This document shows, one piece after another, positions 1 through 64,000 of a DNA stretch of 64,000 bases. Under the pieces are notes generated by a model. The model saw only the letters and a list, made by a program, of their open reading frames with translations. It was not told where the DNA came from and did not search any database. The stretch is from Escherichia coli. GTDB taxonomy: Bacteria > Pseudomonadota > Gammaproteobacteria > Enterobacterales > Enterobacteriaceae. Every line of letters starts with the position of its first letter. Within the stretch, counting starts at the first letter, position 1. Made by a program: the position numbers and the translations under genes. Location of the stretch: NCBI RefSeq assembly GCF_022846255.1, contig NZ_AP025682.1; one strand, given 5' to 3'.

Positions 1-1341
1 TTCGTTAATTGCCGCTCGCTGACGAATCTCCGAAAGAAGATCATCCACCTGTGTTGCCACTGGCCGCACTTCGATAATCGGGTCGAGTAAGCCTGTTGGA
101 CGCACCACCTGATCCACCACATCGCCACCGGATTTTTCCAGCTCGTAATTACCCGGCGTCGCCGAAACATAGATGGTTTGCGGCGCTAATGCTTCGAACT
201 CTTCAAATTTCAGCGGACGGTTATCCAGCGCTGATGGCAGGCGGAAGCCGTACTCCACCAGTGTCTCTTTACGCGCCCGGTCACCGCGATACATGCCGCC
301 AATTTGTGGAATGGTGACGTGAGATTCATCGACCACCAGCAGCCCATCAGCAGGCAGGTAATCAAACAGCGTCGGCGGTGGCTCACCCGGTCCACGACCG
401 GAGAGGAAGCGCGAGTAGTTCTCAATCCCCGAACAGTAGCCTAGCTCGTTCATCATCTCCAGATCAAACTGGGTACGCTGGGTCAGCCGCTGCTCTTCCA
501 GCAGTTTGTTGTTTTCCAATAGCACTTTACGTCTGGCGGCCAGCTCTTCTTTGATCTCCTCCATCGCCTGGACGATGCGCTCGCGTGGCGTGACGTAGTG
601 CGTTTTCGGGTAGATGGTAAAACGTGGAATAGTGGAAACAATCTGCCCGGTCAGCGGGTCAAATAACGACAATCGTTCCACTTCCTCGTCAAACAGCTCC
701 ACGCGAAGTGCAATGTCATCCGATTCTGCCGGGAAGATATCAATCACCTCGCCACGAACACGGAAAGTACCACGCTGGAAGGCTTGATCATTACGAGCAT
801 ATTGCAGCTCCGCCAGTCGGCGCAGGATCGCGCGCTGATCGATAATCATACCGACCGTGAGATGGAGCATCATCTTGAGATATAAATCAGGATCGCCCAG
901 ACCATAAATCGCGGAAACAGACGCCACCACAACCACATCACGCCGCTCCAGCATCGCTTTGGTGGCGGACAAACGCATCTGTTCGATATGTTCGTTTACC
1001 GAGGCATCTTTCTCAATGAAGGTGTCGGAACTCGGTACATAGGCCTCCGGCTGATAGTAGTCGTAGTAGGAGACGAAATATTCCACCGCGTTTTCCGGGA
1101 AGAATTCTTTCATTTCGCCATACAGCTGGGCCGCCAGCGTTTTGTTGGGCGCAAGTACCATGGTTGGGCGCTGAAGGTCAGCAATGACATTGGCAATGGT
1201 GAAGGTTTTCCCGGAGCCAGTCACGCCAAGTAACGTCTGGTGCGCCAGGCCATCTTCCAGCCCCTCTTCGAGACGTCGAATCGCCTCCGGCTGATCGCCA
1301 GAAGGTTTAAAAGCGGAATTCAGTTTGAACGGTTTACTCAT
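1..1341 (-). CDS. uvrB: UvrB excinuclease ABC subunit B, N-terminal part (3' end lies beyond window start)
   Basis: Reverse translation from ATG at 1341 gives [28 protein letters not shown]...[10 protein letters not shown] (Walker A); reading frame runs off the window edge at [12 protein letters not shown]. Confidence 0.9.
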
Positions 1342-1417
1342 GAGTCGCTACCTGAAGGAGTTGGGCGGGCAGGTATGTAATTTTACTCGTCGTACTTAAT
1401 TATGCCAACAAATTATA

Positions 1418-1433
1418 CTGGATAAAAAAACAG
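1418..1433. promoter_or_regulatory. LexA (SOS) box, CTG-N10-CAG, in uvrB promoter region
   Basis: Sequence ctggataaaaaaacag about 80 bp upstream of the uvrB start; matches the remembered uvrB SOS box. Confidence 0.7.
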
Positions 1434-1737
1434 TTCATCACCATAATATTTCTGTTACAGCGTAAACTCCGCTGTCAATCATGAGCAAAATTTACTCTGC
1501 GGCGAGATAAAACTCCGGCCTTACCGGGTTATCCCCAAAGCAACGGCTTTTTTAACATTTGTCAAGATGATTGATGACAGTTTTATGGCAAGAGATGCCT
1601 GTTCAGTGACTGCCATTGCAATTATCTAACCTGTTAAAAAATAAAAGATATTTCTTTGAGCCGTCTTTAACGCCAATTCGCGTGCAAGCCGCGTATTCTC
1701 TCGCTTGCCTCGTGTTTTCTAACTCTAATACACATGG

Positions 1738-1760
1738 TTATCCACAGGAATAGTGGATAA
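1738..1760. promoter_or_regulatory. DnaA-box pair (TTATCCACA and inverted GTGGATAA) in uvrB upstream region
   Basis: ttatccacaggaatagtggataa: consensus DnaA box plus an inverted copy 6 bp away. Confidence 0.6.
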
Positions 1761-1919
1761 CTGTCTGCAGCCCCTATCCCCCGCCGCCTGGGCAATTCCC
1801 ACATTCACCGCATGATGCGGAGGTAAAATTTTTTTCGTGATTTTTTTAGAATTTAATTGGTTAAATTGCAGTCAATCGGAGACGCGATCTCGCTCACAAT
1901 TTAACCAAGCACAGGATGA

Positions 1920-2603
1920 CTACATTAAGGCAAGATTGATGTACTTTCCGGTTGCCGCATTTTCTGGATTTTCTGCAAGCCAGGGAATTTCGCCCAGCAG
2001 CGGCGCGGGAATCATGCGGGTGAGCGTGGTCATATATTCAGCGTGACGTTTTCCCGGAGGCGTGACATCGTTCGCCACCCACCCCGCCAGAGTCAGTCCG
2101 GCGTGTAGTATTGCCTGCGCAGTCAACATCGCGTGATTAATACAGCCGAGTTTCACGCCCACAACCAGTATCACTGGCAGTTGTTCCTGTGTTACCCAAT
2201 CCGCAAAAGTGAAAGTGTCAGAAAGCGGCGTAAACCAGCCGCCAGCACCTTCCACTAACACCCAGTCAGCCTGTTGTTCAAGCGCGCGTAATCCGGCGCT
2301 CATTACCGATGATTCTATCGGCCTGCCCTCTTGCGCGCTGATGATGTGCGGCGAGGTGGGTTCTGCGAAGGTGTAAGGATTTACCGTTGCGTAATCCAGC
2401 TGCAGGCTACTGTTGCGCTGTAACGCCAGCGCGTCACTATTACGTAAGCCTTTCAGGGTCTTTTCGCTGCCAGAGGCGACCGGTTTGTAACCTGCCGTCC
2501 GGTAGCCTGCTGCCTTTGCGGCTTGTAAAAGCGCGCAGCTGGCGACAGTTTTCCCCACTTCGGTATCCGTTCCGGTGACAAAATAACATTTACTCACGAG
2601 CAA
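1920..2603 (-). CDS. bioD: Dethiobiotin synthetase
   Basis: 227 aa ORF; P-loop-like GTDTEVGKT; last gene of bioBFCD gene order. Exact start uncertain (alternative GTG a few codons in). Confidence 0.9.
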
Positions 2604-3345
2604 TCACTCCCAAAAAAAGATGATACGTCAGAGGATATCGCCCCTGTTGTTGCGGCCAGGCCAGTTGCAATCGCTGCAACTGCGAACGCGTTAATATTCG
2701 CGGGTCACGCCCTTCATGAAGATGCGTGGCACCGATGCCTTTCAGCGAACGCATAGCACTGAGCGCATCATCAAACCACAGCGTGATGGGCTGAATATGA
2801 TGTTGATAATGCACGGCGTTTAGCGACTGTTCGATTTCATCTGGCGGTAAAAAGCGATTAGCATGCGGACGCTCGTCCACCGCCTGCCACGCCTGATGCA
2901 GTTCGGGTAACGATCCCTGCACCAGCGTGGTAAACGCGACCACGCCTCCGGGGCGCACCACCCGATACAGCTCGCGGAGTGCCGTGGATAAATTACCGCA
3001 CCACTGCACCGCGAGATTGCTCCATGCAAGATCGAACGTCGCAGTCGCTAACGGCAGGGATTCGATATCTCCCGCCAGATAATGGTCTGCGGCATCCTTC
3101 TGGCGTGCCTGAACAAGCATTGGCGGAGAGAGATCTAACGCAGTCACCTGCGCGTGACGCTCTCGCCAGCGGCGGCTCATCCAGCCTGGTCCACAACCCG
3201 CATCCAGTACGTGGGTGTATTTACGCTGTGGGAGCATTGCCAGTAAGGCGTCAGCACTCTGGCGCTGTAGATCGGCGTGTTGCTCATAGTGTGCGGCTGC
3301 CCGTCCAAATGCCGCAGCAATGGCTTGTTTATTAACCGTTGCCAT
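2590..3345 (-). CDS. bioC: Malonyl-ACP O-methyltransferase
   Basis: ORF-track ORF 2590-3384; start trimmed to [17 protein letters not shown]...; SAM-MTase motif LDAGCGPG. Confidence 0.88.
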
Positions 3346-4486
3346 GCAGCACCTCCAGCAGACGGTCGATATCCTGCATTTCATGCGCTGCGGTTAGCGT
3401 TAAGCGCAGTCGCGCAGTACCAGCGGGTACGGTTGGTGGGCGAATTGCCGTGACCCAACAGCCTTGCTGGCGCAGTTTTTCTGCCAGTTGTAACGCACGG
3501 CTGTTATCACCGACGATCAATGGCTGGATGGCGCTGCATGAGTCAGCAAGCGTAAACGGCAAATCCTGCACTCCGGCACGAAAACGAGTAATGAGTGCCG
3601 CCAGTTTTTCGCGCCGTGCATCCCCCTCATCACTGCGAATGACCGCCAGCGACGCACGTAATGCCTGCGCCTGAGCGGGCGGCATACTGGTGCTGTAGAT
3701 AAGATGGCGAGCGAATTGCAGCAGATAATCCGCCACGGTATCGGAGCAAAGCACCGCTGCCCCGCTGACGCCAAATCCTTTGCCAAACGTCACCACCAGC
3801 AATTCTGGTTTTACCTTTTGCAGCCAGCAGCTGCCACGCCCCTGTTCCCCGATAACGCCCGTGCCGTGGGCGTCATCGACCAACAACCAGCCATCGTGCT
3901 GTTGCGTTACTTGCTGGATTTCCTCCAGTGGCGCACTATCGCCGTCCATGCTGAACACACCTTCTGTCACTACCAGTTGCTGCCCCGGACAGGGGGAAGC
4001 AAGCAGTCGCGCCAGATGAGTGACATCGTTATGAGCAAAACGGCGAAGCGGCGACGGGCTTAAACTTGCAGCCTCCAGCAATGAGGCATGGCTAAGCCGG
4101 TCGGCAACAATACGGTCCTCTTTCGCCATCATCGCGGCAATGACTGCCTGATTAGCCGCAAAACCAGAGATAAACAGCAGCGCCCGCGAATAGCCCAGCC
4201 ACTCGGCCAGTTCTTCTTCCAGCGCCTGATGCGCCACGCTATAACCGCTGACGTGACCGGAGCCGCCGCTACCGACGCCAAATTGATCCGCGCCCTGCTG
4301 CCAGGCACGGATAATTTGCGGGTGATGACTTAAACCGAGGTAATCATTACTGGAAAAGTTCAGATACTGGCGATCATCTGCCACCAGCCAGCATCCGGCC
4401 CCTTGCGCCACCGGATAACGGCGACGCAGGGCATCAGCAGCACGCCGCGCATCGAGCGCCGAATTGATTTTCTCCTGCCAGCTCAT
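3332..4486 (-). CDS. bioF: 8-amino-7-oxononanoate synthase
   Basis: 384 aa PLP-dependent acyltransferase-like ORF, overlapping bioB stop and bioC start as in a tight operon. Confidence 0.9.
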
Positions 4487-5523
4487 AGTGCTGCCGCGTT
4501 GTAATATTCGTCGGTGTCCGGGGTCATTAGTGCCTGCTCCAGACGCTGCTGTTGTTCGTTATCGCCCGCCAGAACGGCGGTTTGTTGCGGATTCAGCCCC
4601 AGTTTGCGGAACAGTTGCAGATCTTTATCTTCTTCCGGATTCGGCGTGGTCAGCAGTTTGCAACCGTAGAAAATCGAGTTTGCGCCAGCCATAAAGCACA
4701 TCGCCTGAGTCTGTTCGTTCATCTGCTCGCGTCCGGCAGAAAGGCGTACGTAAGAGGTCGGCATCATGATCCGCGCTACGGCAATGGTACGGATAAAATC
4801 AAAGGCATCGACATCGTCGTTATCCGCCAGCGGCGTGCCTTTCACCTTCACCAGCATGTTGATTGGCACGCTTTCCGGCGGCGTCGGCAAGTTTGCCAGT
4901 TGCAGCAATAATCCGGCGCGATCTTTCACCGTTTCGCCTAAGCCCACAATGCCACCTGAACAGACTTTAATCCCAGCTTCTCGCACTTTTTCCAGCGTAT
5001 CGAGACGTTCCTGATAGGTGCGGGTGGTGATGATATTGCCGTAAAACTCCGGCGAGGTGTCGAGGTTGTGGTTATAGTAATCCAGCCCGGCATTCGCCAG
5101 GCGCTGCGCCTGAGATTCACTCAACGTGCCCAGCGTCATACACGCCTCCAGCCCCATCGCTTTTACCCCCTGCACCATTTGTTCCAGGTACGGCATATCG
5201 CGTTCGTGGGGATTCTTCCACGCCGCGCCCATACAGAAACGCGTCGATCCCGCCGCTTTCGCTTTGCGCGCCGACTCCAGCACCTGTTCAACTTCCATCA
5301 ACCGCTCGGCTTCCAGCCCGGTTTTGTAGCGCGAGCTTTGCGGGCAATATTTGCAATCTTCCGGACAAGCTCCGGTCTTAATCGACAGCAAAGTGCTGAC
5401 CTGCACCTGACGAGGATCGAAATGCTGACGATGCACCTGCTGCGCTTCAAACAGCAGATCCAGCAACGGTTTTTCAAATAATTCTGTGACTTGCGACAAT
5501 GTCCAGCGTGGGCGGTGAGCCAT
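4483..5523 (-). CDS. bioB: Biotin synthase (radical SAM)
   Basis: 346 aa; radical-SAM cysteine motif CPEDCKYC; divergent from bioA across the bio operator. Confidence 0.93.
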
Positions 5524-5565
5524 GGGGCTTCTCCAAAACGTGTTTTTTGTTGTTAATTCGGTGTA

Positions 5566-5605
5566 GACTCGTAAACCTAAATCTTTTCAATTTGGTTTAC
5601 AAGTC
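5566..5605. promoter_or_regulatory. bio operator (BirA binding palindrome) in bioA/bioB divergent promoter
   Basis: Reverse complement reads cttgtaaaccaaattgaaaagatttaggtttacgagtctacac, matching the remembered bioO operator between divergent bioA and bioB. Confidence 0.8.
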
Positions 5606-5609
5606 GATT

Positions 5610-6899
5610 ATGACAACGGACGATCTTACCTTTGACCAACGCCATATCTGGCACCCATACACATCCATGACCTCCCCGCTGCCGGTTTATCCGGTGGCAA
5701 GCGCCGAAGGTTGCGAGCTAATTTTGTCTGACGGCAGACGCCTGGTTGACGGTATGTCGTCCTGGTGGGCGGCGATCCACGGTTACAATCACCCGCAGCT
5801 TAATGCGGCGATGAAGTCGCAAATTGATGCTATGTCGCATGTGATGTTTGGCGGTATCACCCATGCGCCCGCCATTGAGCTGTGCCGCAAATTGGTGGCA
5901 ATGACGCCGCAACCGCTGGAGTGCGTTTTTCTCGCGGACTCCGGCTCCGTAGCGGTAGAAGTGGCGATGAAAATGGCGTTGCAGTACTGGCAGGCCAAAG
6001 GCGAAGCGCGCCAGCGTTTTCTAACCTTCCGCAATGGTTATCATGGCGATACCTTTGGCGCGATGTCGGTGTGCGATCCGGACAACTCAATGCACAGCCT
6101 GTGGAAAGGCTATCTGCCAGAAAACCTGTTTGCTCCCGCCCCGCAAAGCCGCATGGATGGCGAATGGGATGAGCGTGATATGGTGGGCTTTGCCCGCCTG
6201 ATGGCAGCGCATCGTCATGAAATCGCGGCGGTGATCATTGAACCGATTGTCCAGGGCGCAGGCGGGATGCGCATGTACCATCCGGAATGGTTAAAACGAA
6301 TCCGCAAAATGTGCGATCGCGAAGGTATCTTGCTGATTGCCGACGAGATCGCTACCGGATTTGGTCGTACCGGCAAACTGTTTGCCTGTGAACATGCAGA
6401 AATCGCGCCGGATATTTTGTGTCTCGGTAAAGCCTTAACCGGCGGCACAATGACCCTTTCCGCCACGCTCACCACGCGCGAGGTTGCGGAAACCATCAGT
6501 AACGGCGAAGCCGGCTGCTTTATGCATGGGCCAACTTTTATGGGCAATCCGCTGGCCTGCGCAGCAGCAAACGCCAGCCTGGCGATTCTTGAATCTGGCG
6601 ACTGGCAGCATCAGGTGGCGGCTATTGAAGCGCAGCTACGCGAGCAACTTGCCCCCGCCTGTGACGCCGAAATGGTTGCCGATGTGCGCGTACTGGGGGC
6701 AATCGGCGTGGTCGAAACCACTCGTCCGGTGAATATGGCAGCGCTGCAAAAATTCTTTGTCGAACAGGGTGTCTGGATCCGGCCTTTTGGCAAACTGATT
6801 TACCTGATGCCGCCCTATATTATTCTCCCGCAACAGTTGCAGCGTCTGACCGCAGCGGTTAACCGTGCAGTGCAGGATGAAACATTTTTTTGCCAATAA
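5610..6899 (+). CDS. bioA: Adenosylmethionine-8-amino-7-oxononanoate aminotransferase
   Basis: ORF-track ORF 5499-6899; start trimmed to ATG giving [20 protein letters not shown]...; class III aminotransferase. Confidence 0.9.
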
Positions 6900-6957
6900 C
6901 GGGAAGTCAGCGTGAGGGTTTCTGGCTACACTTTCTGCAAACTAGAAAGGAGGGTTC

Positions 6958-7434
6958 ATGAAACTCATCAGTAACGATCTGCGCGATGGCGATAAGCTGC
7001 CGCATCGTCATGTCTTTAACGGCATGGGTTACGATGGCGATAATATTTCACCGCATCTGGCGTGGGATGATGTTCCTGCGGGAACGAAAAGTTTTGTTGT
7101 CACCTGCTACGACCCGGATGCGCCAACCGGCTCCGGCTGGTGGCACTGGGTAGTTGTTAATTTACCCGCTGATACCCGCGTATTACCGCAAGGGTTTGGC
7201 TCTGGTATGGTAGCAATGCCAGACGGCGTTTTGCAGACGCGTACCGACTTTGGTAAAACCGGGTACGATGGTGCAGCGCCGCCGAAAGGCGAAACCCATC
7301 GCTACATTTTTACCGTTCACGCGCTGGATGTAGAACGTATTGATGTCGATGAAGGTGCCAGCGGCGCGATGGTCGGGTTTAACGTTCATTTCCACTCTCT
7401 GGCAAGCGCCTCGATTACTGCGATGTTTAGTTAA
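6958..7434 (+). CDS. ybhB: PEBP/UPF0098 family protein
   Basis: 158 aa ORF with good RBS (aggagg) upstream; position after bioA as in K-12. Confidence 0.85.
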   Translation: MKLISNDLRDGDKLPHRHVFNGMGYDGDNISPHLAWDDVPAGTKSFVVTCYDPDAPTGSGWWHWVVVNLPADTRVLPQGFGSGMVAMPDGVLQTRTDFGKTGYDGAAPPKGETHRYIFTVHALDVERIDVDEGASGAMVGFNVHFHSLASASITAMFS

Positions 7435-7585
7435 TCACTCTGCCAGATGGCGCAATGCCATCTGGTATCACTTAAAGGTATTAAAAACAACTTTTTGTCT
7501 TTTTACCTTCCCGTTTCGCTAAAGTTAGTATAAAAAAGCAGGCTTCAACGGATTCATTTTTCTATTTCATAGCCCGGAGCAACCT

Positions 7586-8869
7586 GTGAACACATTTTCA
7601 GTTTCCCGTCTGGCGCTGGCATTGGCTTTTGGCGTGACGCTGACCGCCTGTAGCTCAACACCGCCCGATCAACGTCCTTCTGATCAAACCGCGCCTGGTA
7701 CCTCTTCTCGCCCGATTCTGTCGGCAAAAGAAGCGCAGAATTTCGATGCTCAACACTATTTTGCATCCCTGACACCAGGTGCGGCAGCGTGGAATCCTTC
7801 CCCGATTACCCTGCCTGCGCAACCTGACTTTGTTGTCGGCCCGGCGGGTACTCAAGGTGTAACGCATACCACGATTCAGGCGGCGGTAGATGCGGCAATT
7901 ATCAAGCGTACCAACAAGCGCCAGTATATTGCCGTGATGCCTGGTGAGTATCAGGGAACGGTATATGTCCCTGCCGCTCCGGGTGGAATTACTCTGTACG
8001 GTACAGGTGAAAAACCGATTGATGTGAAGATTGGGCTTTCCCTTGATGGGGGCATGAGCCCTGCCGACTGGCGTCACGACGTCAACCCGCGCGGCAAATA
8101 TATGCCAGGTAAACCAGCGTGGTATATGTACGATAGCTGCCAGAGCAAACGCAGCGACAGTATCGGCGTTCTCTGCTCTGCGGTCTTCTGGTCACAAAAC
8201 AATGGACTGCAACTGCAAAACCTGACCATCGAAAACACGCTGGGCGATAGCGTAGATGCGGGTAACCATCCGGCGGTGGCACTGCGTACTGATGGTGACC
8301 AGGTACAGATTAACAACGTTAACATTCTCGGTCGTCAGAACACCTTCTTTGTCACCAACAGCGGTGTGCAGAACCGTCTGGAAACGAATCGTCAGCCGCG
8401 TACGCTGGTGACCAACAGCTACATTGAAGGGGATGTGGATATCGTTTCTGGTCGCGGCGCAGTGGTGTTCGATAACACCGAATTCCGCGTGGTGAACTCC
8501 CGTACCCAGCAAGAAGCGTATGTGTTTGCACCGGCTACGCTGTCCAACATTTACTACGGTTTCCTCGCCGTAAACAGCCGTTTCAATGCTTCCGGTGATG
8601 GCGTGGCGCAACTGGGCCGCTCGCTGGATGTTGATGCCAATACCAACGGTCAGGTAGTGATCCGTGATAGCGCCATCAACGAAGGTTTTAACACGGCCAA
8701 ACCGTGGGCCGATGCGGTGATCTCAAATCGTCCGTTTGCGGGTAACACCGGCAGCGTTGATGATAAAGACGAAATACAGCGCAATCTGAATGACACTAAC
8801 TACAACCGCATGTGGGAATACAATAACCGCGGCGTGGGTAGCAAAGTGGTTGCAGAGGCGAAGAAGTAG
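7586..8869 (+). CDS. ybhC: Outer-membrane lipoprotein, pectinesterase-like / acyl-CoA thioesterase family
   Basis: 427 aa; signal peptide with lipobox LTAC; beta-helix-like Asn/Gly-rich repeats. Confidence 0.85.
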   Translation: MNTFSVSRLALALAFGVTLTACSSTPPDQRPSDQTAPGTSSRPILSAKEAQNFDAQHYFASLTPGAAAWNPSPITLPAQPDFVVGPAGTQGVTHTTIQAAVDAAIIKRTNKRQYIAVMPGEYQGTVYVPAAPGGITLYGTGEKPIDVKIGLSLDGGMSPADWRHDVNPRGKYMPGKPAWYMYDSCQSKRSDSIGVLCSAVFWSQNNGLQLQNLTIENTLGDSVDAGNHPAVALRTDGDQVQINNVNILGRQNTFFVTNSGVQNRLETNRQPRTLVTNSYIEGDVDIVSGRGAVVFDNTEFRVVNSRTQQEAYVFAPATLSNIYYGFLAVNSRFNASGDGVAQLGRSLDVDANTNGQVVIRDSAINEGFNTAKPWADAVISNRPFAGNTGSVDDKDEIQRNLNDTNYNRMWEYNNRGVGSKVVAEAKK

Positions 8870-8879
8870 GAGCTGTTAA

Positions 8880-8992
<113 letters not shown>

Positions 8993-9009
8993 CATTCACA
9001 TGGCGCTTT

Positions 9010-11271
9010 TTACATCTGACGGTTTTTATTGAAGTTAATCAAACTACCCGCCTTGATAATCTCGCGCTCTTCGGCCGTCAGGCTTTCCATATAGAGCGTG
9101 ATTTCCGTTACCGGCGCATCTTCATGGATCACATAACCTTTAAACGTCGTTCCAGGATTATCCAGCGCCGTTTTAATGCCAGGGATGTAAATGTAATCCC
9201 CCACTTCAAACGTTGGTGCTTCCGCCATTTGCAGCGGTAACATCCCCCAGTTGATGACGTTAGAACGGTAGCGTTTAGTCGCGTATTCCTCGGCAATATT
9301 CGCCAGACCGCCAATCACACGCTGGCAGCTCGCCGCCTGCTCACGCGCAGAACCATCGCCTGGTTTCACCGCATAGACCATGCTGCCAATTTCAGTTTGC
9401 AGCGGATCAATATGCTCCTGACCAGCAATCTGCTTAATGCGCGCAAACACCTCTGTCAGCTCGCTGACATTCCCCGCCAGACGCTGATTTTCCAGCTCAG
9501 CAGTCGCTTTACTTCTGCCAACATAACCGGGATCGCGGCGTGACAGGGTAAACTCCGCCAGACCAATCGGATTTGAACGATAAGAAGAGGTTTCACCGGA
9601 AGGAATCAGTTCGTCGGTGGTGGTGACTTCGTCGAGGATCTTCGAGCACACTTTGAGGACGATATTGTCAGTCAGCGCACCCAATTCCGGCCAGTCTTTG
9701 ATGTTCGGTCCGTAGATCAGCGGTTGCTGGGTCGCCCCTTTCACAAAGCCTTGATAGACGCGATTTTTATACGGCGTTACATCGAAGGCGTACTCCGGCA
9801 CGTTGTCCCAGCAATCGAGTTCGCTGGCAGAGGTTAAATAGCCACCGTTTGCCGCAGTCGCAGCGATAGAACGAGCGTCCATCAACGCCACCGCTGACAT
9901 CTGCCCATTAGCTGGCTTAGAGCCTTCGCGGTTCGGGAAGTTACGCGTGGTGTGGCGAATACTCAAACCGTTGTTGATTGGCGTATCGCCCGCGCCAAAG
10001 CATGGGCCGCAGAACGCGGTTCTGATGATTGCGCCTGCGCCAATCAAATCTGCTACCACACCTTTTTTGGCGAGATCCATAAACACCGGCTGTGATGACG
10101 GGTAAACCGCCAACGAGAAGGTATCGTTGCCGCAGGATTGACCGCGCAGCGCATTCGCCGCCGCGATGACGTTTTCGTAGTTACCGCCAGAACAGCCCGC
10201 GATAATCCCCTGCTGCACTTTCAGGCGACCATTTTCCACTTTATCCAGCAGCGAGAGTTTGGCTTTACCGTGCGCCACGCGTTCGGACTCAATTTCAATC
10301 TCACGCAGAATGTCGGTCAGATTCTGGTTCAGCGTGTCGATTTCATACACGTTGCTCGGGTGGAATGGCAGCGCAATCATTGGTTTGATGGCGCTTAAAT
10401 CAACACTGATGCAGCCATCGTAGTACGCCATTGGTTGAGGGTTAAGTTGGCAGTAATCCTGGCCGCGACCGTGCAGCGCCAGCCAGTTATGGACTTCTTC
10501 ATCGGTTTGCCAGACAGAACTTAAACAGGTCGTTTCAGTGGTCATCACGTCAACGCTGTTGCGGAAATCGGTAGAGAGCGCTGCAACACCGGGACCTACG
10601 AACTCCATCACTTTGTTTTTGACGTAACCGTTTTTGAACACGGCACCGATGATAGCCAGCGCCACATCCTGCGGCCCCACATACGGCGCAGGTTTTCCGG
10701 TCAGATGCACCGCAACCACGCCCGGATAGTCGATATCCCAGGTGTCATTAAGCAGTTGTTTTACCAGCTCGCCGCCGCCCTCACCGACTGCCATTGTCCC
10801 TAATGCGCCGTAACGGGTGTGGCTGTCTGATCCGAGGATCATTTTGCCGCCGCCAGCCATCATTTCACGCATATATTGATGGATGACCGCAATATGCGGT
10901 GGCACAAAAATACCGCCATAACGCTGGGCCGCCGATAAACCAAAAATATGGTCATCACCGTTAATGGTGCCGCCGACGGCGCAGAGTGAGTTATGGCAGT
11001 TGGTCAGCACATACGGCAGCGGGAAACGTTCCATACCGGACGCTTTAGCGGTCTGTACAATACCAACAAAGGTAATATCGTGAGAGGCTAATGAATCAAA
11101 CTTAATTTTAAGTTTATCCATATTACCAGACGTATTATGAGAAGAGAGAATAGACCAGGCAATAGTGCCTTTTTTTGCTTCTTCTTTTTTTATTTCGCCG
11201 GTGAAATGTTCTTCGGCAATTATTTCGTTATTGCTGGCGAGAAACACGCCTTTTTCAGATAACTTGATCAT
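9010..11271 (-). CDS. ybhJ: Aconitase-family hydratase
   Basis: ORF-track ORF 9010-11295 (761 aa); aconitase-like; start probably the internal Met MIKLSEK (753 aa). Confidence 0.85.
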
Positions 11272-11324
11272 CAAATGCTCCAGATATCTGCGCACCGTGA
11301 AGTGCGCAGAAAGATAATAAATGG

Positions 11325-11457
11325 ATATACTCTAAATAATTCGAGTTGCAGGAAGGCGACAAGCGAGTGAATCCCCAGGAGCTTACATAAGTAAGTGACT
11401 GGGGTGAGCGAACGCAGACGCAGCACATGCAACTTGAAGTATGACGAGTATATTTAC
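11325..11457. repeat. ERIC/IRU enterobacterial repetitive intergenic consensus element
   Basis: Contains gtgaatccccaggagcttacat (complement of ERIC1R primer) and aagtaagtgactggggtgagcg (ERIC2 primer) at 11367-11410; sits between ybhI and ybhJ. Confidence 0.85.
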
Positions 11458-12887
11458 AGCATGTTCCAGCCGATCAGCATATTCCACCACCACACGCCGA
11501 GGGTGATATGCACCAGGAAGGTTAATATCGTCAGTACCGCACCGACCAACCACCAGGATTTAATATCGTTGTAACCCACGCCAAAGATGACCGGACCTGC
11601 CGCGCCGCCATAGTGAGTAACCATGCCGCCATAGGAGTTAGAGAACAACAGTGCCAGCGCGGTTAACATTAACGGTGCGCCGGAGACGTTCGCCAGCATG
11701 GCAAACACAGGTAACATAGCAACGATATAGGCACTACCAGAAGCGAAGAAATAACGCACGATGATGCTGAGGAAAATAATAACGAAGAAAGCAACGTTCC
11801 CGTGACCATCAAATGCCAGGTTATTTTTAAAGACTTCAGCTAACCATTCGAAGAATTTAACTTTCGATAATAAGGAGCTTAAGCCGATAATACCGCCGTA
11901 CCAGATTAAGGTATTCCAGCCGCCTTTATTTTTAACCACGTCTTCCCAGGTAACGATACCCAGCAGCAGCATAGTTGCCATAACAACGATTGCCACGGTG
12001 GATTCATCAACCCCCAGAGACTTACTGAAAATCCAGCCCAGCAGCGCCAGCACAAAGACACCGAGCAGCATTTTTTCGCGGATTTTCATCGGTCCCAGTT
12101 CGGCAAGGCCCGCTTTAGCGATGGTTTTGTTATCCACCTTCTTAATTTCTGGTGGATACATGGTGTAAATCACCAGCGGGGTGACCAGCAGCATAATGAT
12201 GCCCGGCAATCCGGCGGCTAGCGCCCATCCACCCCAGCTAATTTGCAGGTGCAGAATGTCGTTGATCATTTTCAGCGCCAGAATGTTCCCCGCCATTGCG
12301 GTAAAGAACATATAGCTGGTGGTTTTAGTGACCATGTAAATGGACATCATCAGGTAATGTCCAACACGACGCGGACTTTTTTCCGGTTCTGATCCCAAAG
12401 CCACTGCCACGCTGTTGATGATCGGTAACACGATGCCGCCCGCACGCGCGGTGTTAGACGGTGTTGCCGGAGCCAGTACCAGATCGAGAAATACCGTAAC
12501 GTAACCCAGACCCAGGGTAGTGCTACCAATTTTACCAATCAGCAGATAGGCAATACGTTTACCTAAGCCTGTGGTTACAAACGCGGCGCTTAAAGTAAAC
12601 GCAGAAAACACCAGCCAGGTGGTACCGGAAGAGTAACCGCTTAATACGGCGGTGGTTTTAAATTCCCCACCTGATAAGTTACCCACCACGACCATCGATG
12701 CGGCGACGGCAATTAACAGTACGACAGGTTCCGGGAAAGGCTTGATAACCAGCCCCACAATGGCCGCCAGGTAAATACCAAAAAGCACCCACGCCAGTTC
12801 GCTTAATCCTGCCGGAGCTGGCATAAAGCCAATAATACATGGGATCGCTAATATCAGAATTAGCTTCCATAACGATTTTTTATTCAT
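11454..12887 (-). CDS. ybhI: Putative anion/tricarboxylate transporter (DASS/CitT-like permease)
   Basis: 477 aa highly hydrophobic polytopic ORF; gene order ybhH-ybhI-ybhJ. Confidence 0.85.
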   Translation of the reverse strand: MNKKSLWKLILILAIPCIIGFMPAPAGLSELAWVLFGIYLAAIVGLVIKPFPEPVVLLIAVAASMVVVGNLSGGEFKTTAVLSGYSSGTTWLVFSAFTLSAAFVTTGLGKRIAYLLIGKIGSTTLGLGYVTVFLDLVLAPATPSNTARAGGIVLPIINSVAVALGSEPEKSPRRVGHYLMMSIYMVTKTTSYMFFTAMAGNILALKMINDILHLQISWGGWALAAGLPGIIMLLVTPLVIYTMYPPEIKKVDNKTIAKAGLAELGPMKIREKMLLGVFVLALLGWIFSKSLGVDESTVAIVVMATMLLLGIVTWEDVVKNKGGWNTLIWYGGIIGLSSLLSKVKFFEWLAEVFKNNLAFDGHGNVAFFVIIFLSIIVRYFFASGSAYIVAMLPVFAMLANVSGAPLMLTALALLFSNSYGGMVTHYGGAAGPVIFGVGYNDIKSWWLVGAVLTILTFLVHITLGVWWWNMLIGWNML

Positions 12888-12962
12888 TTAATATCCTGTT
12901 CTTTCTGTATGACTCATACAGAATTCCTTTATTGATTGTCATTATCACGACAACAAAATTTT

Positions 12963-14015
12963 TCAGGGAAGATAAACTTCACCGGAAAATATTTTTCTTG
13001 TCGTCCGAATAACAGATGCGCGTAACGTCGTGGCATCCTGACCTTCATTACTTAAATGAACGTCGAGCGCACCACTGGGGTGTTCAATATTGATATTGCC
13101 GTATCCTACAGAAGGGACGATTTGTCGGGTGACGGTACCTTCCAATGCACAACTACTGGAAATAGCAATAGCACCGGTTATCGCCAAAGCGCGATGGCAA
13201 GAATGCGGCATAAAATAACGCACATTAATTGCCCCGCCTTTCTGCGCTGGAGAAATAAGTACAGGTTTAGGGATAACCATATTACTGACATCGCCTAAGC
13301 CCATTGCTTTACCCGCTTGTAGACGGATAGATTCAATGCGGGCTAATAATGCTTTGTCGGCATCCAGCTCTGCCGGTAATTCATAGCCTGTTTTTCCCAG
13401 ATATTCAGCAGGAATAATGACAACTGGCATCGCCATATCGATACAGGTCACCGGGACATCGTCAAAATAATCAATCTGATTATCCGTCGGGAAGACTTTT
13501 CCGGTTTTCGTTCCGGCGGCATTCAGGAAAGTGAGCGCAACCGGTGCGGCAGTACCCGGTACGCCGTCAATTCTGGCGCTACCCTCGTACTCGACAACAC
13601 CATTTGGCGTTTGCACATCAGCTTCGATAAACGTACCCGTATTGACGTTGCGGATACGTACGCGGGTAACTGGCGAAGTCGCTGCAATCAAACCATTTTC
13701 AATGGCGAATGCCCCAACGCCAGACAGCATATTGCCGCAGTTAGGCGTGGTATCGACACGTTGCTCATGGACGATAACTTGAGCAAACAGATAATCGACA
13801 TCTGCACGCGGATCGCTGGAGCGGCTAATAATGGCGACTTTACTGGTCAGCGGATTACCGCCGCCAATACCGTCAATTTCCAGATCGTTACCGGAACCCA
13901 TAATTGCCATCAATATTTTATCGCGCTGCGTTTGATCTTCGGGTAGATGTTCCGCTAACAGGAACGCGCCCCTCGAGGTTCCACCTCGCATCATCACGCA
14001 GGGTATTTTTTTCAT
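12963..14015 (-). CDS. ybhH: PrpF-family (methylaconitate isomerase-like) protein
   Basis: 350 aa ORF; PrpF/AcnD-accessory-like sequence; first gene of ybhHIJ. Confidence 0.85.
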   Translation of the reverse strand: MKKIPCVMMRGGTSRGAFLLAEHLPEDQTQRDKILMAIMGSGNDLEIDGIGGGNPLTSKVAIISRSSDPRADVDYLFAQVIVHEQRVDTTPNCGNMLSGVGAFAIENGLIAATSPVTRVRIRNVNTGTFIEADVQTPNGVVEYEGSARIDGVPGTAAPVALTFLNAAGTKTGKVFPTDNQIDYFDDVPVTCIDMAMPVVIIPAEYLGKTGYELPAELDADKALLARIESIRLQAGKAMGLGDVSNMVIPKPVLISPAQKGGAINVRYFMPHSCHRALAITGAIAISSSCALEGTVTRQIVPSVGYGNINIEHPSGALDVHLSNEGQDATTLRASVIRTTRKIFSGEVYLP

Positions 14016-14137
14016 AATAATGCCCTCAATTTAAAAACATAACTTATTGCGATATGGTTACATTAAGGGCAAAGCATCTCTAATGACTTTAGCTCAACGA
14101 TTAATAACATTTTTTCATTAATTTAAGTTGGCTAAAT

Positions 14138-14158
14138 GCAGTTAAAATTTTTAACTGC
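14138..14158. promoter_or_regulatory. Perfect 21 bp palindrome in ybhD/ybhH divergent promoter (candidate LysR-type operator)
   Basis: gcagttaaaa-t-ttttaactgc read directly from sequence; lies 40 bp upstream of the likely ybhD start. Confidence 0.5.
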
Positions 14159-14198
14159 CAGTCACCCAAAATCGTCGCTTCCATTTTCCGGAGTAATA

Positions 14199-15152
14199 AT
14201 GAAGCATGAATTATCAAGTATGAAGGCATTTGTCATACTGGCAGAGTCCAGTTCATTTAACAATGCCGCTAAATTACTCAATATTACGCAACCTGCATTA
14301 ACGCGAAGAATAAAAAAGATGGAGGAAGATTTACATATTCAACTATTTGAGCGTACAACTCGCAAGGTTACGTTAACAAAAGCAGGAAAAAGGTTGCTCC
14401 CGGAGGCGCGGGAATTAATAAAGAAATTCGATGAAACGCTTTTTAATATTCGTGATATGAATGCTTATCATCGTGGTATGGTGACGTTAGCGTGTATTCC
14501 GACCGCAGTATTTTATTTTTTACCGCTGGCAATCGGTAAATTTAATGAGCTGTATCCCAATATTAAAGTGCGGATTCTGGAACAAGGCACGAATAATTGC
14601 ATGGAATCGGTGCTGTGTAACGAATCAGACTTTGGCATAAACATGAACAACGTCACAAATTCATCCATTGATTTTACCCCACTGGTCAACGAGCCGTTCG
14701 TGCTGGCCTGTCGGCGTGACCATCCATTGGCCAAAAAGCAGCTTGTAGAATGGCAGGAGTTAGTGGGTTACAAAATGATTGGCGTACGCTCCTCCAGCGG
14801 CAACCGACTGTTGATAGAACAACAGCTAGCCGACAAGCCCTGGAAGCTGGACTGGTTTTACGAAGTGCGTCATCTTTCGACGTCATTAGGGCTGGTGGAG
14901 GCGGGACTGGGGATTTCGGCGCTTCCTGGTCTGGCAATGCCCCATGCGCCCTATTCTTCGATTATTGGTATCCCGCTGGTGGAACCGGTTATACGTCGGA
15001 CATTGGGGATTATTCGCCGCAAAGATGCCGTGCTTTCTCCGGCAGCTGAACGCTTTTTTGCCTTGCTGATTAATTTGTGGACTGACGATAAAGACAATTT
15101 GTGGACCAATATCGTCGAACGCCAGAGACATGCGTTACAGGAGATAGGTTAA
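14199..15152 (+). CDS. ybhD: LysR-type transcriptional regulator
   Basis: ORF-track ORF 14136-15152; start trimmed to MKHELSSMKAFVILAESSSFNNAAKLLNITQPALTRRIKKME (HTH of LTTR family). Confidence 0.85.
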   Translation: MKHELSSMKAFVILAESSSFNNAAKLLNITQPALTRRIKKMEEDLHIQLFERTTRKVTLTKAGKRLLPEARELIKKFDETLFNIRDMNAYHRGMVTLACIPTAVFYFLPLAIGKFNELYPNIKVRILEQGTNNCMESVLCNESDFGINMNNVTNSSIDFTPLVNEPFVLACRRDHPLAKKQLVEWQELVGYKMIGVRSSSGNRLLIEQQLADKPWKLDWFYEVRHLSTSLGLVEAGLGISALPGLAMPHAPYSSIIGIPLVEPVIRRTLGIIRRKDAVLSPAAERFFALLINLWTDDKDNLWTNIVERQRHALQEIG

Positions 15153-15192
15153 TACACCGGCGCAGAAGAGACTGCGCCAGGTAAATCAGCGG

Positions 15193-16224
<1,032 letters not shown>

Positions 16225-16342
16225 CTAAAATTAGTCGCTTTTGGCGGTGAATGCTGAATTAAAACGCAGAATTTTGTCCGATAGTGGTATCGGTGTACCA
16301 TTCGCGCAGACGAAAATTCTTAACCTTAATCTGGAATACGCC

Positions 16343-17161
16343 ATGACCACACGCGTGATTGCTCTCGACTTAGACGGCACCTTATTGACCCCGAAAAAGA
16401 CCCTGCTTCCTTCATCGATAGAAGCCCTGGCCCGTGCTCGCGAAGCAGGCTACCGATTAATCATCGTCACAGGTCGCCATCACGTCGCTATTCATCCTTT
16501 TTATCAGGCGCTGGCGCTGGATACACCTGCTATTTGCTGTAACGGCACCTATTTGTATGATTATCATGCAAAAACCGTACTAGAAGCGGACCCAATGCCT
16601 GTTAACAAAGCCCTGCAACTCATTGAGATGCTGAATGAACACCACATTCACGGTCTGATGTATGTGGATGATGCGATGGTTTATGAGCACCCGACCGGAC
16701 ATGTCATTCGCACGTCTAACTGGGCGCAAACCCTGCCGCCGGAACAGCGTCCGACTTTCACACAAGTCGCTTCTCTGGCTGAAACGGCGCAACAAGTTAA
16801 CGCCGTATGGAAGTTCGCCCTGACGCACGATGACCTGCCGCAATTGCAGCATTTTGGTAAGCATGTCGAACATGAACTGGGACTGGAGTGTGAATGGTCC
16901 TGGCACGATCAGGTTGATATTGCACGCGGCGGCAACAGCAAAGGTAAACGTTTGACGAAATGGGTTGAGGCGCAAGGCTGGTCGATGGAAAACGTCGTGG
17001 CCTTCGGCGATAACTTCAATGATATTAGTATGCTGGAAGCCGCTGGTACAGGCGTGGCGATGGGCAACGCCGATGACGCAGTAAAAGCACGCGCCAACAT
17101 TGTGATTGGTGATAACACCACCGACAGCATTGCCCAGTTCATTTATAGCCACCTGATTTAA
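16343..17161 (+). CDS. ybhA: HAD-family sugar/pyridoxal phosphate phosphatase
   Basis: ORF-track ORF 16241-17161; start trimmed to MTTRVIALDLDGTLL (HAD motif I DxDGT). Confidence 0.88.
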   Translation: MTTRVIALDLDGTLLTPKKTLLPSSIEALARAREAGYRLIIVTGRHHVAIHPFYQALALDTPAICCNGTYLYDYHAKTVLEADPMPVNKALQLIEMLNEHHIHGLMYVDDAMVYEHPTGHVIRTSNWAQTLPPEQRPTFTQVASLAETAQQVNAVWKFALTHDDLPQLQHFGKHVEHELGLECEWSWHDQVDIARGGNSKGKRLTKWVEAQGWSMENVVAFGDNFNDISMLEAAGTGVAMGNADDAVKARANIVIGDNTTDSIAQFIYSHLI

Positions 17162-18220
17162 TCAGGCGGTTATCGACACACTTTTAATTTGCGCATACAG
17201 CCACAGGCCAGGTTTGATCGCCAGTTCATCCCTGGCCCACGGGCTGATACGCGCCCACAGCGTTTTACCGCCGACTTCCAGCTCCACTTCCACCTGGCCG
17301 TTGTCGTCATAACTATTAACAACTTTTGCCCGCAATACGTTACGAATGCTGGTTTGCTGTGGCGGTTGTAAAACCAGCGAGACATCGGAAGCCTGAATGC
17401 GGATGCGTAGCGCAGCTTGCAGCGGTTCGTCCAGCTTATTGACCCACAAATGCTGATCGCCCAGCGCCAGCGCGGTCATCGCGTAATGCGGATGATGCTC
17501 AAGTACTGTCACTTTCAGAATGCTACTTTGTTGCTCTTTCGGTAGCCACGGATTCATCACGCTACTACCCCAGACTTCTTCCAGCGCGCCAAAGGCTTTC
17601 ACCTGACCGTTTTCCAGTACCATCACTCTGTCTGCCAGATGGAGGATCTCATCCAGCGAATGGCTGACATACAACATCGGAATGTTGATTTCCCGCGTCA
17701 GACGTTGCAGATAAGGCAACAGTTCGCGTTTACGCGGAATATCCAGTGACGCCAGCGGTTCATCCAGCAACAGCAATTCCGGTGCTGTCAGCAAAGCCCG
17801 ACCAATCGCCACGCGCTGTTTTTCGCCTCCGGACAGGCTGCCTGGTAAACGATCAAGCAACGGTTCAATGCCTAAAAGCGCCACCAGCTTATCGAACTGA
17901 TTGACCATGCTTTTCGCCATGCCGTAGCGCAAATTGCCACGCACTTTGTAATGCGGGAACAGCCGCGCATCCTGAAACACATAGCCTACGCGACGCTTTT
18001 CTGGCGTCAGGCAGATACCTTTATCGGCGTCATTTAGTACCCGACCATTGAGGACAATCTGCCCTTTTTGCGGACGTGTCAGCCCACTGATGGCGTTAAT
18101 CAGCGAGGTTTTTCCGGCACCAGAGACACCAAAAATAGCGGTGATGCCATTGGCGGGCAGCGTTTCATTAATCGTCAGGCAATGATTGCCCAACGTCTGG
18201 GAAAAATTCAGTTCCAGCAT
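17162..18220 (-). CDS. modC: Molybdate ABC transporter ATPase
   Basis: 352 aa; Walker [13 protein letters not shown] signature LSGGEKQR, C-terminal Mop-like domain. Confidence 0.93.
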
Positions 18221-18222
18221 GA

Positions 18223-18912
18223 TTAGCGCCCCGCCCGCTCACGGCTGATTCTGGCCAGCCATTCTGAAATCAACAGGGAGATCATCGCCAGCGCAATAGA
18301 AATAATACACAGTCTCGCCGCGCCACTTTCCCCGCCAGGGGTCTGGATCAGGGTATACATGGCAGAAGGAATGGTTCGCGTTTCACCAGGAATGTTAGAA
18401 ACAAAGGTGATGGTTGCGCCAAATTCACCGAGCGAACGAGCGAATGCCAGTACCGTACCAACAATAATTCCCGGCAACGTCAGCGGTAAGGTAATAGTGA
18501 AGAAGACACGCCAGCGCCCGGCACCCAACGTTCTTGCGGCCTGCTCCAGTTTGATATCAACACCTTCCAGCGCCAGACGAATCGCCCGCACCATCAGCGG
18601 AAAAGACATGACAGCGGCAGCGAGAACCGCACCACGCCAGCTAAACGCGAAAGAAAGACCAAACCAGTCATACAGACGTTCACCGATAAATCCGCGCCGT
18701 CCCATCGAAACTAATAATAGGTAACCGACGACCACGGGCGGTAACACCAGCGGTAGATGCAGTACGCTGTCGAGCAGAGCTTTGCCCGGAAACGTGCAAC
18801 GTACCAGTAACCAGGCAAAAAAGATCCCAAACGGCAGGCTAAACAGCACAGCCAGGGAAGAAACTTTCAGGCTTAATAAAACTGCCTGCCATTCTGGATC
18901 GGTCAGTATCAT
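18223..18912 (-). CDS. modB: Molybdate ABC transporter permease
   Basis: 229 aa membrane ORF between modA and modC. Confidence 0.93.
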
Positions 18913-19685
18913 TACTTGGTTGTAAATCCGTAACGTTTAAAGATTTCCGCAGCCTGCGGCCCCTTCAGATAATCATAAAATGCTTTCACTGTCGCATTGT
19001 TATGCCCTTCCACAACAGCAACCGGATATTCCACTTTTTTATGTGAATCTTCCGGGAAGGTGGCAACCACTTTTACCCCTTTGCTGGCAACTGCGTCAGA
19101 ACCGTAAACAATACCCAGCGGCGCTTCATTGCGTTCGACCAACGCCAGCGCGCCACGAACATCTTCCGCCGGAGCCAGTTTCGGGGAGAGCGTATCCCAT
19201 GCGCCCAGTTTTTGCAGTGCTTCTTTCGCATAAATGCCAGCAGGGACATGTTCCGGATCACCAACCGCGAGGCGACCGCCATTCAGCAGCGAAGTCCAGT
19301 TGGTTTTGCTGTCGATGGTGAAATCTTTCTGCTCGCTGGCTTTCGGTGCTACAACGACCAGGCTATTGCCGAGCAGTGTCTGGCGCGAAGCCGTATCGAT
19401 CGCTTTTTTATCAACCGCATAATCCATCCATTTCTGATCGGCAGAAATAAATAGATCCGCAGGCGCACCCGCTTCAATCTGACGGGCCAAAGTAGATGAC
19501 GAAGCGAAAGAAGAAACCACATCCACGCCTTTCTCTTTTTTATACTGCGTAGCAATGTCCTGCATTGCGTTAGTCAGTGATGCGGCGGCGAACACCGTGA
19601 TTTTCCCTTCATCTGCCAGTGCATTGCCAGCAACAGCGAAAGAGAGTGCCGCCCCGGTAAACAAGTTCAACCATTTACGAGCCAT
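18912..19685 (-). CDS. modA: Molybdate-binding periplasmic protein
   Basis: 257 aa with signal peptide ...AVAGNALA; first gene of modABC. Confidence 0.93.
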   Translation of the reverse strand: MARKWLNLFTGAALSFAVAGNALADEGKITVFAAASLTNAMQDIATQYKKEKGVDVVSSFASSSTLARQIEAGAPADLFISADQKWMDYAVDKKAIDTASRQTLLGNSLVVVAPKASEQKDFTIDSKTNWTSLLNGGRLAVGDPEHVPAGIYAKEALQKLGAWDTLSPKLAPAEDVRGALALVERNEAPLGIVYGSDAVASKGVKVVATFPEDSHKKVEYPVAVVEGHNNATVKAFYDYLKGPQAAEIFKRYGFTTK

Positions 19686-19695
19686 TGGTAACCCC

Positions 19696-19730
19696 TTAAT
19701 GTAACGTTATGTAGGCGTCAATATAACGGC
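19696..19730. promoter_or_regulatory. ModE operator at modA promoter
   Basis: Reverse complement cgttatattgacgcctacataacgttacattaagggg, matching the remembered modA operator. Confidence 0.7.
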
Positions 19731-19851
19731 AAGTTCGGAATTTTCCCAGCAGTTATTGCTAACCTTTGTGAGGTAGATGAGAAAAAATATCGGCAGAAAA
19801 AGCAGGAAGTTGAGAAAAAGAAAATGCCCGACTAAGCGGGCATTCAGGGAA

Positions 19852-20019
<168 letters not shown>

Positions 20020-20129
20020 TCATGAGACTATTCTAACCGCTAAGCAAAGAAAAGCACTCCCCTTTTGTGCGGTCAGCTTTGCGTGGCGTTCGTTTTCCGT
20101 CACAATAAGACTTTTTCCAGGATATTGTT

Positions 20130-20918
20130 ATGCAGGCCGAAATCCTTCTCACCCTTAAGCTCCAACAAAAATTATTCGCCGACCCGCGCCGCATTTCGCT
20201 ACTAAAACACATTGCGCTTTCCGGTTCCATTAGCCAGGGAGCGAAAGATGCCGGTATCAGCTATAAAAGCGCCTGGGATGCCATTAACGAGATGAATCAG
20301 TTAAGTGAGCATATTCTGGTTGAGCGCGCAACAGGCGGTAAAGGTGGAGGCGGCGCAGTACTGACCCGCTATGGTCAGCGACTGATTCAGCTCTATGACT
20401 TACTGGCGCAAATCCAGCAAAAAGCCTTTGATGTGTTAAGTGACGATGACGCCCTGCCGCTGAACAGCCTGCTGGCCGCGATCTCACGTTTTTCACTGCA
20501 AACCAGCGCCCGTAACCAATGGTTTGGCACCATCACCGCCCGCGATCATGATGACGTTCAACAGCATGTTGATGTCTTACTGGCTGACGGAAAAACACGC
20601 CTGAAAGTCGCAATTACCGCACAAAGCGGCGCGCGTCTGGGGCTGGATGAAGGCAAAGAAGTGTTGATATTGCTAAAAGCGCCGTGGGTAGGCATTACTC
20701 AGGACGAAGCGGTCGCACAAAACGCCGACAACCAATTACCGGGTATTATTAGCCATATTGAGCGCGGCGCAGAGCAGTGCGAAGTATTAATGGCGCTACC
20801 CGACGGGCAAACACTGTGCGCCACAGTGCCGGTAAATGAAGCGACTTCTCTTCAGCAAGGACAGAATGTCACGGCCTACTTTAATGCCGACAGCGTGATT
20901 ATCGCCACGCTGTGCTAA
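20130..20918 (+). CDS. modE: Molybdate-responsive transcriptional regulator
   Basis: 262 aa; N-terminal HTH plus C-terminal tandem Mop domains. Confidence 0.93.
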   Translation: MQAEILLTLKLQQKLFADPRRISLLKHIALSGSISQGAKDAGISYKSAWDAINEMNQLSEHILVERATGGKGGGGAVLTRYGQRLIQLYDLLAQIQQKAFDVLSDDDALPLNSLLAAISRFSLQTSARNQWFGTITARDHDDVQQHVDVLLADGKTRLKVAITAQSGARLGLDEGKEVLILLKAPWVGITQDEAVAQNADNQLPGIISHIERGAEQCEVLMALPDGQTLCATVPVNEATSLQQGQNVTAYFNADSVIIATLC

Positions 20919-20985
20919 GCGTGTTGACAATTTGTTATGAAACACGTATCCCTGTCAGTAATCGCTGCACAAAATGGGATATAAA

Positions 20986-22458
20986 ATGTCATCGTTGCAA
21001 ATTTTGCAAGGCACGTTTCGTCTTAGCGACACAAAAACGCTGCAATTGCCTCAGCTAACGTTAAACGCGGGTGATAGTTGGGCGTTTGTCGGTTCGAATG
21101 GAAGCGGGAAATCGGCGCTGGCCCGCGCGCAGGCGGGGGAACTTCCGCTTTTGAAAGGTGAACGGCAAAGCCAGTTTTCCCACATCACTCGTCTCTCCTT
21201 CGAGCAATTGCAAAAGCTCGTCAGCGACGAATGGCAGCGGAATAACACCGATATGCTCGGCCCTGGCGAAGATGACACCGGGCGTACCACGGCTGAAATC
21301 ATTCAGGATGAAGTAAAGGATGCACCGCGTTGCATGCAACTGGCGCAGCAGTTCGGTATTACCGCCCTCCTCGACCGACGCTTTAAATACCTTTCCACTG
21401 GCGAGACGCGAAAAACCCTGCTGTGTCAGGCGCTGATGTCGGAGCCTGACTTGTTGATTCTTGATGAGCCGTTCGATGGCCTGGATGTTGCCTCACGTCA
21501 GCAGCTGGCTGAGCTACTCGCCTCGTTACATCAGTCCGGTATTACTCTGGTACTGGTGCTCAATCGCTTCGATGAGATCCCGGAATTTGTCCAGTTTGCT
21601 GGCGTGCTGGCGGATTGTACGTTAGCGGAAACGGGCGCTAAAGAGGAACTGCTCCAGCAAGCACTCGTCGCGCAACTGGCACATAGCGAACAGCTTGAAG
21701 GTGTGCAACTGCCGGAGCCGGATGAACCTTCAGCACGTCACGCCTTACCCGCCAACGAACCGCGCATTGTGCTGAACAACGGCGTGGTTTCTTATAACGA
21801 TCGCCCCATTCTTAATAACCTTAGCTGGCAGGTGAATCCAGGCGAACACTGGCAAATTGTCGGGCCAAATGGCGCGGGAAAATCGACGTTATTAAGCCTG
21901 ATTACTGGCGATCATCCGCAAGGTTACAGCAACGATTTGACGCTTTTCGGACGACGTCGCGGCAGCGGCGAAACCATCTGGGATATCAAAAAGCATATCG
22001 GTTACGTCAGCAGTAGTTTGCATCTGGATTACCGGATCAGCACTACCGTGCGTAATGTGATCCTTTCTGGCTATTTTGATTCAATTGGCATTTATCAGGC
22101 CGTTTCGGATCGCCAGCAAAAACTGGTGCAGCAGTGGCTGGATATTCTCGGCATTGATAAACGCACGGCTGACGCTCCGTTCCATAGTCTTTCCTGGGGA
22201 CAGCAGCGTCTGGCGCTGATCGTCCGCGCGCTGGTGAAACATCCGACGTTGCTTATTCTTGATGAACCACTACAGGGGCTTGATCCGCTCAATCGCCAGC
22301 TTATCCGCCGGTTTGTTGATGTGCTGATTAGCGAAGGTGAAACGCAATTGTTGTTTGTTTCGCACCATGCTGAAGATGCGCCTGCCTGTATTACCCATCG
22401 TCTTGAGTTCGTGCCGGACGGTGACTTTTATCGCTATGCGCTGACAAAAATAAACTGA
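20986..22458 (+). CDS. modF: ABC-type ATPase with two nucleotide-binding domains
   Basis: ORF-track ORF 20974-22458; start trimmed to MSSLQILQG; two Walker A motifs GSNGSGKSA and GPNGAGKST. Confidence 0.88.
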   Translation: MSSLQILQGTFRLSDTKTLQLPQLTLNAGDSWAFVGSNGSGKSALARAQAGELPLLKGERQSQFSHITRLSFEQLQKLVSDEWQRNNTDMLGPGEDDTGRTTAEIIQDEVKDAPRCMQLAQQFGITALLDRRFKYLSTGETRKTLLCQALMSEPDLLILDEPFDGLDVASRQQLAELLASLHQSGITLVLVLNRFDEIPEFVQFAGVLADCTLAETGAKEELLQQALVAQLAHSEQLEGVQLPEPDEPSARHALPANEPRIVLNNGVVSYNDRPILNNLSWQVNPGEHWQIVGPNGAGKSTLLSLITGDHPQGYSNDLTLFGRRRGSGETIWDIKKHIGYVSSSLHLDYRISTTVRNVILSGYFDSIGIYQAVSDRQQKLVQQWLDILGIDKRTADAPFHSLSWGQQRLALIVRALVKHPTLLILDEPLQGLDPLNRQLIRRFVDVLISEGETQLLFVSHHAEDAPACITHRLEFVPDGDFYRYALTKIN

Positions 22459-22475
22459 GTCGGTAATGCTGACTG

Positions 22476-22520
22476 TACCGGAGGCGGCCTAAGCGCCCTC
22501 TCCGGCCTACAGTTCGACGC
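22476..22520. repeat. REP element downstream of modF
   Basis: gccggaggcggcctaagcgccctctccggcctac palindromic unit. Confidence 0.7.
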
Positions 22521-22624
22521 ATCCAGGCATGAAACGCGTCTTTTTTTCAGATAAAAAGCGCAATCATTCATAAAGCCGCTGTTTTATAATCACTTAATCG
22601 CGCATAAAAAACGGCTAAATTCCT

Positions 22625-22640
22625 GTGTAAACGATTCCAC
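22625..22640. promoter_or_regulatory. gal external operator OE (GalR/GalS site)
   Basis: gtgtaaacgattccac, followed by the CRP site and the P1/P2 region ending tatgctatggtta. Confidence 0.85.
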
Positions 22641-22718
22641 TAATTTATTCCATGTCACACTTTTCGCATCTTTGTTATGCTATGGTTATTTCATACCATA
22701 AGCCTAATGGAGCGAATT

Positions 22719-23735
22719 ATGAGAGTTCTGGTTACCGGTGGTAGCGGTTACATTGGAAGTCATACCTGTGTGCAATTACTGCAAAACGGTCATGATGTCA
22801 TCATTCTTGATAACCTCTGTAACAGTAAGCGCAGCGTACTGCCTGTTATCGAGCGTTTAGGCGGCAAACATCCAACGTTTGTTGAAGGCGATATCCGTAA
22901 CGAAGCGTTGATGACCGAGATCCTGCACGATCACGCTATCGACACTGTGATCCACTTCGCCGGGCTGAAAGCCGTTGGCGAATCGGTACAAAAACCGCTT
23001 GAATATTACGACAACAATGTCAACGGTACCCTGCGCCTGATTAGCGCCATGCGCGCCGCGAACGTCAAAAACTTTATTTTTAGCTCCTCCGCCACCGTCT
23101 ATGGCGATCAGCCCAAAATTCCATACGTTGAAAGCTTCCCGACCGGCACACCGCAAAGCCCTTACGGCAAAAGCAAACTGATGGTGGAACAGATCCTCAC
23201 CGATCTGCAAAAAGCCCAGCCGGACTGGAGCATTGCCCTGCTGCGCTACTTCAACCCGGTTGGCGCGCATCCGTCGGGCGATATGGGCGAAGATCCGCAA
23301 GGCATTCCGAATAACCTGATGCCATACATCGCCCAGGTTGCTGTAGGCCGTCGCGACTCGCTGGCGATTTTTGGTAACGATTATCCGACCGAAGACGGTA
23401 CTGGCGTACGCGATTACATCCACGTAATGGATCTGGCGGACGGTCACGTCGTGGCGATGGAAAAACTGGCGAACAAGCCAGGCGTACACATCTATAACCT
23501 CGGCGCTGGCGTAGGCAGCAGCGTGCTGGACGTGGTTAATGCCTTCAGCAAAGCCTGCGGCAAACCGGTTAATTATCATTTTGCACCGCGTCGCGAGGGC
23601 GACCTTCCGGCCTACTGGGCGGACGCCAGCAAAGCCGACCGTGAACTGAACTGGCGCGTAACGCGCACACTCGATGAAATGGCGCAGGACACCTGGCACT
23701 GGCAGTCACGCCATCCACAGGGATATCCCGATTAA
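22719..23735 (+). CDS. galE: UDP-glucose 4-epimerase
   Basis: ORF-track ORF 22677-23735; start trimmed to MRVLVTGGSGYIGSH (Rossmann GxxGxxG). Confidence 0.93.
   Translation: MRVLVTGGSGYIGSHTCVQLLQNGHDVIILDNLCNSKRSVLPVIERLGGKHPTFVEGDIRNEALMTEILHDHAIDTVIHFAGLKAVGESVQKPLEYYDNNVNGTLRLISAMRAANVKNFIFSSSATVYGDQPKIPYVESFPTGTPQSPYGKSKLMVEQILTDLQKAQPDWSIALLRYFNPVGAHPSGDMGEDPQGIPNNLMPYIAQVAVGRRDSLAIFGNDYPTEDGTGVRDYIHVMDLADGHVVAMEKLANKPGVHIYNLGAGVGSSVLDVVNAFSKACGKPVNYHFAPRREGDLPAYWADASKADRELNWRVTRTLDEMAQDTWHWQSRHPQGYPD
22738..22753. promoter_or_regulatory. gal internal operator OI inside galE
   Basis: gtggtagcggttacat within the first codons of galE. Confidence 0.85.
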
Positions 23736-23744
23736 GGAACGACC

Positions 23745-24791
23745 ATGACGCAATTTAATCCCGTTGATCATCCACATCGCCGCTACAACCCGCTCACCGG
23801 GCAATGGATTCTGGTTTCACCGCACCGCGCTAAGCGCCCCTGGCAGGGGGCGCAGGAAACGCCAGCCAAACAGGTGTTACCTGCGCACGATCCAGATTGC
23901 TTCCTCTGCGCAGGTAATGTACGGGTGACAGGCGATAAAAACCCCGATTACACCGGGACTTACGTTTTCACTAATGACTTTGCGGCCTTGATGTCTGACA
24001 CGCCAGATGCGCCAGAAAGCAACGATCCGCTAATGCGTTGCCAGAGCGCGCGCGGTACCAGCCGGGTGATCTGCTTTTCACCGGATCACAGTAAAACGTT
24101 GCCAGAACTGAGCGTTGCGGCATTGACGGAAATCGTCAAAACCTGGCAGGAGCAAACCGCAGAGCTGGGAAAAACGTACCCGTGGGTACAGGTCTTTGAA
24201 AACAAAGGCGCGGCGATGGGCTGCTCTAACCCGCATCCGCACGGACAGATTTGGGCAAATAGCTTCCTGCCTAACGAAGCTGAGCGCGAAGACCGCCTGC
24301 AAAAAGAATATTTCGCCGGGCAGAAATCACCAATGCTGGTGGATTATGTTCAGCGCGAGCTGGCAGACGGTAGCCGTACCGTTGTCGAAACCGAACACTG
24401 GTTAGCCGTTGTACCTTACTGGGCTGCCTGGCCGTTCGAAACGCTACTGCTGCCCAAAGCCCACGTTTTGCGGATCACCGATTTGACCGACGCCCAGCGC
24501 AGCGATTTGGCACTGGCGTTGAAAAAGCTGACCAGTCGTTATGACAACCTCTTCCAGTGCTCCTTCCCCTACTCTATGGGCTGGCACGGCGCGCCATTTA
24601 ATGGCGAAGAGAATCAACACTGGCAGCTGCACGCGCACTTTTATCCGCCTCTGTTGCGCTCCGCCACCGTACGTAAATTTATGGTTGGTTATGAAATGCT
24701 GGCAGAAACCCAGCGAGACCTGACCGCAGAACAGGCAGCAGAGCGTTTGCGCGCAGTCAGCGATATCCATTTTCGCGAATCCGGAGTGTAA
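23745..24791 (+). CDS. galT: Galactose-1-phosphate uridylyltransferase
   Basis: 348 aa; HIT-like motif HPHGQIW. Confidence 0.93.
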
Positions 24792-24794
24792 GAA

Positions 24795-25943
24795 ATGAGT
24801 CTGAAAGAAAAAACACAATCTCTGTTTGCCAACGCATTTGGCTACCCTGCCACTCACACCATTCAGGCGCCTGGCCGCGTGAATTTGATTGGTGAACACA
24901 CCGACTACAACGACGGTTTCGTTCTGCCCTGCGCGATTGATTATCAAACCGTGATCAGTTGTGCACCACGCGATGACCGTAAAGTTCGCGTGATGGCAGC
25001 CGATTATGAAAATCAGCTCGACGAGTTTTCCCTTGATACGCCCATTATCGCGCATGAAAACTATCAATGGGCGAACTACGTTCGTGGCGTGGTGAAACAT
25101 CTGCAACTGCGTAACAACAACTTCGGCGGTGTGGACATGGTGATCAGCGGCAATGTGCCGCAGGGTGCCGGGTTAAGTTCTTCCGCTTCACTGGAAGTCG
25201 CGGTCGGAACCGTATTGCAGCAGCTTTATCATCTGCCGCTGGACGGCGCACAAATCGCGCTTAATGGTCAGGAAGCAGAAAACCAGTTTGTAGGCTGTAA
25301 CTGTGGAATCATGGATCAACTGATTTCCGCGCTCGGCAAGAAAGATCATGCCTTGCTGATCGATTGCCGCTCACTGGGGACCAAAGCTGTTTCCATGCCG
25401 AAAGGCGTGGCTGTCGTCATCATCAACAGTAACTTCAAACGTACCCTGGTTGGCAGCGAATACAACACCCGTCGTGAACAGTGCGAAACCGGTGCGCGTT
25501 TCTTCCAGCAGCCAGCTCTGCGCGATGTCACCATTGAAGAGTTCAACGCTGTTGCGCATGAACTGGACCCAATCGTGGCGAAACGCGTGCGTCATATCCT
25601 GACTGAAAACGCCCGCACCGTTGAAGCTGCCAGCGCACTGGAGCAAGGCGACCTGAAACGTATGGGCGAGTTGATGGCGGAGTCTCATGCCTCTATGCGC
25701 GATGATTTCGAAATCACCGTGCCGCAAATTGACACTCTGGTAGAAATCGTCAAAGCTGTGATTGGCGACAAAGGTGGCGTACGCATGACCGGCGGCGGAT
25801 TTGGTGGCTGTATCGTCGCGTTGATCCCGGAAGAGCTGGTGCCTGCCGTACAGCAAGCTGTCGCTGAACAATATGAAGCAAAAACAGGTATTAAAGAGAC
25901 TTTTTACGTTTGTAAACCATCACAAGGAGCAGGACAGTGCTGA
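24795..25943 (+). CDS. galK: Galactokinase
   Basis: 382 aa; GHMP kinase motifs GEHTDYN and [11 protein letters not shown]. Confidence 0.93.
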
Positions 25944-26977
25944 ACGAAACTCCCGCACTGGCACCCGATGGTCAGCCGTACCGACTGTTAACTTTGCGTA
26001 ACAACGCAGGGATGGTAGTCACGCTGATGGACTGGGGTGCGACTTTACTTTCCGCCCGTATTCCGCTTTCCGATGGCAGCGTCCGCGAGGCGCTGCTCGG
26101 CTGTGCCAGCCCGGAATGCTATCAGGATCAGGCCGCATTTCTGGGGGCCTCTATTGGTCGTTATGCCAACCGTATCGCCAATAGCCGTTATACCTTTGAC
26201 GGTGAAACCGTGACGCTTTCGCCAAGTCAGGGCGTTAACCAGCTGCACGGCGGCCCGGAAGGGTTCGACAAACGTCGCTGGCAGATTGTGAACCAGAACG
26301 ATCGTCAGGTGCTGTTTGCCCTGAGTTCAGATGATGGCGATCAGGGCTTCCCGGGTAATCTCGGCGCGACGGTACAATATCGTCTGACCGACGATAACCG
26401 TATCTCTATTACTTATCGCGCCACAGTTGATAAACCTTGCCCGGTGAATATGACTAATCACGTCTATTTCAATCTTGACGGCGAGCAGTCTGACGTGCGC
26501 AATCACAAGTTGCAGATTCTGGCGGACGAATATCTTCCGGTTGATGAAGGCGGCATTCCGCACGACGGCCTGAAATCTGTCGCCGGAACGTCTTTTGATT
26601 TCCGCAGCGCCAAAATCATCGCCAGTGAGTTTCTTGCCGACGACGATCAGCGCAAAGTGAAAGGTTACGATCACGCGTTCTTGTTACAGGCCAAAGGCGA
26701 TGGCAAGAAAGTGGCGGCACATGTCTGGTCAGCAGATGAAAAATTGCAGCTGAAGGTCTACACCACCGCTCCGGCTCTGCAATTCTACTCCGGCAACTAC
26801 CTCGGCGGCACATCGTCGCGGGGAACCGAACCTTACGCCGACTGGCAAGGGCTGGCTCTGGAAAGCGAATTTCTGCCGGACAGCCCGAACCACCCTGAAT
26901 GGCCGCAACCGGACTGTTTCCTGCGTCCTGGCGAAGAGTATTCCAGCCTGACGGAATATCAGTTTATTGCTCAGTAA
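25937..26977 (+). CDS. galM: Aldose 1-epimerase (mutarotase)
   Basis: 346 aa; overlaps galK stop; last gene of galETKM. Confidence 0.92.
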
Positions 26978-27136
26978 TGTTAAGCCCTCGTCATGAGGGC
27001 TTTATCTTCATATTGTTCAAATCACCAGCAAACACCGACATATTTGCAACTCAATATTCACAACAACCTTACACTGCGACACTATTTTCGCTATGGTTAT
27101 GCGTAAGCATTGCTGTTGCTTCGTCACGGCAATATA

Positions 27137-27155
27137 ATGAGAATTATTATCATTA
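27137..27155. promoter_or_regulatory. Fur-box-like AT-rich inverted repeat upstream of gpmA
   Basis: aatgagaattattatcatt partly matches the GATAATGATAATCATTATC consensus; tentative. Confidence 0.35.
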
Positions 27156-27179
27156 AAAGATGATTTGAGGAGTAAGTAT

Positions 27180-27932
27180 ATGGCTGTAACTAAGCTGGTT
27201 CTGGTTCGTCATGGCGAAAGTCAGTGGAACAAAGAAAACCGTTTCACCGGTTGGTACGACGTGGATCTGTCTGAGAAAGGCGTAAGCGAAGCAAAAGCAG
27301 CAGGTAAGCTGCTGAAAGAGGAAGGTTACAGCTTTGACTTTGCTTACACTTCTGTGCTGAAACGCGCTATCCATACCCTGTGGAATGTGCTGGACGAACT
27401 GGATCAGGCATGGCTGCCCGTTGAGAAATCCTGGAAACTGAACGAACGTCACTACGGTGCGTTGCAGGGTCTGAACAAAGCGGAAACTGCTGAAAAGTAT
27501 GGCGACGAGCAGGTGAAACAGTGGCGTCGTGGTTTTGCAGTGACTCCGCCGGAACTGACTAAAGATGATGAGCGTTATCCGGGTCACGATCCGCGTTACG
27601 CGAAACTGAGCGAAAAAGAACTGCCGCTGACGGAAAGCCTGGCGCTGACCATTGACCGCGTGATCCCTTACTGGAATGAAACCATTCTGCCGCGTATGAA
27701 GAGCGGTGAGCGCGTGATCATCGCTGCACACGGTAACTCTTTACGTGCGCTGGTGAAATATCTTGATAATATGAGTGAAGAAGAGATTCTTGAGCTGAAT
27801 ATCCCGACTGGCGTGCCGCTGGTGTATGAGTTCGACGAGAATTTCAAACCGCTGAAACGTTATTATCTGGGTAATGCTGACGAGATCGCGGCGAAAGCAG
27901 CGGCGGTTGCTAACCAGGGTAAAGCGAAGTAA
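27180..27932 (+). CDS. gpmA: 2,3-bisphosphoglycerate-dependent phosphoglycerate mutase
   Basis: ORF-track ORF 27165-27932; start trimmed to [17 protein letters not shown] (RHGE catalytic motif). Confidence 0.93.
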
Positions 27933-28010
27933 ACGTCATTCGTTTAAAAATGAGAAAGCCGACTGCAAGTGAGTCGGCTTTTTTGTTTGTCGTTGCTAAC
28001 AATGGAGCAC

Positions 28011-28095
28011 ATTGCCTGATGCGACGCTGCGCGTTTTATCAGGCCTCCGGTGATTAATCGGATACGCCACTCTGACGGCGCATCCGACAATTAAA
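28011..28095. repeat. REP elements between convergent gpmA and aroG
   Basis: gcctgatgcgacgctgcgcgttttatcaggcctc and cggatacgcc...ggcgcatccgaca palindromic units. Confidence 0.7.
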
Positions 28096-28097
28096 CT

Positions 28098-29150
28098 TTA
28101 CCCGCGACGCGCTTTTACTGCATTCGCCAGTTGACGTAACAGAGCATCGGTATCATCCCAGCCAATGCAGGCATCGGTGATGCTCTTGCCATAGGCCAGC
28201 GGTTCCCCACTCTCGAGGCTCTGATTGCCTTCCACCAGATGGCTTTCCACCATCACGCCAATAATGGCCTTTTCGCCACCGGCAATCTGCTGGCAAACGT
28301 CAGTACAAACATCCATCTGCTTTTTGAATTGTTTTGACGAGTTAGCATGGCTGAAATCGATCATCACCTGTGCTGGCAGGCCTGCTTTGTTCAGCCCTTC
28401 TTTTACTTCAGCAACGTGCTTCGCGCTGTAGTTAGGCTCTTTACCGCCGCGCAGAATGATATGGCAATCGCCGTTACCGCTGGTATTCACAATCGCCGAA
28501 TGCCCCCATTTCGTTACGGACAGGAAGCAGTGCGGCGCACCGGCGGCATTAATGGCATCGATAGCCACTTTAATCGTACCGTCGGTGCCATTTTTGAAAC
28601 CTACCGGACAAGAAAGACCAGACGCCAGTTCGCGGTGCACCTGCGATTCGGTGGTACGTGCACCAATTGCGCCCCAGCTCATCAGGTCAGCGAGATATTG
28701 TGGGGTGATCATATCGAGAAACTCACCCGCCGCTGGCAGACCGCTGTCGTTAATATCAAGCAGCAATTTACGGGCAATACGCAGACCGTCGTTGATCTGG
28801 AAGCTGTTATCCATATGCGGATCGTTAATCAGCCCTTTCCAGCCCACCGTGGTACGCGGCTTTTCAAAATAGACGCGCATTACGATTTCCAGCTCATCTT
28901 TCAGCTCTTCACGCAGCGCCAGCAAGCGAGTGGCATACTCTTTAGCCGCGACAGGATCATGAATTGAGCATGGGCCAATCACCACCAACAGGCGATCATC
29001 ATTACCTTTCAGGATCTTATGGATCGCTTTTCGGGCATGGGCGACCGTATTCGCGGCATTTTCAGTAGCGGGGAATTTTTCCAGCAATGCGACAGGAGGA
29101 AGTAACTCTTTGATTTCTTTGATGCGTAAATCGTCGTTCTGATAATTCAT
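28098..29150 (-). CDS. aroG: DAHP synthase, Phe-sensitive
   Basis: 350 aa matching E. coli AroG N-terminus MNYQNDDLRIKEIKELLPP. Confidence 0.93.
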   Translation of the reverse strand: MNYQNDDLRIKEIKELLPPVALLEKFPATENAANTVAHARKAIHKILKGNDDRLLVVIGPCSIHDPVAAKEYATRLLALREELKDELEIVMRVYFEKPRTTVGWKGLINDPHMDNSFQINDGLRIARKLLLDINDSGLPAAGEFLDMITPQYLADLMSWGAIGARTTESQVHRELASGLSCPVGFKNGTDGTIKVAIDAINAAGAPHCFLSVTKWGHSAIVNTSGNGDCHIILRGGKEPNYSAKHVAEVKEGLNKAGLPAQVMIDFSHANSSKQFKKQMDVCTDVCQQIAGGEKAIIGVMVESHLVEGNQSLESGEPLAYGKSITDACIGWDDTDALLRQLANAVKARRG

Positions 29151-29220
29151 GTCTGTTCCAGTGTTGCCATACTTATCTTAGTGAATGCAATACTTCCAAT
29201 CTATATCTTCCGTCAGAATG

Positions 29221-29238
29221 TGTAAACGGGGTTTTACA
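29221..29238. promoter_or_regulatory. TyrR box (TGTAAA-N6-TTTACA) at aroG promoter
   Basis: tgtaaacggggttttaca, perfect consensus half-sites, about 70 bp upstream of aroG start. Confidence 0.75.
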
Positions 29239-29465
29239 CTATGAACGGATTAATCCTGGAATTAGCAAGAAAAACGCCAGATTGTCGCGAAAAACGAGAT
29301 CTCTCCTACAATTTCTAACTGTAACTCCTTTGTTTGTTAATTATTTCAAGATTCTCTGCTGCGTTTCATAAGCTGGCTGAAATCTTAAACCAATGCCTGA
29401 TATTCACCTGCAAATGCACTGTTGGAAGAGGTTATCCGACATAACGACCATAACAGGAGCATCCT

Positions 29466-29846
29466 ATGAAAATGACAAAACTGGCCACGCTATTTCTGAC
29501 TGCCACTCTAAGCCTTGCCAGCGGTGCCGCACTGGCTGCCGATAGCGGAGCGCAAAGCAATAACGGCCAGGCAAACGCCGCAGCTGATGCGGGCCAGGTA
29601 GCCCCTGATGCCCGTGAAAATGTCGCGCCAAATAACGTCGACAATAACGGAGTAAATACCGGTTCTGGAGGCACAATGCTGCATCCGGATGGTTCTTCAA
29701 TGAACAATGATGGCATGACCAAAGATGAAGAGCACAAGAACACCATGTGTAAAGATGGTCGCTGTCCGGATATCAATAAAAAGGTACAAACTGGTGATGG
29801 CATCAATAATGATGTCGATACCAAAACCGACGGTACCACGCAGTAA
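29466..29846 (+). CDS. ybgS: Small secreted Gly/Asn/Asp-rich protein
   Basis: 126 aa; signal peptide [24 protein letters not shown]; low-complexity mature part. Confidence 0.85.
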
Positions 29847-29959
29847 CCCTGCAAAATAGCCAATAATGGGAGAGCGGAGTCTCTCCCTTTTAATTTTTCC
29901 CTTCTACAAGCAGTATGATGTCATAAAGTTAAGTGAGAATAATTAAGGGATGACTCGTC

Positions 29960-30901
29960 ATGGCGCACTCACACTCACACGCTTCCTCACACCTGCCAGA
30001 AGATAATAATGCTCGTCGCTTGTTGTATGCTTTCGGCGTGACTGCCGGGTTTATGCTGGTAGAAGTCATTGGTGGTTTTCTTTCCGGTTCTCTGGCATTG
30101 CTGGCCGATGCGGGTCATATGTTGACCGATACTGCCGCCCTGCTTTTCGCCCTACTCGCCGTGCAATTTTCACGTCGACCTCCCACCATTCGCCACACTT
30201 TCGGTTGGCTAAGATTGACCACGCTCGCAGCATTTGTGAATGCTATCGCCCTGGTGGTGATTACCATTTTGATTGTCTGGGAGGCGATAGAACGCTTCCG
30301 CACACCGCGTCCGGTCGAGGGCGGCATGATGATGGCAATTGCCGTGGCTGGGCTGTTGGCAAATATACTTTCTTTCTGGTTACTTCATCACGGTAGCGAA
30401 GAGAAAAACCTCAACGTGCGAGCAGCGGCACTGCATGTGCTCGGGGACCTGCTGGGTTCGGTTGGGGCTATTATTGCCGCGTTGATTATTATCTGGACCG
30501 GCTGGACACCTGCTGACCCCATTCTCTCAATACTGGTGTCGCTTCTGGTTCTGCGTAGCGCGTGGCGACTGTTGAAAGATAGCGTGAATGAATTACTTGA
30601 AGGTGCACCGGTATCGCTGGATATCGCCGAACTGAAGCGTCGTATGTGCCGGGAAATCCCGGAAGTCCGCAATGTGCACCATGTACATGTATGGATGGTA
30701 GGCGAGAAGCCGGTGATGACGCTGCATGTGCAGGTGATCCCGCCACACGATCACGATGCCTTGTTAGATCAGATCCAACACTACCTGATGGATCACTATC
30801 AGATTGAGCACGCCACTATTCAGATGGAATATCAACCTTGTCATGGGCCAGACTGCCACCTGAATGAAGGGGTGTCTGGCCATTCACATCATCACCATTA
30901 A
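29960..30901 (+). CDS. zitB: Zinc efflux transporter, cation diffusion facilitator family
   Basis: 313 aa; six TM-type hydrophobic segments, His-rich N- and C-termini (HSHHHH). Confidence 0.92.
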
Positions 30902-31617
30902 TGGGACAGCGCGCGTGAACCTCTTTCGCGTGCGCTGTTGATCCACATCCGGCTGCCGTTGAGGGCAATAAAGGTCAGGATGATGTACTCCAGAGACATG
31001 GCGTAAACGCCCTGAAGTGCAAAAATAACGACGCTAATCACGTTAATAATCACCCACAACAGCCAGTTTTCCACATACTTACGCGTCATCAGAATCATTG
31101 CCACGATAGATAACACCATCATGCATGAATCCCAGAACGGGAAAGCGTCCGGCTGTAGTTCAGGCATCGCAACCTGTAATCCTAATGCTTGCATGATCAT
31201 GACTGCCACGCGGGTCAAAAATGCAAACACCGGATTGATAAATACCGTCATCAGACCAATCGAAACAACGCAAACCGCCAACCAGCTTAGCGCCTTCGGC
31301 AATGGCAACCAGCGAATTTTCAACTCCGCCTCGTTCTGACTGGTTTGTCGCGACCACGCATACCAGCCGTAAATATTCGCGGCAAAGAAAAACACCTGTA
31401 ATAGCAGGCTGGCATACAGCTGAATCTGAAAGAAAATAATGCCAAACAAAGTGACGTTGATCAGGCCAAAGAAGTAGTTACTGATCTTCTCCAGACTGGC
31501 AAGGCCAATACACAGCAACCCGGCGATCGTGCCTACCGCTTCGATCCATGAGAGATCATAACCGCCTGCCCCTATTGGTATATGTACCAGGATATTCTGC
31601 ACACTAAAAAAATCCAT
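30898..31617 (-). CDS. pnuC: Nicotinamide riboside transporter
   Basis: 239 aa membrane ORF co-transcribed downstream of nadA. Confidence 0.92.
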
Positions 31618-31654
31618 CGTTCCCCCAAAGCGTAATGTGACGCCTTATTATCAA

Positions 31655-32698
31655 TTATCCACGTAGTGTAGCCGCAAAATCCAGCATACGATTGAGCGGC
31701 ACCAGCGCCCTCTCTAGCAGCCTTTCATCAACATAAACCTCGTGATTGCTTCCTTCCAGTTCTAATGCCTCTGCGATGGCCTGAAGGCCATTCATGGCCA
31801 TCCACGGGCAATGCGCGCAGCTGCGACAGGTTGCGCCCTCACCCGCAGTTGGTGCTTCCAGTAACTCTTTATCTGGCACCGCCTGCTGCATTTTGTAGAA
31901 AATGCCCCGATCGGTTGCCACGATAAGCCGCTGATGTGGCAATGTTTTCGCAGCAGCGATCAGTTGACTGGTGGAACCGACCGCATCCGCCATCTCTACA
32001 ATAGCTTGCGGTGATTCTGGATGCACCAGTATGGCAGCATCCGGGTATTCTTCTTGCAAGCGGGTTAACGCCTGAGTCTTAAACTCATCATGCACAATGC
32101 AGGCACCCTGCCAGCATAAAATGTCTGCGCCCGTCAGTTTTTGCACGTAACGCCCCAGATGTTTGTCAGGTGCCCAGATGATTTTTTCACCCAAACTATC
32201 CAGATGATCAATAAGTTCGACGGCAATGCTTGAAGTTACCACCCAATCTGCGCGCGCTTTTACCGCAGCAGAAGTGTTGGCGTAGACGACGACAGTACGA
32301 TCGGGATGGGCATCGCAAAATGCGTTAAATTCTTCAACAGGGCAGCCGAGATCCAGTGAACATTCAGCCTGAAGTGTCGGCATCAGAATTGTTTTTTCCG
32401 GACTGAGAATTTTGGCGGTTTCTCCCATAAATCTCACCCCAGCAACTAACAACGTAGAAGCGGGATGCTTTGCACCGAAGCGCGCCATTTCCAGAGAATC
32501 AGAAATACAGCCACCGGTTTCTTCTGCCAGTTGTTGAATTTCGGGATCGGTATAGTAGTGGGCAACCATCACCGCATTACGTTCTTTTAGTAGACGTTTT
32601 ATCTTCTCGCGGTAATACGCTTTTTCATCAATGCTTAACGGCGTCGGCTTCGGGGGGAAAGGATAAATCGCCGTGTCTGGATCAAACATCACGCTCAT
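31655..32698 (-). CDS. nadA: Quinolinate synthase
   Basis: 347 aa matching E. coli NadA; Cys ligands for the Fe-S cluster present. Confidence 0.93.
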
Positions 32699-32770
32699 CT
32701 TACCATCTCGTTTTACAGGCTTAACGTTAAAACCGACTTAAGCGTGATATTCGCTATTATCGGCGTAATT

Positions 32771-32788
32771 TGTTTTATATGCTAAACA
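32771..32788. promoter_or_regulatory. Candidate NadR operator upstream of nadA
   Basis: tgttttatatgctaaaca approximates TGTTTA-N6-TAAACA, about 75 bp upstream of nadA. Confidence 0.55.
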
Positions 32789-32944
32789 AGATAGTCGAAT
32801 GGTGGGGAAAAGTCACTCGAATTACGTATGAGATGCCGAATGCCACACTTTGCGTCTTATTCCTCCGACGTAGAGTTGTTTACGCAGCAAGCGCGGAGTA
32901 TGTCATCAGGGTCAAGAATTGAAATTGAGAGATGCCTGAATAGC

Positions 32945-32974
32945 AAAAAAGCGCCTTTAGGGCGCTTTTTTGCA
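32945..32974 (-). terminator. Rho-independent terminator at the 3' end of the tRNA operon (symmetric, could act bidirectionally)
   Basis: aaaaaagcgcc-tttag-ggcgctttttt: GC stem flanked by A/T runs on both sides. Confidence 0.75.
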
Positions 32975-32975
32975 T

Positions 32976-33051
32976 TGGTGGGTCGTGCAGGATTCGAACC
33001 TGCGACCAATTGATTAAAAGTCAACTGCTCTACCAACTGAGCTAACGACCC
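32976..33051 (-). tRNA. lysQ: tRNA-Lys (anticodon UUU)
   Basis: 76 nt, reverse complement is GGGTCGTTAGCTCAGTTGGTAGAGCAGTTGACTTTTAATCAATTGGTCGCAGGTTCGAATCCTGCACGACCCACCA. Confidence 0.93.
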
Positions 33052-33084
33052 CTTGCGGGATTATGCTGCTTTAATCATTCAGGA

Positions 33085-33160
33085 TGGTGGGTCGTGCAGG
33101 ATTCGAACCTGCGACCAATTGATTAAAAGTCAACTGCTCTACCAACTGAGCTAACGACCC
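33085..33160 (-). tRNA. lysZ: tRNA-Lys (anticodon UUU)
   Basis: Identical 76 nt tRNA-Lys copy. Confidence 0.93.
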
Positions 33161-33208
33161 ATACGGGTGTTACCTGAAAGATTTCTACTCGGAACCAATG
33201 TTTAAAAT

Positions 33209-33284
33209 TGGTGGGTCGTGCAGGATTCGAACCTGCGACCAATTGATTAAAAGTCAACTGCTCTACCAACTGAGCTAACGACCC
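33209..33284 (-). tRNA. lysY: tRNA-Lys (anticodon UUU)
   Basis: Identical 76 nt tRNA-Lys copy. Confidence 0.93.
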
Positions 33285-33287
33285 GAG

Positions 33288-33363
33288 TGGTGGGTGATGA
33301 CGGGATCGAACCGCCGACCCCCTCCTTGTAAGGGAGGTGCTCTCCCAGCTGAGCTAATCACCC
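33288..33363 (-). tRNA. valZ: tRNA-Val (anticodon UAC)
   Basis: 76 nt, reverse complement GGGTGATTAGCTCAGCTGGGAGAGCACCTCCCTTACAAGGAGGGGGTCGGCGGTTCGATCCCGTCATCACCCACCA. Confidence 0.93.
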
Positions 33364-33414
33364 GATACTGCGCTGGATACTACAAACTACTTCCACCGAA
33401 CCCACCGTAATCAG

Positions 33415-33490
33415 TGGTGGGTCGTGCAGGATTCGAACCTGCGACCAATTGATTAAAAGTCAACTGCTCTACCAACTGAGCTAACGACCC
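33415..33490 (-). tRNA. lysW: tRNA-Lys (anticodon UUU)
   Basis: Identical 76 nt tRNA-Lys copy. Confidence 0.93.
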
Positions 33491-33492
33491 GG

Positions 33493-33568
33493 TGGTGGGT
33501 GATGACGGGATCGAACCGCCGACCCCCTCCTTGTAAGGGAGGTGCTCTCCCAGCTGAGCTAATCACCC
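33493..33568 (-). tRNA. valT: tRNA-Val (anticodon UAC)
   Basis: Identical 76 nt tRNA-Val copy. Confidence 0.93.
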
Positions 33569-33603
33569 GATACTACGCTGGATACTACAACTAACTATGT
33601 TAG

Positions 33604-33679
33604 TGGTGGGTCGTGCAGGATTCGAACCTGCGACCAATTGATTAAAAGTCAACTGCTCTACCAACTGAGCTAACGACCC
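33604..33679 (-). tRNA. lysT: tRNA-Lys (anticodon UUU)
   Basis: Identical 76 nt tRNA-Lys copy; promoter-proximal gene of the cluster. Confidence 0.93.
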
Positions 33680-33802
33680 ACTTTTTCGTTGCTTTCGGTT
33701 TTTTTGATATCCCGTGGCAACGGCGGCATATATTACTGATTTCAGACTTGAGCGCAACAAAAATTTCGATGTAGATCACTCAACTGCTTATGATTCGCAC
33801 GA

Positions 33803-33834
33803 CACGACCAGAAATAATGCGACTTCTGGTCGTG
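33803..33834 (-). terminator. Stem-loop downstream of cpoB (candidate tol-pal operon terminator, weak U-tract)
   Basis: Inverted repeat cacgaccagaa / ttctggtcgtg with a 10 nt loop, 10 bp after the cpoB stop. Confidence 0.4.
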
Positions 33835-33843
33835 TGTTATGCA

Positions 33844-34635
33844 TTACATCGCGTTCAGACGTTTTTGCGCCTGTTTAGCGCCATCAGTACCAGGGTATTT
33901 ACTGATAACCTGCTGGTATACGGCTTTCGCTTTTGCGGTGTCACCTTTGTCCTGCATGATGACGCCGACTTTAAACATCGCATCTGCAGCCTTCGGTGAC
34001 TTCGGATAGTTTTTCACTACCGAAGCAAAATAATACGCCGCATCATCTTTTTTACCCTTGTTGTAGTTTAACTGACCCAGCCAATAATTGGCGTTTGGCA
34101 GGTAAGTTGAATCAGGGTAATTTTTGATGAAATTCTGAAATGCCACCATTGCGTCATCCTGGCGGGATTTATCCTGCACCAGCGCAATAGCTGCATTGTA
34201 ATCCGTGTTTGCATCACCGCTTTTCACCGGCGCGCCAGCATTCGCAGTACCAGCATCAGCTGTCGGCGTCGTTGATGCCGCCACACCGCTTTGATCGCCG
34301 CTGGTTGATTGCGCCGCTGCACCACCGCTGCTGAGGCTGTCGATCTGCAACAGGATCTGCTTTTGCCGCTCCACGACCTGATTCAGTTGATACTGATTTT
34401 CCTGAATCTGACCACGCAGGGAATCAATATCGGATTGATTATCAGAGAGTTGTTGCTGGAGTTGGGTTAAAAGCTGGCTGTGAGCATTAGAAATACGCTC
34501 AAGTTGAGTGACGCGGTCTTCGACCGAGCCTGAGCCGACACTACTGATTGGTGCCTGAGCAAAAGCGGCCCAGGGGGCCGCTATACCAACCAGTAACGAC
34601 AGACTCAATAGTTGATGTCTGAAGTTACTGCTCAT
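33844..34635 (-). CDS. cpoB: Cell-division coordinator CpoB (YbgF), coiled-coil plus TPR
   Basis: 263 aa; signal peptide, Gln-rich coiled coil, C-terminal TPR; last gene of tol-pal cluster. Confidence 0.92.
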   Translation of the reverse strand: MSSNFRHQLLSLSLLVGIAAPWAAFAQAPISSVGSGSVEDRVTQLERISNAHSQLLTQLQQQLSDNQSDIDSLRGQIQENQYQLNQVVERQKQILLQIDSLSSGGAAAQSTSGDQSGVAASTTPTADAGTANAGAPVKSGDANTDYNAAIALVQDKSRQDDAMVAFQNFIKNYPDSTYLPNANYWLGQLNYNKGKKDDAAYYFASVVKNYPKSPKAADAMFKVGVIMQDKGDTAKAKAVYQQVISKYPGTDGAKQAQKRLNAM

Positions 34636-34644
34636 GCAATTCTC

Positions 34645-35190
<546 letters not shown>

Positions 35191-35200
35191 TTAATTATTA

Positions 35201-36493
35201 TCACAGATACGGCGACCAGGCAGGGAATTTGACCTGTCCATCAGTTGCCGGAAGACGCGCTTTGAAACGCCCATCTGTAGAAACCAAATTCAGCACGGAT
35301 CCCATCCCCTGAGAAGAGCTGTAGATTACCATAGTGCCGTTAGGTGCCAGACTTGGCGTTTCATCCAGGAACGTGGACGACAGAACTTGTACGCCTCCCG
35401 TTGCCAGATCTTGTTTGGCAATGTGCTGCTGCCCACCGTTGGAGCTGACCATTACCATAAATTTACCGTCGCTGCTGACATCCGCATCCTGGTTCTGCGA
35501 ACCTTCCCAGGTAATACGTTGTGGCGCACCGCCGTTGATATTCACTTTATAAACCTGCGGACGACCGGCCTGGTCAGAAGTAAATGCCAGGTTCTGGCTG
35601 TCCGGGAACCAAGTCGGTTCGGTATTGTTACTGCGACCATCAGTTACCTGGCGGATCTGACCAGAAGCCAAATCCATTACGTACAGGTTCAGGCTACCGG
35701 TTTTCGACAAGGCGAATGCCAGTTTGCTGCCGTCTGGCGAGAATGCAGGTGCACCGTTGTGACGCGGGAATGAAGCCACCTGACGTACAGCGCCATTTGC
35801 CAGCGTCTGAATAACCAGCGCGGAACGACCGCTTTCGAAGGTCACATAAGCCAGTTTAGAACCGTCTGGTGACCACGCCGGAGACATCAGCGGTTGCGGT
35901 GAACGGTGAACGACAAACTGGTTGTAACCGTCATAGTCAGATACGCGCAGTTCATACGGGAACTGACCGCCGTTAGTCTGAACAACGTAGGCAATACGGG
36001 TACGGAACGCACCTTTAATACCGGTCAGTTTTTCAAATACTTCGTCACTGGCGGTATGACCTGCATAACGCAGCCACTGCTTGTTCACTTTGTACGAGTT
36101 CTGAGCAAGTACAGTACCCGGTGCGCCGCCAGTGTCAACAAGTTGATAAGCGACATTGTAAGAACCATCCGGATTCGGAGTGACCTGACCGACAACCACA
36201 GCGTCAATGCCCAGCGCGGACCATGCAGCTGGTTGTACTTCCTGCGCACTACCCGGCTGCTGTGGCAGACGAGCACGATCTAACGGATTAAATTTACCGC
36301 TGTTACGCAAGTCAGCAGCAACGATGCCGCCAATATCTTCAGGTGCCGCACCAGGCCCCGCCCACTGGAAAGGAACAACACCAATAGGACGACCGGAATC
36401 TACACCGCTGTCGATCACAATGCGGACTTCAGCATGCAGAACTGATGCCCACAGTATGAGAAAACCAAATGCTACTCGTAATGCCTGCTTCAT
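35201..36493 (-). CDS. tolB: Tol-Pal system periplasmic beta-propeller protein
   Basis: 430 aa from [24 protein letters not shown]-track ORF has one extra Met. Confidence 0.93.
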
Positions 36494-36625
36494 CATATCT
36501 CCCTTATCTGGACCGATGGCCCACGATAATTTAGCAGAATGTTAACAAACTAAAATACACAAAACTACCAGAACCCCGTGGCAACCGGTGCCTGATGTTG
36601 ACCGTCGGAACAGTCAACATCGCGA

Positions 36626-37891
36626 TTACGGTTTGAAGTCCAATGGCGCGTTTTTGAACACTTCATATACTGCCTGGCTTGGTGGTTTCGGGATCTTCGC
36701 AAGTTTAGCTGCTGCCAACGCAGCCTGACAAAGTGCGGGATCGCCACCTTCAGGTTTGATATCCAGTAACATACCATCGGGTGCCAGTTTTATGCGCAGC
36801 GTACAGGTTTTGCCTGCATAGGACGATGCGTCATAGAACTTACTTTCGATAGCAGATTTAATCTGCCCGGCATAGTTATTGATATCGGCCCCTGATGCGC
36901 CATTGTTTTTAGTATTACCACTCCCGGCTGGCGAAGCATTGTTCCCTTTCGCCCCTCCCCCCGTTTTCGGTGCATTCTTACCAGAGCTTAGCTCACCGAA
37001 AATATCATCTGCCTCTGCGGCAGCTTTTGCTGCAGCGGCTTTTTCAGCTGCTGCTTTTGCCGCTGCCGCTTTTTTGTCTGCGGCGGCTTTTTCTGCCGCT
37101 GCTTTCTTATCAGCTGCTGCCTTTTCAGCAGCCGCTTTTTCTGCTGCTTTTTTGTCGGCTGCCGCTTTCTCTGCTGCCGCTTTCTTATCAGCTGCAGCCT
37201 TTTCAGCAGCCGCTTTCTTCTCAGCTTCTGCTTTGGCTTTTTCAGCAGCTTCAGTTGCCGCTTTCTTTCTTGCTTCAGCTGCAGCTGCTTCTGCCGCTTC
37301 CGCTTTCTTCTTCAGTGCCGCCGCGGCTGCCTCGGCTTTTTTCTGCGCTTCGGCTGCGGCTTTGGCGGCTTCTGCTTCTGCTTTTTTCTTCGCGTCTGCA
37401 GCCGCTTTCTTCGCTGCTTCTTCCGCAGCTTTTGCATCCGCTTCAGCCTTCGCTTTAGCATCTGCCGCCGCTTTCGCTGCCGCTTCTTCCGCTTGCTTCT
37501 GCTTTAACTCGGCCTGTTTTGCGGCTTCTTCAGCCTGCTTTTTCTGTTCCTGAGCCGCTAACCGCTCTTTCTCAAGTTGCTTCAGGCGTTCCTGTTCAGC
37601 CGCTTGTTTCTCACGCAGTTCTTCAGCAGCCTGCTGTTCCTTCATCTTGCGCTGCTCATCAGAACGCTTCGCGCTTGATTCCTGGCTTTGCATGCGTTTG
37701 TACTGCTCAACTACCGCACCTGAATCAACCATGACAGCGTCGATGGACGAACCACCGCCGCCTCCGGCTGAAGCTTCTATATTCTCATCGAACGAACTCC
37801 AGATCAGCGCCGCAAATAAGATGACATGCAGCACTGCTGAAATAATTATCGCCCGTTTGAGCTTGTCGTTTTGTTCGGTTGCCTTTGACAC
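36626..37891 (-). CDS. tolA: Tol-Pal system protein TolA
   Basis: 421 aa; N-terminal TM, long Ala/Lys/Glu-rich helical domain II, C-terminal domain III. Confidence 0.93.
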   Translation of the reverse strand: MSKATEQNDKLKRAIIISAVLHVILFAALIWSSFDENIEASAGGGGGSSIDAVMVDSGAVVEQYKRMQSQESSAKRSDEQRKMKEQQAAEELREKQAAEQERLKQLEKERLAAQEQKKQAEEAAKQAELKQKQAEEAAAKAAADAKAKAEADAKAAEEAAKKAAADAKKKAEAEAAKAAAEAQKKAEAAAAALKKKAEAAEAAAAEARKKAATEAAEKAKAEAEKKAAAEKAAADKKAAAEKAAADKKAAEKAAAEKAAADKKAAAEKAAADKKAAAAKAAAEKAAAAKAAAEADDIFGELSSGKNAPKTGGGAKGNNASPAGSGNTKNNGASGADINNYAGQIKSAIESKFYDASSYAGKTCTLRIKLAPDGMLLDIKPEGGDPALCQAALAAAKLAKIPKPPSQAVYEVFKNAPLDFKP

Positions 37892-37955
37892 TCTCGGTTT
37901 CCAAAAACTGTTCGCCTGTTACCCGCTCTCTTTCAAGCAAGGGAAACGCAGATGT

Positions 37956-38384
37956 TTAGATAGGCTGCGTCATTAAACCAACCGATTTCACACCCGCACT
38001 ATGTAACAAGTTCAGTGCTTTAATTATTTCATCGTAAGGCACATCTTTTGCGCCACCGATCAGAAAGACCGTTTTCGGGTTGGCCTTGAAACGGCTGGAC
38101 ACTTCCGCCACCACCTGCTCTGGTGGTAAACGCTCCAGACGATCTTTCTCAACCACCACGGTGTACTGACCAATACCAGACACTTCAACAATCACTGGCG
38201 GATTATCGTTACTGCTCACCGCCTGTGATTCAGTAGCGTCTGGCAGATCGACCTCCACGCTCTGGGTGATGATGGGCGCTGTCGCCATAAAGATCAGCAA
38301 CAGCACCAGCAGTACGTCCAGCAACGGTACAATGTTGATTTCGGACTTGAGATCGCGACGACCTCGTCCACGCGCTCTGGCCAT
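37956..38384 (-). CDS. tolR: Tol-Pal system protein TolR
   Basis: 142 aa, single TM, ExbD/TolR family. Confidence 0.93.
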   Translation of the reverse strand: MARARGRGRRDLKSEINIVPLLDVLLVLLLIFMATAPIITQSVEVDLPDATESQAVSSNDNPPVIVEVSGIGQYTVVVEKDRLERLPPEQVVAEVSSRFKANPKTVFLIGGAKDVPYDEIIKALNLLHSAGVKSVGLMTQPI

Positions 38385-38387
38385 GGC

Positions 38388-39481
<1,094 letters not shown>

Positions 39482-39630
39482 TTTACATCCCGGTAATGCA
39501 ACAAAAGTTAGAGCTTTTAAACGCTGCTACTATACGCGCGCGATTGAGGTTTGGGAATGAGGGCAAGTTAAGGGAGCGTAAAAATTTATGGGCCTGACTC
39601 GGCCCATAAATTTTTAAAGAGAATTCTGAT

Positions 39631-39924
39631 TTAAAAGAAGAAGAAAATCAGCCCGACAATGAGAACAATATCGGCAAGCAATGGGCAAAAAATCCCTTGC
39701 CAGAGAACCTTCTGCGGACGAAAGCCCACGCCGTGAATCACACCAGCACAGACGGCCCACATAAGCAGTAAACCATGCCAGATTTCCAGTTCACTGGTCT
39801 TCGCGGCGAAACGTGATGGGTCCCAAAACATACATCCTGCTAACAGAAGTGCCATCACGAAGGAAAGCGCCCGCAGGGGGCGCTTGTCCATTACCGCATA
39901 CAAGGTTGCGATAATCTTACTCAT
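39631..39924 (-). CDS. ybgE: Small membrane protein of cyd operon
   Basis: 97 aa hydrophobic ORF; start ATG overlaps cydX stop (ATGA). Confidence 0.85.
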   Translation of the reverse strand: MSKIIATLYAVMDKRPLRALSFVMALLLAGCMFWDPSRFAAKTSELEIWHGLLLMWAVCAGVIHGVGFRPQKVLWQGIFCPLLADIVLIVGLIFFFF

Positions 39925-40037
39925 CAGATGTCTTCTTGACCGGCTTTGCCTGATTCGACGTGCTCAAGCGCCAGCGCGGTGATTACCCCAAACGAACAGG
40001 CAAGAAGCGTTCCCAGAATCCATGCGAAATACCACAT
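39924..40037 (-). CDS. cydX: CydX, 37 aa cytochrome bd-I small subunit (not in ORF track)
   Basis: Hand translation MWYFAWILGTLLACSFGVITALALEHVESGKAGQEDI, 14 bp downstream of cydB stop. Confidence 0.85.
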   Translation of the reverse strand: MWYFAWILGTLLACSFGVITALALEHVESGKAGQEDI

Positions 40038-40051
40038 TTTTAGCTCCTTAC

Positions 40052-41191
40052 TTAGTACAGAGAGTGGGTGTTACGTTCAATATCTTCTTTGGTGATACGA
40101 CCGAACATTTTCCAGTAACACCAGGCGGTGTAGAGCAGAATGATCGGTACCAGAACCACCGCAACCCAGGTCATGACGTTAAGCGTCAGCTGGCTGGAAG
40201 TTGCATCCCACATTGTCAGACTTGCGTTCATCATGGTGCTGGACGGCATCACAAACGGGAACATTGCGATACCGGCAGTCAGGATGATGCAGGCCAGCGT
40301 CAGGGAGGAGAACACAAACGCCCACGCGGCTTTATCCATACGTGCAGTCAGGATGGTCAGCAGCGGCAGAACCACACCCAGTGCCGGAATAGCCCACAGA
40401 ATTGGCGTGTTGTTGAAGTTAACCAGCCATGCGCCAGCTTCACGAACCACTTCTTTATTCAGCGGGTTAGAGGCTGCGTAATGGTCCATTGTCGATTTCA
40501 CGACATAACCATCGATACCGTACATCACCCATACGCCAGCCAGTGCGAAGCAGACCAGCGTCACCAGTGCCGCCACCTGAGCCGTTGCACGGGTACGCAG
40601 GTGCAGTTCGCCCACGGTACGCATTTGCAGATAGGTTGCGCCCTGAGTAATGATCATCCCTACGCTCACCACACCTGCCAGCAGGCCGAACGGGTTAAGC
40701 AGCTGGAAGAAGTTACCGGTGTAGTACAGACGCAGATATTCATCAACGTTGAATGGTACGCCCTGCAACAGGTTACCGAACGCTACACCAATCACCAGCG
40801 GCGGAACGAAGCTACCAATGAAGATGCCCCAGTCCCACATGTTACGCCAGCGGGTTTCTTCAATCTTGGAGCGGTAATCAAAACCGACCGGACGGAAGAA
40901 CAAAGACGCCAGCACGAGGATCATCGCCACATAGAAGCCGGAGAACGCAGCGGCATAGACCATCGGCCAGGCAGCAAACAGTGCGCCGCCTGCGGTGATC
41001 AGCCAAACCTGGTTACCGTCCCAGTGTGGTGCGATGGAGTTAATCATAATTCGACGCTCGGTGTCGTTACGACCGAGGAAACGGGTGAGCATGCCCACCC
41101 CCATGTCGAAACCGTCAGTGACTGCAAAACCAATCAGCAGAACGCCAACCAGCAGCCACCAGATAAAACGCAATACTTCATAATCGATCAT
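40052..41191 (-). CDS. cydB: Cytochrome bd-I ubiquinol oxidase subunit II
   Basis: 379 aa polytopic membrane ORF. Confidence 0.93.
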   Translation of the reverse strand: MIDYEVLRFIWWLLVGVLLIGFAVTDGFDMGVGMLTRFLGRNDTERRIMINSIAPHWDGNQVWLITAGGALFAAWPMVYAAAFSGFYVAMILVLASLFFRPVGFDYRSKIEETRWRNMWDWGIFIGSFVPPLVIGVAFGNLLQGVPFNVDEYLRLYYTGNFFQLLNPFGLLAGVVSVGMIITQGATYLQMRTVGELHLRTRATAQVAALVTLVCFALAGVWVMYGIDGYVVKSTMDHYAASNPLNKEVVREAGAWLVNFNNTPILWAIPALGVVLPLLTILTARMDKAAWAFVFSSLTLACIILTAGIAMFPFVMPSSTMMNASLTMWDATSSQLTLNVMTWVAVVLVPIILLYTAWCYWKMFGRITKEDIERNTHSLY

Positions 41192-41206
41192 TTGACGACT
41201 CCTGTC

Positions 41207-42775
41207 TTAGCGTGCCGGCTGAGTAGTCGTGGAAGACTGCTCAAAGTGATAGCGACCGGTTTTCAGGCTGCTTGGGCCGAGGCGTGCAAACTTGAACATT
41301 AAGAACAATTCTGCCACCAGGAACAGGGTATACAGGCCGCAAATCAGCACCATTGAGAAGATGAGATCGCCTGCGGTCAGTGACGAGTTCGCCACAGCTG
41401 TCGGCAGCACTTCACCGATAGCCCACGGTTGGCGGCCATATTCAGCCACGAACCAGCCCGCTTCTACAGCAATCCACGGCAGCGGAATACCGTACAGCGC
41501 GGCGCGCAGCAGCCATTTTTTCTCGCCAATGCGGTTGCGGATGACACTCCAGAAAGAGAGCGCAATGATTGCCAGCAGCAGGAAGCCACACGCCACCATG
41601 ATACGGAACGCGAAGTACAGCGGCGCTACACGCGGAATGGAGTCTTTGGTTGCCTGTTGAATCTGAGCTTCAGTCGCATCAGCCACGTTTGGCGTATAGC
41701 GTTTCAGCAGCAGACCGTAACCGAGATCTTTCTTCATGCTATTGAACTGGTCACGAACGGCCTGGTCGGTAGAACCAGAACGCAGTTGTTCGAGCAGAGA
41801 GTACGCCTTCATCCCGTTACGAATGCGTTCTTCATGCTGCACCATCAGTTCTTTCAGGCCGATAACTGGAGTATCCACGGAACGCGTTGCAATGATGCCC
41901 AGCGCGTAAGGGATCTGGATCGCAAATTTGTTCGTCTCCTCTTCCTGATCAGGAATGCCGAACAGAGTAAAGGCAGCAGGTGCAGGTTGCGTTTCCCACT
42001 CGGCTTCGATAGCAGCCAGTTTGGTTTTCTGCACGTCGCCCATTTCGTAACCGGATTCATCACCCAGAACAATAACAGACAGAACGGCAGCCATACCGAA
42101 GCTGGCAGCGATAGCAAAGGAGCGTTTAGCGAAGGCGAAGTCACGACCTTTCAGCATATACCATGCGCTGATACCGAGGATGAACATCGCGCCAGTCACA
42201 TAACCAGAAGCTACGGTGTGAACGAATTTCACCTGAGCAACCGGGTTAAGCACCAGCTCGGAGAAGCTCACCATCTCCATACGCATAGTTTCAAAGTTGA
42301 AATCGGACGCGATTGGGTTTTGCATCCAGCCGTTTGCAACCAGAATCCACAGTGCGGACAGGTTTGAACCGAGCGCCACCAGCCAGGTGACACACATATG
42401 CTGAACTTTACCCAGACGATCCCAACCGAAGAAGAACAGACCTACAAAGGTGGATTCGAGGAAGAAGGCCATCAGACCTTCGATTGCCAGCGGCGCACCG
42501 AAGATATCCCCTACATAGTGGGAATAGTAAGACCAGTTAGTCCCGAACTGGAACTCCATGGTCAGACCGGTAGCCACACCCAGAGCAAAGTTGATACCAA
42601 ACAACTTGCCCCAGAACTTGGTCATATCTTTATAAATCTGTTTGCCGGAAAGGACGTAGACCGTTTCCATAATGGCCAGCAGGAACGCCATACCGAGCGT
42701 CAGTGGCACAAAAAGGAAGTGGTACATCGCGGTCAAGGCAAACTGTAAGCGCGACAGTTCGACTATATCTAACAT
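41207..42775 (-). CDS. cydA: Cytochrome bd-I ubiquinol oxidase subunit I
   Basis: 522 aa from [26 protein letters not shown]-track ORF has one extra Met. Confidence 0.93.
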
Positions 42776-43060
42776 CATGACTCCTTGCTCATCGCATGAA
42801 GACTCCGAGAGTGAACCCCGTTAGAAAGGGTCACACGCATGCCCCAATACAAAATTATTTGCTCGCCTCTATCGTTGCCATTTCATCAAAAGAGGAAAAG
42901 ACAATGATAAAAAAGTTACAAATGTGTTAATGAATAAACCAAATTGATCCCGTAATTATATTACGCCGCAAAATCCTTACAATAAACAGGTTTTTATTGA
43001 GCAAATTTGCATTTTTCGACAGTGATCAATTTATAGCGAAATTGTCACGATCTCACCAAT

Positions 43061-43126
43061 TTGATCTACAACAATTTATCGTGTTTTGCAGATTTTTTTC
43101 AAGAATTAAAAATTGATTTATATCAA
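43061..43126. promoter_or_regulatory. Two FNR-type boxes (TTGAT-N4-AACAA and TTGAT-N4-ATCAA) with centres 52 bp apart, cydAB regulatory region
   Basis: ttgatctacaacaa (43061-43074) and ttgatttatatcaa (43113-43126); spacing fits the remembered FNR-1/FNR-2 arrangement at cyd P1. Confidence 0.6.
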
Positions 43127-43599
43127 AATCAACCACATATGTTAATTATGTGTGAATCATGAGCCACTGGTAACTTTATTGTTAATTTATTGTAACAAAA
43201 CAGCACGGTAAATTACCCACATGGAAATATATAGATAAAAAACCAGTATTTTATTTAACAAAGCCGCTTTATCGACTTTTTATAATACTAATTAGTTAGA
43301 GTAGCTACTTTATTGCCATTTTACATAACATATTTTTATCAACGTTAATTGATTGTTGTCTTTATGAGCAACGTACTGTAAATCCGTCACTTATTGTTTC
43401 ATTGGTAATAATCACAAGAAGAAATAGATACCTTAGGTATAGTCAGATGGAACAAGGATTTTTAAAATAAAATATATATGGTATTAATATTTCCCGATCT
43501 GTATTCAATGATTCGCTCAAAGATTGAAAATCAAGAGAAATTGTTATAGCAGTGATACGAAACAACAAAACGGAATGATTGCCAGCCGTTAGAAAACAC

Positions 43600-64000: not shown

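Follow-up and report, generated by a model that had tools for sequence, protein, structure and literature searches.

The SOS operator of uvrB and the DnaA-recharging site DARS1 in the bioD–uvrB spacer of Escherichia coli

The main finding of this study is that the spacer between bioD and uvrB in Escherichia coli very probably holds two separate and characterised elements, the SOS operator of uvrB (1416-1435) and DARS1 (1726-1760, plus a flank of ~42 bp), both of which are already known and well characterised at this locus in E. coli. Our analysis of the window—the whole 64,000-nt stretch of E. coli DNA, to which all coordinates refer unless otherwise stated—establishes the identity, geometry, position and deep conservation of the two elements; binding of DnaA and LexA, release of ADP, and repression are functions that published work leads us to expect of them. 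In addition, we describe a conserved arrangement of DnaA boxes ~200 bp from the DARS1 core, which may be new and is the sole lead arising from this work that we consider worth following.

The bioD–uvrB spacer

The spacer is bounded by two genes.

1..1341, minus strand: 5' part of the uvrB coding sequence (RefSeq name), with ATG at 1341..1339 and a translation beginning MSKPFKLN; runs off the window start
1920..2603, minus strand: bioD (dethiobiotin synthase), the upstream neighbour, from the open reading frame list and RefSeq annotation

With both flanking genes on the minus strand, the spacer comprises the 578 bp from 1342 to 1919. The uvrB gene of the window aligns base for base with K-12 uvrB (start 813,526), and the spacer aligns without gaps to 812,948-813,525 of K-12 MG1655 (K-12 coordinate = 814,867 minus window coordinate), with 16 substitutions. 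Eleven of these 16 differences sit in the 113 bp adjoining bioD, and none falls in the three DnaA boxes of DARS1, in the 42-bp flank or in the LexA box. A 661-nt query spanning both motifs has a match in 5424 of 5426 complete E. coli genomes, where the flanks are annotated in RefSeq as uvrB and bioD, and the whole spacer shows 95-99% identity in 4968 of the E. coli genomes.

Several other features of the region were recorded. A permissive Rfam search of 1200-2100 gave no RNA family, and a search of the whole window returned ordinary E. coli features only; the window has a cluster of seven tRNA genes at 32976-33679 (five Lys-UUU and two Val-UAC), the cpoB/ybgF RNA thermometer at 34606-34744 and three tandem naRNA4 (REP-type) repeats at 51811-52071. 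Within the spacer, a perfect 12-nt inverted repeat (TTGGTTAAATTG / CAATTTAACCAA, 1857-1908, arms 28 nt apart) begins 12 nt past the bioD stop; among the aligned species it is kept in E. albertii only, and no U-run follows it on the bioD strand.

The LexA operator and the proximal uvrB promoters

The uvrB-proximal part of the spacer contains the SOS operator and two promoters.

1416..1435, no strand assigned: LexA (SOS) operator of uvrB, 'LexA-box1', TACTGGATAAAAAAACAGTT, with CTG-N10-CAG at 1418-1433
1380..1408, minus strand: uvrB promoter P1, -35 TTGGCA (1408..1403), 17-nt spacer, -10 TAAAAT (1385..1380); 10/12 matches in the promoter scan
1412..1417, minus strand: probable -10 hexamer of uvrB promoter P2, a perfect TATAAT overlapping the LexA box end, read from the uvrB-sense sequence

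The original prediction placed a LexA box of the form CTG-N10-CAG at 1418-1433, about 80 bp upstream of uvrB. It is there, 77-92 nt upstream of the uvrB ATG, with nine of the ten bases between its CTG and CAG (GATAAAAAAA) being A or T. On the opposite strand it reads AACTGTTTTTTTATCCAGTA, with every letter the same as in the published uvrB SOS box that PMC6015884 quotes from Fernandez de Henestrosa et al., and there is no difference between the box in the window and the one catalogued among the operators of the LexA regulon (CTGT-N8-ACAG class, Gammaproteobacteria). Like the operators of recA, sulA, uvrA and other genes of that regulon, it overlaps a promoter. It overlaps the TATAAT at 1417..1412, which is probably the -10 hexamer of P2, and its end is 8 nt short of the P1 -35 hexamer. 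Both P1 hexamers are kept in the 15 aligned Enterobacterales, and the end of a construct named '+33' in PMC6015884 suggests that the +1 of P1 is near 1374. In the literature, LexA-box1 lies between the -35 and -10 of uvrBp2, and the TATAAT overlap together with a P1 adjoining the LexA box agrees with the published layout of LexA-box1 and P2/P1. Published work reports a tight LexA footprint at LexA-box1, derepression by a TG>GC mutation and control of P1-2; weaker boxes, 'LexA-box2-4', which lack the CAG half, have been proposed as well (PMC6015884). A LexA dimer on 1416-1435 would cover the P2 spacer and -10 hexamer, would abut the -35 hexamer of P1, and would thereby be expected to repress uvrB until RecA-stimulated cleavage of LexA. 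In the uvrB layout attributed to Sancar and co-workers in 1982, P1 reportedly starts 31 nt downstream.

The DARS1 core

Further from uvrB lie the three DnaA boxes of the DARS1 core, read as 9-mers close to the consensus TTWTNCACA.

1752..1760, minus strand: DARS1 DnaA box I, TTATCCACT, one mismatch (position 9), head-to-head with box II
1738..1746, plus strand: DARS1 DnaA box II, TTATCCACA, full consensus, 5 bp from box I
1726..1734, plus strand: DARS1 DnaA box III, TAATACACA, one mismatch, 3 bp from box II and in the same orientation
1684..1725, no strand assigned: DARS1 flanking ('regulatory') region, ~42 bp after box III, its exact limits being presumptive
1684..1784, no strand assigned: approximate extent of the published 101-bp minimal DARS1, presumably 24 + 35 + 42 bp; by published accounts also contains uvrB P3

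The layout of the core is therefore 9-5-9-3-9, with boxes I and II head-to-head and boxes II and III head-to-tail. A near-palindromic pair of DnaA boxes had been predicted at 1738-1760, with 6 bp between the boxes and about 320 bp from the LexA box. The pair is real, at that position and in that orientation, but its gap is 5 bp when both boxes are read as 9-mers (the second can also be read as the 8-mer GTGGATAA at 1753-1760, the 9-mer reading being 1752-1760), it lies 305 bp beyond the LexA box, and box III was missed, the cluster being a three-box core. This arrangement corresponds to what has been described: the three boxes in uvrBp3 constitute DARS1 (PMC6015884), a DARS core consists of three DnaA boxes with box I oppositely oriented (PMC6868365, PMC5742627), and DARS1 is placed in the uvrB promoter region with a full-consensus box II and a 5-bp spacer between boxes I and II. 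As far as it is presented in PMC6015884, PMC6868365 and PMC5742627, which relay Fujimitsu et al. 2009, DARS1 of E. coli K-12 (upstream of uvrB, 17.5 min) is the same element as the one in the window, sharing its locus, three boxes, orientation, spacing, full-consensus box II and flank. The core maps to K-12 813,107-813,141, and the single SNP between the two (1767, K-12 G > C) is 7 nt upstream of box I, within the presumed 101 bp and outside the boxes. A DNase I footprint of DnaA has been reported at these boxes. A published DnaA ChIP-seq table lists DARS1 with 16-fold enrichment and a double box, cTAATACACAtggTTATCCACAg, that is identical to 1725-1747 of the window, but the peak centre stated there lies 200 bp away from the core.

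We give next to no credence to the reading that the two motifs are functionless chance matches in AT-rich intergenic DNA. It is true that single-motif counts are within chance for 64 kb, with 0.34 occurrences expected for TTATCCACA alone and 0.28 for TACTG-N10-CAGT. However, for a head-to-head pair with a 5-bp gap and no more than one mismatch per box the expectation is 0.035 per 64 kb, and one was observed; the 43-nt DARS1 core is 100% identical in 5423 of the 5426 complete E. coli genomes, it is conserved at the same locus across gammaproteobacterial orders, and the motifs match experimentally characterised sites exactly. Conservation and published binding data together refute this reading. 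DnaA boxes with no more than one mismatch also number 7 in the 578-bp spacer, compared with ~1 per 600 bp elsewhere in the window. The sole other close pair of DnaA boxes in the window is at 29219-29240 (TGTGTAAAC-GGGG-TTTTACACT, one mismatch each); it is tail-to-tail, the opposite of the orientation in a DARS core.

Comparison with other DnaA-binding sites highlights similarities and differences. We fetched and scanned DARS2 of K-12 (rppH/ygdT-mutH spacer, 64 min), whose core, TTATTCACC-5-TGTGGATAG-3-TGTGAAGAA, has the same layout as the one in the window and, according to the literature, the same mechanism of ADP release. The differences are that the core boxes of DARS2 are all imperfect and of low affinity, whereas boxes I and II of DARS1 are high-affinity, and that DARS2 needs IHF and Fis sites over ~455 bp, whereas DARS1 works alone in vitro. 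In vivo, DARS2 is the dominant site and DARS1 the minor one. Boxes III and II, with their 3-bp spacer, are also similar to the head-to-tail 'double DnaA boxes' of the DnaA-repressed promoters dnaA, mioC and nrdA, an arrangement preferred for DnaA binding in vivo. Those operators, however, are without the inverted box I at 5 bp that defines a DARS and drives ADP release.

The palindrome as a DNA site

Boxes I and II are embedded in a perfect inverted repeat, GTTATCCAC (1737-1745) / GTGGATAAC (1753-1761), which could alternatively be read as an RNA hairpin acting, for example, as a terminator of bio operon read-through or as an attenuator of P3 transcripts. Our terminator scan flags 1737-1761 as a 9-bp stem with a 7-nt loop, and the uvrB-sense RNA folds at -16.5 kcal/mol. 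On the other side, the z-score of the fold is only -1.78 and 9 of 200 shuffled sequences fold at least as well; G-C pairs make up only four of the nine in the stem, which is followed by CATGTGTATT instead of a U-run. The pattern of variation among related loci also counts against a hairpin: there are no compensatory changes in 40 loci, pairs break uncompensated in 4-12 of them, changes in box I (T>C at position 1 or 4) leave box II as it was and thus break the pair, and conservation tracks the DnaA box consensus, including in box III, which is outside the stem. We therefore rejected an intrinsic terminator at 1737-1761 on fold statistics, the lack of a U-run and the lack of covariation, and consider the hairpin reading in either form very improbable.

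Conservation across Gammaproteobacteria

The prediction that the sites would be conserved in related genomes held for both elements. The comparative sample consisted of the uvrB loci of 80 gammaproteobacterial species plus the window, 81 sequences altogether. The exact three-box architecture is present upstream of uvrB in 41 of the 81 (~40 of the 80 species), while a control of 203 kb of uvrB coding sequence contained no head-to-head pair with a 5-bp gap. The core is carried by 19 of 21 Enterobacterales (no more than one mismatch per box), and by Pasteurellaceae, Aeromonas, Aliivibrio, Shewanellaceae, Colwelliaceae, Rheinheimera and Pseudoalteromonas. The 9-5-9-3-9 spacing holds in the 40 related loci; 39 of them have a matching box II, and the only position of box III that is free to vary is the N of TTWTNCACA. 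Two of the Enterobacterales deviate: in Arsenophonus nasoniae (L020) the LexA box and boxes II and III remain but box I has decayed to TTATCCCCC (two mismatches), and in the insect-symbiont Pantoea of Nezara viridula (L015) the LexA box and the DARS1 core are both gone.

Conservation extends beyond the boxes. In the 15-species Enterobacterales alignment, the core and ~70 nt downstream of it form the longest conserved block of the spacer, which matches the published 42-bp stimulatory flank, the stretch past the last box that the literature reports to be needed for full ADP release in vitro. Within this flank, which is unchanged from K-12 and is the most conserved non-box block, AGAAAA, CGAGAG and CGCGG are invariant in the same alignment.

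The distribution of the LexA box is different. Of the 21 Enterobacterales sequences, 20 have CTG-N10-CAG at a distance of 51-143 nt upstream of the uvrB ATG; within 300 nt upstream of uvrB in the gammaproteobacterial loci from outside that order, it is absent bar two poor distant matches. Pasteurellaceae, Aeromonas, Aliivibrio, Shewanella and Alteromonadales have kept a DARS1-type core and have no LexA box near uvrB (300 nt; L021-L080). Furthermore, uvrB and the DARS1-like core are separated in 12 loci, from Alteromonadales and one metagenome-assembled genome, by a MatE-family transporter gene of ~455 aa; this gene is on the same strand as uvrB, and the core is ~330-570 bp upstream of it.

L027, L029, L030, L031, L034, L037, L041, L048, L049, L053, L055 and L065, about 570-2000: loci with the interposed MatE-family gene

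Outside Enterobacterales, no convincing LexA box was found upstream of either uvrB or the interposed gene. As judged from these sequences, then, the DARS1 core is the older and more widespread of the two elements at uvrB in Gammaproteobacteria, and the LexA box is an Enterobacterales feature.

The P3 promoter and the operator reading

The original prediction associated the distal promoter of uvrB with DnaA, and the literature agrees: uvrBp3 completely overlaps DARS1 and contains DnaA boxes 5-7 (PMC6015884), DnaA footprints on the P3 boxes have been reported, and P3-lacZ activity increases 5.9-fold when the consensus box carries a TG>CA change (PMC6015884). The hexamers of P3 are another matter. 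A consensus promoter scan of the uvrB strand found no promoter-like pair within 1650-1800, P1 being the sole uvrB-strand match, and, the P3 hexamers being unrecognisable in this way, the overlap of the boxes with a promoter is taken here from the literature. Hand-read candidates, GAGAAT (1700..1695) and TATTAG (1730..1725), are weak and not conserved.

These data raise the question of whether the DnaA boxes are primarily a transcriptional operator, in which case repression of P3 would tie uvrB expression to the replication cycle and DnaA reactivation would be incidental. Besides the P3 footprints and the effect of the TG>CA change, this reading is favoured by reports that dnaA(A345S) raises uvrB transcription ~3-fold and that uvrB is listed among DnaA-repressed genes. 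Nevertheless, we consider it unlikely, for several reasons. First, P3 alone on a plasmid provides only ~20% of the activity of the promoter cluster (PMC6015884), and little transcription is seen at DARS1 according to the literature. Second, the combination of 5-bp head-to-head and 3-bp head-to-tail spacing is common to DARS2, which is located at an unrelated gene, and the DARS1-type geometry is kept where the core is 1.7-1.9 kb from uvrB, behind the MatE-family gene. Third, what is conserved in the flank is the non-promoter-like CGAGAG and CGCGG rather than the -10-like GAGAAT. Since the core is older and more widespread than the SOS box at uvrB, its primary role is arguably not regulation of uvrB. 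An operator role at P3 and a DARS role are not exclusive.

Between P3 and P2 there is a terminator-like hairpin on the minus strand (1515-1527; CCGGTAAGGCCGG followed by AGTTTTATCT, uvrB sense), the GTTTTAT tail of which is kept in Enterobacteriaceae in the 15-species alignment. Such a hairpin could stop P3 transcripts short of uvrB.

Distal DnaA boxes at a conserved distance from the core

Two more DnaA boxes with the orientation of boxes II and III lie ~200 bp from the core, in the direction of uvrB.

1529..1557, plus strand: distal DnaA boxes, TTATCCCCA (1529-1537) and TTTTTAACA (1549-1557)

The box at 1549-1557 is 189 bp from box II (18.0 helical turns) and that at 1529-1537 is 209 bp from it (19.9 turns). 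We measured offsets in 40 loci from 16 clades anchored on box I, with a background of 2.2% of 10-nt windows. At offset 201-206, a DnaA box oriented like boxes II and III occurs in 6 of the 16 clades with no more than one mismatch, and in 11 of the 16 when two mismatches are allowed. This box is present in Enterobacteriaceae, Pasteurellaceae, Aeromonas, Shewanellaceae, Pseudoalteromonas and one metagenome-assembled genome, and is a perfect consensus in Pasteurellaceae and Pseudoalteromonas. As for the second distal box, TGGGGATAA (the uvrB sense of TTATCCCCA) is found at offset 222-225 in 17 Enterobacterales loci, and in 13 of the 15 aligned Enterobacterales. The offset from the core is fixed, but the downstream ATG is anywhere from 315 to 476 nt away, which indicates that the distal boxes travel with the core and not with the gene. 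The stretch 1529-1565 is a second conserved block of the spacer and includes TTGACAAATGTTAAAA (1565..1550), a near-palindrome (TTGACA-AA-TGTTAA) that contains TTTTTAACA.

On this basis we put forward, tentatively, that DARS1 is larger than the published 101 bp, being a bipartite element in which distal DnaA boxes, placed at a fixed and helically phased distance, are coupled to the core. The centre given for the DARS1 peak in the ChIP-seq table, 813,331, corresponds to 1536 in the window and so falls on the distal boxes, at 200 bp from the DARS1 core; the DARS2 peak, by comparison, is within ~30 bp of the DARS2 core. This coordinate could be genuine or could be a misprint for 813,131. In addition, 'DnaA-box2-4' are listed between P2 and P3 in E. 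coli (PMC6015884), and in the DARS1 and uvrB literature that we searched we found no statement on their conservation or spacing. Inspection by eye of the sequence between the core and the distal boxes gave no convincing match to the IHF consensus.

Discussion

DARS1 and the uvrB operator are established elements. From published work, the following mechanism would be expected to operate at the core. ADP-DnaA would first occupy the consensus box II and then bring in further protomers, head-to-head on box I and head-to-tail on box III; contact between the AAA+ domains of the head-to-head pair would cause the protomers on boxes I and II to release ADP; and apo-DnaA would leave the DNA and rebind ATP, thus yielding more initiation-competent ATP-DnaA. 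As a secondary effect, DnaA on DARS1 might occlude the weak distal promoter P3. The literature reports that ADP release from boxes I and II depends on Gln208, that deletion of DARS1 raises initiation mass or delays initiation, that extra copies of DARS1 lower initiation mass, and that transcription through DARS1 impairs its function; competition among LexA, RNA polymerase and DnaA at DARS1 has been proposed (PMC6015884). We also observed that two complete E. coli assemblies have an extra, plasmid-borne copy of the uvrB upstream or DARS1 core sequence.

This bears on the last part of the original prediction, according to which damage and replication initiation both provide inputs on uvrB. The two inputs exist, in the form of the SOS box and a DnaA-associated P3, but DARS1 appears to be mainly an output to replication initiation. 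The best-established role of DARS1 is the release of ADP from ADP-DnaA, which makes it not mainly an input on uvrB, and the preservation of the core geometry in lineages without a LexA box at uvrB, some of them with a MatE-family gene in between, supports the output reading.

The distal boxes are of interest because reviews describe the control of DARS1 in vivo as undetermined, with no regulator of DARS1 known. If functional, these boxes might use looping to supply the core with DnaA or to retain it there, or might tune DARS1 activity in vivo. They provide a concrete and testable handle on its control in the cell. More generally, a single spacer of 580 bp combines the SOS operator of a nucleotide-excision-repair gene with one of only two known chromosomal DnaA-recharging sites, and our comparative result separates the SOS box and the DARS1 core in evolutionary terms.

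Follow-up and report, generated by a model that had tools for sequence, protein, structure and literature searches.

Eleven nucleotides past the stop codon of bioD, the last gene of the bio operon of Escherichia coli, the DNA contains a perfect inverted repeat, which raises the question of whether this repeat acts in the bio mRNA, in the DNA upstream of uvrB, or has no function of its own. We studied it within a 64-kb stretch of E. coli DNA (the window, analysed at its full length of 64,000 nucleotides and presented in reversed orientation). The repeat was noticed correctly in an initial annotation and is non-random, and its interpretation there was reasonable. We propose that it is a 3'-UTR hairpin of the bio mRNA, which may serve as an exonuclease barrier or a pause site and is not a canonical terminator, a tentative functional assignment to which we give a probability of roughly 40%. 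Elements of this kind are ordinary and the locus has been heavily studied; taken alone, the repeat matters little, as one more 3'-UTR hairpin in a well-studied region. It provides a worked example of a perfect repeat limited to one genus, in a lineage without a neighbouring gene that most relatives carry. Two by-products are more noteworthy than the repeat itself: a conserved, strictly spaced palindrome that lies upstream of DARS1, and the loss, in particular lineages, of that neighbour, an ABC ATPase gene.

Position and composition of the repeat

Both flanking genes lie on the minus strand, with bioC, bioF and bioB following bioD in that order, and gene identities were confirmed against RefSeq-annotated E. 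coli records of identical or near-identical sequence. The bioD-uvrB spacer is 578 bp long (1342-1919) and carries no annotated feature in MG1655 or W3110; the older gene name ybhU, once used between bioD and uvrB, is absent from the current annotation of both strains. The features considered here are as follows.

1-1341, minus strand: uvrB
1408-1380: uvrB promoter P1, TTGGCA-17-TAAAAT, from the promoter scan
about 1416-1435: LexA box in the bioD-uvrB spacer
1737-1761, unstranded: inverted DnaA-box pair GTTATCCAC / GTGGATAAC, from the repeat search
1823-1856, minus strand: A/T tract 3' of the hairpin, UUAAAUUCUAAAAAAAUCACGAAAAAAAUUUU, with a counterpart conserved in Enterobacteriaceae
1857-1868, minus strand: 3' arm of the hairpin in the bio mRNA, CAAUUUAACCAA (left arm on the plus strand)
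1869-1896, minus strand: loop of 28 nt, whose outermost bases (1896/1869) add a thirteenth pair in RNA
1883-1898, minus strand: CRP-like palindrome TGTGAGCGAGATCGCG, TGTGA-N6-TCGCG, overlapping an arm by 2 nt, with GATC at 1886-1889
1897-1908, minus strand: 5' arm of the hairpin in the bio mRNA, UUGGUUAAAUUG (right arm on the plus strand)
1909-1922, minus strand: bioD stop codon TAG (1920-1922) and the 11-nt spacer after it (1909-1919), from the sequence and the end of the open reading frame
1920-2603, minus strand: bioD

The P1 hexamers are the ones given previously for uvrB (PMC3946193). On the plus strand the repeat consists of TTGGTTAAATTG (1857-1868) and CAATTTAACCAA (1897-1908), two 12-nt arms that are 100% complementary and 28 nt apart; in MG1655 the arms are at 812,959-812,970 and 812,999-813,010. 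The initial annotation had described a perfect 12-bp complementarity between 1858-1869 and 1897-1908 with a 27-bp spacer. The complementarity and the right arm hold, while the left arm and the spacer length are corrected to the values above. Its distance of 11 bp from the bioD stop agrees with the open reading frame, which ends at 1920 including the stop codon.

Counting perfect inverted repeats with arms of 12 bp or more and spacers of 3-50 nt, we find seven in the window, where composition-preserving shuffles predict 0.27; repeats of this class are thus strongly non-random, at about 25-fold above chance. The repeat occurs at one place per genome in complete E. coli genomes, and in the 64-kb window just one other match to an arm is found at one mismatch. 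This single-copy status rules out a repeated palindrome of the REP/BIME or MITE type.

The six other repeats of the class are at 32958, 33818, 39597, 44002, 51770 and 63078. Those at 32958, 39597 and 51770 are short-loop, terminator-like hairpins; the latter two are flanked by runs of A and T and resemble bidirectional terminators, and the one at 32958 directly precedes an apparent tRNA-like sequence.

Folding, transcription and conservation in Escherichia

A folding-energy calculation, suggested along with the initial annotation, gave -19 kcal/mol (z = -2.4) for the RNA in the bio sense, with a stem of 13 pairs; the thirteenth forms because 1896 and 1869 pair as U.G in the window strain and as C-G in K-12. 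Folded within 251 nt of context, the RNA keeps the same stem in both its minimum-energy and its centroid structure. The antisense RNA gives z = -2.3 and the DNA z = -4.0, the latter favouring a role at the DNA level. The transcribed strand thus carries a stable hairpin immediately after the stop codon, as in a protective 3'-UTR element. Since the bio mRNA necessarily includes this sequence and the stem is thermodynamically favoured, we consider the formation of the hairpin in bio RNA very likely.

Long-read data from the SeqATU preprint place bioBFCD and uvrB in one transcription-unit cluster, which indicates that the region is transcribed in the bio sense with read-through past the hairpin. 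The repeat sits on the transcribed strand, 11 nt beyond the stop codon with which the operon's final gene ends. This placement, its fold energy, the persistence of the stem in the longer context and the read-through transcription all count in favour of a 3'-UTR role. Mapping of RNA 3' ends by Term-seq had also been suggested with the initial annotation; among the entries listed in the tables of Adams et al. 2021, there is no 3' end near bioD or at 812,9xx-813,4xx. We count this against a 3'-UTR role with little weight, since bio is under repression in rich medium.

Protective 3'-UTR stem-loops are those to which Rho-terminated or processed transcripts are trimmed back (Dar and Sorek 2018, PMC6061677). 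The bioD repeat is similar in being a stable stem-loop right after the last stop codon, with no U-tract and with a transcript that continues. It differs in that its stem is AU-rich, its loop is unusually long (26-28 nt), and it is known here from the sequence and a predicted fold. In our preferred reading, the repeat is transcribed within the bioBFCD mRNA as a 13-bp AU-rich stem-loop. Because some transcripts continue through DARS1 into uvrB, it would not be an efficient terminator. It might mark or protect bio 3' ends after downstream termination or after an endonucleolytic cut in the AU-rich tract; alternatively, it might slow RNA polymerase ahead of the DARS1/uvrBp3 region. Among the three options put forward in the initial annotation (an RNA stability or processing element, a protein-binding site and part of a small RNA), the first fits best, set against a lack of covariation and of a listed 3' end.

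With a 661-bp query over the bioD-uvrB spacer, matches at 95-100% identity were obtained in 5424 of 5426 complete E. coli genomes, in every case under bioD and uvrB annotations, and a 34-nt stretch containing the 3' arm was identical in 5306 of the 5424. A further comparison took in nine E. coli strains drawn from different lineages and six other Escherichia species or clades, E. albertii and E. whittamii among them. In all of these the arms are either unchanged or differ by one or two substitutions, the 5' arm is intact in the nine E. coli strains, and the most divergent E. coli variant retrieved has its changes just outside the arms. Variable columns across Escherichia number 3 of 12 in the 5' arm and 2 of 12 in the 3' arm (5 of 24 together); for the 11-nt spacer next to the arms plus the fast-evolving distal half of the loop (1869-1882), the figure is 20 of 25. 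The arms are conserved islands between fast-evolving stretches. In five of six comparisons they have diverged far less than the four-fold sites of bioD (P = 0.04 to 5e-5, the lineages not being independent). The near-universal presence in E. coli, the conservation of the arms and their low divergence relative to four-fold sites count in favour of a 3'-UTR role.

The 11-nt spacer itself has 10 of 11 columns variable across Escherichia and several variants inside E. coli, and in strain B95.deltaA it is rearranged. The final two codons of bioD also differ between strains (ALM in the window strain, ALL in K-12).

The covariation test comprised 169 cells, of which 98% were paired. No pair had changed on both sides, and the RNAalifold covariation term was only -0.29. 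Shuffle controls equalled the observed value, and covariation therefore gives the hairpin no support. Three changes (A24G, C58U and C30U) turn a pair into G.U, which preserves pairing in the bio-sense RNA alone, and three others (U27G, A60U and G29A) break a pair. Transitions in the stem preserve pairing in the bio-sense RNA alone in three of four cases, a 3-to-1 split that we regard as a hint towards the bio sense and that might reflect selection on the hairpin at the RNA level. We count the G.U-keeping transitions in favour of a 3'-UTR role, and the lack of any two-sided change together with the three pair-breaking substitutions against it. Because the arms are conserved without covariation, conservation alone cannot tell an RNA role from a DNA role.

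Homologous DNA in other genera

A scan for BioD in species representatives yielded 80 loci. Homologous DNA is recognisable in Citrobacter, Salmonella and Enterobacter, where it is not a repeat. The counterpart of the 5' arm in other genera is ATGGTGAAAATG or TTGGTTAAAATG; that of the 3' arm is of the GTTAGCTGA type in Citrobacter and TTAGCCAA in Salmonella, where it is non-complementary. Conservation, another check suggested at the outset, thus holds throughout the sampled Escherichia and ends there, so that the repeat is confined to this genus, and the alignments suggest that it arose in the ancestor of Escherichia. Relative to the outgroups, about eight substitutions (alignment by eye) fall on the Escherichia stem lineage, mostly in the 3' arm and all raising complementarity, which we count in favour of a 3'-UTR role. 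They would fit either selection for the hairpin or a single templated (strand-switch) event.

Most Enterobacteriaceae have bioD and uvrB about 1.4 kb apart because a gene for an ABC ATPase sits between bioD and DARS1. This gene encodes 221-238 amino acids and is convergent with bioD, its end lying at or overlapping the bioD stop (loci L011, L021, L024, L058, L070 and L072, among others). The best match of the product is UrtE, below the family cut-off, and we describe it as UrtE/LivF-like. Upstream of the gene we noted by eye a sigma-54-like promoter, TGGCA-N6-TTGCA, and NtrC-like sites; the gene is probably nitrogen-regulated. It is absent from Escherichia, Salmonella, Citrobacter koseri, C. 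amalonaticus and C. sedlakii, and Citrobacter sp. R56 (L016) has a remnant of the region in a 701-bp spacer. This distribution suggests that Escherichia and Salmonella lost the gene, in lineage-specific events. The hairpin would accordingly have arisen in an Escherichia ancestor belonging to a lineage without the convergent gene of most relatives. Salmonella, which also appears to have lost the gene, has a GC-rich 8-bp hairpin of its own 23 nt after bioD (z = -2.4 to -2.7), a parallel case that counts in favour of a 3'-UTR role. The Citrobacter species with the short form of the spacer show no significant structure after bioD (z = -0.5 to -1.5), which counts against it.

Three further ideas were rejected in the course of these comparisons. 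The translated arm had resembled the N-terminus of the ATPase, as if the repeat were a remnant of the ABC coding sequence; we reject this because in gene-bearing species the homologous DNA is located about 150-250 bp upstream of the ABC start. A GC hairpin at 1807-1819 was unsupported as a true, structurally conserved terminator over 75 species (mean z = -0.55). By eye, complementary stretches also seemed to flank the conserved block of the loop in several genera, as if a hairpin enclosed it in all of them; a test of real against cross-species pairings of the flanks in 43 species was negative (mean z = -0.1).

That negative result favours the view that the repeat has no function of its own: a quasi-palindrome would have been perfected in the Escherichia ancestor by a template-switch (strand-switch) mutation or by chance, and kept since then by the constraint on the region and the youth of the genus. 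The homologous DNA without a repeat in other genera and the absence of covariation point the same way, as does the finding that about a third to a half of the 12-column windows in the intergenic alignment match the conservation of the arms. In addition, comparison with the outgroups makes the 3' arm (bio sense) look rewritten and the 5' arm largely ancestral, a pattern that a single templated event would give. Both arms overlap blocks that are conserved, in different sequence and unpaired, in other genera, so their conservation need not stem from the hairpin. A repeat without function is nevertheless harder to reconcile with the arms as conserved islands far below neutral four-fold-site divergence, with its essential fixation in the 5424 E. 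coli genomes and with the excess of such repeats in the window. We regard this explanation as a serious one that is still somewhat unlikely.

DARS1, uvrB P3 and the remaining alternatives

The two DnaA boxes at 1737-1761 form the DARS1 core, inside the uvrBp3 promoter region (PMC6015884; PMC11317965). The pair is invariant across Escherichia and the DARS1 core is invariant in all sampled genera, whereas the repeat is specific to Escherichia. Having no DnaA box and being 96 bp from the pair, the repeat does not qualify as part of DARS1. Repeat and DARS1 share an intergenic region, and the repeat is contained in the fragment (-567 to -280) that Wurihan et al. used as a uvrBp3 reporter (PMC6015884).

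One alternative is an element at the DNA level, in which the arms and the loop would be parts of a conserved module on the upstream side of the DARS1 core and uvrB P3, forming a protein-binding or architectural site, and the RNA hairpin would be incidental. The coincidence of both arms with stretches conserved in other genera, described above, is in keeping with this. The loop also holds a block, of consensus TGTGA-N6-TC[T/G]CA and usually with GATC, that is found at a fixed 137-139 bp from the DnaA-box pair in 43 species (loci L011-L066), with or without a neighbouring ABC gene. An A/T tract occupies a fixed position in all genera (1823-1856 here, consensus CAAAAAnnAGCGATAAAAATTTTTT), about 75-95 bp upstream of the DARS1 DnaA boxes. 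A region flanking DARS1 is reported to stimulate it (PMC4245941).

The consensus of CRP sites is TGTGA-N6-TCACA, and GATC in the spacer is not required by CRP. The loop block resembles such sites in the window strain by its perfect left TGTGA, the AAAT before it and the 6-nt spacer, and in most genera by a right half of the form TCNCA. It differs in that the right half is TCGCG here, the left half in K-12 is TGCGA, and the spacer contains the conserved GATC. Matched by eye to this consensus rather than with a curated matrix, the block agrees at 8 of 10 pentamer positions in the window strain, 7 of 10 in K-12 and 9 of 10 in most other genera. This palindrome, a putative site conserved across genera, lends some support to the protein-binding option of the initial annotation.

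As side observations, two to four GATC sites are clustered around the block in Siccibacter, Kosakonia and the loci L019 and L050, and the A/T tract of Citrobacter and relatives has two GC(T)GATAA repeats, weakly DnaA-box-like, that are lost in E. coli.

Several observations speak against a DNA-level element. In most Escherichia and Citrobacter the block is weakened to TGCGA...TC[T/G]CG, and the form in most Escherichia is TGCGA...TCGCG. All substitutions seen in the arms break the DNA symmetry. With their centres 40 bp apart, the arms are a poor fit to a single dimeric regulator. In the literature we searched, neither CRP nor any other factor is reported to bind at the bioD-uvrB repeat, and the promoter table of Ishihama has no H-NS mark for the spacer. 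A 70-bp fragment that leaves the repeat outside is sufficient for full DARS1 activity in vitro (PMC6868365). On balance, we find an element at the DNA level unlikely.

Resemblances to other operators and motifs were discarded. The BirA operator and the PdhR box (AATTGGT...ACCAATT) have the wrong orientation or spacing. The lac operator half-site AATTGTGAGCG is missing its partner and is mutated in K-12. The H-NS high-affinity motif TGGTTAAATT matches at 9 of 10 positions, in a spacer with no H-NS mark in the table mentioned above.

A broader proposal combines these elements. The hairpin might be an Escherichia remodelling of an unrecognised module upstream of DARS1/uvrBp3, made up of the putative CRP-like GATC palindrome and the A/T tract at a fixed distance from the DnaA boxes; in Escherichia, read-through from bio and the hairpin would then couple transcription of the biotin operon to DnaA reactivation or to uvrB expression. 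We consider this combined proposal improbable. To our knowledge, DARS1 has so far been regarded as factor-independent; if the proposal were true, it would possess a conserved flank with a regulatory role, as DARS2 does in its IHF/Fis region. Were they functional, the spaced palindrome and the A/T tract would bear on the regulation of DnaA reactivation.

Returning to the transcript, the hairpin was correctly described from the start as something other than a canonical intrinsic terminator. It has neither the G+C-rich stem, nor the loop of about 3-10 nt, nor the U-tract of such terminators: UUAAAUUCUAAAAAAA comes directly after the stem in the bio direction, and the terminator scan does not call the hairpin. 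It is like the canonical terminators of the window (for example those at 32958, 39597 and 51770) in being a perfect inverted repeat at a gene end. It differs from them in having only 3 G-C pairs among 12, a 28-nt loop versus 3-8 nt, and an A-rich tail instead of a U-tract. If the stem were instead a weak non-canonical terminator of bio, or belonged to an antisense transcript or small RNA that is not annotated, this could draw on UUAAAUUCU after the stem (5 U in 9) and on a -10-like hexamer, TAGAAT, seen by eye on the plus strand (1847-1852). Both readings are very improbable, given that the U-rich tail is not conserved (Escherichia strain E69 has CCAAAUGCU), that the promoter scan finds no promoter-like site near the repeat on either strand, and that the transcript data described above point to read-through into uvrB and include no listed 3' end here. 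A search of Rfam 15 over 1200-2100 gave only matches to eukaryotic families at E above 8, none overlapping the repeat, and a described RNA family is rejected on this basis. The small-RNA option of the initial annotation is not borne out, there being no promoter-like site, terminator-like site or Rfam match at the repeat.

Other features occur between the repeat and uvrB. A small terminator-like hairpin, CCGGTAAGGCCGG followed by AGTTTTATCT (1515-1527, minus strand), lies between uvrB P3/DARS1 and P1/P2 and could limit bio or P3 read-through into uvrB. A genomic SELEX peak of the RpoS holoenzyme has been reported at 812,472 (U00096.2 coordinates) and placed between uvrB and ybhU, the latter on the opposite strand (PMC5493296); in these older coordinates it corresponds to about 1618 of the window. 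E. coli ZH063 (L004) carries a prophage, with a terminase large subunit gene and its neighbours, within the bioD-uvrB spacer; its junction, at about 1574, falls between DARS1 and the uvrB P1/P2 promoters.

Follow-up and report, generated by a model that had tools for sequence, protein, structure and literature searches.

In Bacillus velezensis FZB42, the tar genes encode a LysR-type regulator (TarR), a PrpF-superfamily aconitate isomerase (TarA) and an MFS importer (TarB), a proven precedent for the combination of LysR-type regulator, isomerase and importer (PMC11495376). A PrpF-superfamily isomerase is paired with an aconitase-family Fe-S enzyme, both acting on aconitate-type substrates, in PrpF/AcnD of the 2-methylcitrate cycle (PMC5690661). 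Also comparable are the (4E)-oxalomesaconate delta-isomerase LigU/GalD (PDB 6P3H/J/K; model NF033377) and the CitT-citCDEFXG system of anaerobic citrate fermentation in E. coli.

Here we compare these systems with the ybhD/ybhH-ybhI-ybhJ cluster of Escherichia coli, which lies in a stretch of 64,000 nucleotides (the window). The gene content given in a preliminary description was confirmed, with intact ybhJ, ybhI and ybhH and a divergent ybhD; these names are taken from annotated E. coli genomes. The features are:

9010..11271, minus strand: ybhJ, 753 aa, aconitase-family [4Fe-4S] hydratase, proposed to hydrate cis-aconitate
11287..11310, minus strand: stem-loop of 10 bp immediately 5' of the ybhJ ribosome-binding site, without a U-tract after it
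11325..11453, no strand assigned: multi-copy intergenic repeat inserted between ybhI and ybhJ
11454..12887, minus strand: ybhI, 477 aa, DASS-family anion transporter, proposed tricarboxylate importer or antiporter
12963..14015, minus strand: ybhH, 350 aa, PrpF-superfamily isomerase, proposed aconitate isomerase (trans to cis)
14099..14122, no strand assigned: candidate YbhD site, a dyad ATTAAT-N11-ATTAAT (core T-N11-A) located 84-107 bp before the start of ybhH
14138..14158, no strand assigned: palindrome GCAGTTAAAA-T-TTTTAACTGC (10+10, perfect), ahead of the start of ybhD
14199..15152, plus strand: ybhD, 317 aa, LysR-type regulator, divergent from ybhH

The mechanical open reading frames span 9010-11295(-), 11454-12887(-), 12963-14015(-) and 14136-15152(+), and those of ybhJ and ybhD overshoot the true starts on the upstream side. 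Model alignment places the start codons at ATG 11271 for ybhJ and ATG 14199 for ybhD; within the 338-aa ybhD frame, every LysR-family match begins at residue 22-30. A gap of 75 bp separates ybhH from ybhI and one of 182 bp, containing the repeat, separates ybhI from ybhJ. The genes ybhH-ybhI-ybhJ form a putative three-gene operon, of which ybhJ would be a presumed member.

This arrangement resembles tar: the gene of a LysR-type regulator points away from a (here putative) operon whose first gene encodes a PrpF-superfamily isomerase and whose next encodes a carboxylate transporter, and a single isomerisation would deliver a central metabolite. The two systems differ in the transporter, which is MFS for TarB and DASS for YbhI, in the extra dedicated Fe-S aconitase of the E. 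coli module, and in the regulator, as TarR activates whereas YbhD has been seen as a repressor. Modules in Pseudomonas and Dickeya (L090-L093) share the divergent layout and, apparently as orthologues, the isomerase (62-63% identity) and the regulator, YbhD being 54% (Pseudomonas) and 60% (Dickeya) identical over the full length to the LysR proteins encoded divergently from YbhH-like genes. However, their partner genes are different, and no YbhJ-type aconitase is present in the fetched flanks.

YbhH is 100% identical to PDB 6OTV, and its orthologues are assigned to Pfam PF04303. Its earlier assignment to the PrpF family holds for the superfamily but not for PrpF proper, since the curated PrpF model gives 187 bits where 440 are required. 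The 4-oxalomesaconate tautomerase model NF033377 scores 515 bits (cut-off 440), and the best non-self PDB match is a (4E)-oxalomesaconate delta-isomerase of the same fold (E 3e-93, 347 aligned residues, approximately 50% identity as judged by eye); Lys59 and Cys93 of YbhH line up with the conserved, catalytic Lys and Cys of the 6P3H-type enzyme. The next distinct PDB relative is 3-methylitaconate isomerase (E 1.7e-67). Outside the enteric bacteria, the closest relatives come from Pseudomonas, Dickeya and Azotobacter (61-64% identity), with 63% over the full length for P0368 of the Pseudomonas clade.

When assayed in vitro, four enzymes of Pseudomonas isolates cultured with trans-aconitate reached 88-101% of the aconitate isomerase activity of TarA (PMC11495376, Table S4). 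The primers published for their cloning specify the N-terminus M(G)QRIPCV... and the C-termini ...FRRLAG, AQRLAG or LRRLAG, which are the termini of the YbhH-like Pseudomonas clade; this link is made through primer-encoded ends, 8 residues at the N-terminus and 6 at the C-terminus, and not through full sequences. YbhH-like Pseudomonas enzymes are tabulated in the same work as approximately 38-41% identical to TarA, a figure that does not refer to YbhH itself. A further five, whose termini are of the PrpF type (...VPGDSF or ...VPGDAF), reached a forward activity of just 2-8%, and AI-79 from Providencia rettgeri, with the C-terminus ...GDVYVP as in enteric YbhH, had less than 1% (PMC11495376). 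The AI-79 construct lacks the first strand, because it starts at 'MRGGTSK', equivalent to Met9 of YbhH.

YbhI matches the DASS model TIGR00785 with 553 bits (cut-off 198.6) and shows 33% full-length identity with CitT, the citrate:succinate antiporter (E 4e-83). YbhJ is matched by both Pfam Aconitase and Aconitase_C, and over residues 1-753 of 753 by NCBIfam NF008503 'hydratase' (1540 bits), a family of its own; it falls below the cut-offs of every named aconitase model. It lies far under that of AcnD (63.5 versus 1420), which, with the low PrpF score of YbhH and the absence of prpB or prpC neighbours at the ybh cluster, sets the module apart from PrpF/AcnD. YbhJ retains the counterparts of pig aconitase Cys358/421/424, His101, His147, Asp165-Ser166-His167, Glu262, Arg447, Arg452, Asp568, Arg580, Ser642 and Arg644, unlike its degenerate relatives P0148 and P0154, where catalytic and cluster-binding residues are gone. 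R565 is the equivalent of Arg580, the residue that specifically binds the third carboxylate in citrate and isocitrate. Three active-site positions differ from classical aconitase, namely Asp100 (Cys), Gln72 (His) and Ser643 (Ala). A dedicated aconitase beside AcnA and AcnB seems redundant.

The neighbourhoods of the relatives point towards citrate. Relatives 66-73% identical to YbhJ occur in gut anaerobes. Among the 80 closest YbhJ loci in GTDB species genomes, the gene of such a relative adjoins citrate synthase in 13 and isocitrate dehydrogenase in 12, mostly in the same orientation and only tens of bases away. Complete citrate lyase genes are found in eight loci; in four of these eight, YbhJ also has a PrpF-like gene as its neighbour, in most cases together with a CitMHS/MatC carrier. 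The metagenomic locus L008 combines a PrpF and YbhJ-like pair with an Iso_dh-family dehydrogenase. In Klebsiella the cassette has an additional CitMHS carrier and adjoins the citrate-fermentation locus. Two carriers, one DctA-type and one of the CitMHS citrate:H+ symporter family (657 bits), accompany the YbhH-like gene in Pseudomonas, along with an OprD porin; in Dickeya its companions are an FAH-family enzyme, an MFS carrier and citC-citD-citE-citF. Citrate lyase shares operons with YbhJ and PrpF-like genes in Firmicutes and adjoins a YbhH-like gene in Dickeya. We infer a functional link between the ybh cluster and the E. coli cit locus, which lies about 150 kb away on the K-12 map.

At least 80% of the ybh stretch is present in 5,315 of 5,426 complete E. 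coli genomes (98%), the cassette is retained in five genera, and some strains have IS insertions at ybhI. Purifying selection on the four genes is strong (dN/dS 0.02-0.08 overall, 0.03-0.05 for ybhJ and 0.02-0.03 for ybhI), with values matching those of adjacent housekeeping genes. The cluster had also been described as AT-rich and perhaps an older acquisition. Its GC content is indeed 48.6% against 51.3% for the window, but this is only the 11th percentile among same-size windows; the low GC is limited to ybhD (45%), ybhH (49%, GC3 44%) and the spacers (28-32%), and the GC3 of ybhJ and ybhI (0.57) is similar to that of pgl and modC. The signal is too weak and therefore does not support an older acquisition. 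Better evidence for mobility is provided by the different chromosomal sites of the cassette in Klebsiella and Edwardsiella, and the 66-73% identity of YbhJ to proteins of Firmicutes, Actinobacteria and Synergistetes.

For control by YbhD, one paper reports a ChIP-exo site of the regulator at ybhH/ybhI and repression of ybhH in the conditions tested (PMC9068703). A literature check found no published substrate for the ybhD/ybhHIJ products, in line with the earlier statement that none is established. When eight sequences from Escherichia, Citrobacter, Salmonella, Edwardsiella and Klebsiella were aligned, the dyad ATTAAT-N11-ATTAAT proved to be the most conserved block of the ybhD-ybhH spacer, making it a candidate YbhD recognition site. 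The palindrome at 14138..14158 is probably not the core operator, because its conservation is limited to E. coli and, in part, E. albertii. The stem-loop before ybhJ (-19 kcal/mol, z = -3.6 versus shuffles) is preserved by compensatory changes in Citrobacter. The ybhI-ybhJ spacer repeat occurs at a median of five places per genome (5,425 E. coli genomes) and matches Rfam V_AS5 below threshold; of the genera in the alignment, it is present only in E. coli and E. albertii. It presumably resembles ERIC/IRU.

The earlier interpretation holds in part. Its core proposal, that the module takes up and converts an aconitate-like tricarboxylate under YbhD control, is supported by independent comparative evidence, namely the isomerase clade, the orthologous regulators, the citrate-type partner genes and the third-carboxylate arginine of YbhJ. 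It can be narrowed to trans-aconitate, and itaconate is disfavoured. On the basis of sequence comparison, we would give an even chance that the module is specific for trans-aconitate or a very close aconitate isomer. YbhD, whose binding and repression are published, would silence ybhH(I) from the putative dyad site, with the imported acid as the likely inducer. The tricarboxylate may enter through YbhI, a DASS carrier related to CitT, possibly by C4-dicarboxylate exchange. YbhH would then convert trans-aconitate to cis-aconitate by a Lys/Cys acid-base double-bond shift, judging from its homology to active enzymes, and YbhJ, an Fe-S aconitase of gut-anaerobe type, would convert cis-aconitate to citrate or isocitrate. 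The product could pass to citrate lyase (citCDEFXG) anaerobically, or to isocitrate dehydrogenase and the TCA cycle. Several points speak against this model: the inactivity of the AI-79 construct, the three altered positions in YbhJ, its seeming redundancy with AcnA and AcnB, the NF033377 score of YbhH and the published description of ybhJ as inactive. Nor does the model explain the reported Nac control or the L-malate-dependent phenotype of a ybhD mutant.

That phenotype, and the resemblance of YbhI to oxoglutarate/malate translocators, would speak for a module for another unsaturated tri- or dicarboxylate (2-methylaconitate, homoaconitate, itaconate/citraconate or mesaconate), in which YbhH shifts a double bond and YbhJ hydrates the product. 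Comparable pairs are PrpF/AcnD and 3-methylitaconate isomerase/dimethylmaleate hydratase. The rank of 3-methylitaconate isomerase among the relatives of YbhH, the separate family and altered active site of YbhJ, and the dehydrogenase at L008 all lean this way. We nevertheless consider such a substrate rather unlikely, given the Arg580 equivalent, the citrate synthase, isocitrate dehydrogenase and citrate lyase genes beside close YbhJ orthologues, the PrpF score, and the aconitate-active enzymes within the YbhH-like clade; genes for methylcitrate, itaconate-CoA or dimethylmalate lyase were found at none of the loci examined. YbhH might instead be a true 4-oxalomesaconate tautomerase/delta-isomerase processing a gallate or protocatechuate ring-cleavage product taken up from the gut, with YbhJ as a substitute hydratase. 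The NF033377 score and the top structural match speak for this, and the substrate, formally 4-oxo-homoaconitate, may be chemically akin to aconitate and homoaconitate. However, genes for a dioxygenase, OMA hydratase or CHA aldolase were absent beside YbhH and beside its 61-85% identical relatives, the loci being those of E. coli, Salmonella, Edwardsiella, Klebsiella, Dickeya and Pseudomonas, and none of the genomes examined had gallate or protocatechuate 4,5-cleavage genes close by. The NCBI name '4-oxalomesaconate tautomerase' looks doubtful because the partner genes are citrate-type (citrate-family carriers, citrate lyase) and never gallate-pathway, and the tested members of the clade isomerise aconitate. 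Such ring-cleavage products require oxygen-dependent dioxygenases and are not known as free gut metabolites; we regard this function as very improbable.

It also seems improbable, if slightly less so, that the catabolic role has been lost in E. coli, leaving YbhJ as an inactive paralogue with a regulatory or stress role in a mostly silent cassette. In the work of Blank and colleagues, residual aconitase activity was reportedly unaltered by ybhJ knockout. One paper, with reference to Blank et al. 2002, describes ybhJ as an aconitase paralogue without catalytic activity and reports that its deletion causes H2O2 sensitivity and lowers NADPH (PMC4054840); ybhJ is also listed among oxidative-stress-related hits (PMC10645362). 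Production of trans-aconitate in E. coli W3110 requires a foreign aconitate isomerase, and the IS insertions at ybhI would likewise agree with loss. On the other hand, a repressed operon would be expected to give no activity in uninduced cells, the catalytic and cluster-binding residues of YbhJ are all kept, and neither the dN/dS values nor the wide retention of the cassette suggests decay.

The four genes are well conserved in E. coli yet poorly characterised. If the trans-aconitate reading is true, E. coli would import this plant acid and yield citrate or isocitrate from it.

The window belongs to the 17-18 min region of the E. coli chromosome, as comparison with annotated genomes shows, and carries the gene order uvrB-bio, ybhB, ybhC, ybhJIH/ybhD, pgl, mod, gal, tol-pal, cyd, suc-sdh and gltA. 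The genes of the ybhD/ybhHIJ cluster and two elements between them are as follows.

9010-11271, minus strand: ybhJ, 753 aa, intact; the mechanical ORF runs on to a GTG at 11295
11287-11310, minus strand: 10-bp stem-loop directly 5' of the ybhJ Shine-Dalgarno sequence, without a U-tract
11325-11453: multi-copy repeat of about 129 bp in the ybhI-ybhJ spacer, found at a median of 5 places per E. coli genome
11454-12887, minus strand: ybhI, 477 aa, intact
12963-14015, minus strand: ybhH, 350 aa, intact
14199-15152, plus strand: ybhD, 317 aa, intact; the ORF reaches back to 14136

The preliminary description proposed YbhD-controlled uptake and conversion of an aconitate- or itaconate-like tricarboxylate, a reasonable general idea for genes that are themselves already known and annotated. 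Its family assignments are right at the superfamily level (Aconitase plus Aconitase_C for YbhJ, DASS for YbhI, the PrpF superfamily for YbhH and LysR-type for YbhD), and the LysR-type gene ybhD (plus strand) does diverge from ybhH (minus strand), across a 183-bp spacer with a conserved T-N11-A dyad. The cluster was also described as AT-rich and perhaps an older acquisition. Its GC content is indeed lower (48.6% vs 51.3% for the window), but only slightly so, at the 11th percentile of equal-size windows, and the difference is confined to ybhD, ybhH and the spacers; we dropped this weak signal as a sign of acquisition.

At least 80% of the cluster stretch is found in 5,315 of 5,426 complete E. 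coli genomes, with the other 111 falling short of that coverage. In NZ_CP195454.1 and NZ_CM142782.1 the cluster match includes IS1A and IS903B transposase genes; in the former the anion permease is annotated twice, suggesting that ybhI is interrupted there. The source strain itself seems, from sequence identity, to belong to a sparsely sampled lineage, because no 6-25 kb piece of the window exceeds about 99.3% identity to any of the 5,426 complete genomes and only 3-120 of them reach 99%. Outside the cluster, the phage lambda attB core GCTTTTTTATACTAA is present as a single, unoccupied copy at 7525-7539 between ybhB and ybhC, and E. coli strain 104 carries a lambdoid prophage at this position, adjoining the cluster.

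The conserved element of the ybhD-ybhH spacer is the dyad ATTAAT-N11-ATTAAT at 14099-14122, which is kept from Escherichia to Klebsiella and has at its core the T-N11-A motif usual for LysR sites. At 14138-14158 lies a perfect palindrome that was rejected as the operator because it is conserved only in Escherichia. Promoter and terminator consensus scans of 8800-15300 gave sites no more frequent than in shuffled sequence. The repeat at 11325-11453, which we take to resemble an ERIC/IRU element, occurs in E. coli and E. albertii and is absent from Citrobacter, Salmonella and Edwardsiella; it also gives a sub-threshold match to Rfam V_AS5 (46.9 bits). The neighboring stem-loop at 11287-11310 is stable (-19 kcal/mol, z = -3.6) and compensatory changes preserve its stem in Citrobacter; it may serve in processing or translational control or as a protein-binding site. 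On the minus strand between the convergent genes ybhC and ybhJ, 8875-8916 and 8938-8990 match naRNA4, a REP-derived nucleoid-associated RNA, below threshold and are probably REP elements. Antisense to ybhI, 12171-12422 on the plus strand gives a sub-threshold match to the Yersinia antisense RNA Ysr283 (44 bits against a gathering threshold of 58, E 7.6e-10), which may merely reflect conservation of the coding sequence.

Regulation by YbhD has been demonstrated previously. Rodionova et al. (2022) mapped a YbhD ChIP-exo site at ybhH/ybhI and found ybhH strongly up-regulated upon deletion of ybhD (PMC9068703). The same work cites Nac control and describes a growth phenotype of the ybhD mutant with added L-malate, and its authors limited their conclusion to 'L-malate utilisation related' (PMC9068703). 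The transporter YbhI scores 553.5 bits against the DASS model TIGR00785 (cut-off 198.6, aligned over 1-444 of 444 positions) and shares 33% identity along its whole length with the citrate:succinate antiporter CitT.

The current NCBI product name for YbhH, '4-oxalomesaconate tautomerase', has some basis in the protein itself. YbhH, whose sequence is identical to PDB 6OTV, passes the curated cut-off of NF033377 (4-oxalomesaconate tautomerase/delta-isomerase; GalD/LigU) with 515.2 bits vs 440, and fails that of the PrpF 2-methylaconitate isomerase model TIGR02334 (186.9 bits vs 440.55); no prp genes were found among its E. coli neighbors. Its top non-self PDB relative is a (4E)-oxalomesaconate delta-isomerase at about 50% identity, and K59 and C93 of YbhH coincide in the alignment with the Lys and Cys conserved in the 6P3J chain, the catalytic pair of LigU. 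The gene neighborhoods point elsewhere. Within 8-10 kb of the E. coli, Salmonella, Edwardsiella, Klebsiella, Dickeya and Pseudomonas loci we found no gene for a ring-cleavage dioxygenase, OMA hydratase or CHA aldolase. Pseudomonas, Dickeya and Azotobacter have relatives of YbhH with 61-64% identity. The Pseudomonas gene diverges from a LysR gene and precedes genes for a DctA-type carrier, a carrier of the CitMHS citrate:H+ symporter family and an OprD porin; in Dickeya dadantii the LysR gene is likewise divergent, and genes for an MFS carrier and an FAH-family enzyme follow, with citC-citD-citE-citF. As far as gene content can tell, these contexts contradict a gallate-type role, and the product name is probably wrong for YbhH and its clade. 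Full-length YbhD shares 54% and 60% identity with the divergent LysR partners in Pseudomonas and Dickeya, respectively. Regulator and isomerase therefore form a conserved unit, to which interchangeable transport and downstream genes are attached.

A link to measured activities comes from Zheng et al. (2024), who defined the trans-aconitate assimilation system TarR/TarA/TarB in Bacillus velezensis and measured the activity of 16 TarA homologues whose source bacteria had been isolated on trans-aconitate (PMC11495376). Enzymes from four Pseudomonas strains (AI-7-1, 16-1, 32-1 and 41-1) reached 88-101% of TarA forward activity, and a second homologue in the same strains reached 2-4%. We deduced the termini of the assayed enzymes from the cloning-primer table, not from full sequences (PMC11495376): the active Pseudomonas enzymes start M(G)QRIPCV and end FRRLAG, AQRLAG or LRRLAG, and the weak ones start MAHxPQ or MAFVAQ and end VPGDSF. 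The YbhH-like Pseudomonas proteins among our matches start MQRIPCVLMRGG and end ...TFRRLAG, ...ARRLAG or ...SQRLAG, and one with these termini is 63% identical to YbhH. This agreement with the active enzymes suggests that the closest clade to enteric YbhH is very probably made up of true aconitate isomerases. The homologue AI-79, from Providencia rettgeri, was inactive (0.67% and 0.35%; PMC11495376). Its C-terminus reads GDVYVP vs GEVYLP in E. coli YbhH, and the construct starts MRGGTSK, at the equivalent of YbhH Met9, so that the first eight residues are absent; this missing N-terminus may or may not explain the inactivity. Among more distant proteins, a PrpF-domain gene on a B. thuringiensis plasmid, accompanied by a DMT exporter, encodes a protein 40% identical to YbhH and is a probable TbrA orthologue. 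Comparison of a Firmicute PrpF-like gene with the B. thuringiensis TbrA-like protein (32% identity) does not discriminate.

The E. coli module thus resembles the Tar system in having a LysR-type regulator divergent from the catabolic genes and a PrpF-superfamily isomerase, with aconitate isomerase activity a prediction for YbhH. It differs in its transporter, YbhI being of the DASS family and TarB of the MFS, in its additional aconitase YbhJ, and in the apparent repression by YbhD in place of activation.

YbhJ contains PF00330 (1.5e-87) and the Aconitase_C swivel domain PF00694 (5e-06). It lies below the cut-offs of named aconitases (NF005558, 343.7 vs 612; TIGR01340, 119.6 vs 825) and has its own model, NF008503, named only 'hydratase'. 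Alignment to pig aconitase, made twice, with the single sequence and then with the family profile, showed that the three cluster cysteines, His101, His147, Asp165-Ser166-His167, Glu262, Arg447, Arg452, Ser642 and Arg644 (pig numbering) are kept. So are Asp568 and Arg580, where the corresponding YbhJ segment aligns with TTDHISAAGPWLKFR of pig aconitase; Arg580 is the aconitase residue to which the third carboxylate of citrate and isocitrate binds. The departures are Asp100 to Cys, Gln72 to His and Ser643 to Ala. Every kept residue is invariant across the YbhJ family, including the cluster cysteines C360, C421 and C424, the catalytic S641, H93, D149 and H151, and the substrate arginines R443, R448, R565 and R643. 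Real degeneration looks different: two full-length metagenomic homologues with 37-39% identity to YbhJ (P0148 and P0154) retain neither the Fe-S cysteines nor the DSHT motif, and seem to be offshoots of the family without catalytic function.

Searching GTDB with a profile, one genome per species, gave at least 596 places related to YbhJ. Enteric relatives are 81-97% identical, and the next closest among the matches listed (66-73%) come from Lachnospiraceae, Enterocloster, Hungatella, Clostridium, Collinsella, Megasphaera and Synergistales. Clustering the neighbors of the best 80 of these loci gave three settings. In one, YbhJ is followed by citrate synthase and isocitrate dehydrogenase, mostly in the same orientation and separated by tens of bases, and a divergent LysR gene is often present; among the best 80 of the at least 596 loci, a 66-73% identical YbhJ accompanies citrate synthase in 13 and isocitrate dehydrogenase in 12. 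These operon partners are not found beside ybhJ in E. coli. The arrangement with citrate synthase and isocitrate dehydrogenase implies, at the level of gene order, that the YbhJ type is a working aconitase. In another, citrate lyase genes are present (8 of 80 loci), as citD-citE-citF-citG-citC where the contig is long enough, and a PrpF-like gene adjoins YbhJ in 4 of the 8. At its most complete, as in Lacrimispora amygdalina (L019), this setting comprises LysR, a CitMHS/MatC carrier, a PrpF-like isomerase, YbhJ and then citrate lyase, as we would expect for a route from aconitate via citrate to acetate and oxaloacetate. The last setting has YbhJ alone between heat-shock genes in Collinsella. 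Other recurrent anaerobe neighbors (AAA-type, chromate-transporter-like, transglycosylase and hemerythrin genes, and the heat-shock genes of Collinsella) gave no functional signal.

Several loci merit separate mention. At L020, L022, L024, L029, L030, L046, L049 and others in gut Firmicutes the YbhJ type comes first in a tight citrate synthase-isocitrate dehydrogenase operon, and the 'hydratase' appears to be the aconitase of that operon in many of these bacteria. A 650-aa PRK07229-type aconitase adjoins the YbhJ type at L028, L054, L056 and L057. In the metagenomic locus L008 a LysR gene diverges from genes for Iso_dh, PrpF and a YbhJ-like protein of 42% identity, and the other side holds two further aconitase-family genes, making this a cluster rich in aconitase paralogues. 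Among enterics, Klebsiella aerogenes carries the ybhD/HIJ cassette with an extra CitMHS carrier beside citAB-oadGAB-citS-citC, and Edwardsiella has it at another site again. In a neighbor-joining tree of YbhJ the enteric clade is sister to the anaerobe clade and not nested within it; transfer between phyla is therefore evident, and the tree gives no direction.

The best-supported reading is that ybhD/ybhHIJ is a trans-aconitate module, and on the sequence comparisons we would place about half our confidence in it. It builds on the presence and conservation of the genes in this analysis and on YbhD binding and repression (PMC9068703), beyond which we infer the following scheme. The substrate would relieve repression by YbhD; YbhI would import trans-aconitate, YbhH would isomerize it and YbhJ would hydrate the product, which could then pass to citrate lyase or the TCA cycle. 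Full-text searches of the published literature found no substrate assignment for these genes, and literature searches returned neither data on E. coli induction by, or growth on, trans-aconitate nor fitness or genetic data tying the YbhH clade to this acid. The trans-aconitate model does not explain Nac control, the L-malate phenotype or the apparent redundancy between YbhJ and AcnA/AcnB; malate/succinate exchange by YbhI and anaerobic use are possible, speculative answers. A wider proposal, which we consider on balance doubtful, is that E. coli and related enterics ferment dietary trans-aconitate as a core-genome trait, with the CitT-like antiporter YbhI, the isomerase YbhH and the gut-anaerobe-type aconitase YbhJ feeding citrate lyase, and that the YbhJ type is an unrecognized major aconitase class exchanged between phyla in the gut.

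Alternatively, the module may act on a related unsaturated acid, which seems rather unlikely. A role in stress or regulation, with YbhJ inactive, would be in keeping with its description as a catalytically inactive aconitase paralogue (after Blank et al. 2002) and with the H2O2 sensitivity and lowered NADPH of the ybhJ deletion (PMC4054840). However, comparison with E. albertii, Citrobacter and Salmonella gives all four genes a dN/dS of 0.02-0.08, no different from pgl and ybhC, which argues against a decaying or purely cryptic locus, and we consider this role improbable. In the 2002 work of Blank and colleagues, ybhJ inactivation reportedly left the residual aconitase activity of an acnAB mutant unchanged, and nothing more; this is expected if the gene is repressed. 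A true oxalomesaconate function of YbhH would account for its NF033377 score and its alignment with 6P3J, but in the loci compared the partners are citrate-family carriers and citrate lyase, with no gallate-type genes within 8-10 kb, and we judge it slightly less probable still. What remains falls to something outside the readings considered.

New here are a specific substrate prediction that can be traced to measured enzyme activities, the case that the NCBI product name is probably in error, and the finding that in gut anaerobes YbhJ-type 'hydratases' share operons with citrate synthase, isocitrate dehydrogenase or citrate lyase. If the trans-aconitate reading is true, four conserved y-genes of the best-studied bacterium would gain a function, and trans-aconitate, a plant acid of the diet that is plentiful in grasses, maize and sugar cane, would be an E. 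coli nutrient. The propagated name '4-oxalomesaconate tautomerase' would be corrected in the Pseudomonas, Dickeya, Azotobacter and enteric members of the clade, and the YbhJ-type 'hydratase' would receive a name at no fewer than 596 places in GTDB species genomes.

Follow-up and report, generated by a model that had tools for sequence, protein, structure and literature searches.

An ERIC element and an older stem-loop in the ybhI-ybhJ spacer of Escherichia coli

Gene arrangement and the ERIC copy

There are three co-oriented minus-strand genes at the locus considered here, namely ybhH (12963-14015), ybhI (11454-12887) and ybhJ (from 9010 to its ATG at 11269-11271), and they are found in a window of 64,000 nucleotides, by which we mean the whole stretch of E. 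coli DNA that was analysed. The LysR-type regulator gene ybhD lies on the plus strand and is divergent from ybhH. In matching RefSeq E. coli sequences ybhI is annotated as an anion permease and ybhJ as a hydratase. The spacer between the ybhI stop codon (TAA, 11454-11456) and the ybhJ start measures 182 nucleotides, of which an ERIC element fills 127-129; a first-pass annotation of this DNA had put the gap at 130 bp. The same gene layout is present in K-12 MG1655, wherein the ybhI-ybhJ spacer is also 182 bp.

Read in the mRNA sense, the ERIC element (11452 to 11326) begins one base downstream of the TAA and is followed by an AU-rich spacer, UCCAUUUAUUAUCUU (11325-11311), and a small stem-loop (11310-11287). 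Five nucleotides then precede the SD sequence GGAG (11281-11278), and six more separate this from the AUG. The AU-rich spacer, which separates the ERIC stem from the small hairpin, is predicted to be single-stranded and is unpaired in both the MFE and the centroid folds. The GGAG and ATG that make up the ybhJ translation start region (11269-11281) are invariant across the orthologous-junction alignment (A1).

A promoter scan revealed no sigma-70-like promoter in the ybhI-ybhJ spacer, and a terminator scan revealed no terminator-like site on either strand of 11272-11453. Thus, there is no support for a promoter of ybhJ's own or for a classical terminator. Since the gene order ybhH-ybhI-ybhJ is also kept in four genera, a single polycistronic mRNA is the likeliest arrangement. 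From the gene order, the spacing and the lack of a promoter or terminator consensus, we infer that ybhJ is co-transcribed with ybhHI. No study of the ybhI-ybhJ spacer was found in the literature on ybhJ, ybhI and ybhH.

The larger element of the spacer is a full-length ERIC/IRU MITE at 11326-11452 (minus strand), which is 127 bp long with both flanking TA dinucleotides and has a body of 123 bp. The mRNA strand of the element is the reverse complement of the window's plus strand, and the plus strand reads ERIC2 directly together with the complement of ERIC1R. A 44-nucleotide ERIC core is matched exactly at 11367-11410, where zero matches are expected by chance, and it carries both ERIC-PCR primer sites, the complement of ERIC1R first and then ERIC2; these two primer sequences co-occur in 233 papers. 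The terminal inverted repeats are 26 nucleotides each and 81% complementary. The repeat that is 5' in the mRNA (11428-11453) starts one nucleotide past the ybhI stop codon, and the repeat that is 3' in the mRNA (11325-11350) holds the AU-rich sequence AAUUAUUUA (11333-11341), which by analogy is a candidate RNase E site. The RNA of the element folds into a long stem-loop with a predicted stability of -45 kcal/mol in the mRNA sense and -56 kcal/mol in the antisense direction, and the fold of the whole spacer has a z-score of -4.96. The element could be aligned end to end with seven independent copies at other loci and in other genera, which were drawn from a plasmid collection. The first-pass annotation had recognised a full ERIC/IRU repeat with both primer sites, and the alignment and the folds bear this out.

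With its length of about 127 bp, its terminal inverted repeats, the TA at both flanks, the core with its primer sites, the intergenic location adjacent to a stop codon, the long RNA stem-loop and the many dispersed copies in Enterobacterales, this is an ordinary copy of an already-known element that is also present in K-12. It has no structural difference from the ERIC/IRU family, and only its extreme conservation between species stands out. There is a median of 11 ERIC places per E. coli genome (range 2-21), and 341 plasmid-collection records from Salmonella, Klebsiella, Citrobacter, Pantoea, Rahnella and Yersinia contain the element. No further copy was found in the 64-kb window or in the 50 genome loci. 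Five IMG/VR 'viral' contigs with the exact core all represent the same ybhI-ybhJ chromosomal locus (L053-L057) and therefore are not independent copies; presumably, they carry host DNA flanking prophages in the vicinity of bio/att-lambda.

ERIC is not represented by a family in Rfam, and an E-value-mode scan of 10800-12000 yielded no family above its gathering score. The sub-threshold matches on the ERIC element are V_AS5 and isrH. The former (RF02818, Vibrio antisense RNA AS5) aligns over positions 1-129 of 129 with the element on the plus strand (E = 8.6e-9), with a score of 46.9 bits against a gathering score of 96, and by the Rfam criterion the ERIC copy is thus not a member. The resemblance suggests that the Vibrio V_AS5 RNA is probably the transcript of an ERIC-type repeat.

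Junctions from other genomes were read after a scan with the YbhI protein, with one genome per species. The site is empty in SCPM-O-B-8794 (L003) and in E. coli GF4-3 (L052), both of which read GCTGTAAATATCCC. Comparison of the empty TAAATA|TCC with the filled TAAA-TA-[TACTCG...GAGTA]-TA-TCC places the ERIC insertion at a TA located one base past the ybhI stop. The filled spacer is 182 nucleotides and the empty one 57, and the difference of 125 corresponds to the 123-bp body plus one TA. The element occupies the same site in E. albertii and E. whittamii, and of all Escherichia in the set, E. albertii is the furthest removed when judged by third-codon-position identity. Another genome, Escherichia sp. 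MOD1-EC7003, lacks the ERIC and carries ten extra bases, TTATTTAAAA, past its ybhI stop (L004, about 5435-5445). Because these bases resemble the right end of the element, TTATTTAGAGT, they probably remain from an ERIC that was imprecisely deleted. The simplest history would be one old insertion and two later losses, and the two Escherichia lineages without the element keep ybhI and ybhJ intact.

Among complete E. coli genomes the locus is present in 5346 of 5426, and the full spacer in 5330 of 5426, K-12 included; among the best 60 matches to an empty-site query, only one is a single uninterrupted piece. The ERIC copy is therefore essentially fixed in the species (>98% of genomes). The presence/absence comparison that the first-pass annotation had proposed consequently uncovers almost no polymorphism.

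At the ybhI-homologous locus of Klebsiella indica (L015 5455-5477) there is a solitary ERIC-like left terminal repeat, TACCCGTCATATTTCAAGTTGTC, with 19 of 23 positions matching. It is located roughly 20 nucleotides past the stop codon of the ybhI homologue, and neither a right end nor a ybhJ homologue was found at that locus.

The ERIC copy of the window is identical to that of E. albertii at 129 of 129 positions and to that of K-12 at 128 of 129. In the same E. albertii comparison, the flanking 600 nucleotides of coding sequence are only about 90% identical, and the third-codon positions 73-80%. If the element diverged at the overall rate seen in the coding flanks, approximately 13 differences would be expected in it, and at the third-position rate approximately 30; the Poisson chance of observing none at the coding-flank rate is about 3e-6. 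Within E. coli, a 261-nucleotide spacer query is matched at 99% identity or more in 4346 of 5445 records, and a 951-nucleotide, mostly coding query in only 156 records. This conservation could be due to selection on RNA or DNA structure, or to gene conversion among copies. The latter is possible because another copy, next to E. coli fbaA (L058), is 99% identical to the one at ybhI-ybhJ. That copy is located 27 nucleotides upstream of fbaA, apparently inside the pgk-fbaA operon, and has the opposite orientation relative to transcription, which would make it a useful contrast case for orientation effects. The E. whittamii element (L018 5484-5515) has only three differences from the window copy, clustered as GCTCC -> GTGAC, and these turn the central imperfect ERIC hairpin into a perfect palindrome, CCCCAGTCACTTAC-TTAT-GTAAGTGACTGGGG. 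The cluster looks like a templated (hairpin-copying) mutation.

The small stem-loop upstream of ybhJ

A perfect inverted repeat of 9 bp makes up the small hairpin; it reads TCTGCGCAC-CGTGAA-GTGCGCAGA on the plus strand, with arms at 11287-11295 and 11302-11310. In the mRNA it reads UCUGCGCAC-UUCACG-GUGCGCAGA and ends five nucleotides 5' of the ybhJ SD. Its predicted fold has 10 pairs, the tenth being G-U, a 4-nucleotide loop and a stability of -17 kcal/mol. Thus, both an inverted-repeat search and folding agree with the first-pass annotation on the presence of a perfect 9-bp hairpin just 5' of ybhJ. There are, however, ten perfect 9-bp hairpins in the window, compared with 2.0 +/- 1.5 in dinucleotide shuffles. 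Because such hairpins are not rare, the reality of this one rests on conservation across species and not on the E. coli sequence by itself.

The junctions of Citrobacter youngae, C. koseri and Citrobacter spp. FP75 and On2M are free of ERIC, and their stem-loops align without gaps to the E. coli hairpin. In an alignment of eight sequences, 91% of the cells are paired and five of the ten pairs exhibit changes on both sides, a small sample for covariation that represents about five independent lineages. Neither the paired fraction nor the covariation score was equalled by any of 500 shuffles; two of the 500 reached the number of doubly changed pairs. When the pairing partners were slid by one to three columns as a control, pairing dropped to 19-68%. 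RNAalifold independently predicts the same helix. These compensatory substitutions at orthologous positions are those of a conserved cis-acting RNA stem-loop.

At the corresponding position, C. gillenii, Citrobacter Res13, Intestinirhabdus and Edwardsiella have stems whose sequences are unrelated. Between the end of the MFE structure and the GGAG there are 2-9 nucleotides, and in most junctions the core stem stops 5-6 nucleotides short of the GGAG, while the stem lies anywhere from about 15 to about 160 nucleotides past the ybhI stop. Folding z-scores lie between -2.3 and -6.9 in 9 of the 12 junctions. Weak stems are found in Citrobacter MGH106 and On2M, and C. sedlakii has a 25-nucleotide spacer with no hairpin.

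These comparisons show that the hairpin is older than the ERIC element and is part of the region where ybhJ translation starts, and that the ERIC landed between the ybhI stop codon and this older structure. The first-pass annotation had described both structures as inserted. For the ERIC this is supported by the empty sites; for the hairpin it is wrong, because Citrobacter species without the element keep the hairpin and exhibit compensatory changes in it.

Several other roles for the small stem were considered. It is not a REP, in that a 231-nucleotide query holding the hairpin finds a median of one place per genome, consistent with a single-copy sequence. An intrinsic terminator has the required stem, but the tail here is UAUCUGGAG, and because there is no U-tract the structure is not a classical terminator. 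When the stable hairpin forms, the MFE structure does not contain the alternative pairing (11256-11290) that would sequester the SD. An IRE-like aconitase site was set aside as the loop sequence is not conserved. Whether or not the ERIC element is present makes almost no difference to how accessible the ybhJ SD is predicted to be.

Transcript data and other palindromes at the locus

The one piece of direct RNA data found for the spacer comes from the antisense strand. Published mapping of RNA 3' ends in K-12 includes a minus-strand terminus at 803324-803335, dominant at 803327, which carries the annotation 'ybhJ.ybhI IGR' and rank 481, with adjusted p values of 3e-5, 0 and 1e-7 in three LB libraries (PMC10687069, Supplementary Data 3). 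Converted from the ybhI stop, these coordinates correspond to 11439-11450 of the window, dominant at 11447, on the plus strand, which is antisense to ybhHIJ. Window position 11447 is six nucleotides inside the distal end of the ERIC element, at the foot of its stem. With its 3' end at this point, the antisense RNA would span the start of ybhJ, the small hairpin and the ERIC element, and would be complementary to all three. No sense-strand 3' end is listed for the ybhI-ybhJ spacer in the 3'-end data sets searched, and the operon seems silent in standard media. For these genes, the supplements of another 3'-end mapping study in eLife list a single antisense site, at 805363 within ybhJ (PMC7815308).

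There are two further antisense features inside ybhJ. Window positions 9531-9596 on the plus strand match the published cis-antisense sRNA candidate ECS012, with one mismatch in 34 nucleotides; this candidate is 66 nucleotides long and gave a Northern band of about 120 nucleotides. It maps 1.9 kb upstream, far from the spacer, and is not the antisense RNA that ends at the ERIC. About 100 nucleotides inside the gene, at 11157-11180 on the plus strand, a terminator-like sequence AGGCAATAGTGCCT is followed by TTTTTTGCTT, and this site could end a short antisense transcript.

The ybhH-ybhI spacer also contains a perfect palindrome in the minus-strand mRNA, TTCTGTATGA-G-TCATACAGAA (12903-12923), approximately 10 nucleotides 5' of the ybhI SD. 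Its core TCTGTA...TACAGA is conserved in Escherichia and in several Citrobacter, and in E. albertii there is a compensatory change from UAUG/CAUA to UAUU/AAUA. With this palindrome and the stem-loop at 11287-11310 both located ahead of an SD, each downstream cistron of ybhHIJ has a hairpin ahead of its ribosome-binding site. The two hairpins share the stem base UUCUG...CAGA(A/U). The LexA consensus has N10 spacing, and a LexA box was rejected for 12903-12923, which reads CTG-N11-CAG.

Elsewhere, the divergent ybhD-ybhH spacer holds a perfect 21-bp palindrome, GCAGTTAAAA-A-TTTTAACTGC (14138-14158), upstream of the K-12-equivalent ybhD start, and this is a plausible candidate operator for YbhD. 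The convergent 3' ends of ybhC and ybhJ are separated by a cluster of REP-type palindromes at 8878-8988, GCCGGATGCGGCGT... / ...ACGCCTTATCCGGCC, which is a typical BIME.

Possible functions of the two elements

The explanation that we favour, at a probability of roughly 0.55, is that an ERIC element inserted in an early Escherichia ancestor, is now essentially fixed, and forms with the old covarying stem-loop a pair of separate elements that would be co-transcribed and act post-transcriptionally. What each element is, that the ERIC inserted, which of the two came first and how well they are conserved are matters of observation; co-transcription and action are where the conjecture begins. By analogy, both elements most likely are intercistronic structures involved in mRNA stability or processing, which is a known kind of mechanism.

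In such a mechanism, the small hairpin would mark the 5' edge of the ybhJ translation unit, a role suggested by its fixed place relative to the SD. It may block 3'-to-5' exonucleases coming from downstream, or protect the ybhJ segment from 5'-end-dependent decay after a cut in the AU-rich spacer, or both. It is predicted to leave the SD unpaired and is a possible insulator against pairing with upstream sequences. To this arrangement the ERIC would add its long, -45 kcal/mol stem-loop. Perhaps a ribosome that terminates at ybhI covers or opens the ERIC 5' arm, only one nucleotide past the stop, and the opened base of the stem would then free the AU-rich 3' arm AAUUAUUUAGAG and the adjoining spacer to RNase E. 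The outcome would be ybhHI and ybhJ segments with different lifetimes. On the opposite strand, the more stable ERIC stem (-56 kcal/mol) would define a stable 3' end for the antisense RNA.

Four other explanations were weighed against this one. The ERIC copy might be a selfish, neutral passenger that leaves ybhHIJ expression unaffected, such that only the ancestral hairpin, if anything, is functional. We consider this unlikely, though it deserves a real share of the credence: the element is a MITE found at a median of 11 places in each genome and in many genera, both Escherichia lineages that lack it have intact ybhI and ybhJ, and its presence hardly alters the predicted accessibility of the ybhJ SD. 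However, a passenger is difficult to reconcile with complete identity to the E. albertii copy where some 13 (overall rate) or 30 (third-position rate) differences are expected, with fixation in more than 98% of E. coli genomes, or with the ERIC stem shaping an RNA 3' end in vivo in K-12. That the small hairpin is a partial terminator or attenuator, with ybhHI and ybhJ as largely separate transcription units, is improbable. The absence of a U-tract (the tail is UAUCUGG in Escherichia and CAAUGUGG in Citrobacter), the empty terminator scan of the spacer, the lack of a promoter-like site to drive ybhJ independently and the lack of any listed sense-strand 3' end at the hairpin all count against it, as does the fact that the distance to the SD is conserved and the distance to the ybhI stop is not. 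It draws some support from the GC-rich stem of 9-10 bp after ybhI, and from a ybhD deletion study in which ybhH is upregulated, ybhH and ybhI are listed as targets and ybhJ is treated apart. That pattern is a weak hint of ybhJ uncoupling.

Far less credible still is a DNA operator for a dimeric regulator such as YbhD in place of an RNA structure. Three perfect palindromes do occur at the locus (14138-14158, 12903-12923 and 11287-11310), and the CUG...CAG closing pairs shared by the two intercistronic ones are invariant in alignment A2. Yet the half-sites change complementarily and follow no single consensus, the loop varies from 4 to 13 nucleotides, which would break half-site spacing, the stems of C. 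gillenii, Citrobacter Res13 and Intestinirhabdus are unrelated in sequence, and the site is located inside a transcribed spacer with no promoter nearby. Least probable of all is a chance inverted repeat without function; about two perfect 9-bp hairpins are expected per 64 kb, but chance accounts poorly for compensatory changes that keep the structure or for equivalent hairpins in four genera.

The favoured reading, with its two co-transcribed structures, can be compared with known systems. Intercistronic stem-loops set segmental mRNA stability, and 5' hairpins can be protective, as is the case for ompA. Engineered 'tunable intergenic regions' consist of a hairpin, an RNase E site and another hairpin. 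The ybhI-ybhJ spacer resembles such arrangements in having a GC-rich stem between cistrons, no U-tract, an AU-rich stretch beside it and a second large hairpin. A REP sequence between malE and malF was reportedly described by Higgins et al. in 1982; unlike REP, the ybhJ hairpin is single-copy and fixed in position relative to the downstream SD, and its effect on stability is a prediction.

For the ERIC element the closest parallel is in Yersinia, where copies adjacent to stop codons were reported by De Gregorio et al. in 2005 to destabilise upstream mRNA. Reviews describe this destabilisation as orientation-dependent and linked to RNase E, with a site exposed by the ribosome (PMC2229807, PMC3184786), and they report an ERIC effect on mRNA stability only for Yersinia. 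The copy described here is likewise located between co-oriented genes, one nucleotide past the upstream stop and with a 3' arm that is AU-rich in the mRNA sense. Of the seven other ERIC copies, three are oriented likewise and directly adjoin a stop codon, following ubiV, a Pantoea gene for a DUF1471 protein and zapB. By analogy with these three copies, the element may have the destabilising orientation. The proposal of the first-pass annotation, that altered mRNA stability or RNase E processing would uncouple ybhJ from ybhHI, agrees with these reviews and with an ERIC that adjoins the ybhI stop, is AU-rich in its 3' arm and precedes a putatively protective hairpin.

A bolder and rather doubtful extension is that the ERIC copy has been domesticated as an RNA module. 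In combination with the older hairpin, it would then form a regulator composed of a hairpin, an AU-rich site and a hairpin, which sets the ratio of ybhHI to ybhJ and caps the antisense RNA, and purifying selection would have held its 129 of 129 nucleotides since before the split between E. coli and E. albertii. In a more remote variant, the two operon hairpins that share UUCUG...CAGA(A/U) might be bound by a common factor, for example the aconitase-family protein YbhJ, as in the autoregulation of IRP/aconitase.

Intercistronic hairpins and ERIC-linked mRNA decay are both of established kinds, and there is no new element type at this locus. As one of about 10-20 ERIC copies per E. coli genome, at a site that is also occupied in K-12, the insertion by itself matters little. 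What is worth keeping is that the hairpin is ancestral and covarying, that this ERIC copy is conserved to an unusual degree and that natural empty and remnant alleles exist. Filled, empty (GF4-3 and SCPM-O-B-8794) and what looks like remnant (MOD1-EC7003) alleles occur in otherwise similar genomes and therefore offer a clean test of what an ERIC inside an operon does to segmental mRNA stability in E. coli. In addition, with a conserved hairpin just 5' of each downstream SD, ybhHIJ makes a tidy case for why such hairpins persist.

Follow-up and report, generated by a model that had tools for sequence, protein, structure and literature searches.

Between the stop codon of cpoB and the lysT tRNA operon of Escherichia coli lies a strong stem-loop with no U-tract behind it, and the question is what such a structure does there. 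The original prediction offered two possibilities, an RNase-protective 3' hairpin or a factor-dependent terminator insulating the tRNA promoter; a third is that the palindrome acts mainly as DNA, within the promoter of the neighboring operon. We addressed this question in a 64,000-nt stretch of contig NZ_AP025682.1 (assembly GCF_022846255.1), hereafter the window, which runs in reverse orientation relative to strain MG1655 (MG1655 coordinate = 780389 + (33844 - window position)). The transfer of coordinates rests on a 99%-identical alignment; within the 164-nt cpoB-lysT intergenic region (33680-33843), a single base distinguishes the window from MG1655. The locus is composed as follows.

33844-34635, minus strand: cpoB (ybgF), an open reading frame of 263 aa, 99% identical to MG1655 CpoB
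33844-33846, minus strand: cpoB stop codon TAA, from the open reading frame 33844-34635
33802-33835, minus strand: stem-loop of 14 bp, 12 of them perfect Watson-Crick pairs at the DNA level
33835-33822, 33821-33816 and 33815-33802, minus strand: 5' arm, loop CGCAUU and 3' arm of the stem-loop, from the fold
33796-33843, minus strand: weak outer helix UGCAU (33843-33839) / GUGCG (33800-33796), predicted, E. coli only
33723-33766, minus strand: lysT core promoter, read from the sequence, its alignment columns invariant in 73 species
33766-33759, minus strand: UP-like A/T-rich block of the lysT promoter, read from the sequence
33757-33752, minus strand: lysT -35 element TTGCGC, read from the sequence
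33735-33730, minus strand: lysT -10 element TAATAT, read from the sequence, followed by a GC-rich discriminator
33604-33679, minus strand: lysT, from ARAGORN and Rfam tRNA matches

The lysT transcription start was assumed at about 33723, taken as 7 nt after the -10 hexamer. According to ARAGORN and Rfam, lysT is the first in a series of seven tRNA genes (Lys-Val-Lys-Val-Lys-Lys-Lys) reaching 32976, with nadA beyond. The spacing of this operon (32976-33679, minus strand) differs between strains: four of its spacers measure 33-51 nt in the window versus 132-149 nt in MG1655 (L001 3055-4153), where each is about 100 nt longer and carries an insert that closes with a duplicate of the tRNA-Lys 3' end (ATCCTGCACGACCCACCA). 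None of the four inserts is present in the strain of the window; in MG1655, a common GCAACGGCCCGTAGGGCGAGCGAAGCGAGTC block stands before at least two of them. The lysT leader (33686-33721, minus strand), which shows a single A/C change relative to MG1655 at window position 33702, contains a predicted hairpin, GUUGCC...GCAAC, whose 5' half is invariant in 73 species and whose 3' half varies (GCAACG, GCAGCG, GCGGCA). On the other side of the locus, the last part of pal, together with its junction to cpoB (34606-34744, minus strand), matches the Rfam family RF02782, 'CpoB/ybgF ICR thermometer', over the full model and at 153.7 bits versus a gathering score of 51.

The stem-loop lies exactly where it had been predicted. 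The arms at 33803-33813 and 33824-33834 (window 33803-33834 reads cacgaccagaa-ataatgcgac-ttctggtcgtg) are perfectly complementary; a repeat finder lengthens them to 12-nt perfect arms (33802-33813 and 33824-33835, 10 nt between), and the fold to a stem of 14 bp, ACACGACCAGAAGU / AUUUCUGGUCGUGU in the cpoB-sense RNA, closed by the 6-nt loop CGCAUU. Counted from the cpoB stop codon, the predicted arm lies 9 nt and the start of the full stem 8 nt downstream, the latter distance being 5 nt where the stop is TGA. Folding free-energy calculations bore out the strength of the structure, with energies of -25.6 to -26.5 kcal/mol and z of -5.4 to -5.75 over the folds; the 61-nt fold reached -26.5 kcal/mol (z = -5.75, none of 200 shuffles being equally stable) and the 65-nt fold gave z = -5.44. 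The absence of a U-tract was also confirmed, since CGUGCGAA, directly 3' of the stem, has one U in 8 nt. A terminator and promoter scan of 32700-34700 returned no terminator-like site and also missed the lysT promoter, and a permissive Rfam search (E <= 10) gave no family match overlapping 33790-33850. The weak outer helix lies outside the conserved element, with only 73% of its cells paired and many A.C and other mismatches. Elsewhere in the window, perfect inverted repeats occur at 39579-39616 (16-nt arms TAAAAATTTATGGGCC / GGCCCATAAATTTTTA, 6 nt between) and at 63062-63095 (12-nt arms TATTTATGCAAT / ATTGCATAAATA, 10 nt between).

Compared with a canonical intrinsic terminator, the cpoB hairpin has the stable GC-containing stem and is indistinguishable in stem length, loop size and stability, but it lacks both the U-rich tract of about 7-8 nt and an upstream A-tract. 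The missing U-tract explains why terminator programs find nothing at the cpoB 3' end. The tRNA operon provides a contrast: just after lysQ, at 32943-32973, a perfect 13-nt inverted repeat, GCAAAAAAGCGCC / GGCGCTTTTTTGC, with A/T tracts on both sides, looks like the intrinsic terminator of that operon in a bidirectional form.

Published RNA 3'-end maps place the steady-state ends of the cpoB mRNA at this hairpin.

33797-33800, minus strand: mapped steady-state cpoB 3' ends (MG1655 780433, 780434 and 780436), 2-5 nt 3' of the stem base

The last base of the stem corresponds to MG1655 780431. Adams et al. 2021 (PMC7815308, Supplementary file 1) list 780434 as the 'primary' Term-seq end of cpoB in at least two growth conditions, and in the 61-nt context printed in the same paper it lies 3 nt beyond the final base of the stem. 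The TRS study (PMC10687069, Supplementary Data 2-4), whose termini combine its own Term-seq and RNAtag-seq with earlier data (R = 0.86-0.96), gives 'Primary' termini of cpoB at 780433, 780434 and 780436, prints the same hairpin with -21.6 kcal/mol, and has few 3' ends in the 67 nt that follow (R = 0.86-0.96). The hairpin therefore demonstrably coincides with a mapped RNA 3' end in E. coli, and 3'-end mapping, by which the original prediction had proposed to be judged, finds the primary ends at the stem base rather than elsewhere. The end as such is already contained in these high-throughput tables; the hairpin sets the correct 3' boundary of the tolB-pal-cpoB transcript, with a 3' UTR of 45 nt. 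In Supplementary Data 4 of PMC10687069, expression of the 3' UTR is 2.2-2.7 versus 2.5-3.1 for the coding region. We rejected a separate 3'-UTR-derived small RNA because these levels are about equal, so that no such RNA accumulates on its own. A U-tail is needed for Hfq binding, and the cpoB hairpin has none. Searches of the literature on ProQ with cpoB and on a tol-pal terminator yielded nothing usable.

RNA ends of this kind have been described as a class. Dar and Sorek 2018 (NAR 46:6797, PMC6061677) reported that the steady-state ends of Rho-dependent E. coli transcripts are sharp and directly follow stem-loops which match terminator hairpins in stability but have no U-tails. The same study showed that longer tails are trimmed by PNPase and RNase II as far as such stem-loops. 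The cpoB hairpin shares the structural features of this class, being a stable U-less stem-loop located directly downstream of the coding region with the RNA end a few nucleotides past the stem. It differs in that the downstream region has no C-over-G bias and in that a tRNA promoter and structured tRNAs follow, so that processing by RNase P or RNase E could supply the precursor end instead of Rho.

We consider that the hairpin is probably, with a likelihood of about 60%, a U-less exonuclease-blocking 3'-terminal stem-loop of the tolB-pal-cpoB mRNA of the type described by Dar and Sorek. The RNase-protective hairpin, one of the two functions originally proposed, is thus the best fit to the mapped ends, the missing U-tract and the RNA-type covariation presented below. 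According to this model, RNA polymerase would read past the hairpin because no U-tract releases the transcript; PNPase and RNase II, as in the published model, would then shorten the longer precursor from its 3' end and stall at the base of the 14-bp stem, leaving a stable end 2-5 nt beyond it and shielding the upstream mRNA. Trimming and protection at cpoB are the steps that we infer. The overhang of 2-5 nt is shorter than the in vitro stall distances reported for RNase II and PNPase, a point against this model. The precursor end itself might originate from Rho termination, from read-through into the lysT operon followed by cleavage by RNase P or RNase E, which is equally plausible, or from a stall at the protein-covered, busy lysT promoter.

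The alternative that survives best is that the hairpin itself stops transcription, as a factor-assisted or non-canonical U-less terminator (helped by NusA/NusG, by Rho or by polymerase stalling where the lysT promoter is occupied) that shields the tRNA promoter from tol-pal read-through. We regard it as unlikely, without being far-fetched. The sharpness of the mapped ends, all within 5 nt of the stem and with few others in the next 67 nt, is what a terminator would produce, but trimming gives the same steady-state ends, and steady-state 3' ends cannot tell termination from trimming. Several families keep a hairpin at a fixed distance from the lysT promoter, and a Northern study of the lysT operon describes no transcript as cpoB read-through, both in agreement with termination. 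Against it stand the single U in the 8 nt after the stem and the empty terminator scan, and a terminating ribosome should cover the 5' arm, as the stem begins so close to the stop codon (8 nt, or 5 nt with TGA).

The involvement of Rho, one factor through which the terminator of the original prediction could act, found no backing. Adams et al. do not give the end at 780433-780436 among their Rho regions and call no bicyclomycin-sensitive region there, although the 800-nt windows of that assay cover the abundant tRNAs here and, according to the authors, can mask such cases, so that it is uninformative beside these highly expressed genes. The only cpoB position that appears among the Rho regions (PMC7815308) is an internal one, 779749. 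We rejected a Rho loading site immediately downstream because the 122 nt down to lysT contain 24 C and 26 G, with ratios of 0.67-1.12 in 40-nt windows, and thus show no C-over-G bias and no C-rich tract. For the same two reasons, no listed bicyclomycin-sensitive region and no C-over-G bias, the Rho version of the trimming model is unsupported as well.

A separate hairpin lies at the other end of cpoB. At 34559-34581 (minus strand), within the signal-peptide codons and 76 nt into the gene, GCGGCCC-CCU-GGGCCGC followed by UUUUG forms a canonical-looking intrinsic terminator hairpin with published 3' ends at MG1655 779673/779674 (window 34560/34559), which Adams et al. (PMC7815308) place internal to cpoB and PMC10687069 labels 'alternative primary' for pal. 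The bicyclomycin-sensitive position 779749 of Adams et al. lies near it, with a Rho score of 1.74. This hairpin looks like an attenuator setting the pal:cpoB ratio.

Among 5424 complete E. coli genomes, 5378 carry a 51-nt segment with the cpoB hairpin at 99% identity or more, and the segment occurs at one place per genome (median). Through CpoB we collected 80 loci, in most of which the cpoB-lysT spacer measures 159-175 nt; the hairpin was found in 81/81 Escherichia and Enterobacteriaceae loci examined. The conservation across enterobacteria that the original prediction had asked about was thus borne out, as it was in all 73 Enterobacteriaceae sequences of the alignment A2, on which the following counts (of sequences, not of independent events) are based.

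33826-33831, minus strand: invariant 5'-arm core GACCAG, A2 columns 16-21, identical in 73/73
33806-33813, minus strand: invariant 3'-arm core UUCUGGUC, A2 columns 34-41

The core GACCAG / TTCTGGTC is as conserved as the -35, the -10 and the discriminator of lysT, and the loop G at 33820 (A2 column 27) is also invariant in the 73 sequences, with the rest of the loop and the flanks variable. The outer stem changes in a manner that preserves pairing. Double compensatory changes occur in the outer four pairs (21, 3, 9 and 8 sequences), five pairs in all showing double changes; 92% of the helix cells are paired, a share that falls to 35-51% once the partner column is shifted by 1-3 positions; and the covariation score was reached by none of 500 shuffles. 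Among the states other than Watson-Crick pairs, G.U was found in 64 cells at seven pair positions and A.C in one cell at one position. As transitions in a DNA palindrome should give both equally, this excess implies that pairing is selected in the cpoB-sense RNA, and it is what selection on that RNA, and not on a symmetric DNA site or an antisense RNA, would be expected to give. Pairing alone, however, does not explain the invariant core, because G.U is absent from the six core pairs (0/438 cells), which never vary, and common in the outer four (51/292), and because the loop base is fixed too.

Beyond the Enterobacteriaceae, distant CpoB loci were obtained from a representative library and from a second homologue search seeded with a 55%-identical homologue, the comparison being made without Yersinia and Serratia. 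In all distant loci lysT and its promoter follow cpoB, with 130-180 nt between the two genes. Hafnia (z -5.9), Proteus (z -5.1), Dickeya (z -5.1) and Pectobacterium (z -3.0) have strong hairpins, likewise U-less but unrelated in sequence, that start 5-16 nt past the stop; those of Erwinia tracheiphila, Pantoea and three further lineages are only weak (z -0.1 to -1.65). The hairpin is, as judged from these sequences, frequently maintained but neither universal nor indispensable, since several lineages carry only weak hairpins. In Dickeya dadantii, a published native RNA sequencing map records a 3' end classed as 'strong' 51 nt past cpoB, at 1458046, and in the Dickeya locus that we compared, which is from a different strain and hence gives an approximate position, +51 falls within 1-3 nt of the helix base. 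We read the lack of the 'pred' tag carried by neighboring ends as meaning that no program predicted a terminator there. Experimental 3' ends at cpoB are thus available for E. coli and, less securely, for Dickeya.

Two side observations concern other loci. In the locus L085 (2262-2322; CpoB 51% identical), no hairpin follows the stop codon; the A/T-rich UP-like block is instead flanked by the two 11-nt arms of an inverted repeat, CGGAAGCGCAA ... TTGCGCTTCCG, the second of which overlaps the lysT -35. A metagenome scan with GACCAGAAA-N6-TTTCTGGTC (the spacing in the cpoB hairpin is N8) returned 47 unrelated palindromes, none of them beside lysT, and is uninformative on extra copies of the hairpin. 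It did show a recurring, near-identical sequence around the query pattern, AGTGCACTGACCAGAAAGTTCTTTTTCTGGTCGATATAAACAAA, in more than 10 contigs from different samples and unrelated to cpoB (L104, L105, L108, L109, L111, L112, L121 and L138; in reverse orientation L101, L103, L113, L115 and L117).

The fixed core led the comparison to the other side of the intergenic region, the lysT promoter. Anchored on the lysT -10 hexamer, the hairpin spans about -79 to -112 from the assumed start and its centre always lies between -95 and -100. The description of the hairpin as separating the operon from the tRNA promoter is therefore misleading, as it sits inside the conserved lysT upstream region. We scanned this region with what we take to be the Fis core motif, GNNYRNNWNNYRNNC (G at -7, C at +7, Y-R steps and an A/T centre; seven key positions), which is degenerate, about 2% of positions matching at 6/7.

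33786-33800, no strand assigned: candidate Fis-like 15-mer GTGCGAATCATAAGC, centre about -70, putative Fis site I
33806-33842, no strand assigned: candidate overlapping Fis-like 15-mers, putative lysT upstream activating region
33820-33806, 33831-33817 and 33842-33828: candidate Fis-like 15-mers centred at -90, -101 and -112, respectively

The -70 candidate, just 3' of the hairpin, matches GNNYRNNWNNYRNNC at 7/7 in 72 of 73 species and at the same offset, and matches of at least 6/7 are found at -90, -101 and -112 in 60, 68 and 63 of the 73 species, respectively. Among the distant families, Pectobacterium and Dickeya have 7/7 matches at -110 (GCACAAAAATTGCGC) as well as at -90, and Hafnia, Erwinia and Pantoea have them at -90; most of these families also have a 6-7/7 match at -69 or -70. 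In eleven loci (nine distant ones, Salmonella and Klebsiella), 15 of 15 perfect matches fall at -69/-70, -81, -90 or -110/-112. A block TAAGCAGTT(A/G)AG (33779-33790, minus strand, A2 columns 57-68) is nearly invariant in Enterobacteriaceae and recognizable near the lysT promoter, at about -56 to -67, in the L083 lineage as well as in Dickeya, Pantoea and Erwinia. Part of the block coincides with the 3' half of the Fis-like site predicted at -70, and the block runs on past the predicted Fis core.

Fis sites are located near -71, -102 and -143 at rrnB P1 and near -71, -91 and -122 at tyrT. The lysT upstream region resembles such Fis upstream activating regions in its putative Fis sites at -70, -90 and -101/-112, its GC-rich discriminator, its A/T-rich UP-like block and its stringent-type promoter. 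To our knowledge, Fis regions are not normally long perfect inverted repeats, nor are they known to serve as the 3' hairpin of an upstream mRNA. A database-compiled table names Fis as an activator of the lysT operon; no Fis binding data at lysT were found in the literature searched.

These similarities raise the possibility that the palindrome is mainly a DNA element, a lysT upstream activating region with two or three Fis sites or the site of another dimeric protein, and that the RNA hairpin and the 3' end are by-products. Such an element would account for the loop G and the core GACCAG / TTCTGGTC, which in 73 species vary no more than the -35 and -10 do, for the recurrence of the Fis-like 15-mers at similar positions (-70, -90 and -110) in families with unrelated hairpins, and for the core motif retained by Pantoea despite its weak hairpin; the Fis entry in the database table agrees with it. 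Nevertheless, it seems decidedly improbable to us: (i) the outer-stem positions, which are free in the Fis motif, covary, (ii) the 64:1 ratio of G.U to A.C is not predicted by a DNA site, (iii) two Fis sites would need neither such long stems nor such perfect pairing, the Pectobacterium stem being 14 bp and extended by G.U pairs, (iv) the hairpin coincides with an RNA 3' end in both E. coli and Dickeya, and (v) the motif is degenerate and approximate, and the literature searched yielded no report of Fis binding here. A resemblance to a FadR-like or other known operator was rejected, since it is only a vague one, with the half-sites wrongly arranged; an RNase III substrate was rejected too, because the conserved helix has just 14 bp and its outer extension is not conserved.

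Finally, a chance palindrome or a REP-like repeat without a specific role can be dismissed as highly improbable, since, although the window holds 18 inverted repeats of at least 11 nt, the hairpin has z of about -5.5, a single copy per E. coli genome, no Rfam match, family-wide conservation with covariation and a mapped 3' end at its stem base, which refute this reading. With REP elements the cpoB hairpin shares an extragenic position within a 3' UTR, a palindromic sequence and the capacity to block exonucleases; unlike them, it is single-copy, locus-specific and conserved by descent, and judged by eye it does not resemble the REP consensus.

Returning to the exonuclease-blocking 3'-terminal stem-loop, the hairpin alone is of little consequence. 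It is, however, a clean and well-conserved example of a U-less 3' stem-loop, and a convenient test case for whether such ends arise via Rho, via RNase processing at a downstream tRNA or via a block at a busy promoter.

The RNA and the DNA evidence may also be combined. We tentatively propose, as a possibility suggested by the sequence comparisons and one that may well prove wrong, that the element is dual-coded: as RNA it would form the exonuclease-blocking 3' end of cpoB, and as DNA its roughly 34 bp and the adjacent 15-mer would form a predicted Fis-binding upstream activating region of lysT (sites at about -70, -90 and -101/-112), so that the whole 45-nt 3' UTR of cpoB would lie in the promoter of its neighbor. 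With its 3' arm held constant by protein binding, the hairpin would tolerate only a complementary 5' arm, and several families of Enterobacterales would have retained this layout while the sequence itself turned over. The overlap with the predicted Fis sites would explain the invariant hairpin core. If this is true, a single sequence serves two neighboring transcription units, in RNA stability for one and promoter activation for the other, and it would caution against treating invariant hairpin cores as purely structural.

Follow-up and report, generated by a model that had tools for sequence, protein, structure and literature searches.

What kind of sequence fills positions 36980-37620 of the 64,000-nt stretch of Escherichia coli DNA analyzed here (the window), why is it covered by several long overlapping open reading frames (ORFs), and does it differ in length between strains? 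The sequence-only reading had described it as a near-periodic Ala/Lys/Glu-coding tract of tolA domain II, prone to in-frame length variation and giving rise to spurious ORFs in alternative frames. Our analysis makes it almost certain that the tract encodes the helical spacer of TolA and carries a tandem repeat with a variable number of units, and that the ORFs on the plus strand are by-products of its composition.

The gene at 36626-37891 on the minus strand is tolA. Its product matched the NCBIfam TolA equivalog NF007065 over the full length (554 bits, for a cut-off of 213) and TIGR02794 (308.4 bits, for a cut-off of 59.45), and the Pfam entry for the TolA C-terminal domain, PF06519, covered residues 325-419 (E=2e-38; 130.9 bits, for a cut-off of 25). 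Four solved structures (1S62, 3QDP, 1TOL, and 2X9A) aligned to residues ~292-421. The neighboring ORFs place the gene in a ybgC-tolQ-tolR-tolA-tolB-pal-cpoB cluster, with tolB and pal at lower coordinates and tolR, tolQ, and ybgC at higher coordinates, and the region was collinear with cydB-ybgE-ybgC-tolQRA-tolB-pal-cpoB of strain MG1655, with 98.8% identity over 7.6 kb. The product had been believed to have the K-12 length of 421 aa, and this was correct, as MG1655 tolA (b0739) has 1266 nt and encodes an identical protein. The two genes differ at 14 nucleotides, all of them synonymous (14/14), and the window is thus not K-12 itself. In two independent assemblies, FDAARGOS_497 and 21AR0303, tolA was nucleotide-identical to that of the window, an agreement that stands in for read support of the tract. 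The gene and its domains are positioned as follows.

36626..37891, minus strand: tolA coding sequence, 421 aa plus stop, GTG start (ORF; NF007065, TIGR02794; protein identical to MG1655 b0739)
37751..37891, minus strand: domain I, N-terminal membrane anchor, residues 1-47 (translation, predicted helix 3-34, SHLS motif)
36962..37750, minus strand: domain II, Ala/Lys/Glu-rich alpha-helical spacer, approximately residues 48-310 (composition and structural model)
36635..36919, minus strand: domain III, C-terminal globular domain that binds TolB, colicins, and phage g3p, residues 325-419 (PF06519, solved structures)

The boundary of domain I reportedly goes back to Levengood et al. in 1991. Residues S18, H22, L29, and S33 of the SHLS (Ser-His-Leu-Ser) motif, which has been described for TolA (PMC10666116), were present in the translation, and an AlphaFold2 model predicted a helix at residues 3-34, in agreement with a single N-terminal transmembrane helix. 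The model was obtained from a single sequence (pTM 0.25) and was used for secondary structure alone; its confidence was low in residues 34-61 and 306-331. Domain II, which contains 39.5% Ala, 19.4% Lys, and 14.8% Glu, was predicted to form two helices, at residues 60-200 and 204-302, with pLDDT values of ~80-89; the pLDDT was 78-88 over the tandem repeat described below and dipped at residues 191-210. The two predicted helices are compatible with the helical hairpin proposed in the literature (PMC8928145) and, on that reading, the tandem repeat would sit in the second helix. Domain II is described as a structured helix that transduces force, and CpoB binds to TolA at residues 280-313 (PMC10666116, PMC8928145). 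As a spacer, domain II is joined via domain I to the TolQR motor of the inner membrane and via domain III to TolB-Pal of the outer membrane, and it passes force from the motor across the periplasm to TolB-Pal.

We then analyzed the repetitive character of the flagged tract, which corresponds to TolA residues 91-304, i.e., the C-terminal two thirds of domain II, and contains 45.8% Ala, 21.0% Lys, and 15.9% Glu. The alternative to be weighed here is that the tract is low-complexity Ala/Lys/Glu coding sequence without any genuine tandem repeat. As a control for periodicity, the in-frame autocorrelation of the DNA was compared with that of 500 codon shuffles, which preserve both the amino acid and the codon composition. 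The results were as follows.

36980-37621: residues 91-304, the whole flagged tract; observed best self-match reached in 0/500 shuffles
36980-37204: residues 230-304; reached in 0/500 shuffles (lag 15, z=6.1), strong
37205-37411: residues 161-229; reached in 320/500 shuffles
37412-37621: residues 91-160; reached in 9/500 shuffles (lag 42), weak

These results indicate that, of the flagged 640 bp, a true tandem repeat occupies about one third and low-complexity sequence the rest; periodicity beyond composition was absent from residues 161-229 (37205-37411) in the codon-shuffle test. Tandem Repeats Finder also detected internal periodicity, in the form of overlapping arrays with periods of 15, 30, 33, 45, and 78 bp within 37014-37234 (2.0 copies and 88% matches for the 78-bp period) and of weaker short arrays at 37333-37504. 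A search for repeat families returned a ten-copy family with a spacing of 15/18 nt at 36999-37267, while the further families (D2-D6) were merely 60-76% alike. Periodicity is thus confined to 36980-37267 and to a small 24-bp repeat. Accordingly, the low-complexity reading draws its support from the shuffles of residues 161-229 and 91-160 and from the poor likeness within D2-D6, but it conflicts with the shuffles of residues 230-304, with the 78-bp period, with a core that parses exactly into 13 units, and with natural insertions and deletions that consist of whole units (see below). We consider it very unlikely for the tract as a whole: the shuffle control refutes pure low complexity for 37013-37219, and this reading holds solely toward the N-terminus and in the middle of the tract. 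The description of the tract as near-periodic was therefore right for its C-terminal third, but 37205-37411 shows compositional bias alone.

The genuine tandem repeat comprises a core and degenerate units next to it, and the small 24-bp repeat lies elsewhere in the tract.

37013..37219, minus strand: core tandem repeat, 13 imperfect 15/18-bp units of the form K(K)AAA(E/D/A), residues 225-293 (unit parse; Tandem Repeats Finder periods 15, 33, and 78)
37220..37267, minus strand: degenerate units just upstream of TR1 (in gene orientation), residues 209-224; lost in the -81 and -48 nt alleles
37428..37478, minus strand: two-copy 24-bp repeat, ADAKAKAE (Tandem Repeats Finder period 24, 2.1 copies); site of the +24 nt allele

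The order of the units in the core is KKAAAE, KAAAD, KKAAAE, KAAAD, KKAAE, KAAAE, KAAAD, KKAAAE, KAAAD, KKAAAA, KAAAE, KAAAA, and KAAAE. Units with the same peptide share 67-93% nucleotide identity, and no two units have the same DNA sequence. Superimposed on the units is a higher-order repeat of 78 bp (26 aa), the two copies of which are identical at 68/78 nt and 25/26 aa, and their longest stretch of perfect identity measures 20 nt. For the region upstream of TR1, units of lower conservation have also been noted previously (PMC3477136).

Opposite to this region, the plus strand carries the two long ORFs.

36879..37553, plus strand: 224-aa antisense ORF, Ala/Phe/Ser/Leu-rich, TTG start; by-product of the codon composition of tolA
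36970..37458, plus strand: 162-aa antisense ORF, Leu/Pro/Gln-rich; by-product

Both ORFs attributed to the tract do exist and the tract does explain them, but they are antisense to tolA, and they follow from its composition and not from its periodicity. The sense strand of domain II contains 9.3% T, and the triplets TTA, CTA, and TCA occur 8 times in total; the antisense ORFs are long because this T-poor strand, composed almost wholly of GCN, AAR, and GAR codons, is nearly free of reverse-complement stops. In the three antisense frames, the stop-free runs reached 171, 225, and 181 codons, versus medians of 107, 153, and 82 codons after codon shuffling, and the 225 codons in the frame of the 224-aa ORF fell inside the 5-95% range of the shuffles (92-281). 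Since shuffled versions of domain II, which lack periodicity, still gave long antisense runs, we consider composition to be the main cause and rejected periodicity in this role. The observed runs are somewhat longer than those of the shuffles because the pure Ala/Lys/Glu part is contiguous.

The possibility that one or both of these ORFs represent a real overlapping antisense gene appears extremely remote. The points in its favor are that the stop-free runs in two antisense frames were at or above the 95th percentile of the codon shuffles, that the 224-aa ORF was open in 12/12 alleles, and that natural single-nucleotide polymorphisms (SNPs) in its frame were mostly synonymous (29 versus 4 non-synonymous). 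However, this frame shares its wobble positions with tolA, so that the SNP test cannot separate it from the constraint on tolA, from which its own apparent constraint is inherited. More generally, where an antisense ORF and the sense gene have their wobble positions in common, the ratio of synonymous to non-synonymous changes is no basis for dismissing the ORF. The ends of the 224-aa ORF also argue against a gene. A stop arises in this frame only where a sense Tyr codon follows a codon ending in C or a sense Gln codon follows a codon ending in T, and the ORF extends exactly from N339-Y340 to A113-Q114 of TolA, the nearest such contexts; in all 12 alleles, its length tracks that of tolA. Its product would be a low-complexity mirror image (AAFSAAAFLSAAAF...) initiated at a TTG codon. 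Moreover, in all 98 listed RefSeq records tolA was the sole feature annotated at this place, and hairpins resembling terminators are frequent on the plus strand of the tract (10, versus 2.4±1.6 expected). That the 224-aa ORF is translated into a hydrophobic, Ala/Phe/Ser/Leu-rich protein that co-varies in length with TolA is scarcely credible. As for the 162-aa ORF, the 29 natural SNPs found within it comprise 26 that change its amino acid sequence and one that introduces an earlier stop (at 37433, in 10/11 alleles, K-12 included), whereas in tolA 26 of these 29 are synonymous, a result that speaks decisively against the 162-aa ORF as an antisense gene. The label "spurious" given to the ORFs of the plus strand is thus the best reading. 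Long phantom antisense ORFs are always to be expected at tolA in the output of gene callers and in ORF tracks.

We then examined the length of tolA across E. coli. A megablast search of 5,426 complete genomes found the gene in 5,425 of them, and length frequencies were estimated from two systematic samples of evenly spaced rows, together 98 of the 5,425 genomes, which represent RefSeq complete genomes and hence a biased sample of the species. The 1266-nt gene was present in 26/39 full-length rows of the first sample and in 40/59 rows of the second (~67% together). The remaining genomes carried genes of 1185, 1215, 1221, 1233, 1251, 1275, 1278, 1281, 1290, 1299, 1302, 1311, 1344, or 1347 nt, which makes 15 length classes (1185-1347 nt), and all differences from 1266 nt were multiples of 3. 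Ten of the length variants were aligned pairwise to the window at the DNA level. All ten were annotated as intact tolA coding sequences (394-447 aa, without internal stops) whose coordinates agreed exactly with the matches, and their 11 indels all mapped within 37073-37267 or at 37462/37463.

37073/4: +15 nt insertion
37102/3: +36 nt insertion
37171-37185: -15 nt deletion
37187-37219: -33 nt deletion
37187-37267: -81 nt deletion (allele L007)
37208-37255: -48 nt deletion (allele L011), together with -3 nt at 37178-37180
37216/7: +78 and +45 nt insertions
37226/7: +33 nt insertion
37462/37463: +24 nt insertion (allele L005), which duplicates the ADAKAKAE unit

At the peptide level, the ten variant alleles contained 11-18 units. 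One of them, L010, has a KKAAAAE unit and was assigned ~15 units from its +36 nt insertion. Outside the tract, TolA was nearly invariant, as 41 of the 45 distinct SNPs among 12 alleles were synonymous. The expected tendency of the tract toward in-frame length variation was thereby borne out, since approximately one third of the sampled genomes differ from the window, with indels inside the tract, and since such variation has been demonstrated experimentally (PMC3477136). Assembly errors classically arise at repeats, and the differences could in principle stem from repeats collapsed or expanded during assembly, but this is highly improbable for a variable tract of just ~250 bp in which each unit has a unique nucleotide sequence, in which all differences are multiples of 3 that leave the coding sequence intact, in which identical variant lengths turn up in independent assemblies (e.g., 9 sampled records with 1311 nt and 4 with 1185 nt), and for which PCR sizing and sequencing of 234 isolates gave a matching polymorphism (PMC3477136). 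Differences in tolA length between strains should therefore be read as real alleles and not as errors. Across strains, the length of domain II thus varies in frame by whole units, and the window carries the modal allele, of 13 units and 421 aa.

The tolA repeat was first treated by Zhou, Vanoirbeek, Aertsen, and Michiels (2012, Res Microbiol 163:316), in an earlier paper that is cited in PMC3477136. The repeat itself, its polymorphism, the recombination mechanism, and the phenotypic effects are already known from a study published in 2012 by Zhou, Michiels, and Aertsen (PLoS One; PMC3477136), which located, in the C-terminal part of MG1655 domain II, 13 imperfect repeats with lengths of 15 or 18 bp and counted 8-16 units among 234 isolates, 66% of which had 13. 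In that study, contractions occurred spontaneously at frequencies up to 6.9e-5, were dependent on RecA, enhanced in a uvrD mutant, and unaffected by mutS, and they were mostly deletions of 5 units, some of which reached the degenerate upstream units (PMC3477136). In isogenic strains with 2-39 units, tolerance to deoxycholate climbed with copy number, tolerance to high NaCl combined with low pH had its optimum at 6-13 units, and susceptibility to phage fd peaked at 13 units (PMC3477136). The RecA dependence, the contraction frequency, and the phenotypes are taken here from the literature and come from one laboratory.

The window repeat is the same object at the same locus, and its allele shows no difference from the published one. 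Our frequency of ~67% for the 13-unit allele, the 78-bp repeat of five units, and the -81 and -48 nt alleles, which extend into 37220-37267, all agree with that work (PMC3477136). Two features go beyond it. We found alleles of 447-448 aa, the 447-aa one having 18 units, which lies beyond the published range of 8-16, and the +24 nt duplication at 37462/37463 is located outside the canonical tract. The finding is thus correct but ordinary and has little value as a discovery; the modest extension is that the 13-unit allele still accounts for about two thirds of present-day complete genomes and that alleles reach up to ~18 units (447-448 aa).

The indel map fits the published unequal recombination between direct repeats. 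Given the unit repeats and the 78-bp copy of five units, unequal recombination or slippage would add or drop whole units, and these gains and losses stay in frame because the lengths of the direct repeats are multiples of three. Such events would generate a set of alleles of graded length within E. coli, and each unit would presumably lengthen the helix, or shift its register, by 5-6 residues.

In the KAAAE and KAAAD units, Lys lies four positions from Glu/Asp within a matrix of Ala, a spacing that stabilizes isolated alpha-helices, and the AlphaFold2 model indeed predicted a continuous helix through the repeat. These units resemble the designed (EAAAK)n rigid linkers and the Ala/Glu/Lys peptides of Marqusee and Baldwin, which are synthetic. 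A natural counterpart is domain II of TonB, a homologous protein that serves the ExbBD motor as force transducer. This domain consists of Glu-Pro/Lys-Pro repeats and is, like domain II of TolA, a repetitive, charged, and extended spacer that spans the periplasm. The two domains are interchangeable with partial function, but that of TonB forms a polyproline-II helix, whereas that of TolA is alpha-helical, and they lack sequence similarity (PMC10666116). With respect to copy number variation, the TCT tract of ahpC and the CTGGCG tract of mutL are in-frame intragenic repeats in which, as in tolA, the number of copies alters function, and both have been discussed as hypermutable or contingency loci (PMC3477136). 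Their units of 3-6 bp are present in 3-5 copies and switch an enzyme activity, whereas the 15/18-bp units of tolA tune the length of a spacer. Unlike these tracts, the tolA repeat varies through recombination that requires RecA, and mutS has no effect on it (PMC3477136).

The tolA gene of the window (36626-37891, - strand; 421-aa product) was 100% identical over 1266 nt to that of FDAARGOS_497, an E. coli strain with a complete genome in RefSeq, whereas the flanks (16696-43415, 26 kb around tolA) were only 98.2 to 98.6% identical between the two. Since this flank identity would predict about 18 differences within tolA, the sequence comparison suggests that the window carries a mosaic or recombined allele, or that divergence is very uneven across the region. 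Collinearity with FDAARGOS_497 breaks at ~43415, just upstream of cydA, and past that breakpoint FDAARGOS_497 contains a gene cluster for methylaspartate mutase and methylaspartate ammonia-lyase; the K-12 locus used for comparison stops short of this breakpoint.

Across the E. coli collection, a tolA match was absent from 1 of the 5,426 genomes searched. Two matches lay on plasmid-labelled records, and 18 records had a tolA only 80 to 90% identical, which may reflect lineage divergence or extensive rearrangement of the repeat tract. Alleles of 447 to 448 aa were found in ~2% of the sampled genomes, including the following two, designated L003 and H85:

NZ_CP148268.1, 61-1404: tolA allele L003, 447 aa
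NZ_CP076301.1: tolA allele H85, 448 aa

In L003, an exact 78-nt duplication of five units brings the repeat count to 18, above the copy number of 8 to 16 reported among 234 isolates (Zhou, Michiels and Aertsen 2012, PMC3477136).

Between 37009 and 37429, the + strand, antisense to tolA, holds 10 terminator-like sites composed of a hairpin and a T-run, predicted from consensus matches only, versus 2.4 ± 1.6 in shuffled sequences. Judged from the sequence, these sites look like a by-product of tolA codon use, because the Ala codons GCNGC(N) are self-complementary and are then followed by TTT, the antisense of Lys codons. The same strand contains a 224-aa ORF (36879-37553, +), in whose frame natural SNPs were synonymous in 29 cases and nonsynonymous in 4. 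This apparently low dN/dS arises because the frame shares its wobble positions with the sense gene, and, as a general caveat, a low dN/dS in a wobble-sharing antisense frame is not evidence of a coding ORF.

The window also contains a cluster of near-identical repeats:

~32970-33680: repeats of 76 to 78 nt, matching the K-12 lysT-valT-lysW-valZ-lysY-lysZ-lysQ tRNA array downstream of cpoB

The spacing of this array varies somewhat among the window, K-12, and FDAARGOS_497.

Follow-up and report, generated by a model that had tools for sequence, protein, structure and literature searches.

A 37-codon frame between cydB and ybgE in Escherichia coli re-identified as cydX, the gene for the small subunit of cytochrome bd-I

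The stretch of Escherichia coli DNA that we analysed (64,000 nucleotides, hereafter the window) carries on its minus strand the chromosomal genes sucD, a gene for a tetratricopeptide-repeat (TPR) protein, cydA, cydB, cydX, ybgE, ybgC, tolQRAB and pal, in this order. cydA (41207-42775) encodes subunit I of cytochrome bd-I, 522 aa long from the RefSeq start, and its product scores 570.7 bits against PF01654 and 1179 bits against the bd-I model NF011677, for which the cut-off is 968; the mechanically called ORF begins one methionine earlier, at 42778. cydB (40052-41191, RefSeq WP_000568275.1) encodes subunit II, a protein of 379 aa that scores 369.5 bits against PF02322 and 867.9 bits against the bd-I model NF011579 (cut-off 718), and its ORF closes at 40052 with a TAA stop. 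ybgE (39631-39924, RefSeq WP_000034602.1), the last gene of the operon, encodes a membrane protein of 97 aa annotated as 'cyd operon protein YbgE', which passes NF007881 with 185.2 bits (cut-off 116) and scores 116.1 bits against PF09600. Between cydB and ybgE, where the initial annotation had placed it and where both the ORF coordinates and the RefSeq annotation locate it, lies cydX (39924-40037, minus strand), for the 37-aa, single-helix subunit X of cytochrome bd-I; the assignment combines the translation, identity to chain 6RKO_X, the family models TIGR02106 and PF08173, and the RefSeq protein WP_000270282.1. The gene was formerly named ybgT. In strain Nissle 1917 the corresponding order is sucD, a TPR-protein pseudogene, cydA, cydB, cydX, ybgE, ybgC, tolQ, tolR, tolA, tolB, pal, cpoB and tRNA-Lys.

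Translation of the minus strand over 39924-40037 gives MWYFAWILGTLLACSFGVITALALEHVESGKAGQEDI and then a stop, 37 residues that agree letter for letter with the translation made by hand in the initial annotation. The gene was most likely missing from the ORF track because it is short and a length threshold of 60 aa hides it: at this default cut-off the only ORFs listed at its position are ybgE and an antisense ORF of 426 aa, and cydX appears as a 37-aa ORF with an ATG start once the minimum is lowered to 20 aa. Kyte-Doolittle averages in 19-residue windows starting at residues 1-7 range from 1.7 to 2.05 and drop to approximately 0 towards the charged C-terminus, with a hydrophobic core at approximately residues 4-24 (about 2.0). 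This profile fits one transmembrane helix followed by a polar tail, as would be predicted for the single-spanning peptide that the initial annotation had described.

All 37 of the 37 residues are identical to the PDB chain 'Cytochrome bd-I ubiquinol oxidase subunit X' (6RKO_X, E = 8.9e-22), and an identical chain X is present in nine PDB entries, including 6RKO, 6RX4 and 9RZV. The peptide scores 70.7 bits (E = 9.1e-20) against TIGR02106, the NCBI equivalog model for CydX, with a cut-off of 31.6, and 53.9 bits against Pfam PF08173 (YbgT_YccB), with a cut-off of 26.2; its N-terminal 26-29 residues cover both profiles from end to end. It has the traits of the CydX family, that is, a length of about 30-40 aa, one hydrophobic helix and the N-terminal aromatic motif MWYF.W..G, and its gene has the placement expected of cydX, on the same strand as cydB, directly downstream of it and within the cydAB operon. 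A stretch of 801 nt around cydX is matched in 5425 of 5426 complete E. coli genomes, where the RefSeq annotation always reads cydB, cydX, ybgE, and is 100% identical to Nissle 1917, ABU 83972, ATCC 25922 and other strains. The initial annotation had named the peptide CydX and proposed an alignment to CydX as a check; the complete identity to the solved subunit, the scores above the curated cut-offs and the cydX annotation in all but one of those genomes bear the identification out.

The DNA of the gene varies little. The protein WP_000270282.1 is common to Nissle, the K-12 derivative DH1 and AST46, the cydX DNA of DH1 differs from that of the window by a single, synonymous nucleotide at codon 25 (GAG to GAA), and strain FT130 carries a conservative I7V change. 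One synonymous and one conservative change across the four E. coli copies compared are too few for a meaningful dN/dS. One of the 5426 complete genomes was without a match to the cydB-cydX-ybgE stretch, two of the matches are plasmid-borne, and the stretch is present twice in at least one genome.

The genes from cydA to ybgE are tightly packed, with gaps of 15 nt between cydA and cydB, 14 nt between cydB and cydX, and -1 nt between cydX and ybgE. The cydB-cydX spacer, GTAAGGAGCTAAAA (40038-40051), contains the Shine-Dalgarno sequence AAGGAG (40044-40049), 6 nt before the cydX ATG at 40037, so that the distance from the cydB stop to the cydX start is the 14 nt originally reported. At the other end, the junction reads ATC TGA TGA GTA, and of the two TGA triplets in TGATGA the first is the cydX stop: in TGATG (39922-39926) the cydX TGA (39926-39924) and the ybgE ATG (from 39924) share base 39924, and all three further E. 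coli copies in the comparison have the same junction. The initial annotation was right that the cydX stop overlaps the ybgE start, and wrong in taking the overlap for one of the 4-nt ATGA type, since a single nucleotide is shared. The cydB start is preceded by an AGGAG site, and the pairing energies of the Shine-Dalgarno sequences with the 3' end of 16S rRNA were -8.0 kcal/mol for cydA, -6.9 for cydB, -8.4 for cydX and -2.4 for ybgE. The duplex at cydX is the strongest in the operon; that at ybgE is weak.

That cydA, cydB, cydX and ybgE form one operon is well supported. The four genes have the arrangement of a transcription unit, on the same strand, with short gaps or none and a hairpin after the last gene, and a sequence scan from the start of cydB to the stop of ybgE (39631-41191) found neither promoter-like nor terminator-like sites on the minus strand. 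The matches of the promoter scan cluster upstream of cydA, in 1.3 kb of AT-rich DNA. In published RNA-seq data, the four genes were co-induced under microaerobic conditions, with log2 fold changes of 2.74, 2.74, 2.83 and 1.98 for cydA, cydB, cydX and ybgE, respectively (PMC8910356).

Beginning 14 nt past the ybgE stop, folding revealed a perfect hairpin of 16 bp, AAAAAUUUAUGGGCC ... GGCCCAUAAAUUUUU (39579-39616, minus strand), with a folding energy of -23 kcal/mol (z = -6.3); none of 200 shuffled sequences was as stable. A simple consensus terminator scan found no terminator after ybgE, and it missed this hairpin because the T-run sits inside the stem. The structure, which by its predicted fold is likely to be the intrinsic terminator of the operon, has an A-run on the 5' side and a U-run on the 3' side, and with these could terminate transcription from either direction. 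The K-12-derived DH1 has other bases at three loop positions (39597-39599) and at one stem position (39610) of the hairpin.

CydX of E. coli K-12 (YbgT; chain X of 6RKO and 6RX4) is the same as the window protein at 37 of 37 residues, carries the same accession, and is encoded at the same site after cydB and before ybgE, behind the same 14-nt spacer. AppX, also called CbdX, the small subunit of cytochrome bd-II (7OSE chain C, 7OY2 chain X), is likewise a single-helix peptide with an N-terminal MWY..W..G motif, and it binds AppC, the homologue of CydA, in nearly the position of CydX (PMC8951039). AppX is encoded in the app operon, and its similarity to the window peptide is weak, extending over residues 1-23 only. 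CydS of the Geobacillus thermodenitrificans bd oxidase and CydH/CydY (YnhF) of E. coli bd-I are, as CydX, single-helix accessory subunits (PMC8951039). CydS has been considered similar to CydX but not homologous (PMC13189123), whereas it is treated as homologous elsewhere (PMC8951039). Unlike CydX, CydH binds CydA on the opposite side, and its gene lies outside the cyd operon (PMC8951039). In a search of PDB chains, neither CydS nor CydH/CydY matched the window peptide.

Short ORFs are abundant in this DNA, 136 of at least 20 aa overlapping the surrounding 9 kb, so that the cydX ORF taken alone is not beyond chance, and the gap between cydB and ybgE could in principle hold a 37-codon frame that arose by chance and is left untranslated. 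The significance of the frame comes from homology, and the E-values to 6RKO_X and TIGR02106 given above put it far beyond chance. A chance frame would hardly be identical to a subunit in nine solved structures, that is, one observed in the purified enzyme, nor score above the curated cut-offs of two family models, nor follow a strong Shine-Dalgarno sequence at the correct spacing; in addition, the substitutions between strains are synonymous or conservative, and published genetics (PMC6005532) also argue against it. We rejected a chance ORF on the identity to PDB chain X and the family scores, and consider it exceedingly improbable. Slightly more room, though still very little, can be given to the idea that the real gene lies on the opposite strand, either the 426-aa ORF (40022-41302, plus strand) or one of the short plus-strand ORFs at 39884-40095, an idea suggested by the 60-aa track, where the 426-aa ORF is the only one listed at this position besides ybgE. 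This ORF is antisense to the whole of cydB, whose family model is matched end to end, and overlaps the start of cydX; it belongs to no Pfam family and has no RefSeq annotation, the two grounds on which we rejected it as a real gene. It is most likely a shadow ORF, as its position opposite a real gene suggests. An ORF track with a length cut-off would show this false ORF of 426 aa and hide the real cydX.

The gene could also be taken for its paralogue appX/cbdX, for the small subunit of cytochrome bd-II, given the weak similarity of the peptide to the AppX chains (E = 0.015 to 7OSE_C, E = 0.19 to 7OY2_X) and a sub-threshold match to the CbdX model. However, that match to NF011333 reaches 21.7 bits where the cut-off is 57, against 70.7 bits and a cut-off of 31.6 for TIGR02106, and the neighbouring genes fail the bd-II models (770.6 bits against 1025 for NF011609, 513.7 against 681 for NF011602) and pass those for bd-I, at a locus between sucD and the tol genes. 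With the CbdX score below its cut-off and neighbours of the bd-I type, AppX/CbdX was rejected as the identity of the peptide, and we regard it as the least probable of the readings considered here. It is, on the contrary, practically certain that 39924-40037 on the minus strand is cydX, the third gene of the cydA-cydB-cydX-ybgE operon, transcribed with cydAB and provided with its own AAGGAG site, whose product is the one-helix subunit of cytochrome bd-I.

Cytochrome bd-I is a high-affinity quinol:O2 oxidase used at low oxygen and an antibiotic target. From the arrangement of the locus, cydX would share with cydAB a transcript that starts in the long regulatory region preceding cydA, and translation of cydX would start from the strong AAGGAG ribosome-binding site of its own, 14 nt past the cydB stop, to yield a peptide of 37 residues with a single predicted transmembrane helix. 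According to published structures and genetics, this helix packs on transmembrane helices of CydA, next to the quinol site and heme b558, and stable assembly and activity of the oxidase depend on the peptide. Its presence within the bd-I complex, bound to CydA, is predicted here solely by identity to the solved chain X. In published work, cydA, cydB and cydX constitute one operon and oxidase activity requires CydX; deletion of cydX in E. coli K-12 results in slow growth, sensitivity to reductant and lower oxidase activity, and the N-terminal part of CydX is the most important, the last six residues being dispensable (PMC6005532). For the requirement for CydX, PMC8951039 also cites Hoeser et al. 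2014. In the structures, CydX runs along helices 1, 4, 5, 6 and 7 of CydA, close to the quinol site and heme b558, and its role is considered to be chiefly structural; a fourth subunit of bd-I, CydH/CydY, is encoded elsewhere, by ynhF (PMC8951039). Cryo-EM published in 2026 places CydX at a dimer interface, via Met1-Trp2 contacts and a leucine zipper, and makes it one wall of a second ubiquinone pocket, via Thr10 (PMC13189123). More than 300 homologues of CydX are known, of which 80 were unannotated when they were surveyed (PMC4325964).

The initial annotation had further proposed that the four genes appear to form one translationally coupled unit. The operon is well supported, but a single coupled unit of four genes goes too far: the sequence signs of coupling, an overlapping start and a weak Shine-Dalgarno sequence, are lacking at the cydA-cydB and cydB-cydX junctions and present for cydX-ybgE only. 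With strong Shine-Dalgarno sequences of their own, cydA, cydB and cydX would each be able to initiate translation independently. Translational coupling from cydX to ybgE is plausible from the sequence of the junction: given the overlap of the ybgE start with the cydX stop and the weak Shine-Dalgarno site of ybgE, ribosomes completing cydX would go on to translate ybgE. One could speculate that cydX has a double role, providing subunit X and also delivering ribosomes to ybgE through TGATG, which would tie the output of YbgE to that of CydX and hint that YbgE acts with bd-I, for example in its assembly. We consider this possibility tentative and rather doubtful; if true, it would add only a little to what is known of a much-studied operon. 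With a kanamycin cassette placed between cydX and ybgE, no oxidase phenotype was seen (PMC6005532), so that ybgE does not demonstrably belong to the oxidase function.

The finding described here is the re-identification of a well-studied E. coli gene; it was already known, and nothing about it is new. As the annotation of practically all E. coli genomes includes cydX, whose product is present in nine solved structures, the case has no discovery value and adds nothing to knowledge of cytochrome bd-I. It is useful only as a control, in which a genuine 37-codon gene hidden by a 60-aa ORF filter was recovered, and in which a translation made by hand proved accurate.

The region between sucD and cydA contains an intact gene (44104-45219, minus strand) for a TPR protein of 371 aa, with TPR matches over residues 266-366 and an N-terminal part of 250 residues that matches no Pfam family. 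Its counterpart in Nissle 1917 has an internal stop (W to stop) and carries a pseudogene annotation. Over 12.8 kb the window and Nissle share 99.18% identity, so that the window comes from a related strain and not from Nissle itself. In K-12, the interval between sucD and cydA presumably holds different genes (mngR, mngA and mngB). Upstream of cydA, approximately 1.3 kb of AT-rich DNA (42779-44103) contain short ORFs only, and its minus strand has six sigma-70-like matches, located between 42854 and 43275; the stretch presumably is a multi-promoter regulatory region of cydA. A 114-aa ORF upstream of cydA (43878-44222, minus strand) has no Pfam family. Farther along the locus, tolA (36626-37891, minus strand) encodes a long, repetitive central domain rich in Ala, Lys and Glu, which gives rise on the plus strand to long shadow ORFs of low complexity, such as that at 36879-37553 (224 aa).

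Follow-up and report, generated by a model that had tools for sequence, protein, structure and literature searches.

The two FNR-type boxes that lie upstream of cydA in the window (the whole stretch of Escherichia coli DNA analysed here, 64,000 nucleotides in length) are very probably the pair of FNR operators belonging to the cydAB promoter P1, in this case in a B2-type strain. The FNR site pair of cydAB is already known, and the window holds an ordinary instance of it in a strain other than K-12. Both boxes could be read in the sequence just as the original prediction had described them, that is, as one near-perfect and one perfect match to the palindrome TTGAT-N4-ATCAA, with centres 52 bp apart and about 290 bp 5' of cydA. 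The proximal box (written otherwise as ttgatctacaacaa) has a single mismatch and is centred at 43067.5; the distal box (written otherwise as ttgatttatatcaa) is centred at 43119.5 and is the sole perfect match to the palindrome in the 64-kb window. The two centres lie 292.5 and 344.5 bp, respectively, upstream of the cydA ATG.

43113..43126, no strand: distal FNR box TTGATTTATATCAA, in gene orientation TTGATATAAATCAA, centre -53.5, span -60 to -47 from the predicted P1 start
43061..43074, no strand: proximal FNR box TTGATCTACAACAA, in gene orientation TTGTTGTAGATCAA, centre -1.5, span -8 to +6 from the predicted P1 start
41207..42775, minus strand: cydA coding sequence, cytochrome bd-I subunit I (ORF list, RefSeq annotation at the near-identical locus of LF82, and translation)

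A position-weight-matrix scan, which had been proposed as a check on these boxes, came out in their favour. The matrix was built from 61 ChIP-bound predicted K-12 sites (Myers et al. 2013, Table S6, PMC3688515), the two cydA sites being omitted, and the training sites themselves have a median score of 15.1 bits and a minimum of 11.8 bits. The distal box scored 20.0 bits and the proximal box 16.1 bits, values that lie within the score range of in vivo sites and above the weakest training site; the boxes were the top two of approximately 64,000 positions in the window, and no other position exceeded the training minimum.

Alignment with the K-12 cydA upstream region, the other check proposed, placed the known FNR sites on the boxes and not elsewhere. 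The K-12 mngB-cydA spacer can be aligned to the window over a stretch that begins at the ATG and ends slightly past the distal box, and both pairwise and seven-way alignments put the boxes in register with two K-12 counterparts, TTGATATTTATCAA (distal, at 771110-771123, 341.5 bp from the ATG) and TTGTTCTCGATCAA (proximal, at 771162-771175, 289.5 bp from the ATG). Gene, order and distance from cydA all correspond, the spacing of the pair is 52 bp in both genomes, and the 3-bp difference in the distances to the ATG is accounted for by indels in the leader. These two K-12 sequences are predicted sites that coincide with an FNR ChIP-seq peak (770,404-770,405) covering both of them; their listed positions, 770333 and 770385, belong to an older coordinate system that runs 777 below the current one (Myers et al. 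2013, Table S6, PMC3688515). In the same study cydAB is given as directly repressed by FNR, with its top-scoring site at -53.5 (Table 1), and both arrays and RNA-seq in K-12 found it to be FNR-repressed, although only partially (Myers et al. 2013, PMC3688515). The top-scoring K-12 site is the distal box. The proposal that the window boxes are the tandem FNR repressor sites of cyd P1 is therefore borne out by their orthology to two K-12 sites under an FNR ChIP-seq peak; FNR binding, the P1 start and repression in the B2-type strain itself we infer from the K-12 work. Window and K-12 P1 are alike in the half-sites, the -10 element, the 52-bp spacing and the orthologous position, but the spacer bases within both boxes differ, and the K-12 boxes score 16.9 and 13.4 bits by the same matrix. 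K-12 cydAB P1, with its FNR sites centred at -53.5 and -1.5 and ArcA sites on the flanks, is the known system nearest to the window promoter (Cotter et al. 1997; Govantes et al. 2000; Myers et al. 2013; Park et al. 2013).

The alignment with K-12 is informative about selection, for in E. coli the cyd promoter region exists as two strongly divergent alleles. The window is of the B2 type, with 99.5-99.7% identity to strains 2A and LF82 over 42700-43700. Among 5,425 complete genomes, 2,245 (41%) match at least 80% of 42776-43400 and carry the window-type allele, and 3,175 match the proximal 382 bp only, at 79% identity, and carry the K-12-type allele. Between the window and K-12, identity is 79% over 42860-43157, whereas there is hardly any difference in the flanking leader or in cydA; the K-12-type allele is more distant from the window type than is that of E. 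albertii. A seven-way alignment comprised the window, K-12, O157:H7, DA33135, HH45, E. albertii and strain E69. Across these seven Escherichia haplotypes there was no variation in the half-sites of either box or in the -10 element, whereas adjacent bases varied freely. In the proximal box, TTGT and GATCAA are the parts that are invariant in Escherichia, and in E. albertii a one-base insertion gives a box spacing of 53 bp. Half-sites that remain fixed across alleles approximately 20% divergent point to selective constraint on the boxes relative to their flanks. One member of the alignment, strain HH45, is a recombinant, being K-12-type to about 43150 and window-type beyond.

The pair is also found outside Escherichia. 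We retrieved 120 cydA loci by means of a degenerate pattern of the codons for residues 1-13, a procedure in which the boxes played no part, and FNR matches were counted for the 109 loci, each from a different species of Enterobacterales and related groups, that had at least 450 bp of upstream sequence. An FNR match was present upstream of cydA in 98 of the 109 species, against 5.4% of shuffles, and a pair of matches 51-53 bp apart in 25 species, against none of 2,180 shuffles; the spacing of these pairs was exactly 52 bp in 20 species, 51 bp in four Yersinia and 53 bp in E. albertii. For the 47 species with their best site at a distance of 320-360 bp from the ATG, scores 51-53 bp downstream of that site had a median of 10.3 bits, compared with a 99th percentile of 7.3 bits for the background. 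The distal box is the best-conserved block in 30 genera. Fnr sites have previously been predicted 5' of cydAB in ten gamma-proteobacterial genomes, including those of Yersinia, Pasteurellaceae and Vibrionaceae (Ravcheev et al. 2007). Two further patterns were seen in these alignments. The block GCTATAAATTGATCAC.GTCGAAAAA at 43000-43036 (P1 +30 to +66) is kept in about 30 genera, and the motif GATCAA(A/T)TT, which holds a Dam GATC site, occurs in three copies at conserved positions, with the GATC at 43063-43066 (at the P1 +1 and within the proximal box), at 43024-43027 and at 42946-42949 (at the downstream start described below).

That the boxes are nothing but functionless chance matches to a short AT-rich palindrome is a reading to which we attach practically no probability. 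The spacer in which they lie is indeed AT-rich, with a GC content of 26-31%, and when the AT-rich interval 42776-44103 (about 1.3 kb) was subjected to 2000 dinucleotide-preserving shuffles, 18% of them yielded at least one FNR matrix match; in the window as a whole, one-mismatch versions of TTGAT-N4-ATCAA number six against 2.5 expected, an excess that is marginal taken alone. However, neither two matches scoring 16 bits or more nor a pair spaced by 51-53 bp turned up in any of the 2000 local shuffles, and chance would not account for boxes that are orthologous to ChIP-bound K-12 sites, that keep their half-sites invariant in flanking DNA that is 20% different and that retain their layout across genera. 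This explanation was rejected on the conservation and shuffle tests. It is also most improbable that the related regulator CRP, rather than FNR, binds here, because three of the four half-sites are of the FNR type (TTGAT/ATCAA) and the fourth (AACAA, in the proximal box) is one base off, no half-site has the CRP-type core GTGA/TCAC, the four bases between the 5-mers give an FNR-like spacing, and an FNR ChIP-seq peak covers the corresponding K-12 boxes. CRP was rejected on these half-site cores, the spacing and the K-12 peak.

The boxes can be placed relative to a promoter. The +1 of K-12 P1 (770,393 in the old coordinates and 771,170 in the current ones) transfers by homology to 43066 in the window, the +1 and the -1.5 position having been derived from the -53.5 of Myers et al. 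and the 52-bp spacing. A promoter scan gave hexamers at the corresponding place, and a second, downstream promoter was also recognized.

43066..43102, minus strand: promoter P1 (promoter scan), with -35 TTGAAA at 43102-43097, an 18-nt spacer and -10 TAAATT at 43078-43073
42776..43066, minus strand: cydA leader from P1, 291 nt (by arithmetic from the predicted +1 and the RefSeq start codon)
42951..42988, minus strand: second, downstream promoter, TTTATT-17-TAATAT or TTGTAA-16-TATAAT, with a start at 42951 and a 176-nt leader

The -10 hexamer of P1 ends at 43073, seven bases before the predicted +1 (the G at 43066), and the proximal box overlaps both. The two boxes are thus centred at -1.5 and -53.5 of a sigma-70 promoter whose start is taken from K-12. 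The sequence GATAAATTG, together with CTTG(A/G)AAA, is kept in the two E. coli alleles as well as across genera. At the other end of the leader, cydA has two adjacent in-frame ATGs (42775-42778), of which ORF finders take the first (523 aa, starting at 42778 in our ORF list) and RefSeq the second (522 aa, with its A at 42775 on the minus strand). The predicted leader of about 290 nt holds for P1 transcripts, which would carry 291 nt. The accompanying claim, that the main transcript start is near 43066, stands in part: the -53.5 of Myers et al. puts P1 at 43066, but it may not be the main start, as there are several cyd promoters in K-12.

It is a substantial possibility, which we place somewhat below an even chance, that the boxes are real FNR sites at a promoter of minor importance, with most cydA mRNA arising from the downstream promoter (at about 42951) or from others; the 290-nt leader would then belong to a subset of transcripts and FNR would govern only part of the output. 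Genome-wide mapping in K-12 found, rather than P1, a cydA start at 770,509 with a 172-nt UTR and, ahead of it, the sequence of the downstream promoter (Kim et al. 2012); the window equivalent of this start is 42951, and the downstream promoter (42955-42988) is the best promoter-like match to the consensus in the region (10 of 12 positions) and is near-invariant in 30 genera. Secondary sources describe five cyd promoters, P1-P4 being regulated by oxygen and P5, which is not, giving a significant share of aerobic transcription, and the FNR repression seen in K-12 is only partial. On the other hand, the P1 hexamers and both boxes are conserved as strongly as the downstream promoter, the growth conditions used for transcription start mapping may not have favoured P1, and Myers et al. 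take P1 as the reference start. K-12 and the window share both the downstream promoter and the final 85 nt of the leader.

The arrangement of the boxes at P1 has a parallel at yfiD, where tandem FNR sites 53 bp apart (2714579 and 2714632) are listed in K-12 (Myers et al. 2013, Table S6, PMC3688515). Like cyd P1, the yfiD promoter would accommodate two FNR dimers about five helical turns apart. The proximal yfiD site, near -40.5, is an activating one and the upstream site down-modulates; cyd P1 would differ from it in that the proximal cyd site overlaps the +1 and both cyd sites would repress. Another tandem FNR promoter is that of ndh.

For ArcA, a matrix was constructed from 112 boxes (Park et al. 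2013, Table S3), with the cydA boxes omitted. The scan that had been proposed for ArcA sites was productive: five predicted boxes of at least 17 bits were found in 42776-43443, compared with 0.12 expected from local shuffles, and three lie at K-12 offsets.

43139..43196, plus strand: three ArcA-like boxes (ArcA matrix), counterpart of the K-12 ArcA region 'cydA2', as follows
43139-43156, plus strand: ArcA-like box, P1 -90 to -73, 19.8 bits
43168-43185, plus strand: ArcA-like box, P1 -119 to -102, 17.5 bits
43179-43196, plus strand: ArcA-like box, P1 -130 to -113, 20.2 bits
42913..42930, plus strand: leader ArcA-like box, counterpart of K-12 'cydA3', P1 +137 to +154, 18.7 bits
43325-43342, minus strand: far-upstream ArcA-like box, P1 -276 to -259, 17.3 bits
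43342-43359, plus strand: far-upstream ArcA-like box, P1 -293 to -276, 12.2 bits

The three boxes at K-12 offsets (-130 to -113, -119 to -102 and +137 to +154) fall within the regions cydA2 and cydA3 of Park et al. (2013). In the K-12 ChIP-seq region 770260-770311 the boxes have the same orientation and are weaker, with offsets of -130 to -113, -119 to -102 and -99 to -82; the window box at -90 to -73 lies 9 bp from the last of these. The upstream boxes of the window (17.5-20.2 bits) are nearer to the consensus than those of K-12 (10.3-12.8 bits). The leader box has a K-12 equivalent of 14.8 bits at an equal offset and is conserved across genera, and in 31 other species the ArcA matches cluster at equal offsets from the distal FNR box. 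An ArcA-P binding region of cydAB should show direct repeats of approximately TGTTAA, phased by 11 bp, where K-12 has its footprints and ChIP-seq regions, and the five boxes of at least 17 bits accord with this. The far-upstream block at 43325-43359 is conserved in O157:H7, DA33135, HH45, E69 and E. albertii, and ArcA would be predicted, from the sequence only, to bind it. The far-upstream K-12 site 'cydA1' (P1 -302 to -285) is not retained in the window, which has no similarity to K-12 upstream of -117, and the K-12 sequence that bears it is not homologous to the window block with the 43325-43359 boxes; 'cydA1' and any K-12 promoters beyond -117 therefore have no direct counterpart in the window, which has a different ArcA-like box at -276 to -259. 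In K-12, ArcA is considered to activate cydAB mainly via disruption of H-NS binding (Park et al. 2013, citing Govantes 2000), and the mngB-cydA spacer has been flagged as H-NS-bound (Shimada et al. 2014).

As to the extent of the control region, our results depart from the original prediction, which took the boxes to imply a regulatory region retained intact to at least 43.3 kb and bounding the inner edge of an AT-rich island. The boxes themselves reach only to 43126, and similarity to K-12 stops at 43157 (with a blastn word size of 11) or 43183 (with a word size of 7), about -117 from P1, so that, judged against K-12, retention does not extend as far as 43.3 kb, a limit that could not be deduced from the boxes. 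Upstream of P1 -117, local alignment of K-12 and window was no better than that of shuffles (z = 0.4), with blastn in agreement, and we therefore rejected the idea that the K-12 sequence there is a diverged homologue of the window. The limit of 43.3 kb is nevertheless roughly right for the window allele, in which conservation runs to 43415 or 43443 and the ArcA-like boxes lie at 43325-43359. Nor does the regulatory region bound the AT-rich island, as a GC content of 26-31% spans the regulatory region itself (42900-43500). Window-type sequence extends to 43415 in O157:H7 and to 43443 in E. albertii, and in E69, DA33135 and HH45 it reaches all the way to the TPR gene; other genera share only 350-425 bp with either E. 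coli allele; from this distribution, the K-12 arrangement looks to be the derived one. The strongest K-12 ArcA site, cydA1, lies in sequence that is absent from 41% of E. coli genomes.

Some smaller observations concern the same interval. The sole match beyond the homology break is a 13-nt exact identity, ACCGTGCTGTTTT, at 43197-43209 in the window and 770972-770984 in K-12, displaced by 55 bp; it may be an ancestral remnant or due to chance, its score being reached by nine of 300 shuffles. A variable hotspot (43415-45357) separates sucD from the cyd control region: the window and LF82 have only a TPR protein there, K-12 has mngR-mngA-mngB and no TPR gene, DA33135 has mngB and TPR, O157:H7 has a methylaspartate mutase/ammonia-lyase cluster and HH45 has a frameshifted TPR gene. 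The 371-aa ORF of the window encodes a generic TPR protein, the small ORFs in the AT-rich spacer gave no Pfam match, and a search for repeats and inverted repeats in 42776-44200 returned only short two-copy matches.

The leader RNA appears to have features of its own. Its last 85 nt or so (42776-42860, minus strand) are near-invariant across Enterobacteriaceae, and two helices can be drawn within them.

42779..42834, minus strand: structured proximal leader with two predicted helices (helix 1 from alignment covariation, helix 2 from RNAalifold)

The arms of helix 1 lie at 42834-42828 and 42818-42811; those of helix 2 lie at 42803-42794 and 42788-42779, and the Shine-Dalgarno sequence AAGGAG (42786-42781) would be paired within it. 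In a plain MAFFT alignment, six of the eight pairs of helix 1 showed changes on both sides, with a covariation score above all 500 shuffles and all slid controls; in a model-fitted alignment (60 distinct sequences from 71 loci), which leans toward the model, the figure was eight of eight. Helix 2 is near-invariant, so covariation cannot bear on it, and RNAalifold recovered only this invariant hairpin from the plain alignment. The single-sequence fold of the proximal leader was no more stable than shuffles (z = 0.08), and an Rfam scan of 42600-45400 gave no match at E values up to 1. A covariance model located the leader element 5' of cydA in 71 of 100 sources. We tentatively suggest, as something that may well prove otherwise, that the leader does more than act as a spacer and that its last 85 nt might be an RNA element conserved in Enterobacterales that sets cydA translation or mRNA stability post-transcriptionally; if so, it would be an extra layer of cytochrome bd control, absent from Rfam and of which we found no description in the literature. 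An alternative pairing with the invariant upstream segment UAUUGGGGCAUG (segment UAUUGGGGC) is possible. Just ahead of the cydA ribosome-binding site there is also a two-codon mini-ORF, ATG CGA TGA (42788-42796), with its own GGAG six bases 5'; as several genera have lost the stop codon, it is probably not conserved as an ORF.

Taken from the K-12 work, the following mechanism would apply in the window strain. In the absence of oxygen, FNR dimers carrying a [4Fe-4S] cluster would occupy both boxes; the proximal dimer, extending from -8 to +6, would cover the -10 hexamer and the start point and so block RNA polymerase, and the distal dimer, centred at -53.5, would sit just above the -35 hexamer and on the same DNA face, five helical turns further upstream, where it might reinforce this occupancy. 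ArcA-P on the box cluster between P1 -130 and -73, and on the further boxes, would, going by K-12, increase expression chiefly through displacement of H-NS from the AT-rich DNA. The combination of ArcA activation with FNR repression would give a peak of cytochrome bd-I at low oxygen.

As regards annotation, the cyd P1 operator, its promoter hexamers and the likely start points can now be placed in a B2-type strain. The FNR layer of cytochrome bd-I control would be the same as in K-12, and what is known of FNR is unchanged. The K-12 map of the cyd region is valid only to approximately 117 bp upstream of P1 for carriers of the window-type allele, which make up 41% of complete E. coli genomes and include O157:H7 and B2 pathogens. 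Cytochrome bd-I is important in colonization of the gut and in growth at low oxygen, and any allele-specific control by ArcA or H-NS would for that reason be of interest and worth comparing between the two alleles.
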